Made by a program: the position numbers and the translations under genes
Source of the DNA: Leucoraja erinacea
Lineage: Eukaryota
Reading direction: 5' to 3'
DNA length: 64,000 nt
Assembly (NCBI RefSeq): GCF_028641065.1
Contig: NC_073396.1
Span: 13,020,001 to 13,084,000, forward strand
Notes under the pieces: generated by a model
Databases searched by the model: none
What the model was told of the DNA's origin: nothing
What the model saw: the letters and a program-made list of their open reading frames with translations, nothing else
Shown here: positions 1-64,000 of the stretch, piece by piece
How the letters are laid out: each line of letters begins with the position of its first letter
Position numbering within the stretch: the first letter of the stretch is position 1

Positions 1-449
1 CCAGTCTGGGGCATCGGAATGGGTGGGCAGATGGCAAATATTGGGGCAGTGGAGAAGGAGGTCAGAGACCCCTGAAGCTGGGGTGGGTCAGATAATCCAT
101 TCCATTGCAGGATGTGCACTCTGGCAGTGGCTATAACAGGTACAGGAGTTTGAGGCTCTTTCCTATTGATTGAGTTAATTTCCATTGTTCTGCATGGACT
201 CGTGGACATGAGTCCAATTCTCATCTACTTGCTCCAAAGCCCTGGAGCTCAGCTACAGTACTGACCTCTGCAGCTGGGATTCTAAACCCACACAGTCACA
301 GGGAGAACGTGCAAACTCCAAACAGACAGCACCTGTAGTCAGGATTGAACCCAAGTCGAGGAGCTGAGTGGGAGCAGCTTTACTAGTTGCACGGCTGTGC
401 TGACCCATGTGCACACATTCAAATGTTTGTCACACATGAACACACTCAC

Positions 450-515
450 CGCTGTACACTATTGTCACACTCAGCAGCATCATGTTCTTTGTGCGAATTA
501 GCCTCAACATCGATC
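450..515 (-). CDS. MFSD11: MFSD11-like exon 9 (gene continues beyond window start)
   Basis: ttttcag|(R)SMLRLIRTKNMMLLSVTIVYS(G)|gtgagt; 66 bp; resembles KSFKLCVTKEMLLLSITTAYTG of MFSD11. Confidence 0.88.
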
Positions 516-729
516 CTGAAAAAAAATGAGTTGGACATAGTAAGAAAAGTTTCTTGCCTCATCCTTGGCTATCTATACATTGTGAGTACAGAAGGGGGTT
601 TACAGTTCACAATCCTTTCTAGGTCCCTTTAGCCTGCCTCAGCATCTCTCACGTTAAAATATAGACCAAAACAGCACAGGAACAGGCCCTTCAGCCCACA
701 ATTTCTGTGTTGAACATGATGCGAAGACC

Positions 730-1055
730 AACTTTAGACTTTACTTTAGACTTTAGAAATACAGCACAAAAGCATGCCCTTTGGCACACTGAGTCTGTGC
801 CGCCCAACCATCACCATGTACACTAGCACTATCCTACACACTAGGGACAATTACATTTTTTTATTACTGAAGCCTATTAACCTACAAACCTGTACGTCTT
901 TGAGGTGTGAGAGGAAACCAGAGCACCCGGAGAAAACCCATGCAGTCACAGGGAGAATGTACAAACTCCATACAGACAGCACCCGTAGTCAATATTGAAC
1001 CCAGGCTCTGGCGCTATAAGACAGCATCACCACTGCTCCGCCACTGTGCAGCCCT
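730..1055 (-). mobile_element. HE1-like V-SINE
   Basis: Reverse complement of the V-domain (cacagggagaatgtacaaactccatacagacagcacc) with a (ctttaga)n tail. Further partial copies at ~290-410, ~6720-6970, ~7180-7300 and ~23515-23965. Confidence 0.78.
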
Positions 1056-2204
1056 CTATTCTGTCTGCACAAAATACATATCTCTCCATTCCCTGTACAT
1101 CCATGTGCCGATCCATAAATCTTTCAAATGCCACTGTCATATTTGCCTCCACCACCACCCCCGGCAGTGTGTTCCAGGCACTTACCATCCTCTGTGTAAA
1201 AATAATTTGTTCCGCACATATTTAAACTTTTCCCTTCTCACCTTAAAGCTGTGCGTTCTAGTATTTGATATTTCCATCCTGGGATAAAGGTTCTGACTCT
1301 GAAGCACCCTATCTATGCTTCAATTCCATCCCTTTACTGGGTATCCACCCTTTCCAGAATTGTCCACGTTCCTGCAACGCATTCCTCACTTGCCCATGGG
1401 AACAACAGGCAGCAACACCCCAGATACTGGTGTCTGAAATGAACAACTAGACTTAGCATGGATTTATAAAAAGGTGAAAATGTTTGATTCATGTCTTGGA
1501 TTACTCTGCAGATGTGATCAGTAAATGTGAAGTATTTGGATTTTCAGAAGGCTGTCAACAAACTGCACCACCCCCGCTCATTCATATATTATTATAATTT
1601 TATGCCATGCCAAGGAGCCCAATGTCAGGGTTAACATGTTGGATGAATACACAGTTTATAAGGGCAAAACATCTGAAGGATCTACTGGTCTGCACAAAGC
1701 TACACACTGCCCCAAAATGTGGGAAAAGGTAATGAGGGGTTTGTACACTTAAAAAATAGTTTTTAAAAAAACATAGGAGAAACAGGGCCACAGGAAAGAG
1801 ATCCCAGATAGAACACAGGATAACTTGTGAACAACATAATGTAATCTATGCAAGTAAATGTAAATAGTGCCACATCCTATCCATTGGGAAATAGGCAACA
1901 GCATCAGAGTTAGACTGACAGGGCACCTCAGCAATATAACAGGGGGAAACCAGTCTGTAGCTAATGGTAGACACTTCCAGCAGCACTGGATCTAGTCTCT
2001 GGAGATCCAGGGCCTGGCAACAAATGTGAATTTGTCACCACTTCAGAGGAAGAAGGCAGAGAAGAAACGGACTGAGGTATTACTGACTCAGTCTCCAAAC
2101 AAACTAATCACAGTATAGATTTAAACCAAGTGTAGATTGAAATTGACTCCATAAAATGACCGTCGGGGGAATGGAAGGGCAAGTGGGCTTGGAGAAAGCA
2201 CTTC

Positions 2205-2431
2205 ACCTCCCCCTCCCACCCACCCTGACCTTTACGTCCTGGGCTTCCTCCATTACCAGAGTGAGGCCCAGCGCAAATTGGAGGAACAGCACCTCATATT
2301 TCACTTGGGTAGTTTACACCCCCAGCGGTATGAACATTGACTGCTCTAATTGTAGAAACCCTTGCTTTCTCTCTCTTTCCCCTCCCCCTTCCCAGTTCTC
2401 CCACCAGTCTACTGTCTCTGCCTACTTCCTT

Positions 2432-2465
<34 letters not shown>

Positions 2466-2560
2466 TCCCGACATCAGTCTGATGAAGGGTCTCGACCCGA
2501 AATGTCGCCAATTCCTTCTCTCCATAGATGCTGAGTTCCTCCAGCATTTTTTGTCTATCT
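2205..2560 (+). mobile_element. Penelope-like 3' fragment with hammerhead motif and poly-C tract
   Basis: KLEEQHLIFHLG-type coding remnant; CTGATGA-AGGGTCTCGACCC-GAAATGTC at 2479-2506. Confidence 0.8.
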
Positions 2561-3070
2561 TTGGAGAAGGTAATGTTTCCACAGGGTAGGTCAAAGTGGC
2601 AATGCCTGGTGAAAATGAATCTCCAGCTGTAAGAACAAAGGGATTCTTATCCCAATGCATATAAAATGACAACCAGGATGAGTTCAATTTTTAAAATTCT
2701 CAGTGTGATTTCAAAACACAATTTCTTGATTACAGCTCCAACAGCAACAGAATCACTAAACTCACAAATTCTCATATATGACTATTCTTAATCCCTCACC
2801 ACTAATTACTGCACCTCCTTGGCCACATCCCACTACCCTTAAACCCATACCCATTCATCGCATCTTCCAATCAGCAAACTCTCCTACCCCACCAATCACC
2901 ACACCTCCAAATCCAACCACTTTCCCCCTTAATCATTGAACGACGCCAAAACAAATTACCATCCCTCCACACCCCTGCCTCCCTCGTGAGAAGCAAGAAA
3001 TCCTTTGCCCCCCTCATGAGATGCAACCAAACACACTGGCCTCAGCTTCAGCAGCAATGAAGCAACTTAC

Positions 3071-3120
3071 TGAACTCTGTAATAATCTGATCCAGTGTTG
3101 AGGCCACTTTTTCTTTAAAC
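3071..3120 (-). CDS. MFSD11: MFSD11-like exon 8
   Basis: gtcctag|FKEKVASTLDQIITEF|gtaagt; 50 bp; splice phases fit exons 7 and 9. Confidence 0.8.
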
Positions 3121-5286
3121 CTAGGACAACATCCAGAAAAAACAAGGATATTATAAAACTGTAAATGATCTCTAAGATAAAATAAAAGCACCATAAATGA
3201 TCTTGAAATGCTGCAAAACATTTTACAGTTTGGAAATGTGCTCTGTATGGTGATTGATATAACATGAGAAAGGCACGGACAGTTGGATCACCCCAGCATC
3301 TCCTGTGTTGCAATGTGATGATGACTGGGTTGTCTGCTTAAGCCAGTTGAGTGATATTGATTAATACATTGAGCAAGATTTGGGTTTTGTTTTTGAATTG
3401 GTATCACTTGATATTTTATATCATTTGTGAAGACAGATCAGTCCTTAATTAGTTTTATCATTAGTTTTCACCATTCCTGCGTCTCTTCAATACTGCATTG
3501 AGAGTCATTGTGAAATTTGGCCTCAAGTATGTGGAGATGGATTTGAACCCACTATCCCTGCCTCATTGGTAATATCGCCCATTACAATTCTTCACGAAAA
3601 GAAAAGTGCTGAGGAGCTCAGCAGATCGGGCAGCATATGTGGAAGACAATGTTTCAGGTTTAGACCCTTCTTCAGACTGGGTTCCTCTATCCAATCTCTC
3701 CACAGATGCTGCCTGACCCATTGAGTTCCTCCAGCAGTTTGTTTTTATTGCTCAAGATTTCAGCATCTGCAGTTTATTGTATTTCCCTTACTCTTCTTTT
3801 TTTCAGTCAGTCCCTCGGGATAGAAGATGACTTATCTTCACTGGTTCTGAGGCGGCTGATGAAACCTATGTAAGACGTGCAGACCATCCCACAGATGGGG
3901 CAGGTGGTGGTTGACTAAACAGGCAGGTGGGTAGTTTAAAAGGCAGGTTACTCTTTAAACTACTGACACAGAAGTTCTCAACACCATGTGCAATGTTCCT
4001 ACTCCACTTTGAGTGGTCATGGACCAAGTATTCTCAAGACTTAGTGGGGATGTTCCATTCCTTCAAGGTATCTTAAGCTCAAATAATTGACTCTACCTGC
4101 CTGGCATTCTCCAGGTTATCTCTTTCCATGTACTGAGTGTCTGCTTCAGAAGTATGACCTTGGACATGTGAATAACATGGCTTACTCAACGCAGCCCATG
4201 GACTATAACCAGGGACTCAATATCATGGATGTTTGATTATCCTTCTAATGAAAATGCTTGACTGCTGTGGGTAGATCAGGAATCAGAAGCATTTGAAAGG
4301 TATATTGCTGTCTAATAGAGAATGTTTTATGCCACACCTAAGGTTTTTGTCTTCAAACACCCTTTTCCGCAGATTTTGCTGATACATTGTGATACAGTGA
4401 TGAATTTGATCAGCAATGTCTGTTTTCACAGAGATATGGCTCCCACTAATTAGTAGGTGGACTTACTAGGGTTTTGTTGTGTACTCTAATTGTCAGAGGG
4501 ATTTTGTGTTGTGCAGTAAGAACATGCTAGTAGAGGACCTTTATGCTGTGGATATTGAGTGTAAGAGCCTCAATGCAAGCATTGACAATGGCTTGGAAGC
4601 TGATCTAACACTTTGATGGAAAGTTTGTTGGAGATATGATATTGGACCAAGAGGGACTGAGAAAAATCTTGGAGCAATGATGCAATAGTTTGTTGTAGAC
4701 ACGCTAGTTAATATCAGGGCTTGCATGTCGTTTTGCACTTTGAAAGGTCACGGGCCAGAGGTTCCCAAGAGTATTGTCCATTTTCCAGCAAGTTATGAGC
4801 ATAACCTTAAATCTTTTTCTTTGTCCACCTAGTAATCCTCTCCCATAACATAACTCAGCGTTTTAGATGTCAGATGTCAGCCATGTGAGCAAATTAGCCT
4901 GTCCAAAGTAGCCAACTGTGATTGAATAGAAACCTCAGTGATGAGGTTGAGCTGGGAAACAGCTTACCTGGTTCTCTGAAAAATGTGTTACAATATATCG
5001 TGTAACATCTAATAAAAAGGGTATTAAAAGTGTCTGATCAGTCTGAAGAACGTCACCCATTCCTTCTCTCCAGAGATGCTGCCTGTCCCACTGAGTTACG
5101 CCAGCATTTTGTGTCTATCTTCAATTTAAACCAGCATCTGCAGTTCTTTCCTCCACGTATTAAAAGTATGTTGAGGTATTAATTAAAATAACATCCAATA
5201 ATTATAAAGTCTGCCAACACAGCACCACCAAAATCTTTAGCATTTCAGTGTTTTACTACCCTATACTGCAATTTCACCTCTTCAGT

Positions 5287-5340
5287 GCGGTGGGAGATTG
5301 CAACCTTCACGTGGTCCACCCTGTTTCGACGAATGCAATC
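5287..5340 (+). ncRNA. Minimal HDV-like ribozyme motif, copy 1
   Basis: P1 GCGGTGG/CCACCCT, P2 GATTGCA/TGCAATC, P3 ACC/GGT, L3 TTCACGT, J4/2 CGAA (catalytic-position C at 5330). Confidence 0.8.
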
Positions 5341-5422
5341 AACCTGACGTGCATAAATGGAAGATCAAACAGAACAAGTTGTCTTACAGCTTTAGGTTGT
5401 GCACACCATATGCAAGAAGAAG
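5287..5422 (+). mobile_element. Short ribozyme-headed retroposon, copy 1
   Basis: TSD acctcttcag(t/c) at 5276-5286 and 5423-5433; (AAG)n tail; homologous to the copies at 23575 and 42343. Confidence 0.88.
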
Positions 5423-5615
5423 ACCTCTTCAGCATACCCAATATGTTCTCTATACATCCCCCACAAACCCTCTATGCAACCTTGTCCTAACCTGTCTCCT
5501 TGACACCAAGCCTTTTATATTTGTTAACATTCCAGTGGTGCATCATGAAATATGTTTGCAATATTAAAAATCCCTTGTAAATGGAAGTTGTAATTTCCTC
5601 CACTCTGAAACTTAC

Positions 5616-5754
5616 AACGTCTGAGAAGGAAGCAGAGTGTCGAATATCTGGCGGCTGTTGTCTGCGTGTTTGGTGTCCTTCAGCGTGACTAAAACGGCCG
5701 TGCCAGCAAGGGAGATCACAGAGAGCACGATGAACAGGGTCCACCTGTCATTAT
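5616..5754 (-). CDS. MFSD11: MFSD11-like exon 7
   Basis: ttgtcag|(D)NDRWTLFIVLSVISLAGTAVLVTLKDTKHADNSRQIFDTLLPSQT|gtaagt; 139 bp. Confidence 0.88.
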
Positions 5755-7062
5755 CTGACAACACAGAACAAAACACTTGCGTTTCTCTAATGCCGTCAGA
5801 GCACCATTTATTTCAGAGCATCCTATAACATATTATAGACAATGACATATACCGACATGTGATGGTGAGAAAACAATTTGGGCCTGAATAATATCCCATC
5901 GAGCAGCAATTTGATAGTGACCAGACTGTGGAAGCACATTGAGCAATAAATGATAGCCAGGACAATGAAAAGAGATTCATCTTCAAAATGGTACCTCGGG
6001 TTCCTTTACACCACTGGTCCTCAACCTGTGGCCGCTGTTCAAAATTAGGCCGCAAAGGATTTAAACTGAGTTATGAGGGGGTGCAAAAAACCTAATTTGA
6101 ATTTTATTTCATGCTTTAACTATGTTTTCTGTGATTTAATTTGACTTTCATTTCATGCTTTAATTTTGTGATTAACAAGCTGCAAAGCCAAAATAATATG
6201 TTTTGCAAACTCGAAATATTTTGACAGAATTATCAATTCATTAAATGTGCTGTCAGATATAAGTCCAAGCATTTGATCAATTTTCAGCCATGGATGAATA
6301 AGACTGGGAGTCACTGTTTACAACAGCCGGGAGTATGGAGGGACCTCACGCTGCATATCCCACACCAGGTGGTGGTCAACCTGCATTACATGCTACAGTT
6401 TTCGGAGCTAAGTTGAAAGGCAGGACCTATGAATTGCAATGCATGTCCCCAACTTCAGCTTGTGGAGCTTTGCCTGCCAGCAAGTTGTTTCTGCTTTCAC
6501 CTCACTAAGCTGGCTAGGGCTCTGACTGCATCGTCCAATTGCTCCATGAAATGGACAAGAGGTTCTAAATTGGTAAATGTCATAATAAGCCTGTTTGGAG
6601 TGCTCAACAGACCTGGATTACTCTGGACAAATAGACCCAGTTTAACATAGACAGACTTTGAATTCAAAACTGAAATTGTAGTACAGAAGAGGAGGTCATT
6701 TGGCCCATCAAGGTATTTGCTGGCTCACAGAACCATCGCGTTCCTCCACTAATTCTCCACAATATTCCCATCTATTCCACCACCCACCTACACAATGAGG
6801 CTAATTAGTTCTCAACCTCCAGAAAAATTTGTATGTAGGAGGAGACCACAGCAACAAGAGAAAGCCCATGCCGTCACAGGGAGAGCATGCAAACTCCACA
6901 TGGACAGCAACTGAGCTCCCTGGAGATGTGAGACAGCAGCTCTATCAGCTGTACCACTGTGCTGCCCAGTGTGGAGCCTGCAATGTAAAATCCACTGAGC
7001 TTCTCAGCCCTGCCCCACAAACCCTCCTCATAGGTATAGAACAAAACAGAGTCAGTGTTTAC

Positions 7063-7121
7063 CTGAGATTGTCATCACTTCTCTCCATTGCAGATAAACG
7101 TAGAGATTCCCAAACAACATG
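7063..7121 (-). CDS. MFSD11: MFSD11-like exon 6
   Basis: ttttgcag|MLFGNLYVYLQWREVMTIS|gtaaac; 59 bp. Confidence 0.9.
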
Positions 7122-7549
7122 CTGCAAAAAAAAACGCAAGCACCCAGTCAGACTTCCCACATCAGATGGGTTATCTCGACTTTACTTTGACTTTAGAGAT
7201 CCAGAGCGAAAACAGGCCCTTTGACCCACTGAGTCTGCGCCAACCGGCAGTCCCCATACACTAACACTATCCTACACCCTAGGGACAATTTAACCACTCA
7301 CCACTGCTCTATTCTTCCTCTCTCTCACACACTCCACTGCTCCATTGCTCCGTCCCTCAGCATCCCCAACTCCTTGTTCCTTCCCTAACCCTCAACTTCA
7401 CCCTCTCCCTCTCTCACTTTCTACCTGTGCTCCCTCCCTCAGCACCTGAACATGACCCAATTGGTTTCATTGGTATCAACCCAACTAAACATTACTGATG
7501 ACTAAGATCAACCTTGCTAGCTCCAGGCTACCATGACCATAGGGCTGTC

Positions 7550-7885
7550 AGACCCAAAACGTCACCCATTCCTTCTCTCCAGAGATGCTGCCTGTCCCGC
7601 TGAGTTATTATAGCATTTTGTGTATGACCTTAGGGCTACCATCTCCAGGCACCGATATGAAAAGAGGAAGAATACTAAGGGTAGACACAAAATGCTGGAG
7701 TAAGTCAGCAGGACAGGCAACATCTCTGGAGAGAAGGAATGGGTGACGCTTCGGGTCTGAAGAAGGGTCTTGATCCAAAACGTCATCCATTCCTTCTCTC
7801 TAGAGATGCTGCCTGTCCCGCTAAGTTACTCCAGCATTTTGTGTCTATCTTTGGGTGTAAACCACATATGCTGTTCCTTTCTACA
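7550..7885. mobile_element. Three Penelope-like terminal-repeat fragments in +/-/+ orientation
   Basis: Units of ccattccttctctccagagatgctgcctgtcccgctgagttactccagc at ~7550 (+), ~7681 (-) and ~7757 (+). Confidence 0.8.
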
Positions 7886-7954
7886 CAAGAATACCAAGGG
7901 ATTATCGTTAATGCATGTATCACTCTGCACCAGGAGAGTCTACACTTCCCTTAC

Positions 7955-8051
7955 CTGCACTGCAAGAGAGCCCAGAAAGTCCCAGTGTTCCTGTTGATAG
8001 TGGCAGAGTCAGAGTTCATGATGAGGAAAGTCCCCTGGGCTGTCCACAGTA
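7955..8051 (-). CDS. MFSD11: MFSD11-like exon 5
   Basis: ctttcag|(V)LWTAQGTFLIMNSDSATINRNTGTFWALLQC(S)|gtaagg; 97 bp; contains the UNC-93 family LWTAQG motif. Confidence 0.93.
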
Positions 8052-8669
8052 CTGAAAGAGAAGGATGAACATGTGCAGAGAAGTGCCCTCAGTTCCTTCC
8101 GCAGCCAGCATTGATTATGTGTGAAGTAACGCAACCTGGTTTAAAATGGCTGAGTTAAGAAGCGAACTTCAGAAAGGTGACCAATATTGCCAGTCCTGTT
8201 GTCCCAGTTAATGGGAAATATGCGCGTGACAAGGTCAAGTTTAAGCCCGCACCACTAATCAATGGCACAGATACACTTAGCCATAGTCATAGAGCATGAG
8301 GAAGAAATGGCCAATTGGCTCATCAGATCTGTGCTGGTTATCACAGGGCACAGTCTGGTATTTAATCTCCACACATTCCCATCAACTTTCCCCAGCTTCT
8401 GTAAATCACACATTAGTAATTTAAAATCACCAATTAACCTGTCACACCATACGTCTTAGGAAAAAGGAGAAAATCAGAGCTGTGAGATGTGCAAAGTCCA
8501 CACAGTCAGCAACAGGGGTTGGGGTTGAACTCTGGAGTTGAAACCATGTTTTTTTGGTTGGAGGGAGGATATTTGGATGGATAGAGGGAGAGAATGATAC
8601 AAGTTAAATGAGAAAGAGAAGCACTGATACTGAGATTTCCAAATGGAAAGTGTTTGATTCAGCACTCAC

Positions 8670-8749
8670 CAGCGGCTGCAAACCCAATGAGTGTTGAGGC
8701 AATGTACAGTGACCAAGTCATCGGCTTGCTGAAGGAAATCACGTAACCA
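8670..8749 (-). CDS. MFSD11: MFSD11-like exon 4
   Basis: tttccag|GYVISFSKPMTWSLYIASTLIGFAAA|gtgagt; 80 bp. Confidence 0.9.
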
Positions 8750-11520
8750 CTGGAAATAAATAAACACACGAGCTTCACCACAAGTACTTCTCACCTCAAG
8801 TCCATCCCAGAAAATAAAGCAGGGCTTTCAGGCCCCTCCCCTATTACATCCAATCACGCAACCCAGTTACAAGGAGCAGAAGAAAGCCATGCAGTCCTTT
8901 GAACTGTTACATGAGAACAGGAGAAGATCACTAGTTTCTTGATACCTTTACTTTATAACAGGTGATAAATGGCAAGTGGTATTTGAACTACCACCCAATG
9001 ACCATCTCCAACAAGAATGAGTCTAACCTCCTAACCTTGATATTTAATGACACTACCATCAACCATTGTGAATGCATAAATCATTTGTAGATGAATTATA
9101 GATGACAGATATAGAAAGAAATGGATGTGGACTTGAAGCCATTAAAGCAGTGCGATTGCAAGATAACCAAAGCTGGGAACTGAATATTCCAGGTACGTAA
9201 CATTTTTAAGGGAAGGCAGAATAGGAGAAGGGATGGTTAGGAAAGTTATGAAAAATTATCTTTACTCGGAAAATCAGGAATAAGATCATCCTGGGTGGAG
9301 AAAAGTAATAAATAGGGCTGTGTAGGAAGAAACTACGGATGCTGGTTTAAATCGAAGATAGACACAAAATGCTGGAGTAACTCATCAGGACAGCAGCATC
9401 TTTGGAGAGAAGGAATGCATGATGTTCTGGGTCGAGACCTTCTTCAAATAGGGCTTCCATTTTTCTCTCATCCCTCTCACCCTCCTCCCTTGGGGAAACC
9501 ACTTTTTTGGTTTTAAATTTCACTGCGACAATGACTAGAAAAAAAATGAAACAATGTGACTGAAGCCCTTCTGTTGCTAAATCCAATTACAAATTAGGCT
9601 TGATTCAAACAATGTGATCGTGACCAGCATGAATGATGAAACACATTCATTCTTCAAGAGAAGCAGCATTAAATCTGGACCTCGTCACAATGTCCACATG
9701 TGGTGGGGATCCCATGAATGTACTGTATTCCTCTTTTAAATAGTGGAATTTAATTTGTGGGACAACTTTGTTACAAGCTTGAGAATCAGTGCACAGACAT
9801 ATCAAATCAGCTAATGATTTGTTATGTAAGTTTCAGTTTAGTTTATTGTCACGTGTACCGATGTACTGGGAAAAGCTTTTGTTGCATGCAACCAGTCAGC
9901 AGAAAGACAATACATAATTACAATCGATCCATTTACAGTGCATCGATTAAGCTGCAATGTGAATTTAATTACACTTGCAAAGACCAAAATAAACTAATAC
10001 ATCTTATTGACTGGTAATTGTATACAACAAAATATACCCCGTATACACTAAATATATCCTATTTAGGGAAAAAACATTAGGAAGAGTACTCCCCAACCCC
10101 ATAACATTAGCTATGTACCTGGATATATTATTGGTCAATGAATAATGGGAGCTTACAATAAAGGTAATTATAGAGGATTTAAATCTTTATGTTGACAGGA
10201 TATTTGCAAATATAGTCTTGTGAATGAATTATGGAATGCATTCAAGAGAATTACCTAGAAAACCACTGTAGGCAGAGATCAAGTTATTTTAGATGTGACC
10301 TTAAAAGTACTTTGATAGAGTGATCTTAACATGATAGAACTTCATGTTCAGTTTGGAAGTGACAGAGTTAGGTCCACAGCATGTACTTGTATAGACAATT
10401 ACAAAATAATGAAAAGGGAGTTGGCCAAAATTAACTAGGAAATTAGAAAAATAATATGCAATGCTAGACAGATATTGGCAGATACTTAAAATAAATATTT
10501 TACAATGCTGAACACAGATGGTGCTATCAAGGAATGAAGAATCTACACAAGAGAAAATCCATTCATTATTAATAAATATTAAGGATGATAATAGACTGAA
10601 AGAAAAAACCTTATAATGTTGCAAAGTTGCCAGTGGATTGGGAGCAATTTAAAAACCAGCAAAGGATTACTACAACTGTTGATACAAATTGGGGAAAAAA
10701 GTGAAGCAAACGAGCAAAACAGATTGTAGGAGTTTCTATAAACACATAACAGAACAAAACAGGAATTATAACTTTGTTCCATCAGAAGCAAAGGCAGGAA
10801 AAATAATAAGGAAGAATAAAAAGAATGACAAAGATAAATATATTGAATCTATCTTCACAGTATAAGAAAGAAAAAATAATTATCACAAGAGAAAACAAAC
10901 CAGGTAAACTGCTGATCAGATCAATAACTGATAAATTCCAGAACCTGATAGCACACAACCTATGGTTCTCAAACAAAAGTAAGCATAATTTTTTTTTTAA
11001 TTCCTTAGATCCCATAATTACAGAGCAGAAACTCAAAAAACATGAATCCATTATTCAAGAAAGGAGAAATAAAGAAAACAGGAAATTGTCTGCCACCTTT
11101 TCCTCAACTTTAATCATTGGGAATGCGTATTTAATTCAGTAGTAATTGGTCACTTGAAAAGTAATTCTGTCTTGGGCAGAGCCATAATTTTATGAATGGA
11201 GTATTGTGCTTGACAAATTTATCACAGTAAGTAAGCAATACTCTTTGAGTATGTAACTCACAAGTTGGGTGCAGTGCTGTGGGATTTCCAAAAGGCACTC
11301 TAAAAAGAGTAACATAAAAGGTTATTCCATAAGGAAAGGGCTCCTAGTATTGAGTAACAAATCAGCAAGGATAGAGTTGGTTGACTGACAAAAAAACAGG
11401 AAGTAGAGATGAACAAGCAATTTTCAGATTAGCAAATTTTGACTGGTGGAGTTAAAGAATCAGTACTGGAGCCTCGACTCTTTAAATTATCTTAATTGAA
11501 CTAGATGAATGGTCTGACTA

Positions 11521-11830
11521 CTCGAAAACCCCTTGATTCAAGTTTCCCCCTTGATTCTAACTTGGGGAGTGTCGGGTAATGTCGGTAGTGAGCTCGTAGG
11601 AGCCCATAGGAGTCCGTAGATGTTTCGTAGCGGCTCGTAATGCCAGCCGTAGGAACTCGGGGCATCAGGTAAGTCGGGACGTTTTTTCAAAATGTTGAAA
11701 AATGTCCACAAGTTAAAAAAATAGCCCCGAATACATACGAATGGCTATTACCGTAATTCTCCGAGTTCAAATCAAGGGGAAAACTCGGGAGAGTTCATGA
11801 GTAACTCGGGAAAGTAGGACAGGGCCTTAA
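11521..11830. mobile_element. Non-autonomous DNA transposon fragment, Harbinger/Kolobok-like end
   Basis: Ends aaagtaggacagggcc|ttaa; internal inverted ccccttgattc...aatcaagggg; CpG-rich compared with the flanks. Confidence 0.45.
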
Positions 11831-12207
11831 GAGAGAGAGGAAAGCATGAGAAATTTTTGGTTTACAAAGAGATTGAGTGAGAGAAAGATGGCAGATGTAG
11901 TAGAAGGTGGGTTGAATTTTTGAATTGTAAGTTATTAAAACATATGGAGACCAGGCAGAAAAGTGCAGTTGAGACAAACAGTGACACCAGCTTTGACCTT
12001 ACAGAGTGGTGGAGTATTCTTGAGCAACCAGCTAACCTAATCGTTATGTTCTAAACTTTGAGTGTAAAGGTCACAAGAGTATTAATTAAATCAGGGGTAA
12101 TTAATGTTGGAGTGACCAGAGCAGTAGGAGGTTGGATGAGAAATCTACCACACAACAAAAAGCTTTATTATAGATGACATGCAGGAGACTAAAACCCCAA
12201 ATCTTAC

Positions 12208-12315
12208 CTGTAAACAACTCCGCTTAATATCATGGACATCTTTGGTCCCACAACTGTCACCACAGATGGTGCAACAAGGTTAGATGCTGAGAACACTCCA
12301 TAGATAATGGCAAGG
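12208..12315 (-). CDS. MFSD11: MFSD11-like exon 3
   Basis: ttttcaag|LAIIYGVFSASNLVAPSVVTVVGPKMSMILSGVVY(S)|gtaaga; 108 bp. Confidence 0.92.
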
Positions 12316-12869
12316 CTTGAAAACAATACAAGAAAATATAACATGAAAATATAAATGTAATGTTAGAGCATGTCTTTCAATTCTACTCCTGCCATAACCC
12401 AGGCACTAGCAAAGCTATGTTGGATCAACTTGCTCACTGAATCACCTTCCATGCACAATGCACCCTCTCTCCTATCATAAACTTGACCCACACATTAAAT
12501 CTCCTTTCACAGCCAGTGAACCACACATACATTGAAGCTCCTTCCAAACACCACATATGGTCTTTCCCACTCTTACCACCCGCTTAAACTCTTTCCACTA
12601 ACATTCTGCAGCCCTCCACACCCCTGACATCTCTCTATTCCCATTATCAGGTATGATATTCCACCTTTTAGCAGGCATGCCATCAGATGTCCAGACTTCA
12701 GAGGTCTGGAATTTATTCCTTAAACCTCTCAGCCCATCTCTCCTGCTGTAAGATTCTCTTCAAATCCACCTCTGTTCGAGCAATTGGTGCCCTTTCTATG
12801 CTTCAGTCAGTTTGTTGTCTGTTTATGCCCCTGTAAAGTGCTTGGGATATTTTACTGTATTGAAGGTAT

Positions 12870-13465
12870 CATACCACCAGGAATGCCGCACGATTGGCAG
12901 TCCCACCAACAGTCTGTCTGTTTTTTCGTCTTTTAAAAAAAAATTTTAGTGTGTGTTAAAAGTTAGTGTAATTGGTCTCCAGTTTGTTTTATGTGGAGGT
13001 GGTCGTGGAAAACTTTTTTTTCAGTTTCGCACCTTGCTGGTGATATGATTGTTTTCTGGGTCGCATCTCCATTGATAGATCGTCTACCATCGATAGAGCT
13101 GGAGGCCTCCTCAGACTGACTTGAACCCCATGGTGGGGCGTGGACTTAACTTGAAGCCGATCTCTTGCCTGGGATCGCTCCAATCGCTGCCTGCGGACTT
13201 ACCATCAAGAGCTCGCAGTCTTGGGAGAGGCCGAGTCGAGAAGCTCCAACGACGCAGAGGCTCGACAGGCCCCAACCCAGGGTCCGATCGCGGCGTGGGG
13301 GAATCTAACATCCCCCCGTTGCAGGAGCTGATCGCCTCGATGTGGAGGCCCCAAATGCCACCAGCTACGGGAGTCAAGATCGTCCCATCAACAGAGGGCT
13401 CGAGGCCCCCGACCACGGGAGAGCATAGAAGGGAAGAGATTTGAGCTTTTTGGGAACTTCTGAAC
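12870..13465 (+). repeat. GC/CpG-rich interspersed repeat, unclassified
   Basis: Abrupt CpG-rich insert in an AT-rich intron; no recognisable protein. Confidence 0.35.
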
Positions 13466-13918
13466 ATGGTTCAGAGACATTACCCAGCCAGTAAACTATT
13501 TACCCAGAGCTTCGAGGATGCTACAAATCTTTATTCCAGCTTCAGTAAATGAGCCTCACACAACAAAGAAATCCTCTGCTGTGAAATCAGGGTCCAGAGA
13601 TTCACACCAGTCAGAACAAAATCAGAGTCCCACATAGGAAGAAGATCAAGAAGCATACTTAAATTGATGGCACTCAAATTCAATACAAGCAACTGGCAAC
13701 AAACATCCAAAAATCTCCTAACCCACCCAGAATTTGGATAGATTGATATGGACTCCAGCCACAATGCACATCCTTGAACCCAGATTCCCAGCTGCAGAAG
13801 TCAGTTGCTGAGTTCCAGGGTTTTGGAGCAAGTAGATGAGAATTGGACCATTATCCATGTGTCCATGCAGAACAATGGAAATTAACAATCAATAGGAAAA
13901 AGCCACAACCACCTGTAC

Positions 13919-13974
13919 CTGTCATAGCCGCTGCCAGAGAAACTGGTGTTGGTCAAACTCCGTATTACAGTTTG
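13919..13974 (-). CDS. MFSD11: MFSD11-like exon 2
   Basis: ttttgtag|QTVIRSLTNTSFSGSGYD(S)|gtacag; 56 bp, frame continuous with exon 1. Confidence 0.9.
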
Positions 13975-16562
13975 CTACAAAATAAGAACAATGGAAAGGT
14001 TACTATTTATTCATTTCCCATGAACATCCAAATATTAAAGGCTAGTCTCTTATGTTGCTTCAAAAGACACAGCAGTTGAGCAGTGCAGAGCAAGATCCCA
14101 CAAATAGCAATGCAATTAGCTCATGTTTTGGGCATTTTGTATGAGATACGAATACCTAGTGAGGGACTGGAGAAAATTCCTTTTCCAACAAAGGTCATGC
14201 AATCTTTGACTTCCATTCCATTTGATAGATAGGGCATTGGTTTAATCTCATATTGGAAAGACAATGCAACATTTATCTGACAAAACAGCATTCATCATTG
14301 TAGTAGTCCAATCTAGATTATATATTTAAACCCTGTTGTGGGCCATATTTATAGCCTAACTTGGTACTATATTTTAGAATAACACTTTTTAATTACCCCT
14401 GCATCCAGACTGCAACATTCTACAGGAGAATCATTCAGATTCTGTAGTAAGATGTTAACAGATTGAATAATTGTGGGCTTCATAACCTACTTATGTTCCA
14501 GAACTATTCCTAAATATTATGCTTTCTTGCCAATGACTAATAGAGTTAATATTTAACAATTTATTCCTAAATCCTTTTAAAGTTCTGGATGATAGTTAAG
14601 ATTACTTAAACTTTCTATATTCCCTTGAATACAGCCTTAGATTTTACAAACCTTTGCTCAGATCTCTCGTCTCTGGTGTTATTTTGGTACATTTTGGTAA
14701 ATTTAGACCGGAACTTTCCCAGATAGATGTAGAGATAGATTAAGAAAAAAATAATTTTGACTGGATTTGACTTACTTTCTATTCTCATTATATCTTCAGA
14801 TATGAGTTAATGGAATGATTTCCATTGGAACAAAAATGGCAGACATCATTTATTTCAGGTTGTTAAGAGTTATTTTTTTGAAAATATAATAAAACAGAAT
14901 AGTGGGTTAATTAAAATTGATATGGGAAGACAATAGACCGGTGGGATTAGTTTGGGATGGATACACAATTCTCCACGAGGCAATGGGATTAATTATAGAT
15001 CAATACAGGAGGCATTTAGATGGACATTTAAATATGCAAAGTATAGAAAGATACAGACACAAAGTGTTGCCATTTTTCAGCAGACCAGGCAGCAACTCTG
15101 GAGAACATAGATAAGTGACATTTCAGGTAAGGACCATTCTTCAGACCCTGAAGAAGAGTCCGACACCAAACATTGCCTATCCATATTCTCCAGAGATGCT
15201 GCCTGACCTGCTGAGTTACTCCAGCACTCTGTGTCTTTTTTTGTTGTTGTAAATAGGGTCTGTAGTTCCTTCTGTTTCTATAGGCGGATACAATCTTAAT
15301 GCAACCAAATGGGATTAGCATGGATGGGGAAGAAGGTCAACACAGCCATGGTTGGTTGAAGGGGCCATTCTGTGCAGGCTCTAAAATAAAAAGTAAGACA
15401 ATGGCAGTAGTTTGGGATTTATACAGGAATATTAAAAAATGGGACAATGGAAGTGATTTAGGGTTCATACAGGTCTATAGAGAAAGCAACTGGCAACGTT
15501 AATAGTTGACAGACACTAACACACTGGGAATACTTTGGGACTACCTCAACCGTGCCCCTGAGGGACTGCTCAAGAAGTAATAGTGGGTTAAGTTGAGTAG
15601 ACTTAGTTAGCACAGGAGATTGCTTTGAGTTTGATACCAAGCTAGGAAGAATGGGCTAGTAGAATACTTAAAAAAAATTGATATAGGGCAGGGAAGGAGA
15701 AAATACCATCAAGATTAGTTTCAGATCAGTGAAGGATTTTGAGATGTAATTTGGGGTTTCAGGGGTTCTCCCAATACATGGTTGGGAGAACTTTATTATT
15801 TTATTTTAATGCTGCAAAAATGTTATGGTTCAGAACAGCGAGTATAACTTGAAGCTGTATAACAGTCATGGGTTACTTGTAGGAGATAAAGTTATTTGAA
15901 GAACAGAGTTTCTGTTTGTGCCCAAGTCCTGGAATCACATGCTATGAATTGATGTGTAAATAGCGCCCGGAGCACTTTTTTCTTTTTGTCTCATCTGCTT
16001 CAGTCTGTGTTTCCGTTCTCACTCCTCCTCTCCCGCTCCCCCCTCGCCATCCCCTGTCCAGACCCAGAGCCCAGACAGTGAAATCAGCAGACTCTGGAGG
16101 GGAATTGCAACCCAAGTTTCTTGCACTTTTATTTCAGTACAATGTAACATCTGCAGATCACCGCAAGCGTTTCATTAGGTCCCTTCAATTTACAGATTAC
16201 TACTTGAAACAATGTTGTCCTCTTTAATAATTATTTAGTCAAACAGTATTAGTTTCATAATTACAGTAACAACACGTCGTTATAAGATTCTTCAAACTAC
16301 AACGAATACATTATTTTGATTCAAAGATTGTTGTTTATACTTAATTACTACTTACATTCAAATTTTGATAAAGTGCATTGTTATTTCAGTCGCTCTAAGT
16401 ATTACTCGTGAATCTACCCCACACCAAGTTGTCTAACCCTAACTCCATAAACCATTTCATAAAGTAAGATTATATTCCAGCATTACTCTAATAGATACCC
16501 GATTGCTCCAATCTGAATTCAGTTACTCCAGTTCCACTTTACTAATCAGTGATTATACTCAC

Positions 16563-16652
16563 CTCTATGTTGCCGCAAGTGGTGAAAGCGGTGAAGATGA
16601 GCATGAAACCCACACCTAGAAGGTAAATGTTACGCACACGGCAATCACCCAT
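16563..16652 (-). CDS. MFSD11: MFSD11-like (UNC-93 family MFS protein), coding exon 1
   Basis: Reads MGDCRVRNIYLLGVGFMLIFTAFTTCGNIE, then a GAG|gtgagt donor. Resembles the MFSD11 N-terminus (LGVAFMFMFTAFQTCGN). Probably a paralog rather than the 1:1 ortholog. Confidence 0.88.
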
Positions 16653-17520
16653 TGAGACGGTGGACTAACTCTCGATTAACTCCCGGTGAACCAACTCCCG
16701 CAGCCGCGAGTCGCGGTGAGCTGCCAGTTGAGTCAAACAAGACGGAGCTGCAAAGACCGAGAGGGGTGGAGTGGGTGGGGTGGGGGGTGACTTGTCACTC
16801 CGACTTTGATGGGCGGAGCAGTTCAGGCAGAGTAGAGACGGTGGTGTCAATGGGTGGGTGAGGGTCGGGTGCCGGCGATGAATTAGATAGGGTCGCTGTA
16901 ATCATGGAGGACCGGCTCTAGTGCTAATAGTGTGCAGAGTGGCGATCTGATCATTATTCATCAAAGGGTTCATTTTTAGACCTGGCGCCAAAGACATCTC
17001 GTTCTTTGCTGGGCATACATGCAGTACCTCACGAGTATCTCCTTTCGATGAGTGAGACGTTTTGACGTTACTCTCAGGTCGTCTGTATGCCGTTTGGTGA
17101 ATATTATACATCCTACTTCTCAGCTTTGGGTTGTCCAGAGGTTCTGAAAGTAGCAAAATAAGAATTACTTGGCATGTATTCGTACTCGATCAATGTTAAC
17201 ATATCTACACGTGCTCCATACCAGTATGGACCCAGGAACCCTCAATTCTTAATCTGGAATGTGCGGGAAACAAAATTTGCCTCGCATCATATCCGCAATA
17301 AGTATGAGCTGCTCAACAAGTTTTCATGGCACAGGAATGATATTTGATATTTGAAAGCTTGCACCATCCCAAGTGTTCATAATTAATTAAGCACTTTTGA
17401 TACTTAATTTTGATACCACAGGTGGATAGGGCCACAGAAGGCTACCGTGTATCGGCCTTCATCAGTCAGTATTAAGTACAAAAGTCGGGATGTGTGGGAA
17501 GGAATTGCAGATGCTGGTTT

Positions 17521-17786
17521 AGAAACATAGAAAATAGTTGCAGAAGGAGGCCATTCGGCCTTTCGAGCCAGCACCGCCATTCATTGCGATCATGGCAGAT
17601 GGTCCCCAATCAATAAACCGTGCCTGTCTTCTCCCCATATCCCTTGATTCCACTAGCCCCTAGAGCTCTATCTAACTCTCTCTTAAATCCATCCAGTGAT
17701 TTAGCCTCCACTGCCCTCTGTGGCAGGGAATTCCACAAATTCACAACTCTCTGGGTGCAAAAGTTTTTTCTCACCTCAGTCTTAAA
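17521..17786 (-). mobile_element. CR1 3' end nested in a Penelope terminal repeat
   Basis: agaaacatagaaaatag... CR1 3'UTR; it splits the gatgctggttt|...gaagatagacac sequence of the host repeat. Confidence 0.8.
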
Positions 17787-18600
17787 TTGAAGATAGACAC
17801 TAAAAGCTGGAATAACTCAGTGGGTCAGACAGCATCTCTGGAGAGAAGGAATAGGTGAGGTTTTGAGTCGAGACCCTTCTTCAGACTGAGAGTCAGGGGA
17901 AAGGGAAATTAGAGATATACTGCAGACAGTGATGTGGAGAGATATAGAACAAATGAATGAAAGATATGCAAAAAAAGTAACGATGATAAAGGAATTGATA
18001 CAGCCATTGTTAGCTGTGTGTTAGGTGAGAACGAGTTATAGACAATGAGACTCAACAAGCCAACTTTGTAGCTGGTACAACTTGGGTGGGGGAGGGATGA
18101 AGAGAGAGGGATGCAAAGGTTAGTTGAAGTTAGAGAAATCATTATCCGTACCACTGGGTTGTAAGCTGCCCAAGTGAAACATGAGATGCTGTTCCTCCAA
18201 TTTGTATTTGGCCTCACTTTGACAACGGAGGAGGCCTAGGGCATAAATGGGAGAAATGTCAGTGTGGGAATGGGAAGGGGAATTAAAGTGTTTAAGAAGG
18301 AACTGCAGATGCTGGAAAATCGAAGGTAGACAAAAGTGCTGGAGAAACTCAGCGGGTGCAGCAGCATCCATGGAGCGAAGGAAATAAGCAACATTTTGGT
18401 CTGAAACCCTTCTTCAAACATTAAAGTGTTTGGCAACTGGGAGATTAGGCAGGTCCAGGCAGACTGACCTTTGTTGTTGGAGTAACTCAGCGGGACAAGC
18501 AGCATCTCTGGATAGAAGGAATGGGTGATGTTTCAGATCGAGACCCTTCTTCAGATGGAGTCAGGGGAGAGGGAGACATAGAGAGATGGAATTGTAAGGT
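17787..18600 (-). mobile_element. Composite Penelope-like 3' fragments
   Basis: GIY-YIG C-terminal remnant (KLEEQHLMFHLGSLQPSG) and three terminal-repeat copies; one nested copy has a 12-bp TSD. Confidence 0.8.
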
Positions 18601-19095
18601 GTGCACTCACCTCTGTAACTGAATCCTTGACTTCCTGACCCACAGACCACAATCAGTGAGGGTAGGTGACAAATTATCCTCTATGATAATCCTCAATTCT
18701 GGTGCCACAAGGATGCTTTCTCAGCCCCATTTTTTTTCCTTATACACCCACGACTGCGTAGCCAAGCAGCAAAGTGAGCCGGATATCAAATAATGATGGG
18801 ATAGAGTAAAGGAAAGAGATTGAGAATCTTCTAACCTCGTGCCATGACAACAGCTTCTCCCTCAATGGCAGCAAGGCATAGTAGTTTGTGATCAACTTCT
18901 GGACGTGAAACGAAACACATACCCCAGTATACAATGACCGCGCTAAAGTAGAGATGGTCAAAAGCTTCATGTTCCAAGGAGTAAATATCACCAGCAACTT
19001 GTCCTGGTCCAACCATATCAAAGCAAGGTCAAGAAAGCACACCCACATCTCTTCTTCCTTGGAAGGCTTTGTAAGTTCGGCATGTCCCCAACAAT
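18600..19095 (+). mobile_element. Rex1/Babar-type RT fragment
   Basis: G.PQGC.LSP and FMFQGVNITSNLSWSNHI remnants. Confidence 0.65.
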
Positions 19096-20324
19096 TCAAG
19101 TGTCAAGAGCGTTTTATTGTAACTTGTCCCAAAACAATGGAACAATTAAATTCTTACTTGCAACAGCACAACAGATATGTAAATATAGTACTCTGTAAAA
19201 CCCATAATAAACAACAAAAATAAAGTTTCCACCCACAGTTACACAGATAGATTGGGGAATCTGGGATTGTTCTTGAAACGTGAAATATTTCAGAGGGATT
19301 TGCAGTGGAAGAATGTGAAATTATGTAGGGTAGATAAAGAGAAAATGTTCCCACAATACAAAGTCATTCAGAAGATCACATTGAGGTAACAATTGCAGTA
19401 TAAACTATGAGATTGGATAAAGCCTACAATGTAGATATGCTCCACTGAAATTGCCATTGCTGGTGCATGGATCATATATATCAAGTGCAGCTTTGCAGTG
19501 AATAGTTCAGTGAACAAAGAGATTCGGAGATTGAGTAAATTCAGGATAATAGCTCGGCTGAATTGCCTGCTGCGGACCGGCGATGGAGGACCCTCTGGTA
19601 GGACTAGCTCTCCCACCACGGACTCAGAACTTGGCCCCGAGCTACTGACGTTGATGGGACCTGCGGCGCCGAGATTTAGGAGGGACCCGAGAGCGAGGTG
19701 GATGTTGAGAGCGTTGAGAGCAAGATGGAACATCTAGAACAAAGGGGGTCCCGGAAGGGGATGGGGTGCAGTGGCTGGCAGTAGGTAGAACAGTCGGTGA
19801 ACTTCTGTAACTTTATTGGTGCCAGACACTTGGTGACATTTGTGTACTTCCTAGGTGAGGTCTTCTGTATGACTTTACTGGGTTATATGCAAAACAATGC
19901 ATTTCACTGTACCTAGGTACATGTACAAGATACAAGATACATTTATTCGTCACATGTGCCAGATGGCACAGTGAAATGAAATTCCCATACAGCCATACAA
20001 TAAAAATAAAGGACACAACACACGATATAATTTAACATAAAACATCCCCACACAGCAGAATCAGAGTTTCCCACTGTGTGGGAAGGACCAAAGTCAGTCA
20101 AATGTACAATAAAGTATCATTGAATCATTGGCATTGGTTTTGTCTTTGTGCAATATTATTGTTTGTTTGTATATATGTAATATATACGTATGTGTGTGTG
20201 TGTGTGTATATATATATATGCTTATTGTTTACACAGTACTATGTTTACATATTCTGTGGTGCTGCTGCAAATGACAGGAGCCTGCCCCAGGTGTTGTGTC
20301 CACTGTTCCGATATATAGGAGGAG

Positions 20325-20905
20325 TGTGGACTCCTATATATCAATGAGACCAAGCGCAGGATTGGTAATCGTTTCGCTGAATACCTCTGCTCAATCTGCC
20401 TAGGCCTATGCAACCTCCCGGTTGCCAACCACTTTAATTCCCCCGCCCATTCCCACACTGACCTTGGCTTTCTGCTCTGGGCCTCCTCCACTGTCAGAGT
20501 GAGGCCAAATGCAAATTGGAGGAACAGCACCTCATATTTCTTTTGGGCAGCTTACACTCCAGCGGTATGGACATTCACTTCTCTAACTTCAAGTAACCAT
20601 GCTTTCCCTCTCTCTCCATCCCTCCCCTTGATTAATTTTACTGATATTTCACTGATTGTATGCCTCGTTGTAACCTTTCCCTCAGCTAACAATGAACCAT
20701 TCTATATTTCCTAGATCAGCACCTGCTTTGATCTGTCGTTTTCACACCTTACTCATCCACATCTCTATGTTCCCTTTTCTCCTGCCTCTCAGTCTAAAGA
20801 AGGGTCCATCTCTCCAGAGATGCTGCCTGAGCCGATGAGTTACTCCAACATTTTGTGTCTATCCTTGGAGCGTAAACCAGCATTTGCAGTTCCTTCCTTC
20901 ACAGC
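20325..20905 (+). mobile_element. Penelope-like 3' fragment (GIY-YIG endonuclease + terminal repeat)
   Basis: CGLLYINETKRRIGNRFAEY...PVANHFNSPAHSH...LEEQHLIF.LG.L. Confidence 0.85.
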
Positions 20906-20919
20906 TGGGATGACAGACA

Positions 20920-21283
20920 CGCCCCCTCCCCGAGCAGCTGTCAATCACCTGACCACAGTTCCCTTTCTGCTGTCAATCACCCAGCCCCGGAGCGCACTGA
21001 GCCGCGCCACCTTCCGTTGTCAATCACATGGCCCCGCCCCGAAGCGCACTGAGCCCCTTCCCTCCCATTGTCAATCACATGGCCCCGCCCCGGACTAGCC
21101 GGCACCAAGCTCTGCCCCCCCCGCTGTCAATCATCTAGCCCCGCCCCCGACAGCACTGAGCCCCGCTGCCTGATGTCAATAGGCCCCTCCCTCCAGCTGC
21201 CAATCACCGTGAGCCGCCGATAACGTTCCACGGCGGAAGTCGTCAGCACTTTCCCAGCGGGCCCTGGGCTCAGACGGACAGCG
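20920..21283 (+). promoter_or_regulatory. GC/CpG-rich UBFD1 promoter built from a ~50-bp degenerate repeat
   Basis: Five (C/T)TGTCAATCA motifs, several GCCCCGCCCC GC-boxes, a CCAAT box (21200) and an ETS-type CGGAAGT (21234), just upstream of the ATG. Confidence 0.75.
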
Positions 21284-21299
21284 ATGGCAGCTCGGGACG
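21284..21299 (+). CDS. UBFD1: UBFD1 exon 1
   Basis: gcgATGG Kozak context, MAARD(G), G|gtgggt donor; phase 1 fits exon 2; lies in a CpG-rich promoter. Confidence 0.72.
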
Positions 21300-21489
21300 G
21301 TGGGTGTCGGATGCGGCCTGTTCTAGACCTGGGGATTTCAGCACAGTCATTGCTACGGCGGCAAGGGGGACATGCAAAATGCATGATTGTTTTTATGGGA
21401 AAGCGGGACCGTAGTCCATCGAGACTCTGCAATGGACAAGGGAGGGTTGAGGTCAAGTACCAAAGAAGAAAGGGGTGGATGGGTCGGAT

Positions 21490-22130
21490 ATGTGTGCATG
21501 GTGCCAATGTGCAAGGTGGCGGGCTGAGGGTGTATGGAGTAGAGCGTGCAAGGTCCAGCGCCTACAGGGGCAGTGTGCAAGTGACCAGCATGCAGAGGGA
21601 GTCATTGTGCGAAATATCGATGTGCATAGGGGGAGGAGGGAGGGGGGCAGTGCAAGGGTACAACATGTACAGGGAGCAGAAGGCGTAATTGTGCAAGGGA
21701 GCAATATGTTCTGCGTGCAAAGGATCTATATGTCTGGAAAAAAGCGAGGTCAGTGTGCAAGTGATGAATGTGTTCAAGAAGCAGAGGGGGGGTGTCAATG
21801 TGCAGAAGGGATCGGTTGGGTTAGATATGTGTACAAGGTACCAATGTGCAAGGGGTAGTGTGCAAGGTTCATTGCATACGGAGGGCAGTGTGCAATTGAT
21901 CAGTGTGTGAAGTGAGTCTAGTGCACAGGGAACTGGGGGGAGTTATTGTAAAGGGTGGTATGGTAGGAAGCAATGTGCAAGGGACCAGCATGTACAGGGA
22001 GCAGAAGCAGGAGAGGCAGTGTGCAAGGGGGCTGTGCATAAGGGACTAGCATATGTCGGGAACAGGTGGTATTTTCATAAGAAGGGGGCTGGGTGCCAGG
22101 AACCAATGTGTTGGGGTGTATGGAAGGGTG
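21490..22130 (+). repeat. Degenerate G-rich tandem repeat in UBFD1 intron 1
   Basis: Recurrent (gg)gcagtgtgcaaggg and accagcatgtacagggagcagaag units. Confidence 0.65.
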
Positions 22131-22554
22131 TTGAGGTGCAGTATGTAAAAAAGGGTTTCCATGAGGGTGACCCTTGAATGAGCTTAGAATTAATTAGTTC
22201 TGGTTTTGAAAATTGAAGGGGCTCTGGGAAATGATCAGATTGCTATTTAGAAAAAAATGTTTCACCATGTACATTTAGGGAAGGAAATGTCTAGGCCTCC
22301 ATGTCAAGAAAATGATTTTTTTTTTAACTGCCCAATCTGGTTCATGGACAATTAAGGATCATTGGTAAATGCTGGCCTTGGGGATGATATGAGAATGTGA
22401 GCAGGCCCTTCACCCTGCAAGAGCCATGTTGAACATGATACCAAGTTAAAGTAATCTCTTCCGTCTGCACATGATCCACATCCCTCCATTCCATGTGCAT
22501 GTGTGTGCCTCTCAAATCTTGCCACTGAAAGCTTGTTGCTATAATCTGCCTTGA

Positions 22555-22900
22555 CCATAGACATAGAAAATAGGTGCAGGAGTAGGCCCTTCGAGCCTGT
22601 ACCACCATTCGATATGATCATGGCTGATCATCCAACTCAGTATCCCATCCCTGCCTTCTCTCCATACCTCCTGATCCCTTTAGCCACACGGGCCACATCT
22701 AACTCCCCCTTAAATATAGCCAATGAACTGGCCTCAACTATGACCATGCTCCCCAGCACCCACAACAGTCTGTTTTTAGAAAAAAAATCTTGCCCCACAC
22801 ATTTCCTTTAAGTTTTGCCCTTCTCACCTTAAAGTAATGTCCTCTCGTCTTTGACATTTCCACCCTGGAAAAAAGATTCTGATTATTTAACCTATCTATG
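22555..22900 (-). mobile_element. CR1 3' fragments
   Basis: Same 3'UTR as 43400-43667, in reverse orientation. Confidence 0.75.
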
Positions 22901-23116
22901 CTTTTCATTTTTAAATACTTTTAATGGGTCTCCACTCAACCTCTGAAGATCCTGAGTAGACAACAACTGTCTAACATCTTATTGGTAATATTGTGTAATC
23001 CAGGCAGCATTTCATTAACCTTTCTTTACCCTCTCCTCTCCACATCCTACCTGTAAAACATTACAGATCCTGAGTTTCTCTTTTTAAAAATAGATGGAAG
23101 CTAAGAAAATGAGGTA

Positions 23117-23393
23117 TTTGTTTAAGACAGAACTGCAGATGCTGGAAAAATCTAAGGTAGACAAAAATGCTGGAGAAACTCAGCAGGTGAAGCAGCATCT
23201 ATGGAGCGAAGGAATAGGTGACGTTTCTGGTTGAGACCCTTCTTCAGACTGATGTGGGGGCGGGGTGGGGCTGGAAGAAGATGGAAAGAGGTGGAGACTG
23301 GGCTGTGGTAGAGCTGGGGAGGGGAAGGAGGGAGAAAGCAAGGACTACTTGAAATTGGGGAAGTCAGTGTTCATACCGCTGGGGTGTAAACTA
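23117..23393 (-). mobile_element. Penelope-like terminal fragment with 14-bp TSD
   Basis: aagaaaatgaggta at 23103-23116 and 23394-23407; hammerhead motif at 23220-23247 (-). Confidence 0.82.
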
Positions 23394-23574
23394 AAGAAAA
23401 TGAGGTAGGTGTCATTGAAACCAAACTAATTGAGTTTGGCAAGGAAAATCTGAGGCTTTTTTTCTCAAGTAGAATTCGGAGTCAGATTTGGATTAAAAGG
23501 GCCAGATTGTAATTAGTTTAGAGGTACAGCTAAGGAAATGTGTCCTTTGGCCCACTGAGTACAAGCTGACCATT

Positions 23575-23707
23575 CTTCTTTCGTGTGGCATGCACAGCCT
23601 AAAGTTGTAGGACAATTTGTTCTATTTGATCTTCTGTTTGTGCACGTCGAGTTGATTGCATTAGTGGAAACAGGGCAGACCATGTGAAGGTTGCAATTTT
23701 CCACCCC
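23575..23707 (-). mobile_element. Short ribozyme-headed retroposon, copy 2 (inserted in a V-SINE)
   Basis: TSD a(a/t)gctgaccatt at 23563-23574 and 23708-23719; same 5' end and (AAG)n tail as the other copies. Confidence 0.88.
23654..23707 (-). ncRNA. Minimal HDV-like ribozyme motif, copy 2 (partly decayed)
   Basis: Minus strand reads GGGGTGG AA AATTGCA ACC TTCACAT GGT CTGCCCT GTTTCCA CTAA TGCAATC. Confidence 0.72.
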
Positions 23708-24054
23708 ATGCTGACCATTGATTACATGTTTACATTAGTTCTATGTTATCCCAGGTTGCATTCACTCCCTACACACTAGGGGCAATTTATAGAGACCATT
23801 TAATGTACAAACCTTTGGGATGTGTGAGGTAAATGGAATACCACAAGGAAACCCTAAGGAGTCGTATGGAGAATGTGCAAAGTCCACATAGACAGCACCT
23901 GATGTCAGGGTTGAAACTGGATCTCTGGCATTGTGAGGCAGCAGGTCTAGATGTTGTGTCACAACCTAAGGTGACAACTTTCTGCAGAACTTTAGAATTC
24001 TATACTTCATTGGGCTGGTGGCTGCTTAGTTGGTTAATTTATTAATGGTTGAGA

Positions 24055-27000
24055 TAATAGACAATAGGTGCAGGAGTAGGCAATTTGACCCTTCGAGCCA
24101 GCACCGCCATTCAATGTGATCATGGCTGATCATCCCCAATCAGTACCTCGTTCATGCCTTCTCCCCATATCCCATGACTCTGCTATTTTTAAGAGCCCTA
24201 TAGCTCTCTTGAAAGCATCTAGAGAACTTGCCTCCACCGCTCTCTGAGGCAGAGAATTCCACAGACTCACCACTCTCTGAGAAAAAGTGTCTCCTTGTCT
24301 CCATTCTAAATGGCTTACTCCTTATTCTTAAACTGTGGCCCCTGGTTCTGGACTTCCCCCAATATCGAGAACATGTTTCCTGCCTCTAGCGTGTCCAACC
24401 CCTTAACAATCTTATATGTTTCAATGAGATACCCTCTCATCCTTCTAAACTCCAGAGTGTACAAGCCAAGCTGCTCCATTCTCTCAGCATATGACAGTCC
24501 AGCCATCCTGGGAATTAACCTTGTAAACCTACGCTACACTCCCTCAATAGCAAGAATGTCCTTCCTCAAATTAGGGGACCAAAACTACACACAATACTCC
24601 AGGTGTGGTCTCACTAGGGCTCTGTACAAATGCAGAAGGACCTCTTTGCTCCTATATTCGATTCCTCTTGTTATAAAGGCCAACATGCTTTCTTCACTGC
24701 CTGCTGTACCTGCATGCTTACTTTCATAGACTGATGAACGAGGACCCCCAGATCCCGTTGTACTTCCCCTTTTCCCAACTTGACGCCACTTAGATAGTAA
24801 TCTGCCTTCCGGTTTTTGCTACCAAAGTGGATAACCTCACATTTATCCGCATTAAACTTCATCTGCCCTGCCCACTCCCCCAACCTGTCCAAGTCACCCT
24901 GCATTCTCATAGCATCCTCCTCACAGTTCACACTGCCACCCAGCTTTGTGTCATCTGCAAATTTGCTAATGTTACTTTCAATCCCTTCATCCAAATCATT
25001 GATGTATATTGTAAATAGCTGTGATCCCAGCACTGAGCCTTGTGGTACCCCACTAGTCACTGCCTGCCATTCTGAAAGGGACCTGTTAATCTCTACTCTT
25101 TGTTTCCTGTCTGCCAACCACTTCTCTATCCATGTCAGCACTCTACCCCCAATACCATGTGTCCTAATTTTGACAACTAATCTCCTATGTGGGACCTTAT
25201 CAAATGCTTTCTGAAAGTCCAGGTACACTACATCCACTGGCTCTCCCTTGTCCATTTTCCTAGTTACATCTTTAAAAAATTCCAGCAGATTAATCAAGAA
25301 TGATATCCCCATCGTAAATCCATGCTGAATCGGACCGATCCTGTTACTGCTATGCAAATGTGCGGCTATTTCATCTTTTATAACTGACTCGAGCATCTTC
25401 CCCACCACCGATGTCGGGCTAACTGGTCTATAGTTTTCTCTCTCCCGCCTTTCTTAAAAAGTAGGATAACATTAGCCACCCTCCAATCCACAGGAACTGA
25501 TCCTGAGTCTATAGAACATTGGAAAATTATCACCAATGCATCCATGATTTCTAGAGCCACTTCCTTAAGTACCCTGGGATGCAGACCATCAGGCCCTGGG
25601 GATTTATCAGCCTTCAGTTCCATCAGTCTATCCAACACCATTTCCTGCCTAATGTGGATTTCCTTCAGTTCCTCTGTCACCCCAGATCCTCTGGCCACTA
25701 CTATATCAGTAAGATTGTTTGTGTCCTCCTTAGTGAAGACAGATCCAAAGTATCTGTTCAACTCATCTGCCATTTACTTGTTCCCCATAATAAATTCACC
25801 TTTTTCGGTCTTCAAGGGTCCAACTTTGGTCTTAACTAATTTTTTCTTCTTCACATACCTAAAGAAGCTTTTACTATCCTGCTTTATATTCTTGGCTAGC
25901 TTACCTTCGTACCTCATCTTTTCTCCCCGTATTGTCTTTTTGGTTATCTTCTGTTCTTTAAACATTACCCAATCCTCTTGCTGCCCGCTCATCTTTGCTA
26001 CGTTGTACTTCTTCGCTTTAATTTTTTATACTGTCCCTGACGTCCCTTGTCAGCCATAGTTGCCCTTTCTCCCCTTGGAATCTTTCTTCCTCCTAGGAAT
26101 GAACTGACCCTGCACCTTCTGTATTATTCCTAGAAATACCTGCCATTTTTGTTCCACTGTCATCCCTGCTAGTGCATCTTTCCAGTTAACTTTGGCCAAC
26201 TCCTCCCCTCATGGCCCCAACTGTAACACTGACACCTCCGATCTACCCTTCTCCCTCTCCAATTGTAGATTATACCTGACCATGTTATGGTCACTACCTC
26301 CTAATGGCTCATTAACCTCGAGGTCCTTTATCAAATCTGGTTCATTACATACCATTAAATCCAGAATTGCCTTCTCCCTGGTAGGCTCCAGTACAAGCCG
26401 TTCTAAGAATCCATCACGAAGGCACTCTACAAAGTCCCTTTCTTGGGGTCCAGTACCAAACTGATTTTTCCAATCTACCAGCATGTTGAAATCTCCCATA
26501 ACAATCACAGCATTACTTTTGCTACATGCCAATTTAAACTCCTGATTCAACTTGCGCCCATGTCCAGGCTACTGTTTGGGGGCCTGTAGATTAGTCCCAT
26601 TAGGGTCTTTTTACCCTTACAATTCCTTAGTTGTATCCATACTAACTCCACATCTCCTGTTTCAATGTCACCCCTGGCAAGGAACTGAATTTCATTCCTC
26701 ACCAACAGAGCAACACCACCCCCTCTGCCCACCTGTCTGTCTTTTCGATAGGAGGTATATCCTTGGATATTCAGTTCCCAGCCCTGGCCCTCGTGCAGCC
26801 ATGTCTCAGTAATTCCCACAACATCATAGTTGCCTGTTTCTAACTGAGCCTCAAGCTCGTCCACTTTATTCCTTGTACTTCGCACATTCATATGCAGCAC
26901 TTTGACCTCTGTATTCACTTCCCCCCTCGCACCGTTCGCAATTTGCCCGGACCTTACTTTGTTGTCCCTCCTCGAGCTTTCCTTCCCATGAATTCGAGAA

Positions 27001-27498
27001 TCTTTTGTAATTTTTCCTGTAGCCGCTTCCCTTTCAACTCCATCTTTATACTCCCAATTCCCCCAATCCCCCCCCCCCCCCCCCATTATTTAGTTTAAAC
27101 ACCCACGTGTAGCCCTAGCAAACCTGCCTGCCAGAATATCGGTCCCCCTCCAGTTAAGGTGTAACCCGTCCCTTTTGTACAGGTCACCCCTACCCCAGAG
27201 GAGATCCCAGTGGTCTATAAATCTAAATCCTTGCTCCCTGCTCCAGCCCCACAACCACACATTCAGATCCCCTATCTCCCGGTTCCTGTCCTCACTAGCA
27301 CGAGGTGCTGGAAGCAATCCAGAGATAATCACCCCAGAAGTCCGGCATTTCAGTCTTCTTCCCAACTCCCTGAACTCGTGTTGGAGAACCTCCTTCCTCT
27401 TCTTCCCGATGTCGTTTGTGCCTACGTGCACAACTACTGCCGGCTGTTCACCTTCTCTCGAGGATGTTCTGAATTTGGCTTGAGATATCGGCTCCATC
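24055..27498 (-). mobile_element. CR1/HER1-type LINE, near full length but frameshifted (ORF1 esterase end, ORF2 endonuclease + RT, 3'UTR)
   Basis: ORF1 motifs VVVHVGTNDIG and DGLHL; endonuclease motifs GITETW, IYRPP, MGDFN, GGSDH; RT motifs YLDFQKAFDKV, GVPQGSVLG, KFADDTK. Broken into several frames. Confidence 0.95.
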
Positions 27499-27745
27499 AA
27501 TACATTTTGCTGCCATCAATATAATGAAGGGATTAGAGAGAAGACAGGAGAATGGACTTTAGGTTCAAATGTGATCTTTTGATTGCAATCCATTTGGACT
27601 ATGTATGCTGTTTTTCTTTCTTTCTTTGATATTTTTGTGAATTAGCCAATGTGCTAATTGTTAACAAATTATAGCTGTGCAACTATCAGCAAATTTTCAA
27701 TATAACAATGCAAATTAAATTTCTGTCAACTTGTCTGTTTTGTAG

Positions 27746-28033
27746 GAGCAGATACTGGTGGAATGGAATCTGAAGCTAGCACGGATGTTACTATTCAGCA
27801 AGAGAAAGTCAGCTGTGGGACTACTAGTGAAGGAGATTCGCAATACTTAATAACCGAACAAATGGAGAATGAGGATTCTCTTCCTCAAACGTCTGTTAGC
27901 AATGGTGGAGAGTCGGATATCAGCAAGGAAATGGTAGATCTAAAAGTTATATGGAACAAAAACAAATATGATCTGAAAGTGCCACTCGATAGTACAGGAG
28001 CTAGCCTGAAAGAAAAGATTCACTCCCTCACAG
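27746..28033 (+). CDS. UBFD1: UBFD1 exon 2
   Basis: ttttgtag|...SVSNGGESDISKEMVDLKVIWNKNKYDLKVPLDSTGASLKEKIHSLT|gtatgt; start of the ubiquitin-like domain. Confidence 0.93.
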
Positions 28034-29610
28034 GTATGTCTGAAGGGAGGATGGGTTGCACTACTTTGTTGTGTTATATACCGGTTAAGAATTAAATATA
28101 GAAACAAGGAACTGCAGATGTTGGTTTATATCAAAAATAGACAGTGCTGGAGCACTCAGTGGGATCAGACAGCATCTCTAAAGGAAAAGGATAGGGCCAA
28201 AATATAGAAATAAGGAACTGCAGATGCCAGTTTAGACCAAGGATAAATACAAAGTGCTGGAGCTATCCTTTTTCTCCAGAGGTGCTGCCTGTTTTGCTGA
28301 GTTACCCTAGCACTTTGTCTATATTAAGAATTAAATATACATTGGGAGTGGTGCTATTATGCATAACATTGCAGACTTCGGCAATTCTTTAGATTCTATA
28401 TAGCAGAGACTGACATAGAAAATAAGAAACATATTTGCATTTCTATGGTAGACAAAAATGCTGGAGAAACTCAGCGGGTGAGGCCGCATATATGGAGCGA
28501 AGGAAATAGCCAACGTTTCGGGCTGAAACCCTATGGTGCTTTTGGGGCGACTTTATAATTGATGTCTAAACTAATTCTCAATCCATGCCAGTATATTATC
28601 TACATTTTCGTGTGCTTTAATTTATTTTTAACTTCTTGCATGGCGCCTTTATTGTAATTAATGTTTCCAGATTTTTCCTGTGAATTTTTCTTGCAAAGTG
28701 AGCACGGCATCTGTCTGATGTCTCTTGTTTCCTTTGTCTTTTTGTCTCTTGCAGACTCACAAAGACTTTTTTCCATTTTCCTATTGACAAAGATTTTGTA
28801 GTTTTTCTTTATTACTAGATGCTTTTATATTCAATTTTTCTATACTGTTTTCTGCATCCTTTGAGTTCTGAAATTTGCTCAAGCTAATTTGCCTTTTTAA
28901 CAAGAGTCACCTTTCCCTTTTGTAGTAACAAGGAACTGCAGTTGCTGGTTTACATACAAAGACAAATTGCTGGAGTAACTTAGTGGCTCTCCAGAGATGC
29001 TGCCTGACCCACTGAGTTACTATAGCATTTTCACCCTTTTGTGCAGTGATCATTGTCTACAGTTCTTTGTTTTAAATACATATAGTGATAATACCGAACT
29101 CAGTTAAAGGGGGAAATCGGCAATAACATATACCATCTTCCCCCACCCCATGGTCTGTTGCAACAAAGGTTTACTATGTAAAATGTGGTGAGTTCACTTC
29201 GACAATGAGTCGCTGTTGTGGGTATTGAGAATGGTGGTAATGAAAAGCACGCTATGCTGACATCAGGATAGCATATTTTATTCTGTATACATCCCATTGC
29301 ACACCATCTTTCCTGGACTGCCTCTTCAGACTGGAAATTTCATGGGGAACATCTCAGTTCATTTAGCTCTGAGTAAGAACAATTTACGTGGCTGTTTTAA
29401 GCTGTCAATTTGATGCAGTTGAGGGAAGGTATAATAGTGATTCGGGTGGATAGAGAGGAAGGATTCAACCCTTGTATTGATTGCAATAGATACAATGTTA
29501 ATGTATATTGATTGTAATACAATGTTGATCTATATCACTTGTCCTGATAGTAAAGAGCGCCTAAATTAATTTTCAAAGATTTAACTGGATCAACGTTATT
29601 TCCCTTTCAG

Positions 29611-29819
29611 GTCTCACTCCTGCCATGCAGAAGGTCATGTTCAAGGGGCTGCTCCAGGAAGATAAAACTCTACGAGAATTAAAAGTAACAAATGGCGCAA
29701 AAATCATGGTTATTGGATCAACGATTAATGATGTTTTAGCAGTAAATACACCAAAGGAGGTTGTCCAACAAGAGGCCAAAGCTGAAGAACCCAAAAAAGA
29801 ACCTCTATGTAGGCAAAAG
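29611..29819 (+). CDS. UBFD1: UBFD1 exon 3
   Basis: tttcag|(G)LTPAMQKVMFKGLLQEDKTLRELKVTNGAKIMVIGSTINDVLAVNTPK...KEPLCRQK|gtgagt; 209 bp. Confidence 0.96.
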
Positions 29820-30977
29820 GTGAGTTTCACTTTTTGATATAGTGAACATTGGGAACATGACATTGCATCAGTTTTGAAGGGCTGATAGGCATCGGATTTT
29901 ATGGTAGATCCGTATCTTAATAGAACTATGCACATGTATCTGAAATTTTAGTTGACACACTACTGTCTCCAGATTTTAATTATCTATGCCATAATGTGCA
30001 GTCCTCAATTTGATTTTGGGTTGTTGATGGCATCTTCTGTAGCTTTGCATTGTCACCCATGAAACTGTGGACTCTACAAGATGGTCATTACTGCATTTTT
30101 GTTTAAAGCTCCCTATGGGATCCATGTTGGGGATGTTGGATATCGCCTTTTGACAGGGTTATGTGCATCAGCACATTGTCATTTTTGTATCCATTCCAAG
30201 ACTAATTTTGCTAACTGGTCTGTAGTTTGGGATAGTTGTTTTTAAATCTTTGGAGCTTGTTGGTTTGAGCTGTTTTCTGGTGCCTTTGTTTCATTCATTT
30301 AAATCTTGGTTGCACCCATAATTAAAGCAGCCATTGTCAGTTTGAGAGCTTAATAAATTGATCTTTGTTCTTTTTAAGAGGAGCAAATTCCATCTTTGTA
30401 CTTTTTTTTTAAAGCGCACATGTGCAAAGTCAACTGGAAAAGTTAATGCAGACTTGGGACATGGCGCCCATAATTTTCCATTCTATAAGATTTGAGTTGA
30501 AACTGGGACTAGTAACGCCGATGGACAGTGAACTTTGGGGACTCTCTTTGTGTGCTTTGATTTTTAAGGACTTGTGCTAAAATAAACTCCAGTAATTGAC
30601 AAATTCTACTTGGGGCATGAACAGCTACTTGGGGCATGAGGAGAGAAGGCAAACAATTTCTGTTTGATCAACTTTGTTATTGGGATCCAGTAGATTAGAT
30701 GGCCACGGGCGATTATGGTAACGGTAGTGTGGGATTCTTGAGGGGTTGAATGGTTTTAGGGGTAAAACTGTCAGATAGAAAAGGAAGTGAGTTATTAATT
30801 CTGTGGAATTTTTAAATTGCTGCTGACCTTTATCGGAAGATATTCTGTTAAATTCAGCTAAGAATGCAGTAAAAACTGAGCATTATTTTAGTGAGACACC
30901 ATTTTCAGATAAGCTACCAGAGATTATTCAACATATCCCTTTGGCTCTGGTTTTGATGACTGTTTTGCTTGCTTTAG

Positions 30978-31043
30978 CAACACAGGAAAGTGTTGGACAA
31001 AGGAAAACCAGAAGATGTTATGCCATCCATTAAGGGTGTTAAG
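30978..31043 (+). CDS. UBFD1: UBFD1 exon 4
   Basis: ctttag|QHRKVLDKGKPEDVMPSIKGVK|gtatgt. Confidence 0.95.
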
Positions 31044-31244
31044 GTATGTAGTTACCAATTATATTAGTTGTTGTGCCTTGTATAGAGTTTTTGTGGAAGA
31101 TGGGGGAGGTGGTCATTATTGACATAGTGTATATCTCTCACCTCAATCTCCATTCTGAATGCCACTTGAATTTAAAAGTGTGATAATTTTTTTGCTGAAC
31201 ATTTGTACAGTTCAGTACAAATGTTGGTACAAACTTGGTACAGT

Positions 31245-31715
31245 GCTTAGTCTGCCTAGACCTACGGGATCTCCCTGTTGCCAACCATTTAAACTCTCCT
31301 TCCCATTCCCATACTGACCTTTCTGTTCTGGGCCTCCTTTGTCAGAGTGAGGCCACACGCAAATTGGAGGAACAGCACCTAATTTTGCTTGTAGTTGGCA
31401 ACCCAGTGGTATGGACAATAAACTTGCTAATTTTTAGTAATTTCTACTTGCACTCCTCTCCATCTAGATGTGTTACCAGTTCCACAGTTCTCCACATTGT
31501 TTCTCTTTTGAGATCACATCAACATTGGGCTAACCCTGCTGGAGGACATTTGTGGCCAGCCTTGATTGGTCCTGGCCTTTTCTCACCTCCAGCTCTTCAC
31601 CTGAGGAGCTTTCCATCTGAGGAAGGGTCCCGACCCGAATCGTCACCCATCCTTCTCCAGAGATGTGGTCTGACCTGCTGAGTTACTCCAGCACTTTGTG
31701 TCTATCTTTGGCCTA
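31245..31715 (+). mobile_element. Penelope-like 3' fragment
   Basis: LPVANHLNSPSHSHTD...KLEEQHL, plus a terminal repeat with a hammerhead-like motif at ~31617. Confidence 0.8.
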
Positions 31716-31988
31716 AAGCCAGACATCTGGGCTGGTGGTCTTGGTAGAGTGCTGAGGACCTGTGCACTTTTGAAGACCTAGAAACTTCTGATAGATTGAG
31801 GAAGTTTGGAAACTGGTGTTGTGGTTGGATGTCATCAGTGGCACTGATATTTTGTTGCTAATTAAAATGTCCTGGACCATAAATCTTTTTTCTGTTTTTG
31901 CAACTGATGTGATTTTGTTGATACATTGAATCAAAAGGTGATGAGGAATAGTGCTGTGTTAATAACTGTTGCTCCCTGAACTTTGTAG

Positions 31989-32094
31989 GAGCGCTTGCCA
32001 AGTGTACCATTGTCTGGCATGTACAACAAGTCGAGTGGAAAAGTAAGGTTAACCTTTAAACTGGAGCAGGATCAGCTCTGGATTGGAACAAAAG
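31989..32094 (+). CDS. UBFD1: UBFD1 exon 5
   Basis: tttgtag|ERLPSVPLSGMYNKSSGKVRLTFKLEQDQLWIGTK|gtaagt. Confidence 0.96.
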
Positions 32095-33024
32095 GTAAGT
32101 TCTGCAGATGGCATTTCTGTTCCTTCTGTGAATCATTGATCTTATAACCTGCTGTGTAACAAATAAAAATATTTCACATTAGTTTATTTAGCGTCAAAGA
32201 GGAAAATTATCAGATTTTTTAAACACTGGTTGCAGGGTAAGATACCTGGCCTACATTTATTTCACTGGTGCCGACCATCTGGTATTAGGTGGGCTCAAGA
32301 GCTGATTTAGAAAAAATAAAGGAACTGGCCTATACTGCATTTTGAACAGTGTTCTCGTACATTTTTTAAGTCAGCAGGTGCTTTGACAATGTCACATTGG
32401 ACTGATGACTGATGTTTGGTCAAAATAAGTACAGAATGTTTTGGTAATTTAAGATCATTTGTGGCGTGGAAAAGACATTAACATTGCAACATGACATATC
32501 GGAACTGATTTTGAGAATAGGGTACGATTGTTTGAAAGTTCTCCAGTCATTTGTTTTACCAGGTGTTTTAGGATGGAGTAAAATGGGGAAAGTTTTATGA
32601 CAAGGTGGAAGACATGAGATTAAATAACAAATAGAATGAACTTGCAAAAGGGGGTTGTAATGGCATAAGAAACAGAAAATTAGTCTAAAGGAGATATAAT
32701 TGGGAATGGAACAATGATCAAAAACTGAATTAAATTCAATCAAATATTGTCTAGAAAGCAAGCTGCTGTTCAAGTCTAATTACACAGATTTTACCAAAAT
32801 GTTTAAGTGCACGGCAACGGTTTGGTGTGGGAGTGCTACAACAAATTGACAACTAATCAGCAGTATGTTTGTATTTTGCCTTGAATAATGGTTTGAGTTC
32901 TGGAAGTAGAAAGATGAGAAATAAATGTCCAGGCGTTATATCTCTTGTAGTTGGTCAGCACAATTGAGTCCCTATATTTCTGTGAGGTTCTGATGTGAGT
33001 AATTTCCTTTTTTTTCCCAAACAG

Positions 33025-33107
33025 AAAGAACTGAGAAGATCCCCATGGGCTCTATCAAAAATGTGATCACCGAAGTTATTGAAGGACATGAAGATTATCA
33101 CATGATG
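33025..33107 (+). CDS. UBFD1: UBFD1 exon 6
   Basis: aaacag|(E)RTEKIPMGSIKNVITEVIEGHEDYHMM|gtgagt. Confidence 0.96.
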
Positions 33108-34195
33108 GTGAGTACTGGGAGAGCATGTGACCAGGAGGAAACCCTGCGGCAGGGCAGCAAGCCGTTTGACTATTCAATATTGTCGAGGTAGACGTGAGAC
33201 TGCGAGATGGGATACAGCAGAAGCTTGGGTGAGCAGGAAGTTGGCAGCTAATTAGTAGAGGGAGCAGCAGCTAGGGTTTGAGAGGAGGCATACGTAGGTG
33301 GACAATCTTCACTGATAGCTTTTGCATTCCGCTTGCTTTACTCTCCCAACAGTTAATGGCCGGATGCTTATTGACAACTCGCATAACTTTAATGCTGCCA
33401 CTCCATAATAGCCACCAAGACACATTAACTGTCCTTGTTTTATCTATGGCCTGATTTGCAGACCTTCATGACTTACAAGTGAGGAGCTGTTTACGTTGGA
33501 ATGTCTTATGACATACTGTGGAAGAGATATTGGAGGAAGTTAGTCTTGATCTCCTGAGCAGCTGGGATGCATGAAACTGATCCCAACTCTGGAGTTGAGT
33601 TCTGGATTGAAGGGAAGATTGGAGGAGGAAAGGTTGCTCTTAGAAATCAAATTTGATTTTCAGGATTTGATTTGGTGTTGGGCAAACTAAAGGTTGTGGG
33701 CTTTTAATGTGGTGAAGGTGGGGAGGTTATGCTAATTTTGGGGCTTGAGTGCATTGGATGAACCTCTAACCACTGGATTTCTAATTTCTAGATTAGAGAT
33801 TCTTTGAATGAACTTCTTTTGAATAAAACGCCATTTCAAAGAAGCAAAACTGCAAAATATCCATGTTCTTCTCTGAGAACCACAATTTTGGATATCAAAA
33901 CCATTCATTGTTTAGAAGCTCAAAGGTTATTGTTCAATGAAAAGTAGGCTTGCTATTCCTCTCTCAACAACATCAGAACACAAACTGGTTATTCATTCTT
34001 CTGTAAAATCTTTCCCTTGACTTCATGCACAACAACAGTAGTTGGACCTCAAGGTACTTCGGTGCATGTACAGTAGTCTAAAGATGCTTTGGTAAGAAAT
34101 AGGATTGTGTACAAGTAGAAGATTGCTTTGCCTGTAAATCATCAGAAATTACTTTCTTTAAAATAATACTTCATTCTCATTTCCTTTTTTTCCAG

Positions 34196-34306
34196 GCATT
34201 TCAGCTGGGTCCCACTGAAGCTTCTTACTACTGGGTTTACTGGGTGCCTACACAATATGTTGATGCAATCAAAGATACAGTCCTTGGAAAGTGGCAGTAT
34301 TTTTGA
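34196..34306 (+). CDS. UBFD1: UBFD1 exon 7 (terminal coding exon)
   Basis: ttccag|AFQLGPTEASYYWVYWVPTQYVDAIKDTVLGKWQYF*. Joined CDS is 879 nt, i.e. 292 aa. Confidence 0.97.
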   Translation, partial: AFQLGPTEASYYWVYWVPTQYVDAIKDTVLGKWQYF

Positions 34307-36537
34307 ATGTGCCTCCACCTCTGGCAGTGAAGGACAGACTGAAACCAAAGGACTACAAAATTTATTGGAACTTGCTTACTGGATTATAATTCTTCCTCCC
34401 ATCCCCCTTCCCAAACATTGGAAGATGCTAACAAAGATATAGATTAAAAAATAATGAAGATCCTCACCAGAAGCTGGAGGTGGTTTGTTCAATAAAGACT
34501 TTACCTGTGAACAACAAATTAAAAAACAAACACCATTTCAAAGAAGCAAAACTTCAAAATATCCAAGTTCTTCTTTGAGAGCCACAATTACCTGCAGGTG
34601 ATGTGCTAGAAGCATTTTATTATATCTACTGTAACATGGATAACATCCCAATTTAGGCTTGTTAAGTATCCATTCGGAACAGTGTCTGTAAAACAGTACA
34701 GTGGGGCACTACTCAATGTGCTCCTCGCCTCTATCTTCATGTGGATCCATTGTACTATAAAACCAAATTGTGGAATATTTATTTCTTTGAGCAATCTTGC
34801 ATCACGTGTCTGTTCTCAGGACGTTTCACAATTGGTTGCCTTGTATTTAAGTATCTTCCCAAGTCGTGGGCGATATAGCCCATCCCAATGCCAATTGAAA
34901 AGGCCTAATCCCAATTCACAGATTTGATCTGCAAACTTGTAAGTGCGTGGCACAACAAATATACATCCAAGTAACTTTTTAAATATAAGGGTTTCTGTCG
35001 TAATATTTAAATTTCATATGCACTCATGTTTGCGTATTGCCTCATTGGCTGTTTTTATTTCCACAACCAGAGGGAGAGCATGGAGTAAATGGTGCATAAC
35101 AAATTCTATTTGTCTGTGCCTTCTCATTGCTTTCAAACTAACTTTGCTATTTAATTGCAAAACCTCCTCCCTCTTCCCCTCAGATTTCACTATGCAATTA
35201 TGCAGGACCCACTGTACTGCCTCTGATTTGTATTTGAGAGCAAAGGAAGCCATATTTGGATGAACAATATTACTATAAAATATGTTTTCCTTCTTAACAT
35301 AGGGCCATACCTGTTTAAAGCTGCATGACCATTTCCACTTTTGTTTCAGTTTCATGGGGTTGAGGGAGTTCAAGAGAAAAGGGGTGTATTGCAGTATGGC
35401 AGTAGATGAGTTGCAAAGCATTTTGGCTTTCTCTAGATGTGAGTTGCACTTTTTTCCTATTTCTGGATTGAACTTGTTGGATCTAAATGGATGTCAACTC
35501 TACCTGGCATTCCAAGGTGTTTGAGTTATTAATACTTCTGCACTGAAGGAAATTGAATTTGGCTCTCTCCAATTGGCTGTGCTGCCTATCGGTGTCCTCG
35601 TAAAGTTAGTCGTGTGCACATGGGGCTGGCATAACCAGTTGAACCATAAATTAAAGACCATTGCATGTTTTTAAATGTCAAAACTGAACTTTTTTTTTCT
35701 TCTTTCCCAATGCCTGCCTTTGCTGTTTACAGTAAGCACACTTTAGAGAAATTTGGAAAGGAGTAAAACATCAAGCAACTTTTCAACATTAAGTGGCCAT
35801 TTTCCTGCAAGGCATCACAGAGTTGTATAGGTTTGCAATGTGTGCTGTGTAGTTTGGTTGTATTTGAATCAATAAAGCGGGGGAAAGGGTTCTTGTACTG
35901 TAAACAAATCATCAGATCAAGCCATCCATTCAATTGCAGAATTTTCTGACACTAAATATTTGAGGGGACAGTGTAAAGGGAGCTTTGCACTGCACCCAAC
36001 ACATTGGACGCTGTAGAGGAACCTAATTTTGTATGTAACTTAATATACATGCCTTGGAGGTATTTTGGATTGTGTGGAAAGAGCTTCACTCTGTGTTGTA
36101 CTAGTACCGAATACTTGCACTAATGGCAATTAATGGAATAGTGTGCAGTTTCTAATCACTGAGATCCTTACGTGGATGAGTATAAATAGATAAATTAAAT
36201 GTTGAGTGTTTTGGGATTTCTGATAAGTTTATAGATCTTAGACCTGATAACCATGAAAGGTGCAATATTTAAATGTAATATGCCATCATTTTTATATAAA
36301 AAATAATCATTGCCCTGTTCTGAAGTTTTTCATGGCACAAACTGATACAGTACTGTGGTTTAGTGTAAAAGGTCATGCAGTTTTAATAACACATAACTTG
36401 CAGAATGCATGATTCAAGCACACTGATCTTTTCAAATTAAGGAAGTTGACTTGGTTTTAGAGTTGTATTGCTTCCAATTTTAGTGCTGACCATTAGTTAG
36501 CCCATTGTTTAATTCTGAAAACTAGTCTTTATTGCCA

Positions 36538-36543
36538 ATTAAA
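36538..36543 (+). terminator. Candidate distal poly(A) signal of UBFD1
   Basis: ATTAAA followed by a T/GT-rich tract, at the end of a long repeat-free AT-rich 3'UTR-like stretch. Alternative AATAAA hexamers at 34491 and 35871. Confidence 0.45.
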
Positions 36544-37329
36544 GTTTGTTACTTTACAGTATTTGATTTTTTTTTAATTGTCGTCCTTTACGGGTCTGAA
36601 TGCAATAACACCACACACTATCCCTCCAATGTGCAACCTGCTTTGGAAATGCACAGATTTGAACATTATTTGGTATATGGAAAAAAGATACTAAAGGGAG
36701 GGAGAGTTTAGTTTTGAAGTAAGATCCTAACGTGGTATTGACACAATCATGATGAATCAGGAAAAGGGTTCAAAGTAGAAGTGAAATCCCAATAAACAAT
36801 GTAATAACAAGGAACGGCAGGCAGGTGCCTGTTTAAACCGGCGATAGACGAAAAAAGCTGGAGTATCGCAGCGGGTCAGGCACCATCGCTGGGTGGCGTT
36901 TTGGGTCGAGACGCTTCTGAGTTACTCCAGCTTTTTCTGTTTATCGGCAGAAAGACGTGTACACAATCGAACCATCCACAGCGTACAGATACATGATAAA
37001 GGGAATAACGTTTAGTGCAAAATAAAGTCCGATCAATCTCGGTCTGAGGGTCTCCAATGAGGTAGATGGTAGCTACCTCAGGACTGCTCTCTAGTAGTTG
37101 GTAGTAGCAAAGATCTAGGTTGGTAGGGCGGATGATTAGTGACGTTTCACGTTGAGGCCCTCCCCACCCGAAACGTCGCCTATCAATGTTCTCCACCCGC
37201 TGAGTTACTCCAGCATTTTGTGAGTATCTTTCCCAATTAATAAACGATTACAGCTTGGGGGTCCACACGGGTCTAGTTATCACTACTGTTTATCTGGCTG
37301 GGTTGTTTTAAATGCGGTGTTTGTGCATG

Positions 37330-37744
37330 CAGCATGTGCCGGAACGGGAAGTAGCAAGAACCTTCCTCGACAACATTTACAAACAAAACAGCTCCACGTG
37401 TCAGCGACCTGTCACTTTCGCTTCGCAGGCCCCGCCCCTCCAACGCGCGGGCATCTGATTAGTTCAGCGTCGGAGGCCCGCCCACCTGTCCACGGCATCC
37501 TCGCGTCCCATTGGTGGGGTTCAATGTCACTCATCTGCTCTACGACCGACGTGCTGTCCAATGAAACACCGGCCGCTCGACTTCCGCGTCCTCCAGCCAA
37601 TCGCATGAGGGCGGGAGCGGGGTGCTCGCGTCGGGCAGCGGGCGCGCGCCATGGCTGTTGTCCGCTGACGGTTGGAGCGCGAGCCATGGAACGGGCCCGG
37701 GCGATCGGAGATCCTCACTGAAGCCAAACCTGCGGCGCAAGGCG
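37330..37744 (+). promoter_or_regulatory. CpG-island promoter of the IRE1-family gene
   Basis: CpG-dense; GC-boxes (ccccgccc ~37430, gggcggg ~37608); CCAAT boxes (37558, 37597); CCACGTGTCA at 37394. Confidence 0.75.
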
Positions 37745-37840
37745 ATGGCGGGGCCCCGGTGGCCCGAAGCCGCCGCCGTTGCCAACCACCACCACCTCCT
37801 CCTCCTCCTCATGTTCCTACTGCTGCCGGGTGCAATACGG
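37745..37840 (+). CDS. ERN2: IRE1-family kinase/RNase exon 1 (signal peptide)
   Basis: gcgATGG; MAGPRWPEAAAVANHHHLLLLLMFLLLPGAIR|gtgagt; hydrophobic signal peptide; phase 0 fits exon 2. Confidence 0.8.
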
Positions 37841-39399
37841 GTGAGTCTTCGGGTTCTCTTCCTCTCTCGCCCGCGTGTGGTTAAGGCAGGGGTTAATGGT
37901 GCCGAGGGGAGGAGCGCGGGCTCGCCCACATGTGGGGCTCCCGACTGAAGTGGGTCGCAGGCAGGCGATCGGCTCTCAAACCCGATCTTCAGCTGGTTTA
38001 CTGTTGTGACTCCGCCTCTGCGCCTTGGTGTGGCTGACGGTCACCGCCTACTCTGTACTCTGGGCATAGATTTGCATAGCCAAGGCTACCGAGCGGCATT
38101 ATAACTCTTCGACTTCGGGCAAAACACTTTTGTTCTTCTCAGTAATGGGACTAAAAACTCTTCTGGTGTTATAAGAATAGTTGCCACTTGGCTTTAAATT
38201 GCATTCAAGTTCAAGGACTATTTTTATTAGGTGTGTCTGATTCTAGTTATACACTTGACTCATTACAACTGGATAGTACAGATTGGTGCTCGGTGTATCT
38301 CGCCTGCACCCCCAGCTTGCTCACCAAGATTTGACTTGCCATCTGAAAATGTTTTCGTTGCATGCTTTTAATAACCTATCCAAGACAGTGACTGATTTGG
38401 GGAAGCGAGCCATATATGTGAGCAGTTCTCGGAACACGGAAAAAAATGCGTCGCAATAGCGCCTCTAATCGTCTCAAGTTATTTCGAGCTACTTTACAAC
38501 CTGCAAAGTATTTTTCAAATTTAGTTTGGGTATCACGGGAGTTGTTTTTCATTAGCAAGTTTCCACAAACACCGATTTGATATCAGAAATATAATATTGA
38601 TCTAGGGCTAAATATGCGAAACCAAAACACCAGAGAGATTTTCATTCACTCTTCGCAACAGTGCGAAATATTCGTTCGTATTCACAAGAAAGAAATACAG
38701 ATCCCCGTTTTAATCGTTCATCTTAACGACTGTATATTTGACATTGTACCCGATCTTCGGGTTAGCTTCCAGAATGGAGTTTCAGGCAGACTGTGGAACT
38801 TGGGTCTGTGGAGTGGGAATTGAACCCACCTTCAGACTCAGACAAAATGCCTCCAATGCCTCAGATAAGCTTTTGGTGGTAAAAGTGGAAATCTGAAATA
38901 AAGGCAGTTATCTATCTGTCTTTTACCTTGAAAGTTGTACATTTTCATAATTTTATGCTTTAAAGCTCCAGGAGTACTAATCGGTTATGGAAAACTTACA
39001 CAGTCCTTCTCTCCATAGATGCTGCCTTACCCGCTGAGTTTCTCCACCATTTTTGTCTACCTACAGTTTAGTCAGTTTGCGTTTTTGGTTCTATTTCACG
39101 AAGTGCGACAATTCTCCAAAGTTATTATTGTACAGATTTTGAGCATCAAAGTGCTGCAGAATCTTTCAGAATAAAAAAACACACACACACCTCCCTCACA
39201 TCTTTCAGTTATTTCTGTTGCAACATATTTAAACTCTTGACCATTCATGAACCCTACATAGATTTTCAGATGTAGTTTTATTTAATTTATTTTTGGGTTG
39301 TGGGGAATGCTATTTGGCTCTAGATGTTCTTGAAAGGAAACTTCAGTCATAATAAGAAACATTTAAGCGGTACGTGGTCAAATTCTGTCTTGATTTCAT

Positions 39400-40260
39400 A
39401 GAACATACAAGAGTTCACCACAAAAACAGGCCCTTTGGCCCACAAGTCCATGTCAACCATCAGATGGTTCCCCATCCTCCAAAGGACCAGAGCAAACAAT
39501 CCACGCTTGTCCAACCTCTCCTTCCAGCTAATATACTCTAATACATGTAACGCCCTCGTAAACCTCTTCTGCACCCTCTCCAAAATTTCTACATCCTTCT
39601 GTGATACAGCAACCAGAACTGCACAGTACTCTAAATGTGGCCTAATCAAATTTTAATAATGCTGTAATGTGACTTTCTGACTATAATATTCAACATCCTG
39701 ACTGATGAATGTAAGTATGTCGTATGCTTTCTTTACCACCCTATCTACTTGTGTGCCACTTTCAGTGAGCTGGACTTGTACCCCATGATCCATCTGTATA
39801 TCAATGTTCCTAAGATCCTGCCATTTATTGTATACCTTCCTCTTGTATTTGACCTCCTAAAGTGTAACACCTCACACTTGTCCAGTTTATTTCTATCTAT
39901 AATTTCTCTGGCTACATTTCCAATTTATCTATATCCTGCTGAAACTGTTGACACCCTTCCTCACTATCTCATCATCCTATAGACCATTCTTCTTGGTGAA
40001 TACTGATGCGAAGTACTCATTTAGTACCTTGCTATTTACCTTGGCAGGAATTCAAGTGTCCCTGCTCTCGAGTGTCCCTGCCCTCTTCTTAGTTACCTTT
40101 TGTCTTAATATAGGTATAAAATGCCTTGGGATTCTCTTTAATCCTACTCAGCAAGATCATTTCATGGCCCTTTTGACCCTCCTGCTTTCCTGTTTAGTTT
40201 GTACTCCACAAAGGTCATATCCTATTTAAGCTTCCTAAAACTTTTGAGACAGTTATCATC
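39400..40260 (-). mobile_element. Old degenerate CR1 fragment
   Basis: IRPHLEYC...LERVQKRFTR peptide in the ORF track. Confidence 0.75.
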
Positions 40261-40879
40261 ATCGTAAGGTTCCTGAATCTTGCCAACCCTGATGATCAGC
40301 CTTGATCACAATGAATGGCGGTGCTAGCTCGAAAGGCCGAATGGCCTCCTCCTGCACCTATTTTCTATGTTTCTATGGTACGCTGCCCAATAAAATCAGA
40401 TACTATACATAAATACAATCAAGCTAAACTCACGTACAATAGGTAGAGCAAAGGGAAAGATACAGAGTGCAGAATATAGTTCTCGGCATTGTAGCACTAA
40501 AAATTGCTGGGTTGACCAACACCTAATCAGCTCTACTATGGCCTTTGTCTATCCATCTGCCTATACAAAAAATCAAATGCCTGTGTTCACCTATGACCTG
40601 CCATGCTTTGTCGTACTCTTCTAGCTTTCTTTTCCCTCACCCTTGCAATCAGTCTGAAGAAGAGTCCTGACCTGAAATGTCACCTATTCATGTTATCCAA
40701 GGATGCTGCCTGACCCACTGAGTTATTCCAGCAATGTGTGTCTTTCCTTGGTAAACCAGTTCCTTGTTTCTGCAAATGCGTCAGTCTGGTATTTGGCACT
40801 TGCTTTATAGTTTGTGCCATCACTGAGAATGAGAATATTATTGTAACCTGCCATTAGCTGTTTAACAGAGCATTGTTAT

Positions 40880-41951
40880 TCATGATTAAATGCCGGCCAA
40901 TGAGTTTGGAGGCATTTGTTTGAACTTGAGCAGATAGGATGTGTCTATACACTTCAGAATCCATTATGCTACCACCATCAGCAGTTGTATCATCAATGAA
41001 GATAAGTGAGCCAGTACCTTCAGCAACCATCATGCCCAAGCCATAACACACCCACCCCAGTGTTTCACAGATGAGGTGGTATGCTTTGGATCTTGAGCAG
41101 TTCATTCTCTCCTCCAAACTTTGCTTTTGTCATCACTCTGATATAAGTTCATCTTCGTCTCATCTGGCCACAAGACCTTTGTCCAGAACTGTGGTTGATC
41201 TTTTAAGTACTTCTTGGCAAACTGTAACCTGGCCATCCTATTTTTGCGGCTAACCAGTGGTTTGCATCTTGCAGTGTAGCCTATGTATTTCTGTTCATGA
41301 AGCCTTCTGCGGACAGTGATCATTGACACATCAACCTAACTCCTGAAGAGTGTTTCTGATCTGTCGGACATGTACATGGGGATTTTACTTTATTATAGAG
41401 AGAATTCTTCTGACATCTTCCGTGAAGGTCTTCCTTGGCCTACCAGTCCCTTTGCGATTAGTAAGCTCACCAGTGCTTTCTTTATTTGGGTAAGCCCAAG
41501 GTTTGGCTGATGTCTCTAACAGTTTTAATCTTGTTTCTCAGTCTCATAATGGCTTATTTGACTTTCATTGGCACAACTTTGGTCCACATGTTGATAAACA
41601 GCAATAAAAGTTTCCAAAGGTGATGGAAAGACTGGAGGAAAGACTGGGTGCTGAGAGCTCTCTTATACCTGCATGAAGGAGGCAATTAAACACACCTGAG
41701 CAATTACAAAGACCTGTGAAGCCTTGTGTCCCAAACATTATGGTGCCCTGAAATGGGGGGGACTATGTATAAACACAGCTGTAATTTCTATATGGTGAAA
41801 CCAAAATGTATAAAAAAGGCATTTAATAAAATCTGACAATGTGCACTTTGACCACATGTGATTTTTTCTATTACAAATCTTAAATTGTGGAGTACAGAGG
41901 CAAATAAATAAATGATGGGTCCTTGTCCCAAACCTCATGGAGGGCACTGTA
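40880..41951 (-). mobile_element. Truncated Tc1-like DNA transposon (left IR/DR + transposase pseudogene)
   Basis: TA|CAGTGCCCTCC terminus at 41951. Transposase remnants TVRRRLHE, KPLVSRKNRMARLQFAK, VLWPDETK, YRHIL. Ends before the second catalytic Asp. Confidence 0.9.
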
Positions 41952-42342
41952 TGTGCTATGTTCCTTGTTGAATATTGTATGTAATAGAACGCAGGGGATA
42001 TGCTAGGGTTGAGTAGTGGAGCATACATTTTGTTGTTGCTGTTGGTCTACAATATCAAAATGATGCCTTGTTTTAATTTACTGAGTTAATTTGCTTATGT
42101 GGTTGGTAAATGGCAAATCATTGATAATATTGTCGCCAAGGAACTTGAAACACCATTGATTCTGATTGGGGCATGTACTCTGCCACAATTTCTGAAGTTA
42201 ATAACTAGCTCCTTCATCTTGTTGACATTGAGGCAGTGGTTGTTGTCCTGACACCATGTTACTAAGTTCCCTATCTCTTTTCTGTACTCCATTTCATCAT
42301 TGTTCATGATCTGGCCCATTACAGTGGTGTCACCTGCCAACT

Positions 42343-42396
42343 GGGGTGGAAGATTGCAACCTACACGTGGTCCGCCCTGTTTTGACAAATGCAATC
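42343..42396 (+). ncRNA. Minimal HDV-like ribozyme motif, copy 3
   Basis: GGGGTGG AA GATTGCA ACC TACACGT GGT CCGCCCT GTTTTGA CAAA TGCAATC; P1, P2 and P3 fully paired. Confidence 0.8.
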
Positions 42397-42483
42397 AACC
42401 CGGCATGCACAATCAAATAAGATCAAATAGAACAAGTTTTCCTACAATTTTAGGCTGTGCACGCCATACGCAAGAAGAAGAAG
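42343..42483 (+). mobile_element. Short ribozyme-headed retroposon, copy 3 (inserted in a Rex/Babar RT fragment)
   Basis: TSD acctgccaact (42332-42342) / atctgcaaact (42484-42494); (AAG)n tail. Confidence 0.88.
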
Positions 42484-42775
42484 ATCTGCAAACTTGTAGG
42501 TGAAGTTAGTGTTCAATTAGCTGGCCATGCAGTCATGTGTGTTTAAGGAGTATAGCAGGGGACTGAGATCGCATCCTTATTTAATAGAACGCAGGGGATG
42601 TGCTGGGGTTGAGTAATGGAGTATTAAATGAACAATAGATTTTGTTCCCAGCAAGGCTGTATTTAGCACTATATATCATCCTTGCCCCCAGGCATCACAT
42701 GAAAATCTCCTTTATAGTACATAGCAGATAATTCAAATTGTTGCATTTTTGGATATAACCTAGAATTTCAATCAG

Positions 42776-43667
42776 AGGATGCTAGGAGGCTGCAAGGTGA
42801 CTTGGATAGGCTGGGTGAGTGGGCAAATGCATGGCAGATGCAGTATAATGTGGATAAATGTGAGGTTATCCACTTTGGTGGCAAAAACAGGAAAGTAGAC
42901 TATTATCTGAATGTTGGCCGATTAGGAAAGGGGGAGATGCAACGAGACCTGGGTATCATGGTACACCAATTATTAAAAGTAGGCATTCAGGTGCAGCAGG
43001 CAGTGAAGAAAGCAAATGGTATGTTAGCATTCATAGCAAAAGGATTTGAGTATAGGAGCAGGGAGGTTCTACTGCAGTTGTACAGGGTCTTGGTGAGACC
43101 ACACCTGCACTATTGCGTACAGTTTTGGTCTCCTAATCTGAGGAAGGACATTCTTGCCATGGAGGGAGTACAGAGAAGATTCACCAGACTGCTTCCTGGG
43201 ATGTCAGGACTTTCATATGAAGAAAGACTGGATAGACTCGTTTTGTACTAGCTAGAATTTAGAAGATTGAGGGGGGATCTTATAGAAACTTACAAAATTC
43301 TTAAGGGGTTGGACAGGCTAGATGCAGGAAGATTGTTCCCGATGTTGGGGAAGTCCAGAAAAGGGGTCACAGTTTAAGGATAAGGGGGAAATCTTTTAGG
43401 ACCGAGATGAGGAAAAAATGTTTCACACAGAGAGTGATGAATCTCTGGAATTCTCTGCCACAGAAGGTAGTTGAGGCCAGTTCATTGGCTATATTTAAGA
43501 GGGAGTTAGATGTGGCCCTTGTGGCTAAAGGGATCAGGGGATATGGAGAGAAGTCAGGTACAGGATACTGAGTTGGATGATCAGCCATGATCATATTGAA
43601 TGGCGGTGCAGGCTCAAAGGGCTGAATGGCCTACTCCTGCACCTATTTTCTATGTTTCTATGTTTCA
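42776..43667 (+). mobile_element. 5'-truncated CR1 LINE
   Basis: RT C-terminus (WQMQYNVDKCEVIHFG...LVRPHL.YCVQFWSP) plus 3'UTR ending in (CTATGTTT)n. Confidence 0.92.
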
Positions 43668-44265
43668 AGTTACACAATAGCTCACAAAACATTAATCTTG
43701 AAGGCTGGGCAGACTACTTCTCATTCTTCTAAAGGCATCAGCAATGCTGTTCAGCAATTGAGGAACCAAAGATCTATCATCTACAATCCAAGCTTAATAA
43801 AAACTAGTGAACTAGTCCCTATCTACATAAGGTATTGAATTGACTTTGTCCCCTAACAGCCAATAATCAAATGTTCTATCTCCACAGCCCTTAAAAGGAT
43901 ATTTGGAATAGAATAAAACCTTTCATTCTTTTTATTGGTGACCATGATTAAAAGGAGACCATAATTTTGCAATTTGGTGCCTGCTGGATACAAGAAATAC
44001 AGATTCAGAACAGACCATGTTTTTTGCCTTCTTCATTTCATGGCTAGTACTTGAATTTTCAGTTTTAGGGAACCTATAGTTTAAAAACAAAACAACGTAT
44101 CAAAGAAAATATGATTACAATTTGTTTGAAATATTAGATAGTGCATTTAAAAATGGCTATAAAGGATTGAAGTTTTTGCAAGGTGTACAAATTGTCAACC
44201 AGTTGACTGGGTAGAATATAATACAATACTCCCCTTTTTGATGATGAACAATTTCTTTGAGTGAA

Positions 44266-44396
44266 NNNNNNNNNNNNNNNNNNNNNNNNNNNNNNNNNNN
44301 NNNNNNNNNNNNNNNNNNNNNNNNNNNNNNNNNNNNNNNNNNNNNNNNNNNNNNNNNNNNNNNNNNNNNNNNNNNNNNNNNNNNNNNNNNNNNNNN
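44266..44396. other. Assembly gap
   Basis: Run of 131 N. Confidence 0.99.
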
Positions 44397-46399
44397 AGAT
44401 CCAAATTTAATTATCAGCATTTACTTGGAAAAAATGGTAATTGCGGACCTTTTGTAAATATGGACTAGTTTGTCAGTTTCATCGTGCTTGGATTATAGTT
44501 GATAGATCTATGGTTACTCACCTGCAGGGCGACATTGATGGTATCTTTGAAAAATTGTGAAGTGGACTGCCCAGCTTTCAAAACTAATGTTTTGTGGACA
44601 GAGCTACACCTATAGTCAGAAAACCAGGCAAGTTGTTTTTTATTCAATAGAGTTACAGAACAATACAAACTAGTTGCTTTGTCGTTTATGTGGGGGGGAA
44701 AACAAGTCAATCATCGAGTAAAATTGTTCCACAGTTTATAGATAGGGACAAATTAAATTTCAAATTCTGCTCTTTAACCAAAAGTAGTTCAGTTATTTAA
44801 TAAGGTATGTTTTATTAAATAAGATATAGTCAAGTTAGTAAATTAAGCAAAAAATATAATTGTATTTGATGTTTGAGCTTGGTAACAACTACATTTATTA
44901 TTATCCTTAATTGCTCAGAAATTGTGCAAAAACCTGGCTATAGGTAGCAGTAAGAAAGAATTGCATATTGTGTGACTGGAGTCAAGTATCAGCTGTTGTT
45001 CAGTGGGAGTATTCTCACCTCTGGGTCAGGAGATCATGGTTCTAGTTCCATTTTGTAGACTTGAGTATAAAGCACACATTTTAAGGATCCAATTCACTGA
45101 GGTGTGGTTTTTCACTTGAAATGTTAAGCCAAATAAGGTTAAGGACCTGCTTGCATTACAGCACTCAGATGATGAATGATTCCTATACAGGATCTGTGAA
45201 CTGCCAGAGGAGTTTGGGTGGAGCTTGATGGGATGTGTGGCTCAATTGACTGAATTATTGCATCTCTTTCAGTTGTTTGAGCTTGGCATCCATGCGTTCC
45301 CAGATGGAGAGGCTCACAGGGCTTTCAGCATTATCTTTGCACTCCAAAAGTACTTCATTTTTTGTAACATGCTCGGGTTTGTGAGAAGTGTTATGGAAGC
45401 ATATGGCATAACAAGATACATGTGCTAGATTCCTAAACATTACTGAATCCGCAAAGTTTGTATCATGAACTGGTAGATTGAATGGTAATTTTTCATCGTA
45501 TTAACCCATCAGATTTATTGAGAGTCATTATGGAATGGAACTCTCTCAACCTTTAAGTTGCTAGACCAGTAAAAATATTCTGCACTACAGTACTCATTGT
45601 TCACTGGTGATCTGCACTATTGTATTCAATGTATTTCACGACAATAGAGAACATAAATGGGAAACCATCTGATTTGGTAATATGGTCTCATACAATGGAT
45701 AGTCCTAGAACTGTATGCATTTGTGAGTTGATCAGATGTTACATGGACAGACAGTAGGTGCGTTATGAGCTAGCATGAAATTAATCAAAGTATCTGTGAA
45801 GTCCATTATTTTTGTGTGACACTAAACAAAATAATCCCATATCTTGTGAGGTAGGAGCAGCACCTTTTCTGAGGTAATAAAACACCGAGTGGAGAAAAAA
45901 CTTTCTAGATTGTGCAATAAAATTAAGAAACCAAACATTTTACTGTGTCTGATCTTGACTCAGATATTAGCAGAATATGCATAGCATTTCTATATAGTAT
46001 GTGATGATGAAATAAAAGCAAGAGATTAAGCCTACGGTATAGCATGGATAGTATGACATGGTTTTGAAAAACAGCATGAAATCAGGGCTGCCAAATCTCA
46101 CGCATTGAGCGTGAGAGTCATGCATTTCGCCAAATTCTCAGGCTGATCACAAATTTCTCAGCCCACGGGCTAGAAATATTCTGGCTACAGATATTCTGGA
46201 TTAATTTATTAATCCAGAATATCCAGGGGGTTGGGATAAATGTAATATTAAAATTGAAGGTTCCGAATGAATAATGTCCCTTGACTTTATCACAAACAAC
46301 ATGTAACATTCCTTCTGCATTCAACTTCACTGTTTCAGCTAGTCAAGAGTATTTTAATGTCACATGTCACTGATCCTTAGCAAATTGCAATTTGTGACA

Positions 46400-46855
46400 T
46401 TGGCAAGACCAGAGCGTAAACTCGACGACCATTTCGCTGAACACTTGCACTCAGTCTGCCAAGGCCTACCAGATTTCCCGGTTGTTAACCATTTTCTCTC
46501 CCTTTCCATTCCCATACTGACTTTTCTATCCTGGGTCTCCTCCATTGCCAGAGTGAGGCCACAGGCAAACTGAAGGAATAAAACCTCATATTCTGCTTGG
46601 GTAGCTACAACCAAATATATGGTCATCAACTTCTCCAGTTTTCGGTAAACTCTAACGACTCGCTTCTATTTCTCTTCTTCCCCTTTACCCGCATTCCTGC
46701 CTCTGGCTTCACAATTCACGACGTTTCAACTCTTTTGTCTCATACCGTCTGTTTTAATCTCTGGCCTTTGTCCTACCATCTGCCTATCAACCCCCCCCCC
46801 CCCCCCCCCCCCCACTTCACCTGTGTTCACCTATTACCTGCCATGCTTTGTCCTG
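46400..46855 (+). mobile_element. Penelope-like 3' fragment
   Basis: RKLDDHFAEHLHSV...PVVNHF GIY-YIG remnant. Confidence 0.72.
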
Positions 46856-48435
46856 ATTTTGCAATGGGGGTGTAGGGGGAGGGGAGAGAAGAAGCCGACT
46901 GGACAGGGCAACGGGAGAAGTAGGCAGCGGTGGTCAAGAAAGTGGTGGATAAAGCCACCACAGACAGCTAGAAAGAGCAGCAGGTGAGAGGGGCTTGCTG
47001 GTGCACCGTGCGAGTCAGGAGTGGGTTCGGAAGCCAGGGCTCTAAACGGCCGGAGAGATGGTAGGGGCCGGGAATGAGTCGGCAGGTCATTCCATTCGCA
47101 TTCAATTTACATTTTCTATTTGTTTTATTTAAGTTTCTGGCACTCCATGGTGCATTAGACACACGTGAAGGGTGTCATAAACGGGCCAGGGGTGTACTGT
47201 TGTTTCATTATCACATGACCTTTGTTGGCTTGAAGAAACGGATAATCCAGAAAGATTCTGGAACCAAGGGTGCCGGAAAATCGGTGTTCAACTTGTAATG
47301 ATATATTATTTTATTTACAAGGAAAAACTGCAAAACAAAAGTTTTAGTTATGAGTCTATATTACAACTGAATTGTGTAAAAGCCCCATTGGTTTTCCTGC
47401 ATTATTTTTGAGAGTTACACAGCATGGAAACAGGTCCTACGGCTCAACTTGTCCATGCCAACCAGGTTTTATAACTGAGCTGGTCCCATTTGCCTATGTT
47501 TGTCGTCTGTCCTTCTAAATCTTTCCTATCCATATGTCTCGAAATGACTTGAATGATATAATTATATCTGCCTTTACATCTTCCTCTGGCAGATCGTTCA
47601 ATATTTGCATACACTGTGTAACGAAATTGCCCCTCGGGTCCTTTTTAAATCTTTCCCCGCTCACCTGAAACCTCTGACCTCCAGTTTTGGACCCTACTCT
47701 GGGAACTTATCTGCACTCCCTCATAATTTTGTAATGGTTCTAGATCTTGTTTAGGAAAGGAAATCAAAATTTGACATTCCCACATAGTCTATATGCGGCT
47801 CCATAGCAACCATAGTATCTTTGATTATTAACAGTTTTCTGAGAAATTCAAAGCTATTCAGTTGGATATTAAATGAAGAAAACTGATTACCACAGTTTTA
47901 TGCATAATTAATTATTTTAAAAATCTCATCAAGATTGTCTCTCTGTACATCCTCTGAATTCAAGTGAGTTTCGTTTTTTGGTAAAACCCTTGCAGTGAAC
48001 ACTCCTTGTTCCACTGTTCTTGTCATTTAGTCCAGATCTATCATCATGCAAGTTCTGAGTCGTGGTGACTCTCTCATGTTACACGCAAGAACAGGTTTAT
48101 GCATTTCAGTGCCTTGCATCTGTTTCTCTATTTAGTGAGATTAAGGTTGATCTGCATCCTAAATCTTTATTTCTGTTAACGTCCAGAACAACACAAATCT
48201 TATATTCAAAATTATTAATTGTGGTGTCATCTGCAGCTTTTTGTGGGAGGGAGTTCCATTATTTCTGTGTGTTTTTATGGAATCATGTTTCAAATCATGA
48301 ATGATCTGGTTCTTAAATTTGCAAATATTATGTAACCATTGGATTAAGTTTCTTCAAACAGTTATTTACAGAATCCTAAATCTCTCATTCAGGTTATCCC
48401 ATTGCTTCTCATTTCAAACATTATAACCTATATTT

Positions 48436-49778
48436 ATGCTGGAGTCAATTATAAAAGATGAAATAGCGGCACATTTGGATAGCAGTAACGGGATCGGTCC
48501 AAGTCAGCATGGATTTACCAAGGAGAAAACATGTTTGACCAATTTTCTGGAATTTTTTGAGGATGTAACTAGGAAAGTGGACAAGGGAGTGCCAGTGGGT
48601 GTAGTGTACATGGACTTTAGAAAGCATTTGATAAGGTCTCACACAGGAGATTAGTGGGCAAAATTAGAGCACATGGTATTAGGGGTAGGGTACTGATGTG
48701 GATAGAGAAGTGGTTGGCAGACAGGAAACAAAGAGTCGGGATTAACGGGTCCCTTTCAGAATGGCAGGCAGTTACTAGTGGGGTACCACAAGGCTCGGTA
48801 CGGGACTGCAGCTATTTACAATATACATCAATGATGTCGATGAAGGATTCAAAGTAACATTAGCAAATTTGCAGATACAAAGCTGGGTGGCAGTGTGAAC
48901 TGTGAGGAGGATGCTATGAGGATGCAGGGTGACTTGGACAGGTTGGATGAGTGGGCAGATGCATAGCAGATGCAGTTCAATGTGGGTAAATGTGAGGTTA
49001 TCCACTTTGATGGCAAAAACAGAAGGCAGATTATTATCTGAATGGTGTTAAGTTGGGAAAAGGGGAAGTACAAAGAGATTTGGGGGTCCTTGTTCATCAA
49101 TCACTGAAAGTGAGCATGCAGGTACAGCAGGCAGTGATGAAAGCTAATGGCATGTTGGTCTTCATAACAAGAGGAGTTGAATAGAGGACCAAAGAGGGCC
49201 TTCTGCAGTTGTGCAGAGCCCTAGTGAGACCACATCTGGAGTATTGTGTGCAGTTTTGGTCTCCAAATTTGAGGAAGGACATTCTTGTTATTGAGGGAGT
49301 GCAGCGTAGGTTCACCAGGTTAATTCCCGGTATGGCAGGACTCTTATATGTTGATAGAATGGAGCGGCTGGGCTTGTACACTCTGGAATTTAGATGGATG
49401 AGGGGGATCTTAATGAAGCATATAAAATTATTAAGGAATTGGACACGCTAGAGGCAGGAAACATGTTGCCGGTGTAGGAGGAGTCCAGAACCAGGGGCCA
49501 CAGTTTAGGAATAAGGGGTAAGCCATTTAGAATGGAGATGAGGAAAACCTTTTCACCCAGAGAGTTGTGAATCTGTAGAATTCTCCGCCTCAGAAGGCAG
49601 TGCAGGCCAATTCTCTGGATGCTTTCAAGAGAGAGTTAGATAGAGCACTTAAAGATAGCAGGGATATGGAGAGAAGGCAGGAACGGCGTTCTGAATGTGG
49701 ATGATCAGCCATGATCACAGTGAATGGCGGTTTTGGCTCGAAGAGCCGAATGGCCTACTCCTGCACCTAGTGTCTATT
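48436..49778 (+). mobile_element. 5'-truncated CR1 LINE, same subfamily as 24055-27498
   Basis: MLESIIKDEIAAHLDS...QHGF...GVPQGS...YCVQFWSP, followed by the CR1 3'UTR. Confidence 0.92.
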
Positions 49779-51879
49779 TACGGAATTACATAATCTAAAC
49801 TAAGGGCCCTGGTGTTATTTGGTGAATCTGCCCTGAATTTTTTCCAAAACAATTATATCCCTCCCAAGGTGCAATACCAAGAATCAGTATGTGTAGCAAC
49901 ACTTTTTCTCTCGCAAATTCTAGTGCTCTAGTTTTAAAATGTAACATTCCATTTGTTTTATTCATTTTGTTTTAATCTGTCCAGTATATTTTAGTGATAA
50001 ATTCCCTTGGAAGCTAAAATTCTTTGAAACTCCTGTTCTCAGCTTGGAACCAATAAATATTAAGAATTCATTCCAATGTAATAGATGAGATCCCTGTACA
50101 TATCCTTTTCACGTTCTTCTTGGTTTACATATCATTTCCCTACAATTATTTTTATTACTTCCTCAAAATATTCAATTAGACATGACCTACCTTTACTGAA
50201 TCCACGTTGGCACTCTATTCAGCTCATATTTCACTAACTACTTAGTCACCATATCCTAAATCATAGATTCCAATAGCTTCTCAAACAACTGCCCTTAAAG
50301 CTGCGGCTCTTTAGATTCCTGGTTTGTCTCTTTATTGTATCAACCTTAGTAGTTAGGTTCAGATTTTAAATTATCTTTGTGATCTTCACTAAAAAGAACA
50401 ATAATTACATTAGTTAGGGAATAATTTTCTTTTATTATATATCATATTAAAGTATGACATAGAAATTAGTTCTGATGTCAGTTTCAAAGTTCGCAAAGTT
50501 CAAATAATCAAACGTTGTCAGCAGACAGCCATGAGTGCATATAATTTTGCATCAAAAGATTAGTTTTCAAATATTGTTTTCTGAAAATAGTGTTAAATCT
50601 TGTTAAATTGTGATGGAATTGTTTAAAATATAAGTTTACATGACCTCAACCCTGAAAGTAGTTGATATTTTTTGTCATTGAGCCAGGTGAGGGTGTGGTA
50701 CATTCCAAATCCGGTTCTTTCAGGAGATTAATATTTCTCTGGTAATTAAAAGAGCACTGTAAGAGTTGTTCTTATTTATTGACATTCTTCATTTCTCTGT
50801 GCCATTTCAATGATTATTGAGTTTGATTTCACATTAGACTTAAACGCATTGCTATTGCTACAGTACAAATTTTATGATAAATGATCTATCAGAATAAAAT
50901 TATGAATCGGTGAGAATGGCTTTAAGCTGCACAATACACTAAAAGTTCTGCTGAGAGAGGTATTCTAGTACTATATTTAGTTGAATTCATTCTTCAAACG
51001 CGATACATTTATGGTATCGTTTAGGCAGTGTTTCAGGTGCTCGTAATAATTGTTACACAATCCTAGCAACAGGAGCCAACATCACACTCACAATTATCTT
51101 CTTTATAGGTGTTGTGAGTCATAGTCATCACCAGTCAGCGGCCAAAGGTAACGTGGATTTTATCTAGAAGAGATTCAAGAATATTTATGTGACACGTGCA
51201 CTGGATATGAACCGGAACAATAAAATTCTTAGTTGCTACAGCTTTGCAGACACATTAGATTGAACAACAACAAAGAAATACAATACATTATCATTTATTC
51301 TAAGTAAACTACACCATGATAATGCACAAATCATAACAGTGCAAAGTCTGCAGTGGTTAGTAGGGGTGTATAGGGTGGTTAAAGAACCTAATGATTTATG
51401 GTAAGAAGCTGTTTAGAACCAGGGAGCAATGGTTCTCAGGCTCCTGTACTTCCTTCGTGATGGTGGTTCCTGTGAGAAAAGAGTATGGCTGGGATGGTGT
51501 GGGTAATTGATGATATTAGCTGCCTTCTTGAGGCAGAGCTTCATGTAGATAATTTCAATGGTGGGGAGGGCATTACCTGTGATGAACCAGGCAATCGGAG
51601 TTTGAATTTCCAAATGAGCTAATAATGCAACCAGGCAGTATGTTCTTCACGGTACTCTTGCTGAAGTTTGATGAAGTGCTCAGCGACATACCGATTCTCC
51701 TCAAACTTTGAAGGAAGTACAGTATGTAATTTCCATAGCACGGTACGATTACTCGTTTGCATCGGAAACAAGCTGGCAATGGTGGTGGCGCTTAACCAGA
51801 GGGCCATGCGCCACAGGAAGTGCTCCAACGGAGAGACAGAGCTCAAACCGGCAATGGCGGTGGTGCCTAACTAGAAAGT

Positions 51880-52033
51880 CTGGCATCTCAGAAAGTGCCC
51901 CAGACGTCGCTGAGATAGTTAATACTCTCAGTGAGTTAATTTGGGATGAGGATGGTGATTCTGACTTGCGCAAAATCTGACTTGCGTAAGGGTTCACAGA
52001 ACATAACCCATATGTAAGTAGGGAGTGCCTGTA
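51880..52033. mobile_element. Tigger/pogo-like terminal fragment
   Basis: Ends gtaagtagggagtgcctg|ta, similar to the TIR at 55417-55436. Confidence 0.5.
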
Positions 52034-52529
52034 CTGTACAGGTTTTCATGAGAGACATTTTTCATTAAATGACATCTCATTGAATATGAAATAAGAGTGA
52101 TTATAATGGGCTATTGTATTCCGCATTCTGGAACACACAGGCTGTTACTACATTAGTAGATCCCATTTGTGTTGCACTTGCTAAAAGGGACACTGGTACA
52201 TTCTTGCCAACAATGGCAGCAAACACTAATGAAATACTAGCTGGGGTTGTGATACTGAATTACCTAAAGGCAAATGAAAACACTAGTAACTGTTACATGG
52301 AGACTGAAAGCTGCATTATATTCTTGGTTTTTGAACTTTCCAGCGGTAGTTTCAGGAAGCAGTTATCTGTGGCTACTGAAGTTATGATTCCACCCAACGT
52401 TGCCCTTGCATTTGAGTTTAAAAATACCTAATCAAACATGTTTAAAATTAATGGAAATTGCACTAAGTTCTCCAGAGTATTATATATTTTTAGGAATTTA
52501 AACAATTAACCTGACCGGTAATGTCATAA

Positions 52530-53035
52530 TGTGTAGGAAGGAACTGCTGATACTAGTTTAAACGGAAGATAGACACAAAATAGTAACTTAGCGGGACAGG
52601 CAGCATCTCTGGGGAGAAGGAATAGGTGACGTTTTGGGTCGAGACCCTTCTTCAGACTAGAGTCAGGGGAAAGGGAAACGAAAGATAGACACTGAAGCAG
52701 AGAGATATAGAACAAATGAATGAAAGATGCAAAATAGTAGCGATGATAAAGGAAACAAGCAATTGCTAGCTGTTTACTATGTGAGAACGTGATGCTTGTG
52801 CAACTTGGGTGGGGGAGGGATGGAGAGAGAGGGAATACAGGGGTTACTTGAAGTTAGAGAAATCAATATTCATGCCACTGGGTAAGCTGCCCAAGCGAAA
52901 TATGAGATGCTGTTCCTCCAATTTGCGTTTAGCCTCACTCTGACCATGGAGGAGGCCTGGGACTGAAAGGTCAGTGTGAGAATGGAAAGGGCAATTAAGG
53001 TGTTTGGCAACCAGAAGATCAGGCAGTTCCAGGCT
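52530..53035 (-). mobile_element. Penelope-like 3' fragment
   Basis: Near copy of 17790-18290. Confidence 0.8.
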
Positions 53036-53757
53036 TACCTGTCGTGCTGCTTTCTTCCATTGATTATTTCACTAGTTTAGCAGGGCTCGAAATTAGTGGT
53101 TGCCCAGGTGCCAATGACCACCTAAAATGCCGCCGGGCAACCTAAATGCTGAGTCATTTTGCCCTGCAGCTTGGCACTGCAAATACTGGTTTATACCGAA
53201 GATAGACACAAAAAAATGGAGTAACTCACTGGGTCAGGCAGCATATCTGGAGAGAAGGAACGTGACGTTTCATATCGGCGGTGGCAACAGCTGGGACAAA
53301 GATACTAGGTGCGGCGTGACGGTGGGTCGGAGCGAATGACGGGCCCCGAACAGCATCAGCGGCAGCTACAGCGGCTCCTCCCGCACCCCGCCCGTCCTGA
53401 TAGCGACCGCTGCTATCCACTCAGCCAACGGCGCTTTCAAAGCAAACCCTCCTGCACGCCAAGGCCGGGATGGGGAGGGAGGCCTCCTTCCGCCGTCTGA
53501 AGAGCCTGTACCATTCGGCCCCGCACCTTCCAGTTGGGTGGCGGAGGAGGGGAGGTGGTGGCAAGGAGATCCCAACTGCCTCCCCCGTTGGCGGCGACAC
53601 CTGGCGGTGGACCAGCCAAGGCAGCGGGGCGGTGACGACGGTGTTGTTCGAGGAGCGCTGACCTTCCTTCCTCCCCATCTTCTCTGCCATCTCCTCTGCC
53701 ACTTTCTCTCCCTCTGAAAAGGAAAATATTATTAAGGCAAAGCCAATGTCAAACAGC

Positions 53758-55436
53758 TATAGAGACGCACCCCAACTTATGTCCTGTAGACCCATAAGTA
53801 AATCAGAAGTTACATAAGCCGGAGTCAGAAGTACTACTGTGCGCATGTAAATTTACTATATTTGTTCTATATTGTACAGCAGACACTTTATAAAGAATGA
53901 AAAATTGAATGCCATGTACAGTACTGGCTATTACCTTTATTAGGAATAATGATTTAAACTGATTTAATGAATTTTAATTTTACGATACAGTTTCATATAA
54001 TTAGAGATAAGGAATGAAAAATGATTTAAAAGTTGTTTCGTAATGGCAATTACCTTAAAACTAACTCATTCAAGTTTGCTGGAAGTAGCGTTTTAAATGT
54101 GGTGGATAACGAACAATTGCTAGATAAGGAAGATGCAGCAGATAAGGTTCTTGAGCAGGTTCTTGAACCTTTGCTGCTTCTAATTCCATAAGATCTCTAT
54201 TAGCAAATTCTTTCCCATGTGATTCAATTAGCTCTTCTATTTTGTCTTCACCAAATTATAAATTCATGCCTCATGATTTTATCTGCCACATCTTCATAGG
54301 TCTCGTCCTTCTCGAAATCTTCGAAGCCATGAACGAACTGCAGAAATCTTTTTTCCACACTGAATGCAAATAATTCTCCCCATGTCTTCGCAATGTTAAT
54401 ACTGTGAGACCGAGTTTGCATGCAGTGGGTGAAGAACTTTATCCACCTTCATATTTCTTTATCATCTTCACTTTCAATCTAAGTCTATTTTAGTATGTTT
54501 AAGAACGGGTTCAGCCCTTCTAGTACCAGTTTACCTTTTTCTAGTCATGACTAGGGCACAAAATCAACTGTTAATTCCGGTTCTAATATCCTCTCCTTAG
54601 TCTGGTTCAGTAAACCACTGAGTGGAACACTGTAGTCCAAACCCTTCTTTATTTGTATACAACACCGTGGGGCCGGCCTTGGATTCACTCACTCGAGCCC
54701 TCAGCAGCCTCACGTAAACAGAACAGTCGGAAAGACAACCGACCCACCCCAACGAAACGATCACCTTTACAGTATATACCCCTACACAGTGGCGGGAAAC
54801 TAACGGCGCAAAAGTACAGGGGGAGGCAACCCCTTTAGACCAATCACGACACCTATTCAGTACACAGAAACAAAGTAGAAACATCTTCAATACAAAGTAG
54901 AAATGTACAGAGGAAGGCAACCTGGACCAATCACGGGTACCGGCGGGAAGATACAGAAACAAAGTAAAAACATAAAACTTCCCTAACCAATTGCAGACAC
55001 GGAACAAGCATCAATTTATTGAAACGACAAAAACCTCTTTAGGAGCCCAGACTTAGTGGCAACAGGTGGGTCACATGGGTAGAAACTTCTTAGAGCTTCT
55101 TCAGAGGTCCTGAGTTAGTGGCGACAGCTAGGTCACATGGGTCTCCAGCACCTTGCAATGTATTGTCACCATCAGTGAAGTCCAGTCTTTCACAGACGCC
55201 TGCCATTTCCCAAAGCACCCAAATCCTTGCATATTCACAGGAGCTCCCATGCGGAGACCATGTGTGAGCATCTGTTAGAACAGCTGATTAGCTTGTAGAA
55301 ATGACCGCATGCAACAGCAGTAGTGCACTGCTACCAAGATTACCAAAACGCGCAACTCGGAAATTCAGCAGTGAATTGTTTACGTAAGTGAGTGTTTAGG
55401 TAAGTCACCAATTGCATAGGTTGGGGAGTGTCTGTA
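53758..55436 (-). mobile_element. Tigger/pogo-like DNA transposon remnant
   Basis: Imperfect TIRs (agacgcaccccaacttat ... ataggttggggagtgtctg|ta) and a transposase-like remnant QFVHGFEDFE at ~54320. Confidence 0.6.
54569..55157 (-). mobile_element. Probable solo LTR nested in the Tigger remnant
   Basis: TG...CA ends. On the minus strand, duplicated enhancer/CCAAT blocks, then a TATA-like box (~54775), then AATAAA (~54650). No TSD could be confirmed. Confidence 0.5.
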
Positions 55437-56127
55437 TTGGATTTGAGGCAAACTCCTAAAATTGTACATACCATTTTGTTAATTTATTGGATTTGAAACC
55501 CATCTCCGATTAGTTGGTAACGAGATACAGAGTATACTGATTCATGTGCATTAGTTATGTAAATGAGGACATTGTGTTGGTGAAAAGACAGAAAAGAACT
55601 CATTATCATCATAATCATTTACCTGTAAACCACAAGTTCCTAGTTAATTCTACTTCATTAGCTGTATCATTAATCAAAAGATTCTGATATACCACTGAAA
55701 TAACTCAAATGGAGATTTTGTTGTAAATTACAGACATTTTACGCGCCTTCTTTTAATTAATTGAGCTCATGTCTGGTTCAGTTGCAAATCTTGCATCATG
55801 CTGCGGCGCAAATGGGACCATTTTGTCAATGTTTTTGGTCTACTTCACATAAGAAAATCTAGTCACGTAACCAAAATATTCAAGAATGGGTGCCAGGCAC
55901 TGATCTGTGCCCCATAAGTACTTGTCCCGCAATAAGAAGGAAATTGTGTCACTTTTAAAACAAAATGTACAAATCACTGGCATACAGTGGTGCTTCTGCT
56001 AGATTTTAATGTTCATTCATTATTGTCATGTTTCTATTGTAGGTCCCTTCTGATGGCTTGACAAAGATAGATATGCATTTGCATATTGATTTATTTTTGA
56101 TAATAATTGCCCTTTGTGTTTTATCAG

Positions 56128-56242
56128 TGTGCTGCCAGTACAGTGACTCTGCCAGAAACCCTGCTGTTCATATCCACGCTTGATGGGAATCTGCATGCCG
56201 TCAGTAAACGGACTGGGGAGATCAAATGGACCTTAAAAGAAG
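56128..56242 (+). CDS. ERN2: IRE1-family exon 2 (start of lumenal domain)
   Basis: ttatcag|[38 protein letters not shown]|gtgaaa; IRE1 STLDG..HAVSK motif. ERN2 rather than ERN1 is inferred from adjacency to UBFD1. Confidence 0.88.
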
Positions 56243-57139
56243 GTGAAACTGTTTCTTAGGTTAAAGTAATATATTGAAAGAAACAATATGCCCTTAAGGT
56301 GTTTCCATATTTTAACTTAAATCTCTGATGTGTTGAGTGTTTCTAATTAATAACAAACTTTTCTCCACTCCCTATTACTTTATGAGACTTTGACCCCATG
56401 TTATCTCAAGGTGGGTGAAATAGCTTAATGGAAAACTGCTGGTCTTGTCGTATATACTTGCATTATTGCAAAATCGGTCTTCAGTTAATTTCTCTCGTAA
56501 ATAATATTATCTGGCACAATGAGACTCTTCTGCATTGGGGTTTAGATATTTTGTTGGGCAGTATAAAGGGAACAAATGAAGAGGGATTAAGGAATAATAT
56601 GATATGGATATTGCAATGGCGTTCTTTTCAGAAACAAAACTACATTTCAGATTGCACCTGATTGCTAGTACAAAACAATAGATCTTGTGAAAATCCTTCT
56701 CACTGGCAGCCGAGGTCATCCATGAGTTAATCATTTCTTAATAATAGTCACATGTGTAGGAGTGGCGAAGGATTTGTTAAGGTTTTGATATACTGAATTT
56801 ATTGTTGGTTTAAAATGAACAACATTTGATGTAGAATCAATAATCTCATGATCTTTAGTTACAGAATTTACTTAACAAAACAAGAAACATGCAGGTGGAC
56901 TGCCCCACTCCACAGTGAGCAAAAATTGACTCTTGTGCATTATTCATTTCATATCTCTGGGTCCTGGGTTCTACTTTATCTCCAGTTGCCTTCAAACTGA
57001 GGTTCTTAATATCTGCTGCCCTTCCCCAATGCTAGCCAGGCCACTAACCCCTACTCCTGCACCACCTCACACACCTCCCTCCCATTTGAGCTCCCATCAT
57101 TCTCCACAGTACCCCTCAGGGCCCACTGCCCTCAGAGCC

Positions 57140-58858
57140 TGGATTTGATTCCAGTCTTAATTCCTGTCAGGTCTTTACCATCTCCGCGACCTCTCATTCT
57201 CCAATGCAGAATGGTCTCTCCTCAGCAGAGGCCTTACCTTTGTACCCCTACGCCCACAGCCCAACAATTTCCAATGCTGTCATGACGTCGAGCTCTTCTT
57301 CCATCACTTCTGCCTCCAGGCCGATTTGTCTGGCAAGGATTCATGCCTCCCAGTGATGACTCCTTCTCCCATCTCCAATTTTCCTCCTCTTCATGGACTC
57401 CCCCTGCCAGCCTTCAACCTTCTTTAGACCTTTTTGTTTCCACTGCTGGCACAACATCAACTGTCATGACTTACCACTCCCTTACCCACTCTGAATGCGT
57501 TGCAGTCTGGCAAGCTGACCTCCACTGTGCTGACATTAGCTCTCAGTCACCTCCTCATACTTACCTCTTGACCATGACCCCATAGACGAACACCAGGCCA
57601 CCATATCCCAGATCATCGAATCTCATCACCTCTGACGATTATCCCTCCACACCCTCTAACCATATAGTTCCCCAACCCTATACTGCCCATTGCCATCTCC
57701 TTCCTAAAATATTCAAGCAGGACTGGCAGGCCGTTTCTATCTGCCTGCTTCTGCCTCACCAAACTAATCTGCAAATACCTCAATTCTATCTTGTTGCCCC
57801 ATATCCAGTCCCTTCTAACATACATCAAAGACATCATATATGCTGCTCAACAGTTCAATAACTTTCAATTCCTGGGCATCCATCATCTTTACCATGGATG
57901 TCGAGTCCCTTTGCACATCCATTCCCCACCAGGAAGGCCCTCCGATTCTTCCTTGAAAAGAGCATCTCGTAGAGTAACACTATACTATATTCTACACTCT
58001 ACTAACACTCTTTTCCACCTGACGGAACTTGTTCTCGGCCTCAAAAACCTCCCTTGTGACTCCTCTCCCATAGGCACAAGCATTTGGTGTTTGTCGAACA
58101 GTCCTTGTTCTAAATATACACTTTGCAGAACTCTATGATTTCATTCACTTTACCATTAACTTCTAACATGCCTTCAAATTCACTTGGACTTTCTCTGACA
58201 CCTCTCCCCTTTCTCGATCTCTCTTTTACCGTCACTGGGGACTATCTACTATAAACCCACTGACTCCCTCAGTTATCTTAATTACTCCACCACCATCCCC
58301 TAATCTCAATTTATCGCTCTGTGTTGCATCTGCTCCCAAGATTGGGCTTACCACTCTGGGACATCTGAGATGTCCTTTTTCTCTAGTACATGTGGTTTCT
58401 CCCCATGTTATATATGGAGCTCCCGTCTATGTCTCCTCTGTATCCCACAGATCTACTCTTCCCCTCTCCAGTTAGAGCACCAATAGTTCCCCTGGTCCTT
58501 ATCTTTCACGCCACCAGAGCAACATCCATCACGTCATTCTCCAATAATTCAGCCAGCATCATCGTGATCCCACCACCAGTCACGTCTTCCCATCCCTACC
58601 CCTTTGGCTTTTCATAGAGAATGCTCCCTCTGCGTCTTTGGTTTACTCATCACTTCCTACCCAACCGCCTTCTCCCCAGTACCTTCACCTGCAATCACAG
58701 GATATCTAACACATGTCCCAACACCTCCACTCTCACTACCAGCCAAGGACCTCAGCAGCCCTTTCTGGTGAGATACAGGTTCATGTGCACCTCCTCTAAA
58801 GTTATGCTGAATGTGATGGTTCCAGTGGGGTCTCCTTTACATTGTTGAGACCAAGCAT
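57140..58858 (+). mobile_element. Degenerate Penelope-like element (RT remnant through GIY-YIG)
   Basis: Remnant motifs LLPKI, TYIKD, TMDVESL, YYKPTDS, PLVLIFH and LYIVETK, with many stops and frameshifts. Confidence 0.75.
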
Positions 58859-58859
58859 T

Positions 58860-60300
58860 CTGCTTCAACAAAATCTCCATTCCAATCGCCAATAAAAATG
58901 AAGAGACCTGCTTCAATGACTACCACCCAGTAGCTCTAACATCAACTATTATCAAGTGCTTTGAAGAATTGGTAGTAACCCACATATGTGTCCGTCTTCC
59001 AGGCAAGCTTAACCCCTTGCAATTCGCATACAGTGAAAATAGTTTAATGGAGGATGCCATCTTTCTTGCACTACGTTCAACTCTGAATCATCTTTACAAT
59101 GAGATCATCTATATCAGGATGTTATTCATTGACTAGCTCAGCCTTCAACACCATAAAACCGAATCAGATAATGTTTAAGCTATTGGACCTTGACCTTGGG
59201 GCCTCCATATGAAACTGACTTCTGGGCATCTTCACCAACAGACCCCAGTTGGCTAGAATTGGCCATAACATTTCTTTCAACCTGACCCCCAACACTGCTG
59301 CCCCTCAGTGTTTTGTGCTCAGTCCCTTGCTCTACTCCCTGTATATAGCTGCATGGCTAAGTACAACGCTATCTCAATCTTTAAGTTTGCAAATAATACC
59401 ACTGTTGTTGGCTGATCAACAACAACAACAGTGAGATGAAGTACAGGAAACAGATTGAGAAACTTGTATTACAGTGTCAGCACGAGAACCCACCATGTAA
59501 TGTCAGCATGATGAAAGAGTTGCCCGTTGACCTAGGGAAGCAAGGGAGTGAACACAACCATATCCTCATCGATGGAGCTGTTGTAGAGAAATCAACAGTT
59601 TCCAGTTCCTGTGCATTCATATCACCAGCAACCTAACCTGATCCCTTCACATTGATGCGATGATCAAGAAAGCAACTGCGAATTTACTTTCTTAGCAGTC
59701 TCAAACAATTCAGCATGTCCACAAAAATTCTTTCAAGCTTCTACAGATATTCTAGAGAAAGCATTCGGACAGGATGCATCTCAGCCTGATATGGCAACTT
59801 ATGCTCTTGAAAGCCTAAATCTGCAGAGAGTAATGAACATGGCCCAATCCATCACAGACTCGTCACCTCCTTCCATCCAGTCCATCTTCACTGTTCATTG
59901 CGTCAGGAAGGCTGGAAATATTTACGAGAATGTCTCTTTTCTTTCTTCTATCTTCTGGAAGAAGATACATGAGCTTGAAAGCGTGGATGTCTGGACTTAA
60001 GAACAGCTTCTTATGCACTGCTATCAGATTCGTAAAACAATCAATCATCTGTTTTACACTCCCATCCCAGAGATGATGCAGCGTATTCTTACTCGTAAAT
60101 CTCCCACTTTTGGTTATTCCATTGTTATTCAGAGTTTTTTTTCTCAATTACCTTGGATTGCTCTATAATCTTTCACAATTATGCTGTATTGCACTCATGC
60201 TTATATTTTTTGTTGTGTTAATCATTACTGTTTGTACACTGTTTATTCTGTGAACTTTATGTGAACAAGGAATTTTATTGCACTGCGTATATCTGAATAT
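58860..60300 (+). mobile_element. Degenerate Rex1/Babar-type LINE (RT + 3' end)
   Basis: NDYHPVALTSTIIKCFEELV, PLQFAY, MLFID, VLSPLLYSLY, KFANNTTVVG remnants. Confidence 0.78.
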
Positions 60301-60423
60301 GAATATTTGGATTCTAAGAATCCTAAAACTTTCACATGTGTTTCTATGTGGTCATGTTGGCAAACATAAAATGTTTGGCAAGAGAGTGCATATCTTACCA
60401 CATCTCCAGTGCCAATTAACCAT

Positions 60424-60725
60424 GGGTGGCACGGTTAATCAGTGATAGAGTTGCTGCTTATCGTGCCAGAGACCCTGGTCTGATCCTGACTACGGGTGCT
60501 GTCTGTATGGAGTTTGTATGTTCTCCCCGTGATCTGCGTGCACTTTCCCTCCGAGCTCCGGTTTCCTCCCTCACTCCAATGACATACAGGTTAATGGGTT
60601 AATTGGCTTGGTTAAATTGTAAATCAACCCTAGCATGAAGGATAGTGTTACTGTTCGGGGATTGCTGGTTGGTGAGGACTCAGTGGACCGAAGGGCCCGT
60701 TTCCTCACTGTATCTAAACTAAAGT
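60424..60725 (+). mobile_element. HE1-like V-SINE
   Basis: Degenerate tRNA-like head, V-domain core tgtatggagtttgtatgttctccccgtg, CR1-like tail ending (ctaaa)n. Confidence 0.8.
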
Positions 60726-60972
60726 AAATTATACTAAGCTGACAAAATTATTCTCAATATGCTTGGATAGATAGAATATAGCTCTATGTTCTTTTCAAAT
60801 CTAAACTTCCTGCTATGGAATACGAAAAATAATCCTGAGTTTGTGTTTAGCATTGTTACAGGATTGATATTTAATACTGCTATCGGCTCCATGTTTAACA
60901 ATGTTATAGAATCTGATTAACACTGCTCTTGTCTCAAATAACACTGAATCTCATTTATAATTTCTATTTCAG

Positions 60973-61006
60973 ATCCAATCATTCAAGTTCCTGTCTACCT
61001 GGCCGA
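60973..61006 (+). CDS. ERN2: IRE1-family exon 3 (gene continues beyond window end)
   Basis: tttcag|(D)PIIQVPVYLA(E)|gtaagt; 34 bp, in frame with exon 2. Confidence 0.88.
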
Positions 61007-61966
61007 GTAAGTTACTGTTAAAATTTAATACTTGCTCTCTAAATATCAGATTTTATGGACAAATTTAAGGTTTAGTGGCTCACTCAATTCACGTGGATAA
61101 TCAAAAGTGGTAGACTGAACCATGTAGTGTACTATGCCTTCATAAAAATGCTCATTTGCGAAAAATGGACCAATTAGGTAATTAAAATATACATCAGCCA
61201 TCCTTGAAACTGTGACGGCATTCTGTTCCTTCTTCATTACTAGCCTTCCCATCCGTCAATTTAGGTAATACTCTTAAAGCCAACATTCATTCCTCAACAT
61301 ATCTTTTCCTGTCCCAGTATTTCTTCAAGAGTTTTCTGTTAAGCCTGCAATTTCACCTTCGGCTGTCTGATTAGACTTGGCCTAATATCTGTTTTGTTCT
61401 TGGTGCCCCACTGTGGAGTGAGACAATTGTGGACTATATTGCATGCTGGCATCTTTTAGAGATAAGCATCTAGCTAAAATTAGCCCCTCTCTGCCGGTTT
61501 ACACTGGTTTTAGTAGCTCACTCATAAATATGAGATTGTTTCTGGTTGATATTTAGACTTCCTCTAATTTGCGGCTAAAGATAACTTCTAAGCATCGCTT
61601 AGTATTCATTTTGCCATTACTTTCTGTCCCCTGTACTATGATATTAATTTCCAGTTAAATTACCTTCTATTTGCAGGATCAGAATTACTCCCAGCAACCG
61701 TTTCCATTTGTGCTCATCAAATGCAGTGGTAGTGTTATTTTAAAAAGTTACCTAATCTTGACAAGTCATCTGTGTTTGCAAACGTGGTTCTCATAAAAAG
61801 CACTGAGCATCAGAGATTTTTTTTCTGGTTTATGTACCATTTACCCAGAGGGTGGTGGAGGCAGGTTCTCTTGATGCTTTCAAGAGAGAGCTAGATAGGG
61901 CTCTTAAAAATAGTGGAGTCAGGGGATATGGGGAGAAGGCAGGAACGGGGTACTGATTGGGGATGA

Positions 61967-64000
61967 TATAACCATATAATAACAATTACAGCACGGAAAC
62001 AGGCCATCTCGGCCCTTCTAGTCCGTGCTGAACACGTATTATCCCCTAGTCCCATCTACCTGCACTCAGACCATTCCTTTCCCGTCCATTATAACTATCC
62101 AATTTATTTTTAAATGATAAAATCGAACCTGCCTCCACCACCTTCACTAGAAGCTCATTCCACACAGCTACCACTCTCTGAGTAAAGAAGTTCCCCCTCA
62201 TGTTACCCCTAAACTTCTGTCCCTTAATTCTCAAGTCATGTCCTCTTGTTTGAATCTTCCCTACTCTCAGTGGGAAAAGCTTATCCACGTCAACTCTGTC
62301 TATTCCTCTCATCATTTTAAAGACCTCTATCAAGTCCCCCCTTAACCTTCTGTGCTCCAAAGAATAAAGACCTAACTTGTTCAACCTTTCTCTGTAACTT
62401 AGTTGCTGAAACCCAGGCAACATTCCAGTAAATCTCCTCTGTACTCTCTCTATTTTGTTGACATCCTTCCTATAATTAGGCAACCAAAATTGTACACCAT
62501 ACTACAGAATTGGCCTCACCAATGCCTTGTACAATTTTAACATTACATCCCAACTTCTATACTCAATACTCTGATTTATAAAGGCCAGCACACCAACAGC
62601 TTTATTTACCACCCTATCTACATGAGATTCCACCTTCAGGGAACTGTGCACAGTTATTCCCAGATCCCTCTGTTCAACTGCATTCTTCAATTCCCTACCA
62701 TTTACCATGTACGTCCTATTTTGATTTGTCCTGCCAAGATGTAGCACCTCACACTTATCAGCATTAAACTCCATCTGCCATCTTTCAGCCCACACTTCCA
62801 ACTGGCATAAATCTCCCTGTAGACTTTGAAAATCTACTTCATTATCCACAACACCACCTATCTTAGTATCATCTGCATACTTACTAATCCAATTTACCAC
62901 ACCATCATCCAGATCATTGATGTACATGACAAACAACAGTGGACCCAACACAGATCCCTGTGGCACCTCACTCGTCACTGGCCTCCAACCTGACAAACAG
63001 CCATCCACCATTACTCTCTGGCATCTCCTATTCAGCCACTGTTGAATCCATCTTGCTACTCCACCATTAATACCCAACAATTGAACCTTCTTAACCAACC
63101 TTCCATGAGGAACCTTGTCAAAGGCCTTACTGAAGTCCATATATACAACATCCACTGCTTTACCCTCATCAATTTCCCGAGTAACCTCTTCAAAAAATTC
63201 AAGAAGATTAGTCAAACATGACCTTCCAGGCACAAATCCATGTTGACTGTTCCTAATCCAGATGCTTATATATATTATCTCTAAGTATCCTTTCCATTAA
63301 TTTGCCCACCACTGACGTCAAACTAACAGGTCTATAATTGCTAGGTTTACTCTTGGAACCCTTTTTAAACAATGGAACAACATGCGCAGTACGCCAATCT
63401 TCCGGCACTATTCCCGTTTCTAATGACATTTGAAATATTTCTGTCAATAGCCCCTGCTATTTCTACACTAACTTCTCTCAATGTCCTTGGGAATATCTTG
63501 TCCGGACCTGGAGACTTATCCACTTTTATATTTCTCAAAAGTGTCAGTACTTCCTCTTCTTTGAATCTCATAGTTTCCATAGCTACTCTACTTGTTTCCC
63601 TTACCTCACATAATTCAATATCCTTCTCCTTGGTGAATACCGAAGGAAATAAATTGTTCAATATCTCCCCCCATCTCTTTTGGCTCTGCAGATAGCTGTC
63701 CACTCTGACTCTCTAATGGACCAATTTTATCCCTCGTTATCCTTTTGCTATTAATATAGCTGTAGAAACCCTTTGGATTTACTTTCACCTTACTTGCCAA
63801 AGCAACCTCGTATCTTCTTTTAGCTTTTCTAATTTCTTTCTTAAGATTCTTTTTACATTCTTTGTACTCCTCAAGCACCTCATTTACTCCATGCTGCCTA
63901 TAATTATTGTAGATCTCTCTCTTTTTCTGAACCCAGTGTCCAATTTCCCTTGAAAACAATGGTTCTTTCCAATTTTTACTATTTCCTTTCAACCGAACAG
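61967..64000 (-). mobile_element. CR1 LINE of a different subfamily, runs off the window
   Basis: KSPGPD, NYRPVSLTSVVGK, YMDFSKAFDKV, VPQGSVLGPLLF, KYADDTK, with frameshifts. Confidence 0.94.

Follow-up and report, generated by a model that had tools for sequence, protein, structure and literature searches.

A predicted P4-less HDV-like ribozyme heads an abundant non-autonomous retroposon derived from a Vingi-type LINE in the genome of Leucoraja erinacea

A short repeat found three times in a 64-kb stretch of the Leucoraja erinacea genome (the window) is a bipartite, non-autonomous retroposon that arose by internal deletion of a Vingi-type LINE, here designated LINE-A, and its first 54 nt are predicted to fold into an HDV-like ribozyme that lacks P4. 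The explanation that best fits the data as a whole, to which we assign a probability of roughly 0.82, is that the element (family A) is a deletion derivative of LINE-A, that its RNA 5' end would be made by the ribozyme, and that it would be mobilised by LINE-A.

The three homologous copies reported in the initial annotation are all present, at 5287..5422 (+), 23575..23707 (-) and 42343..42483 (+), as established by direct reading and pairwise alignment. They are mutually 83–86% identical (E about 1e-34 to 1e-38), and no fourth copy was detected in the 64-kb window. The target-site duplications (TSD) of 11–12 bp could also be read directly, at 5276..5286 and 5423..5433 for copy 1 (10/11 match), 23708..23719 and 23563..23574 on the minus strand for copy 2 (11/12 match), and 42332..42342 and 42484..42494 for copy 3 (9/11 match), and in 3/3 copies the upstream duplication directly adjoins the first nucleotide, G1. 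The predicted ribozyme occupies 5287..5340 in copy 1 (G1 at 5287, predicted catalytic C at 5330), 23654..23707 on the minus strand in copy 2 (G1 at 23707, C at 23664) and 42343..42396 in copy 3 (G1 at 42343, C at 42386). The 3' part that is common with LINE-A, in copy 1 the last codons, stop, short 3' UTR and (AAG)n, spans 5380..5422, 23575..23610 (-) and 42442..42483, respectively. Every copy is damaged: copy 1 has a P1 mismatch at position 2, copy 2 has P2 cut to 6 bp together with an L3 change, and copy 3, in which the helix pairs are all kept, has one change in L3. Copy 2 probably lies within the first intron of the plus-strand UBFD1 gene, in antisense orientation and downstream of a putative first exon; the UBFD1 exons at 27706–34303 (+) encode ubiquitin-like and PH_UBFD1_C domains, and copy 2 is upstream of these on the opposite strand. 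There was no Pfam match among the ORFs tried near copies 1 and 3. The window also carries remnants of another RT-encoding LINE that is unrelated to the ends of the element (24056–27515, 42718–43653, 48436–49778 and 62046–63712), which we take to be CR1/L2-like from its motifs, and many copies of one or more further short repeats.

Family A has at least 10,164 copies in the 2.19 Gb genome, as counted with a 30-mer from the middle of the element at up to two mismatches (the reversed pattern gave 0 matches), and 5,345 sites match the complete 54-nt head with up to three mismatches. Two samples of 30 copies were selected regardless of 5' end: in the one chosen by the 3' half the 5' end falls at nt 1–3 in 28 copies, and in the position-ordered one (two of which are a duplicated pair) it falls at nt 1–2 in 26. 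The 5' ends are therefore fixed and not scattered like LINE truncations, the pattern that the initial annotation had named as contrary to its proposal. A TSD was present in 72 of 87 copies (29 of the 87 having been picked by whole-length likeness), while 12 lacked a TSD and 3 an anchor; its length is 9–13 bp in 66 of the 72. In 55/72 the upstream duplication either adjoins G1 directly or shares a single G with the element, and the element boundary coincides with the predicted cleavage site. Tails consist of (AAG)n which, together with the TSD, is a typical hallmark of target-primed reverse transcription. The overlap by one G was seen in 27/72, and 41/72 have T as the target base at -1, a T|G junction preference. 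Near-identical sequence was found in 20/23 sequencing runs among those listed, under eight organism labels as well as in metagenomes, and contigs from three runs part company at the same G1. Several loci (G000:C1:133818 and C1:134433, that is L158 and L159; L008, L011 and L028) have two independent copies of the element within 3 kb, a degree of clustering that exceeds what the mean density suggests.

The first 54 nt parse as a nested double pseudoknot with 7-bp P1 and P2, a 3-bp P3, and a P1.1 made up of one C-G pair and a U-U juxtaposition, as in CPEB3. P4 is absent, and the short linker first proposed in its place is 5 nt long, lying between the G-U after P1 and the predicted catalytic C in family A consensuses and in LINE-A; a search pattern describing the family A ribozyme with P4 had 0 matches. 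A descriptor composed with this fold already in view (7-bp P1, 6–8-bp P2, 3-bp P3, U-N-C in L3, G at P1.1, C-N-A-A) matched only the three copies on both strands of the 64 kb, two strictly and the third with one P1 mismatch, and it was satisfied by 0/5,000 dinucleotide shuffles of a near-consensus element. Nested MFE folding of a near-consensus copy, a method that cannot model pseudoknots, gave no signal (z about 0). The comparison with Rfam models that had been recommended turned out negative for family A: the scan of the whole window gave no HDV or CPEB3 match at E<=5, a near-consensus copy reached 19.5 bits on RF00094 (cut-off 50) and 14.4 bits on RF02682 (cut-off 44), both over nt 1–54, and RF00622 did not match family A itself.

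The fold can be examined across the ribozyme-headed families of this genome, designated A–F (see later), where compensatory changes occur at 11/17 helix pairs. In the consensuses of families A–F all P2 and P3 pairs hold, with changes on both sides at 6/7 P2 pairs and 2/3 P3 pairs, the 3' strand of P2 being located by best complement, which favours pairing; alignment-based parses gave identical P2 strands for A, D and E, and single copies did so for C. Where P1 can be resolved, which is the case for four families, both-sided changes affect 3/7 of its pairs; the family B consensus is one pair short in P1 and that of family F (5 copies) has a mismatch. Families B, D, E and F rest on consensuses of 5–11 copies because strict single-copy parsing mostly failed. 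L3, the G-U after P1 and C-N-A-A are almost constant across all of them. From this covariation, we strongly infer an HDV-like nested double pseudoknot of CPEB3 type in the first 54 nt, in line with the fold and the P1/P2/P3 covariation anticipated at the outset. Within family A, G1 is paired at the cleavage site and C-N-A-A is present in all consensuses, and the master-level differences (positions 8, 32 and 45) are all structure-neutral. Inserted copies decay neutrally, without selection on the ribozyme, as shown by non-CpG changes at 49/1290 in the ribozyme versus 17/376 and 19/471 elsewhere in the element, and all 18 pairs plus the core are retained in 9/29 position-ordered copies. Since inserted copies mutate in this way, variation within the family is uninformative on the fold. 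The predicted catalytic C, described initially as kept in all copies, is indeed kept in the three of the window; genome-wide it is C in 24/29 and T in 5/29 position-ordered copies, because it lies within a CpG.

The tail of the element reads as the final codons of a LINE ORF, and a pattern with the Trp codon upstream of the tail identified 258 sites, which are the 3' ends of LINE-A. The LINE-A ORF closes with a Cys/His motif, and its stop runs into the last ~42 nt of the short element. One locus (L222) is a single ~2.8 kb insertion with an 11-bp TSD that matches nt 3–77 (80%) and 99–141 (93%) of the element, and so LINE-A is the autonomous LINE sharing both ends that had been sought. In all, the first ~75 and last ~42 nt of LINE-A are common to the element, around a filler of ~25 nt, and the 5' end of LINE-A bears the same P4-less form of the ribozyme. 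Because both ends are shared, family A is an internal-deletion derivative and not a Pol III SINE, and the suggested likeness to R2 SIDEs holds, a LINE-derived head and tail being joined by internal deletion. LINE-A is about 3 kb (L115 and L126 were left out of the reading of its extent and inversions), with copies that are 84–89% identical over long alignments; among those read, none has an intact ORF, all being broken by stops and frameshifts. Its 3' fragments are truncated at scattered points, unlike the 5' ends of the short element.

LINE-A copies align collinearly with aa 2–935 of a 963-aa APE-RT protein (P0001), which gives LINE-A a compact single ORF with APE endonuclease and RT. No RNase H was found in P0001 or in the Anolis protein P0054 (see below), and the collinear map leaves no room for one in LINE-A. 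By its predicted ORF and domain make-up, LINE-A fits the Vingi definition given in PMC13708176. Since it is just 32–36% identical to LINE C, the LINE of family C, it may represent either a divergent Vingi or a different relative of Ingi without RNase H. Of the partner types originally suggested, RTE-like or Vingi-like, a partner of the second type (APE-RT, no RNase H) was found, and the first can be set aside. LINE C was also considered as the partner and rejected, having only the AAG tail in common with the short element.

Among 30 loci with the LINE 5' marker, 13 and 10 belong to two other short deletion derivatives, 6 continue as LINE and 1 was left unassigned. Given these two further, independent derivatives, reduction to a ribozyme-plus-tail unit occurred at least three times. 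The ~25-nt filler gave just 7–12 nt matches to LINE-A (E>=2.7), some of them to its 3' end in reverse complement. It forms a 7-bp hairpin with the LINE-derived tail (element nt ~93–109, L163). The 5' arm of this hairpin is identical to the LINE 3' end read in reverse complement, which suggests that templated sequence was inserted where the deletion was joined. Inversions at the 5' end of LINE-A are very frequent, with 15/30 loci chosen by 5' UTR (two may be duplicates) having the 3' part inverted upstream; the observation covers L188–L217, L112, L114, L118, L120, L121 and L127, and families D–F show the same arrangement. The LINE-A inversions resemble products of twin priming in which the inverted piece stops at G1 or close to it.

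The Rfam model of the CPEB3 ribozyme (RF00622) exceeded its 35-bit cut-off at 48/59 scored sites, with up to 64.9 bits. None of 14 prokaryote controls passed the cut-off, and 10/10 rescanned loci did. The matches printed as sequence belong to five further families, B–F, and none to family A; the sites inspected are the ends of sister Vingi-type families. The likeness to the CPEB3 ribozyme, noted initially from the same L3, carries more weight than the first reading gave it; sister families B–F pass the RF00622 cut-off. Family B (L076–L085, L236) is a P4-less short element of ~190 nt with an AAG tail, TSDs and CPEB3-like P1 and P3; most copies have a 6-bp P1 and some a 7-bp one, and the family has the same type of 5-nt linker as family A. 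LINE C (L062–L075 and L096–L102, e.g., G000:C18:37370000-37376120) is a young Vingi-type LINE of 3.15 kb with full-length copies that are 94–97% identical, an AAG tail, TSDs and a full-P4 ribozyme scoring 53–62 bits on RF00622; an intact ORF was not present in the copies read. It is 51% identical to P0054 of Anolis carolinensis, the source of Vingi-1_Acar, and its listed relatives are from Anolis, Branchiostoma, sea urchins and insects. The precomputed domains of 120 listed relatives include no RNase H, and RNase H-bearing single-ORF relatives are just 31–33% identical. Ribozymes of families D, E and F stand directly before, or inverted relative to, ORF remnants of the LINE C protein type. Family D includes a TSD-bounded short element of ~230 nt (L061), and ribozymes of family F (L234, L239) continue straight into a Vingi-type ORF. 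Family E is old and low-copy (L086, L088, L092, L220, L230, L231, L244 and L245), and a Vingi-type ORF remnant adjoins 6/8 copies.

How these pieces may work together can be sketched as follows. RNA polymerase II would read through a family A copy within a host transcript, and the predicted ribozyme would cut 5' of G1 to give an exact RNA 5' end. The shared ends and TSDs suggest that the LINE-A protein would recognise the common 3' end and nick target DNA, and that reverse transcription from the (AAG)n tail would leave TSDs of 9–13 bp. Once inserted, the copies decay neutrally. P4-less ribozymes are reported to cleave in vitro (PMC10879173), U:U at P1.1 is described as compatible with fast cleavage (PMC13635239), and L1Tc/NARTc and R2 SIDEs are precedents (PMC3383444, PMC3414825). 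The element is present in two runs guessed to be RNA and in one metatranscriptome. Counted against this explanation is that insertion of an RNA as short as 140 nt is usually complete, whatever made its 5' end.

Transcription may contribute to the 5' end as well. The first ~77 nt could double as an internal Pol II promoter like Pr77, the ribozyme merely trimming the product; L1Tc and NARTc are reported to carry such a dual system (PMC3383444). This would be compatible with the best explanation, and we regard it as a serious possibility that falls somewhat short of an even chance. In each of the three deletion derivatives the retained LINE 5' end is ~75 nt or longer and exceeds the 54-nt fold, and the primary sequence of families C–F is more conserved than the fold requires, but an extra G at -1 that lacks another explanation was seen in only 2/72 copies. 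Capped L1 templates often leave such a G, and the test is weak because the element begins with four G.

Alternatively, the P4-less motif might be a vestige, an inherited fold that does not cleave, with the fixed 5' end coming from a transcription start at +1. Scores under the Rfam cut-offs, the neutral decay of copies, and RNA-type contigs that pass through G1 into the flank with no sign of RNA starts there (which contigs cannot show) would agree with this, but the P1–P3 letters of family A differ from those of other families at 11/17 pairs with every pair kept. It is this retention of pairs despite changed letters, along with the same linker type in family B, that makes a vestige hard to uphold, and LINE-A itself has the P4-less form with no match to a P4-bearing version; we consider the idea unlikely. 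Far less credible still, and largely refuted, is the view that the element is a conventional Pol III SINE, or a LINE truncated at random, that resembles HDV by chance. The element is small, and loose A/B-box matches with one mismatch do occur, but in the wrong order or place; as first observed, it has no exact Pol III A or B box. The Rfam scan of the window showed no tRNA, 5S or 7SL match, and the head does not qualify as small-RNA-derived. Moreover, the head is the LINE's own 5' end, no shuffle fitted the descriptor, and the 5' ends are not scattered.

The sister families also bear on the origin of the mammalian CPEB3 ribozyme. Counted by eye, the consensus of family E agrees with that of Rfam CPEB3 at 60/64 positions outside L4 when 6 copies are used and at 59/64 with 8 copies, where support for positions 1–5 is weak. 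Agreement extends over the entire 7-bp P4 stem, and one compensatory P2 pair accounts for two of the mismatched positions. HDV-like ribozymes are reported to have only about six invariant nucleotides (PMC8256844), which makes convergence unlikely. The CPEB3 ribozyme reportedly has no non-mammalian outgroup (PMC8233481) and, with near-copies in the present genome, it may be an exapted Vingi 5' end; a Vingi relic, X12_LINE, is described as still present in the human genome (PMC5753468), and domestication of retroelement ribozymes has been suggested in general (PMC7761336). The simplest reading would be insertion of a Vingi-type element into a CPEB3 intron followed by retention of its ribozyme, the homology being seen within 67 nt. 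More widely, it seems probable that an HDV ribozyme of CPEB3 type, P4-bearing or P4-less, stands at the start of Vingi-type LINEs in general, and that the CPEB3 ribozyme is one such 5' end, inserted in the CPEB3 intron before the marsupial/placental split. Among the 59 sites scored out of 119,833 candidates, which gives a lower bound, no RF00622 match lies in sense within the five CPEB loci of this genome, and the one closest to a CPEB exon is a family C fragment 282 kb away on the opposite strand. If the proposal is true, this fish genome holds the missing CPEB3 outgroups together with thousands of potentially active minimal ribozymes among its genes. The CPEB3 ribozyme, which is conserved in mammals and has been linked to memory (PMC8233481), would thereby gain an origin that can be tested.

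For the P4-less HDV ribozyme, tied hitherto mainly to gut phages (PMC10879173), family A would supply a eukaryotic home and a concrete job. It would also add Vingi-type LINEs to the elements known to carry 5' ribozymes; this clade is now employed for RNA-only gene insertion (PMC13708176), in which the 5' end of the template matters. Ribozyme activity in vivo could be tested genome-wide, given the 5,345 near-consensus copies, as a strand bias against sense-oriented intronic copies is predicted. In the literature searched, mostly titles and abstract openings, no description of family A or of a Vingi origin of CPEB3 was met. Family A may well have a database name already, and patent work on Vingi-1_Acar may mention a 5' ribozyme.

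In its architecture the family is less novel than first supposed, as both R2 and the L1Tc/ingi clade are known to have internal-deletion elements with a ribozyme at the head (PMC3414825, PMC5786205); what appears new is the P4-less ribozyme, the Vingi-type partner, the vertebrate host and the very high copy number. Vingi LINEs, like LINE-A, are described as compact single-ORF APE-RT elements without RNase H (PMC13708176), and bipartite non-autonomous derivatives such as family A are known for Vingi-1_EE and Vingi-1_Acar (PMC5786205); the same source lists six clades with 5' ribozymes, and Vingi is not one of them. Minimal P4-less HDV-like and theta ribozymes share with family A the lack of P4, a short J1/2 and a catalytic C that comes first in J4/2, but nearly 99% of the minimal P4-less hits are reported from phages, with origin and function called undetermined (PMC10879173), whereas that of family A heads a vertebrate retroposon family. 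The mammalian CPEB3 ribozyme (RF00622) has the same L3, G-U after P1, G1-U wobble and C-N-A-A; family A differs from it in the other P1–P3 letters, the lack of P4 and the absence of an RF00622 match, and the CPEB3 ribozyme is a single intronic copy while those of families A–F are mobile-element ends. The R2 SIDEs of Drosophila also have a 5' ribozyme joined to a LINE 3' end via internal deletion (PMC3414825); unlike them, family A is not rDNA-specific and has an APE-type partner, TSDs and a high copy number. NARTc/RIME/SIDER of the trypanosomatids (L1Tc/ingi clade) are likewise short, dispersed and non-autonomous (PMC3383444, PMC4035085, PMC5786205), and are reported to combine the 3' end of a related LINE with its first ~77 nt, in which an HDV-like ribozyme cuts 5' of +1. 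Family A departs from these in its vertebrate host, RNase H-less partner and more than 10,000 copies, and in a ribozyme that has a G1-U wobble, a CPEB3-type L3 and no P4, where L1TcRz is described as having P4 (PMC4035085).
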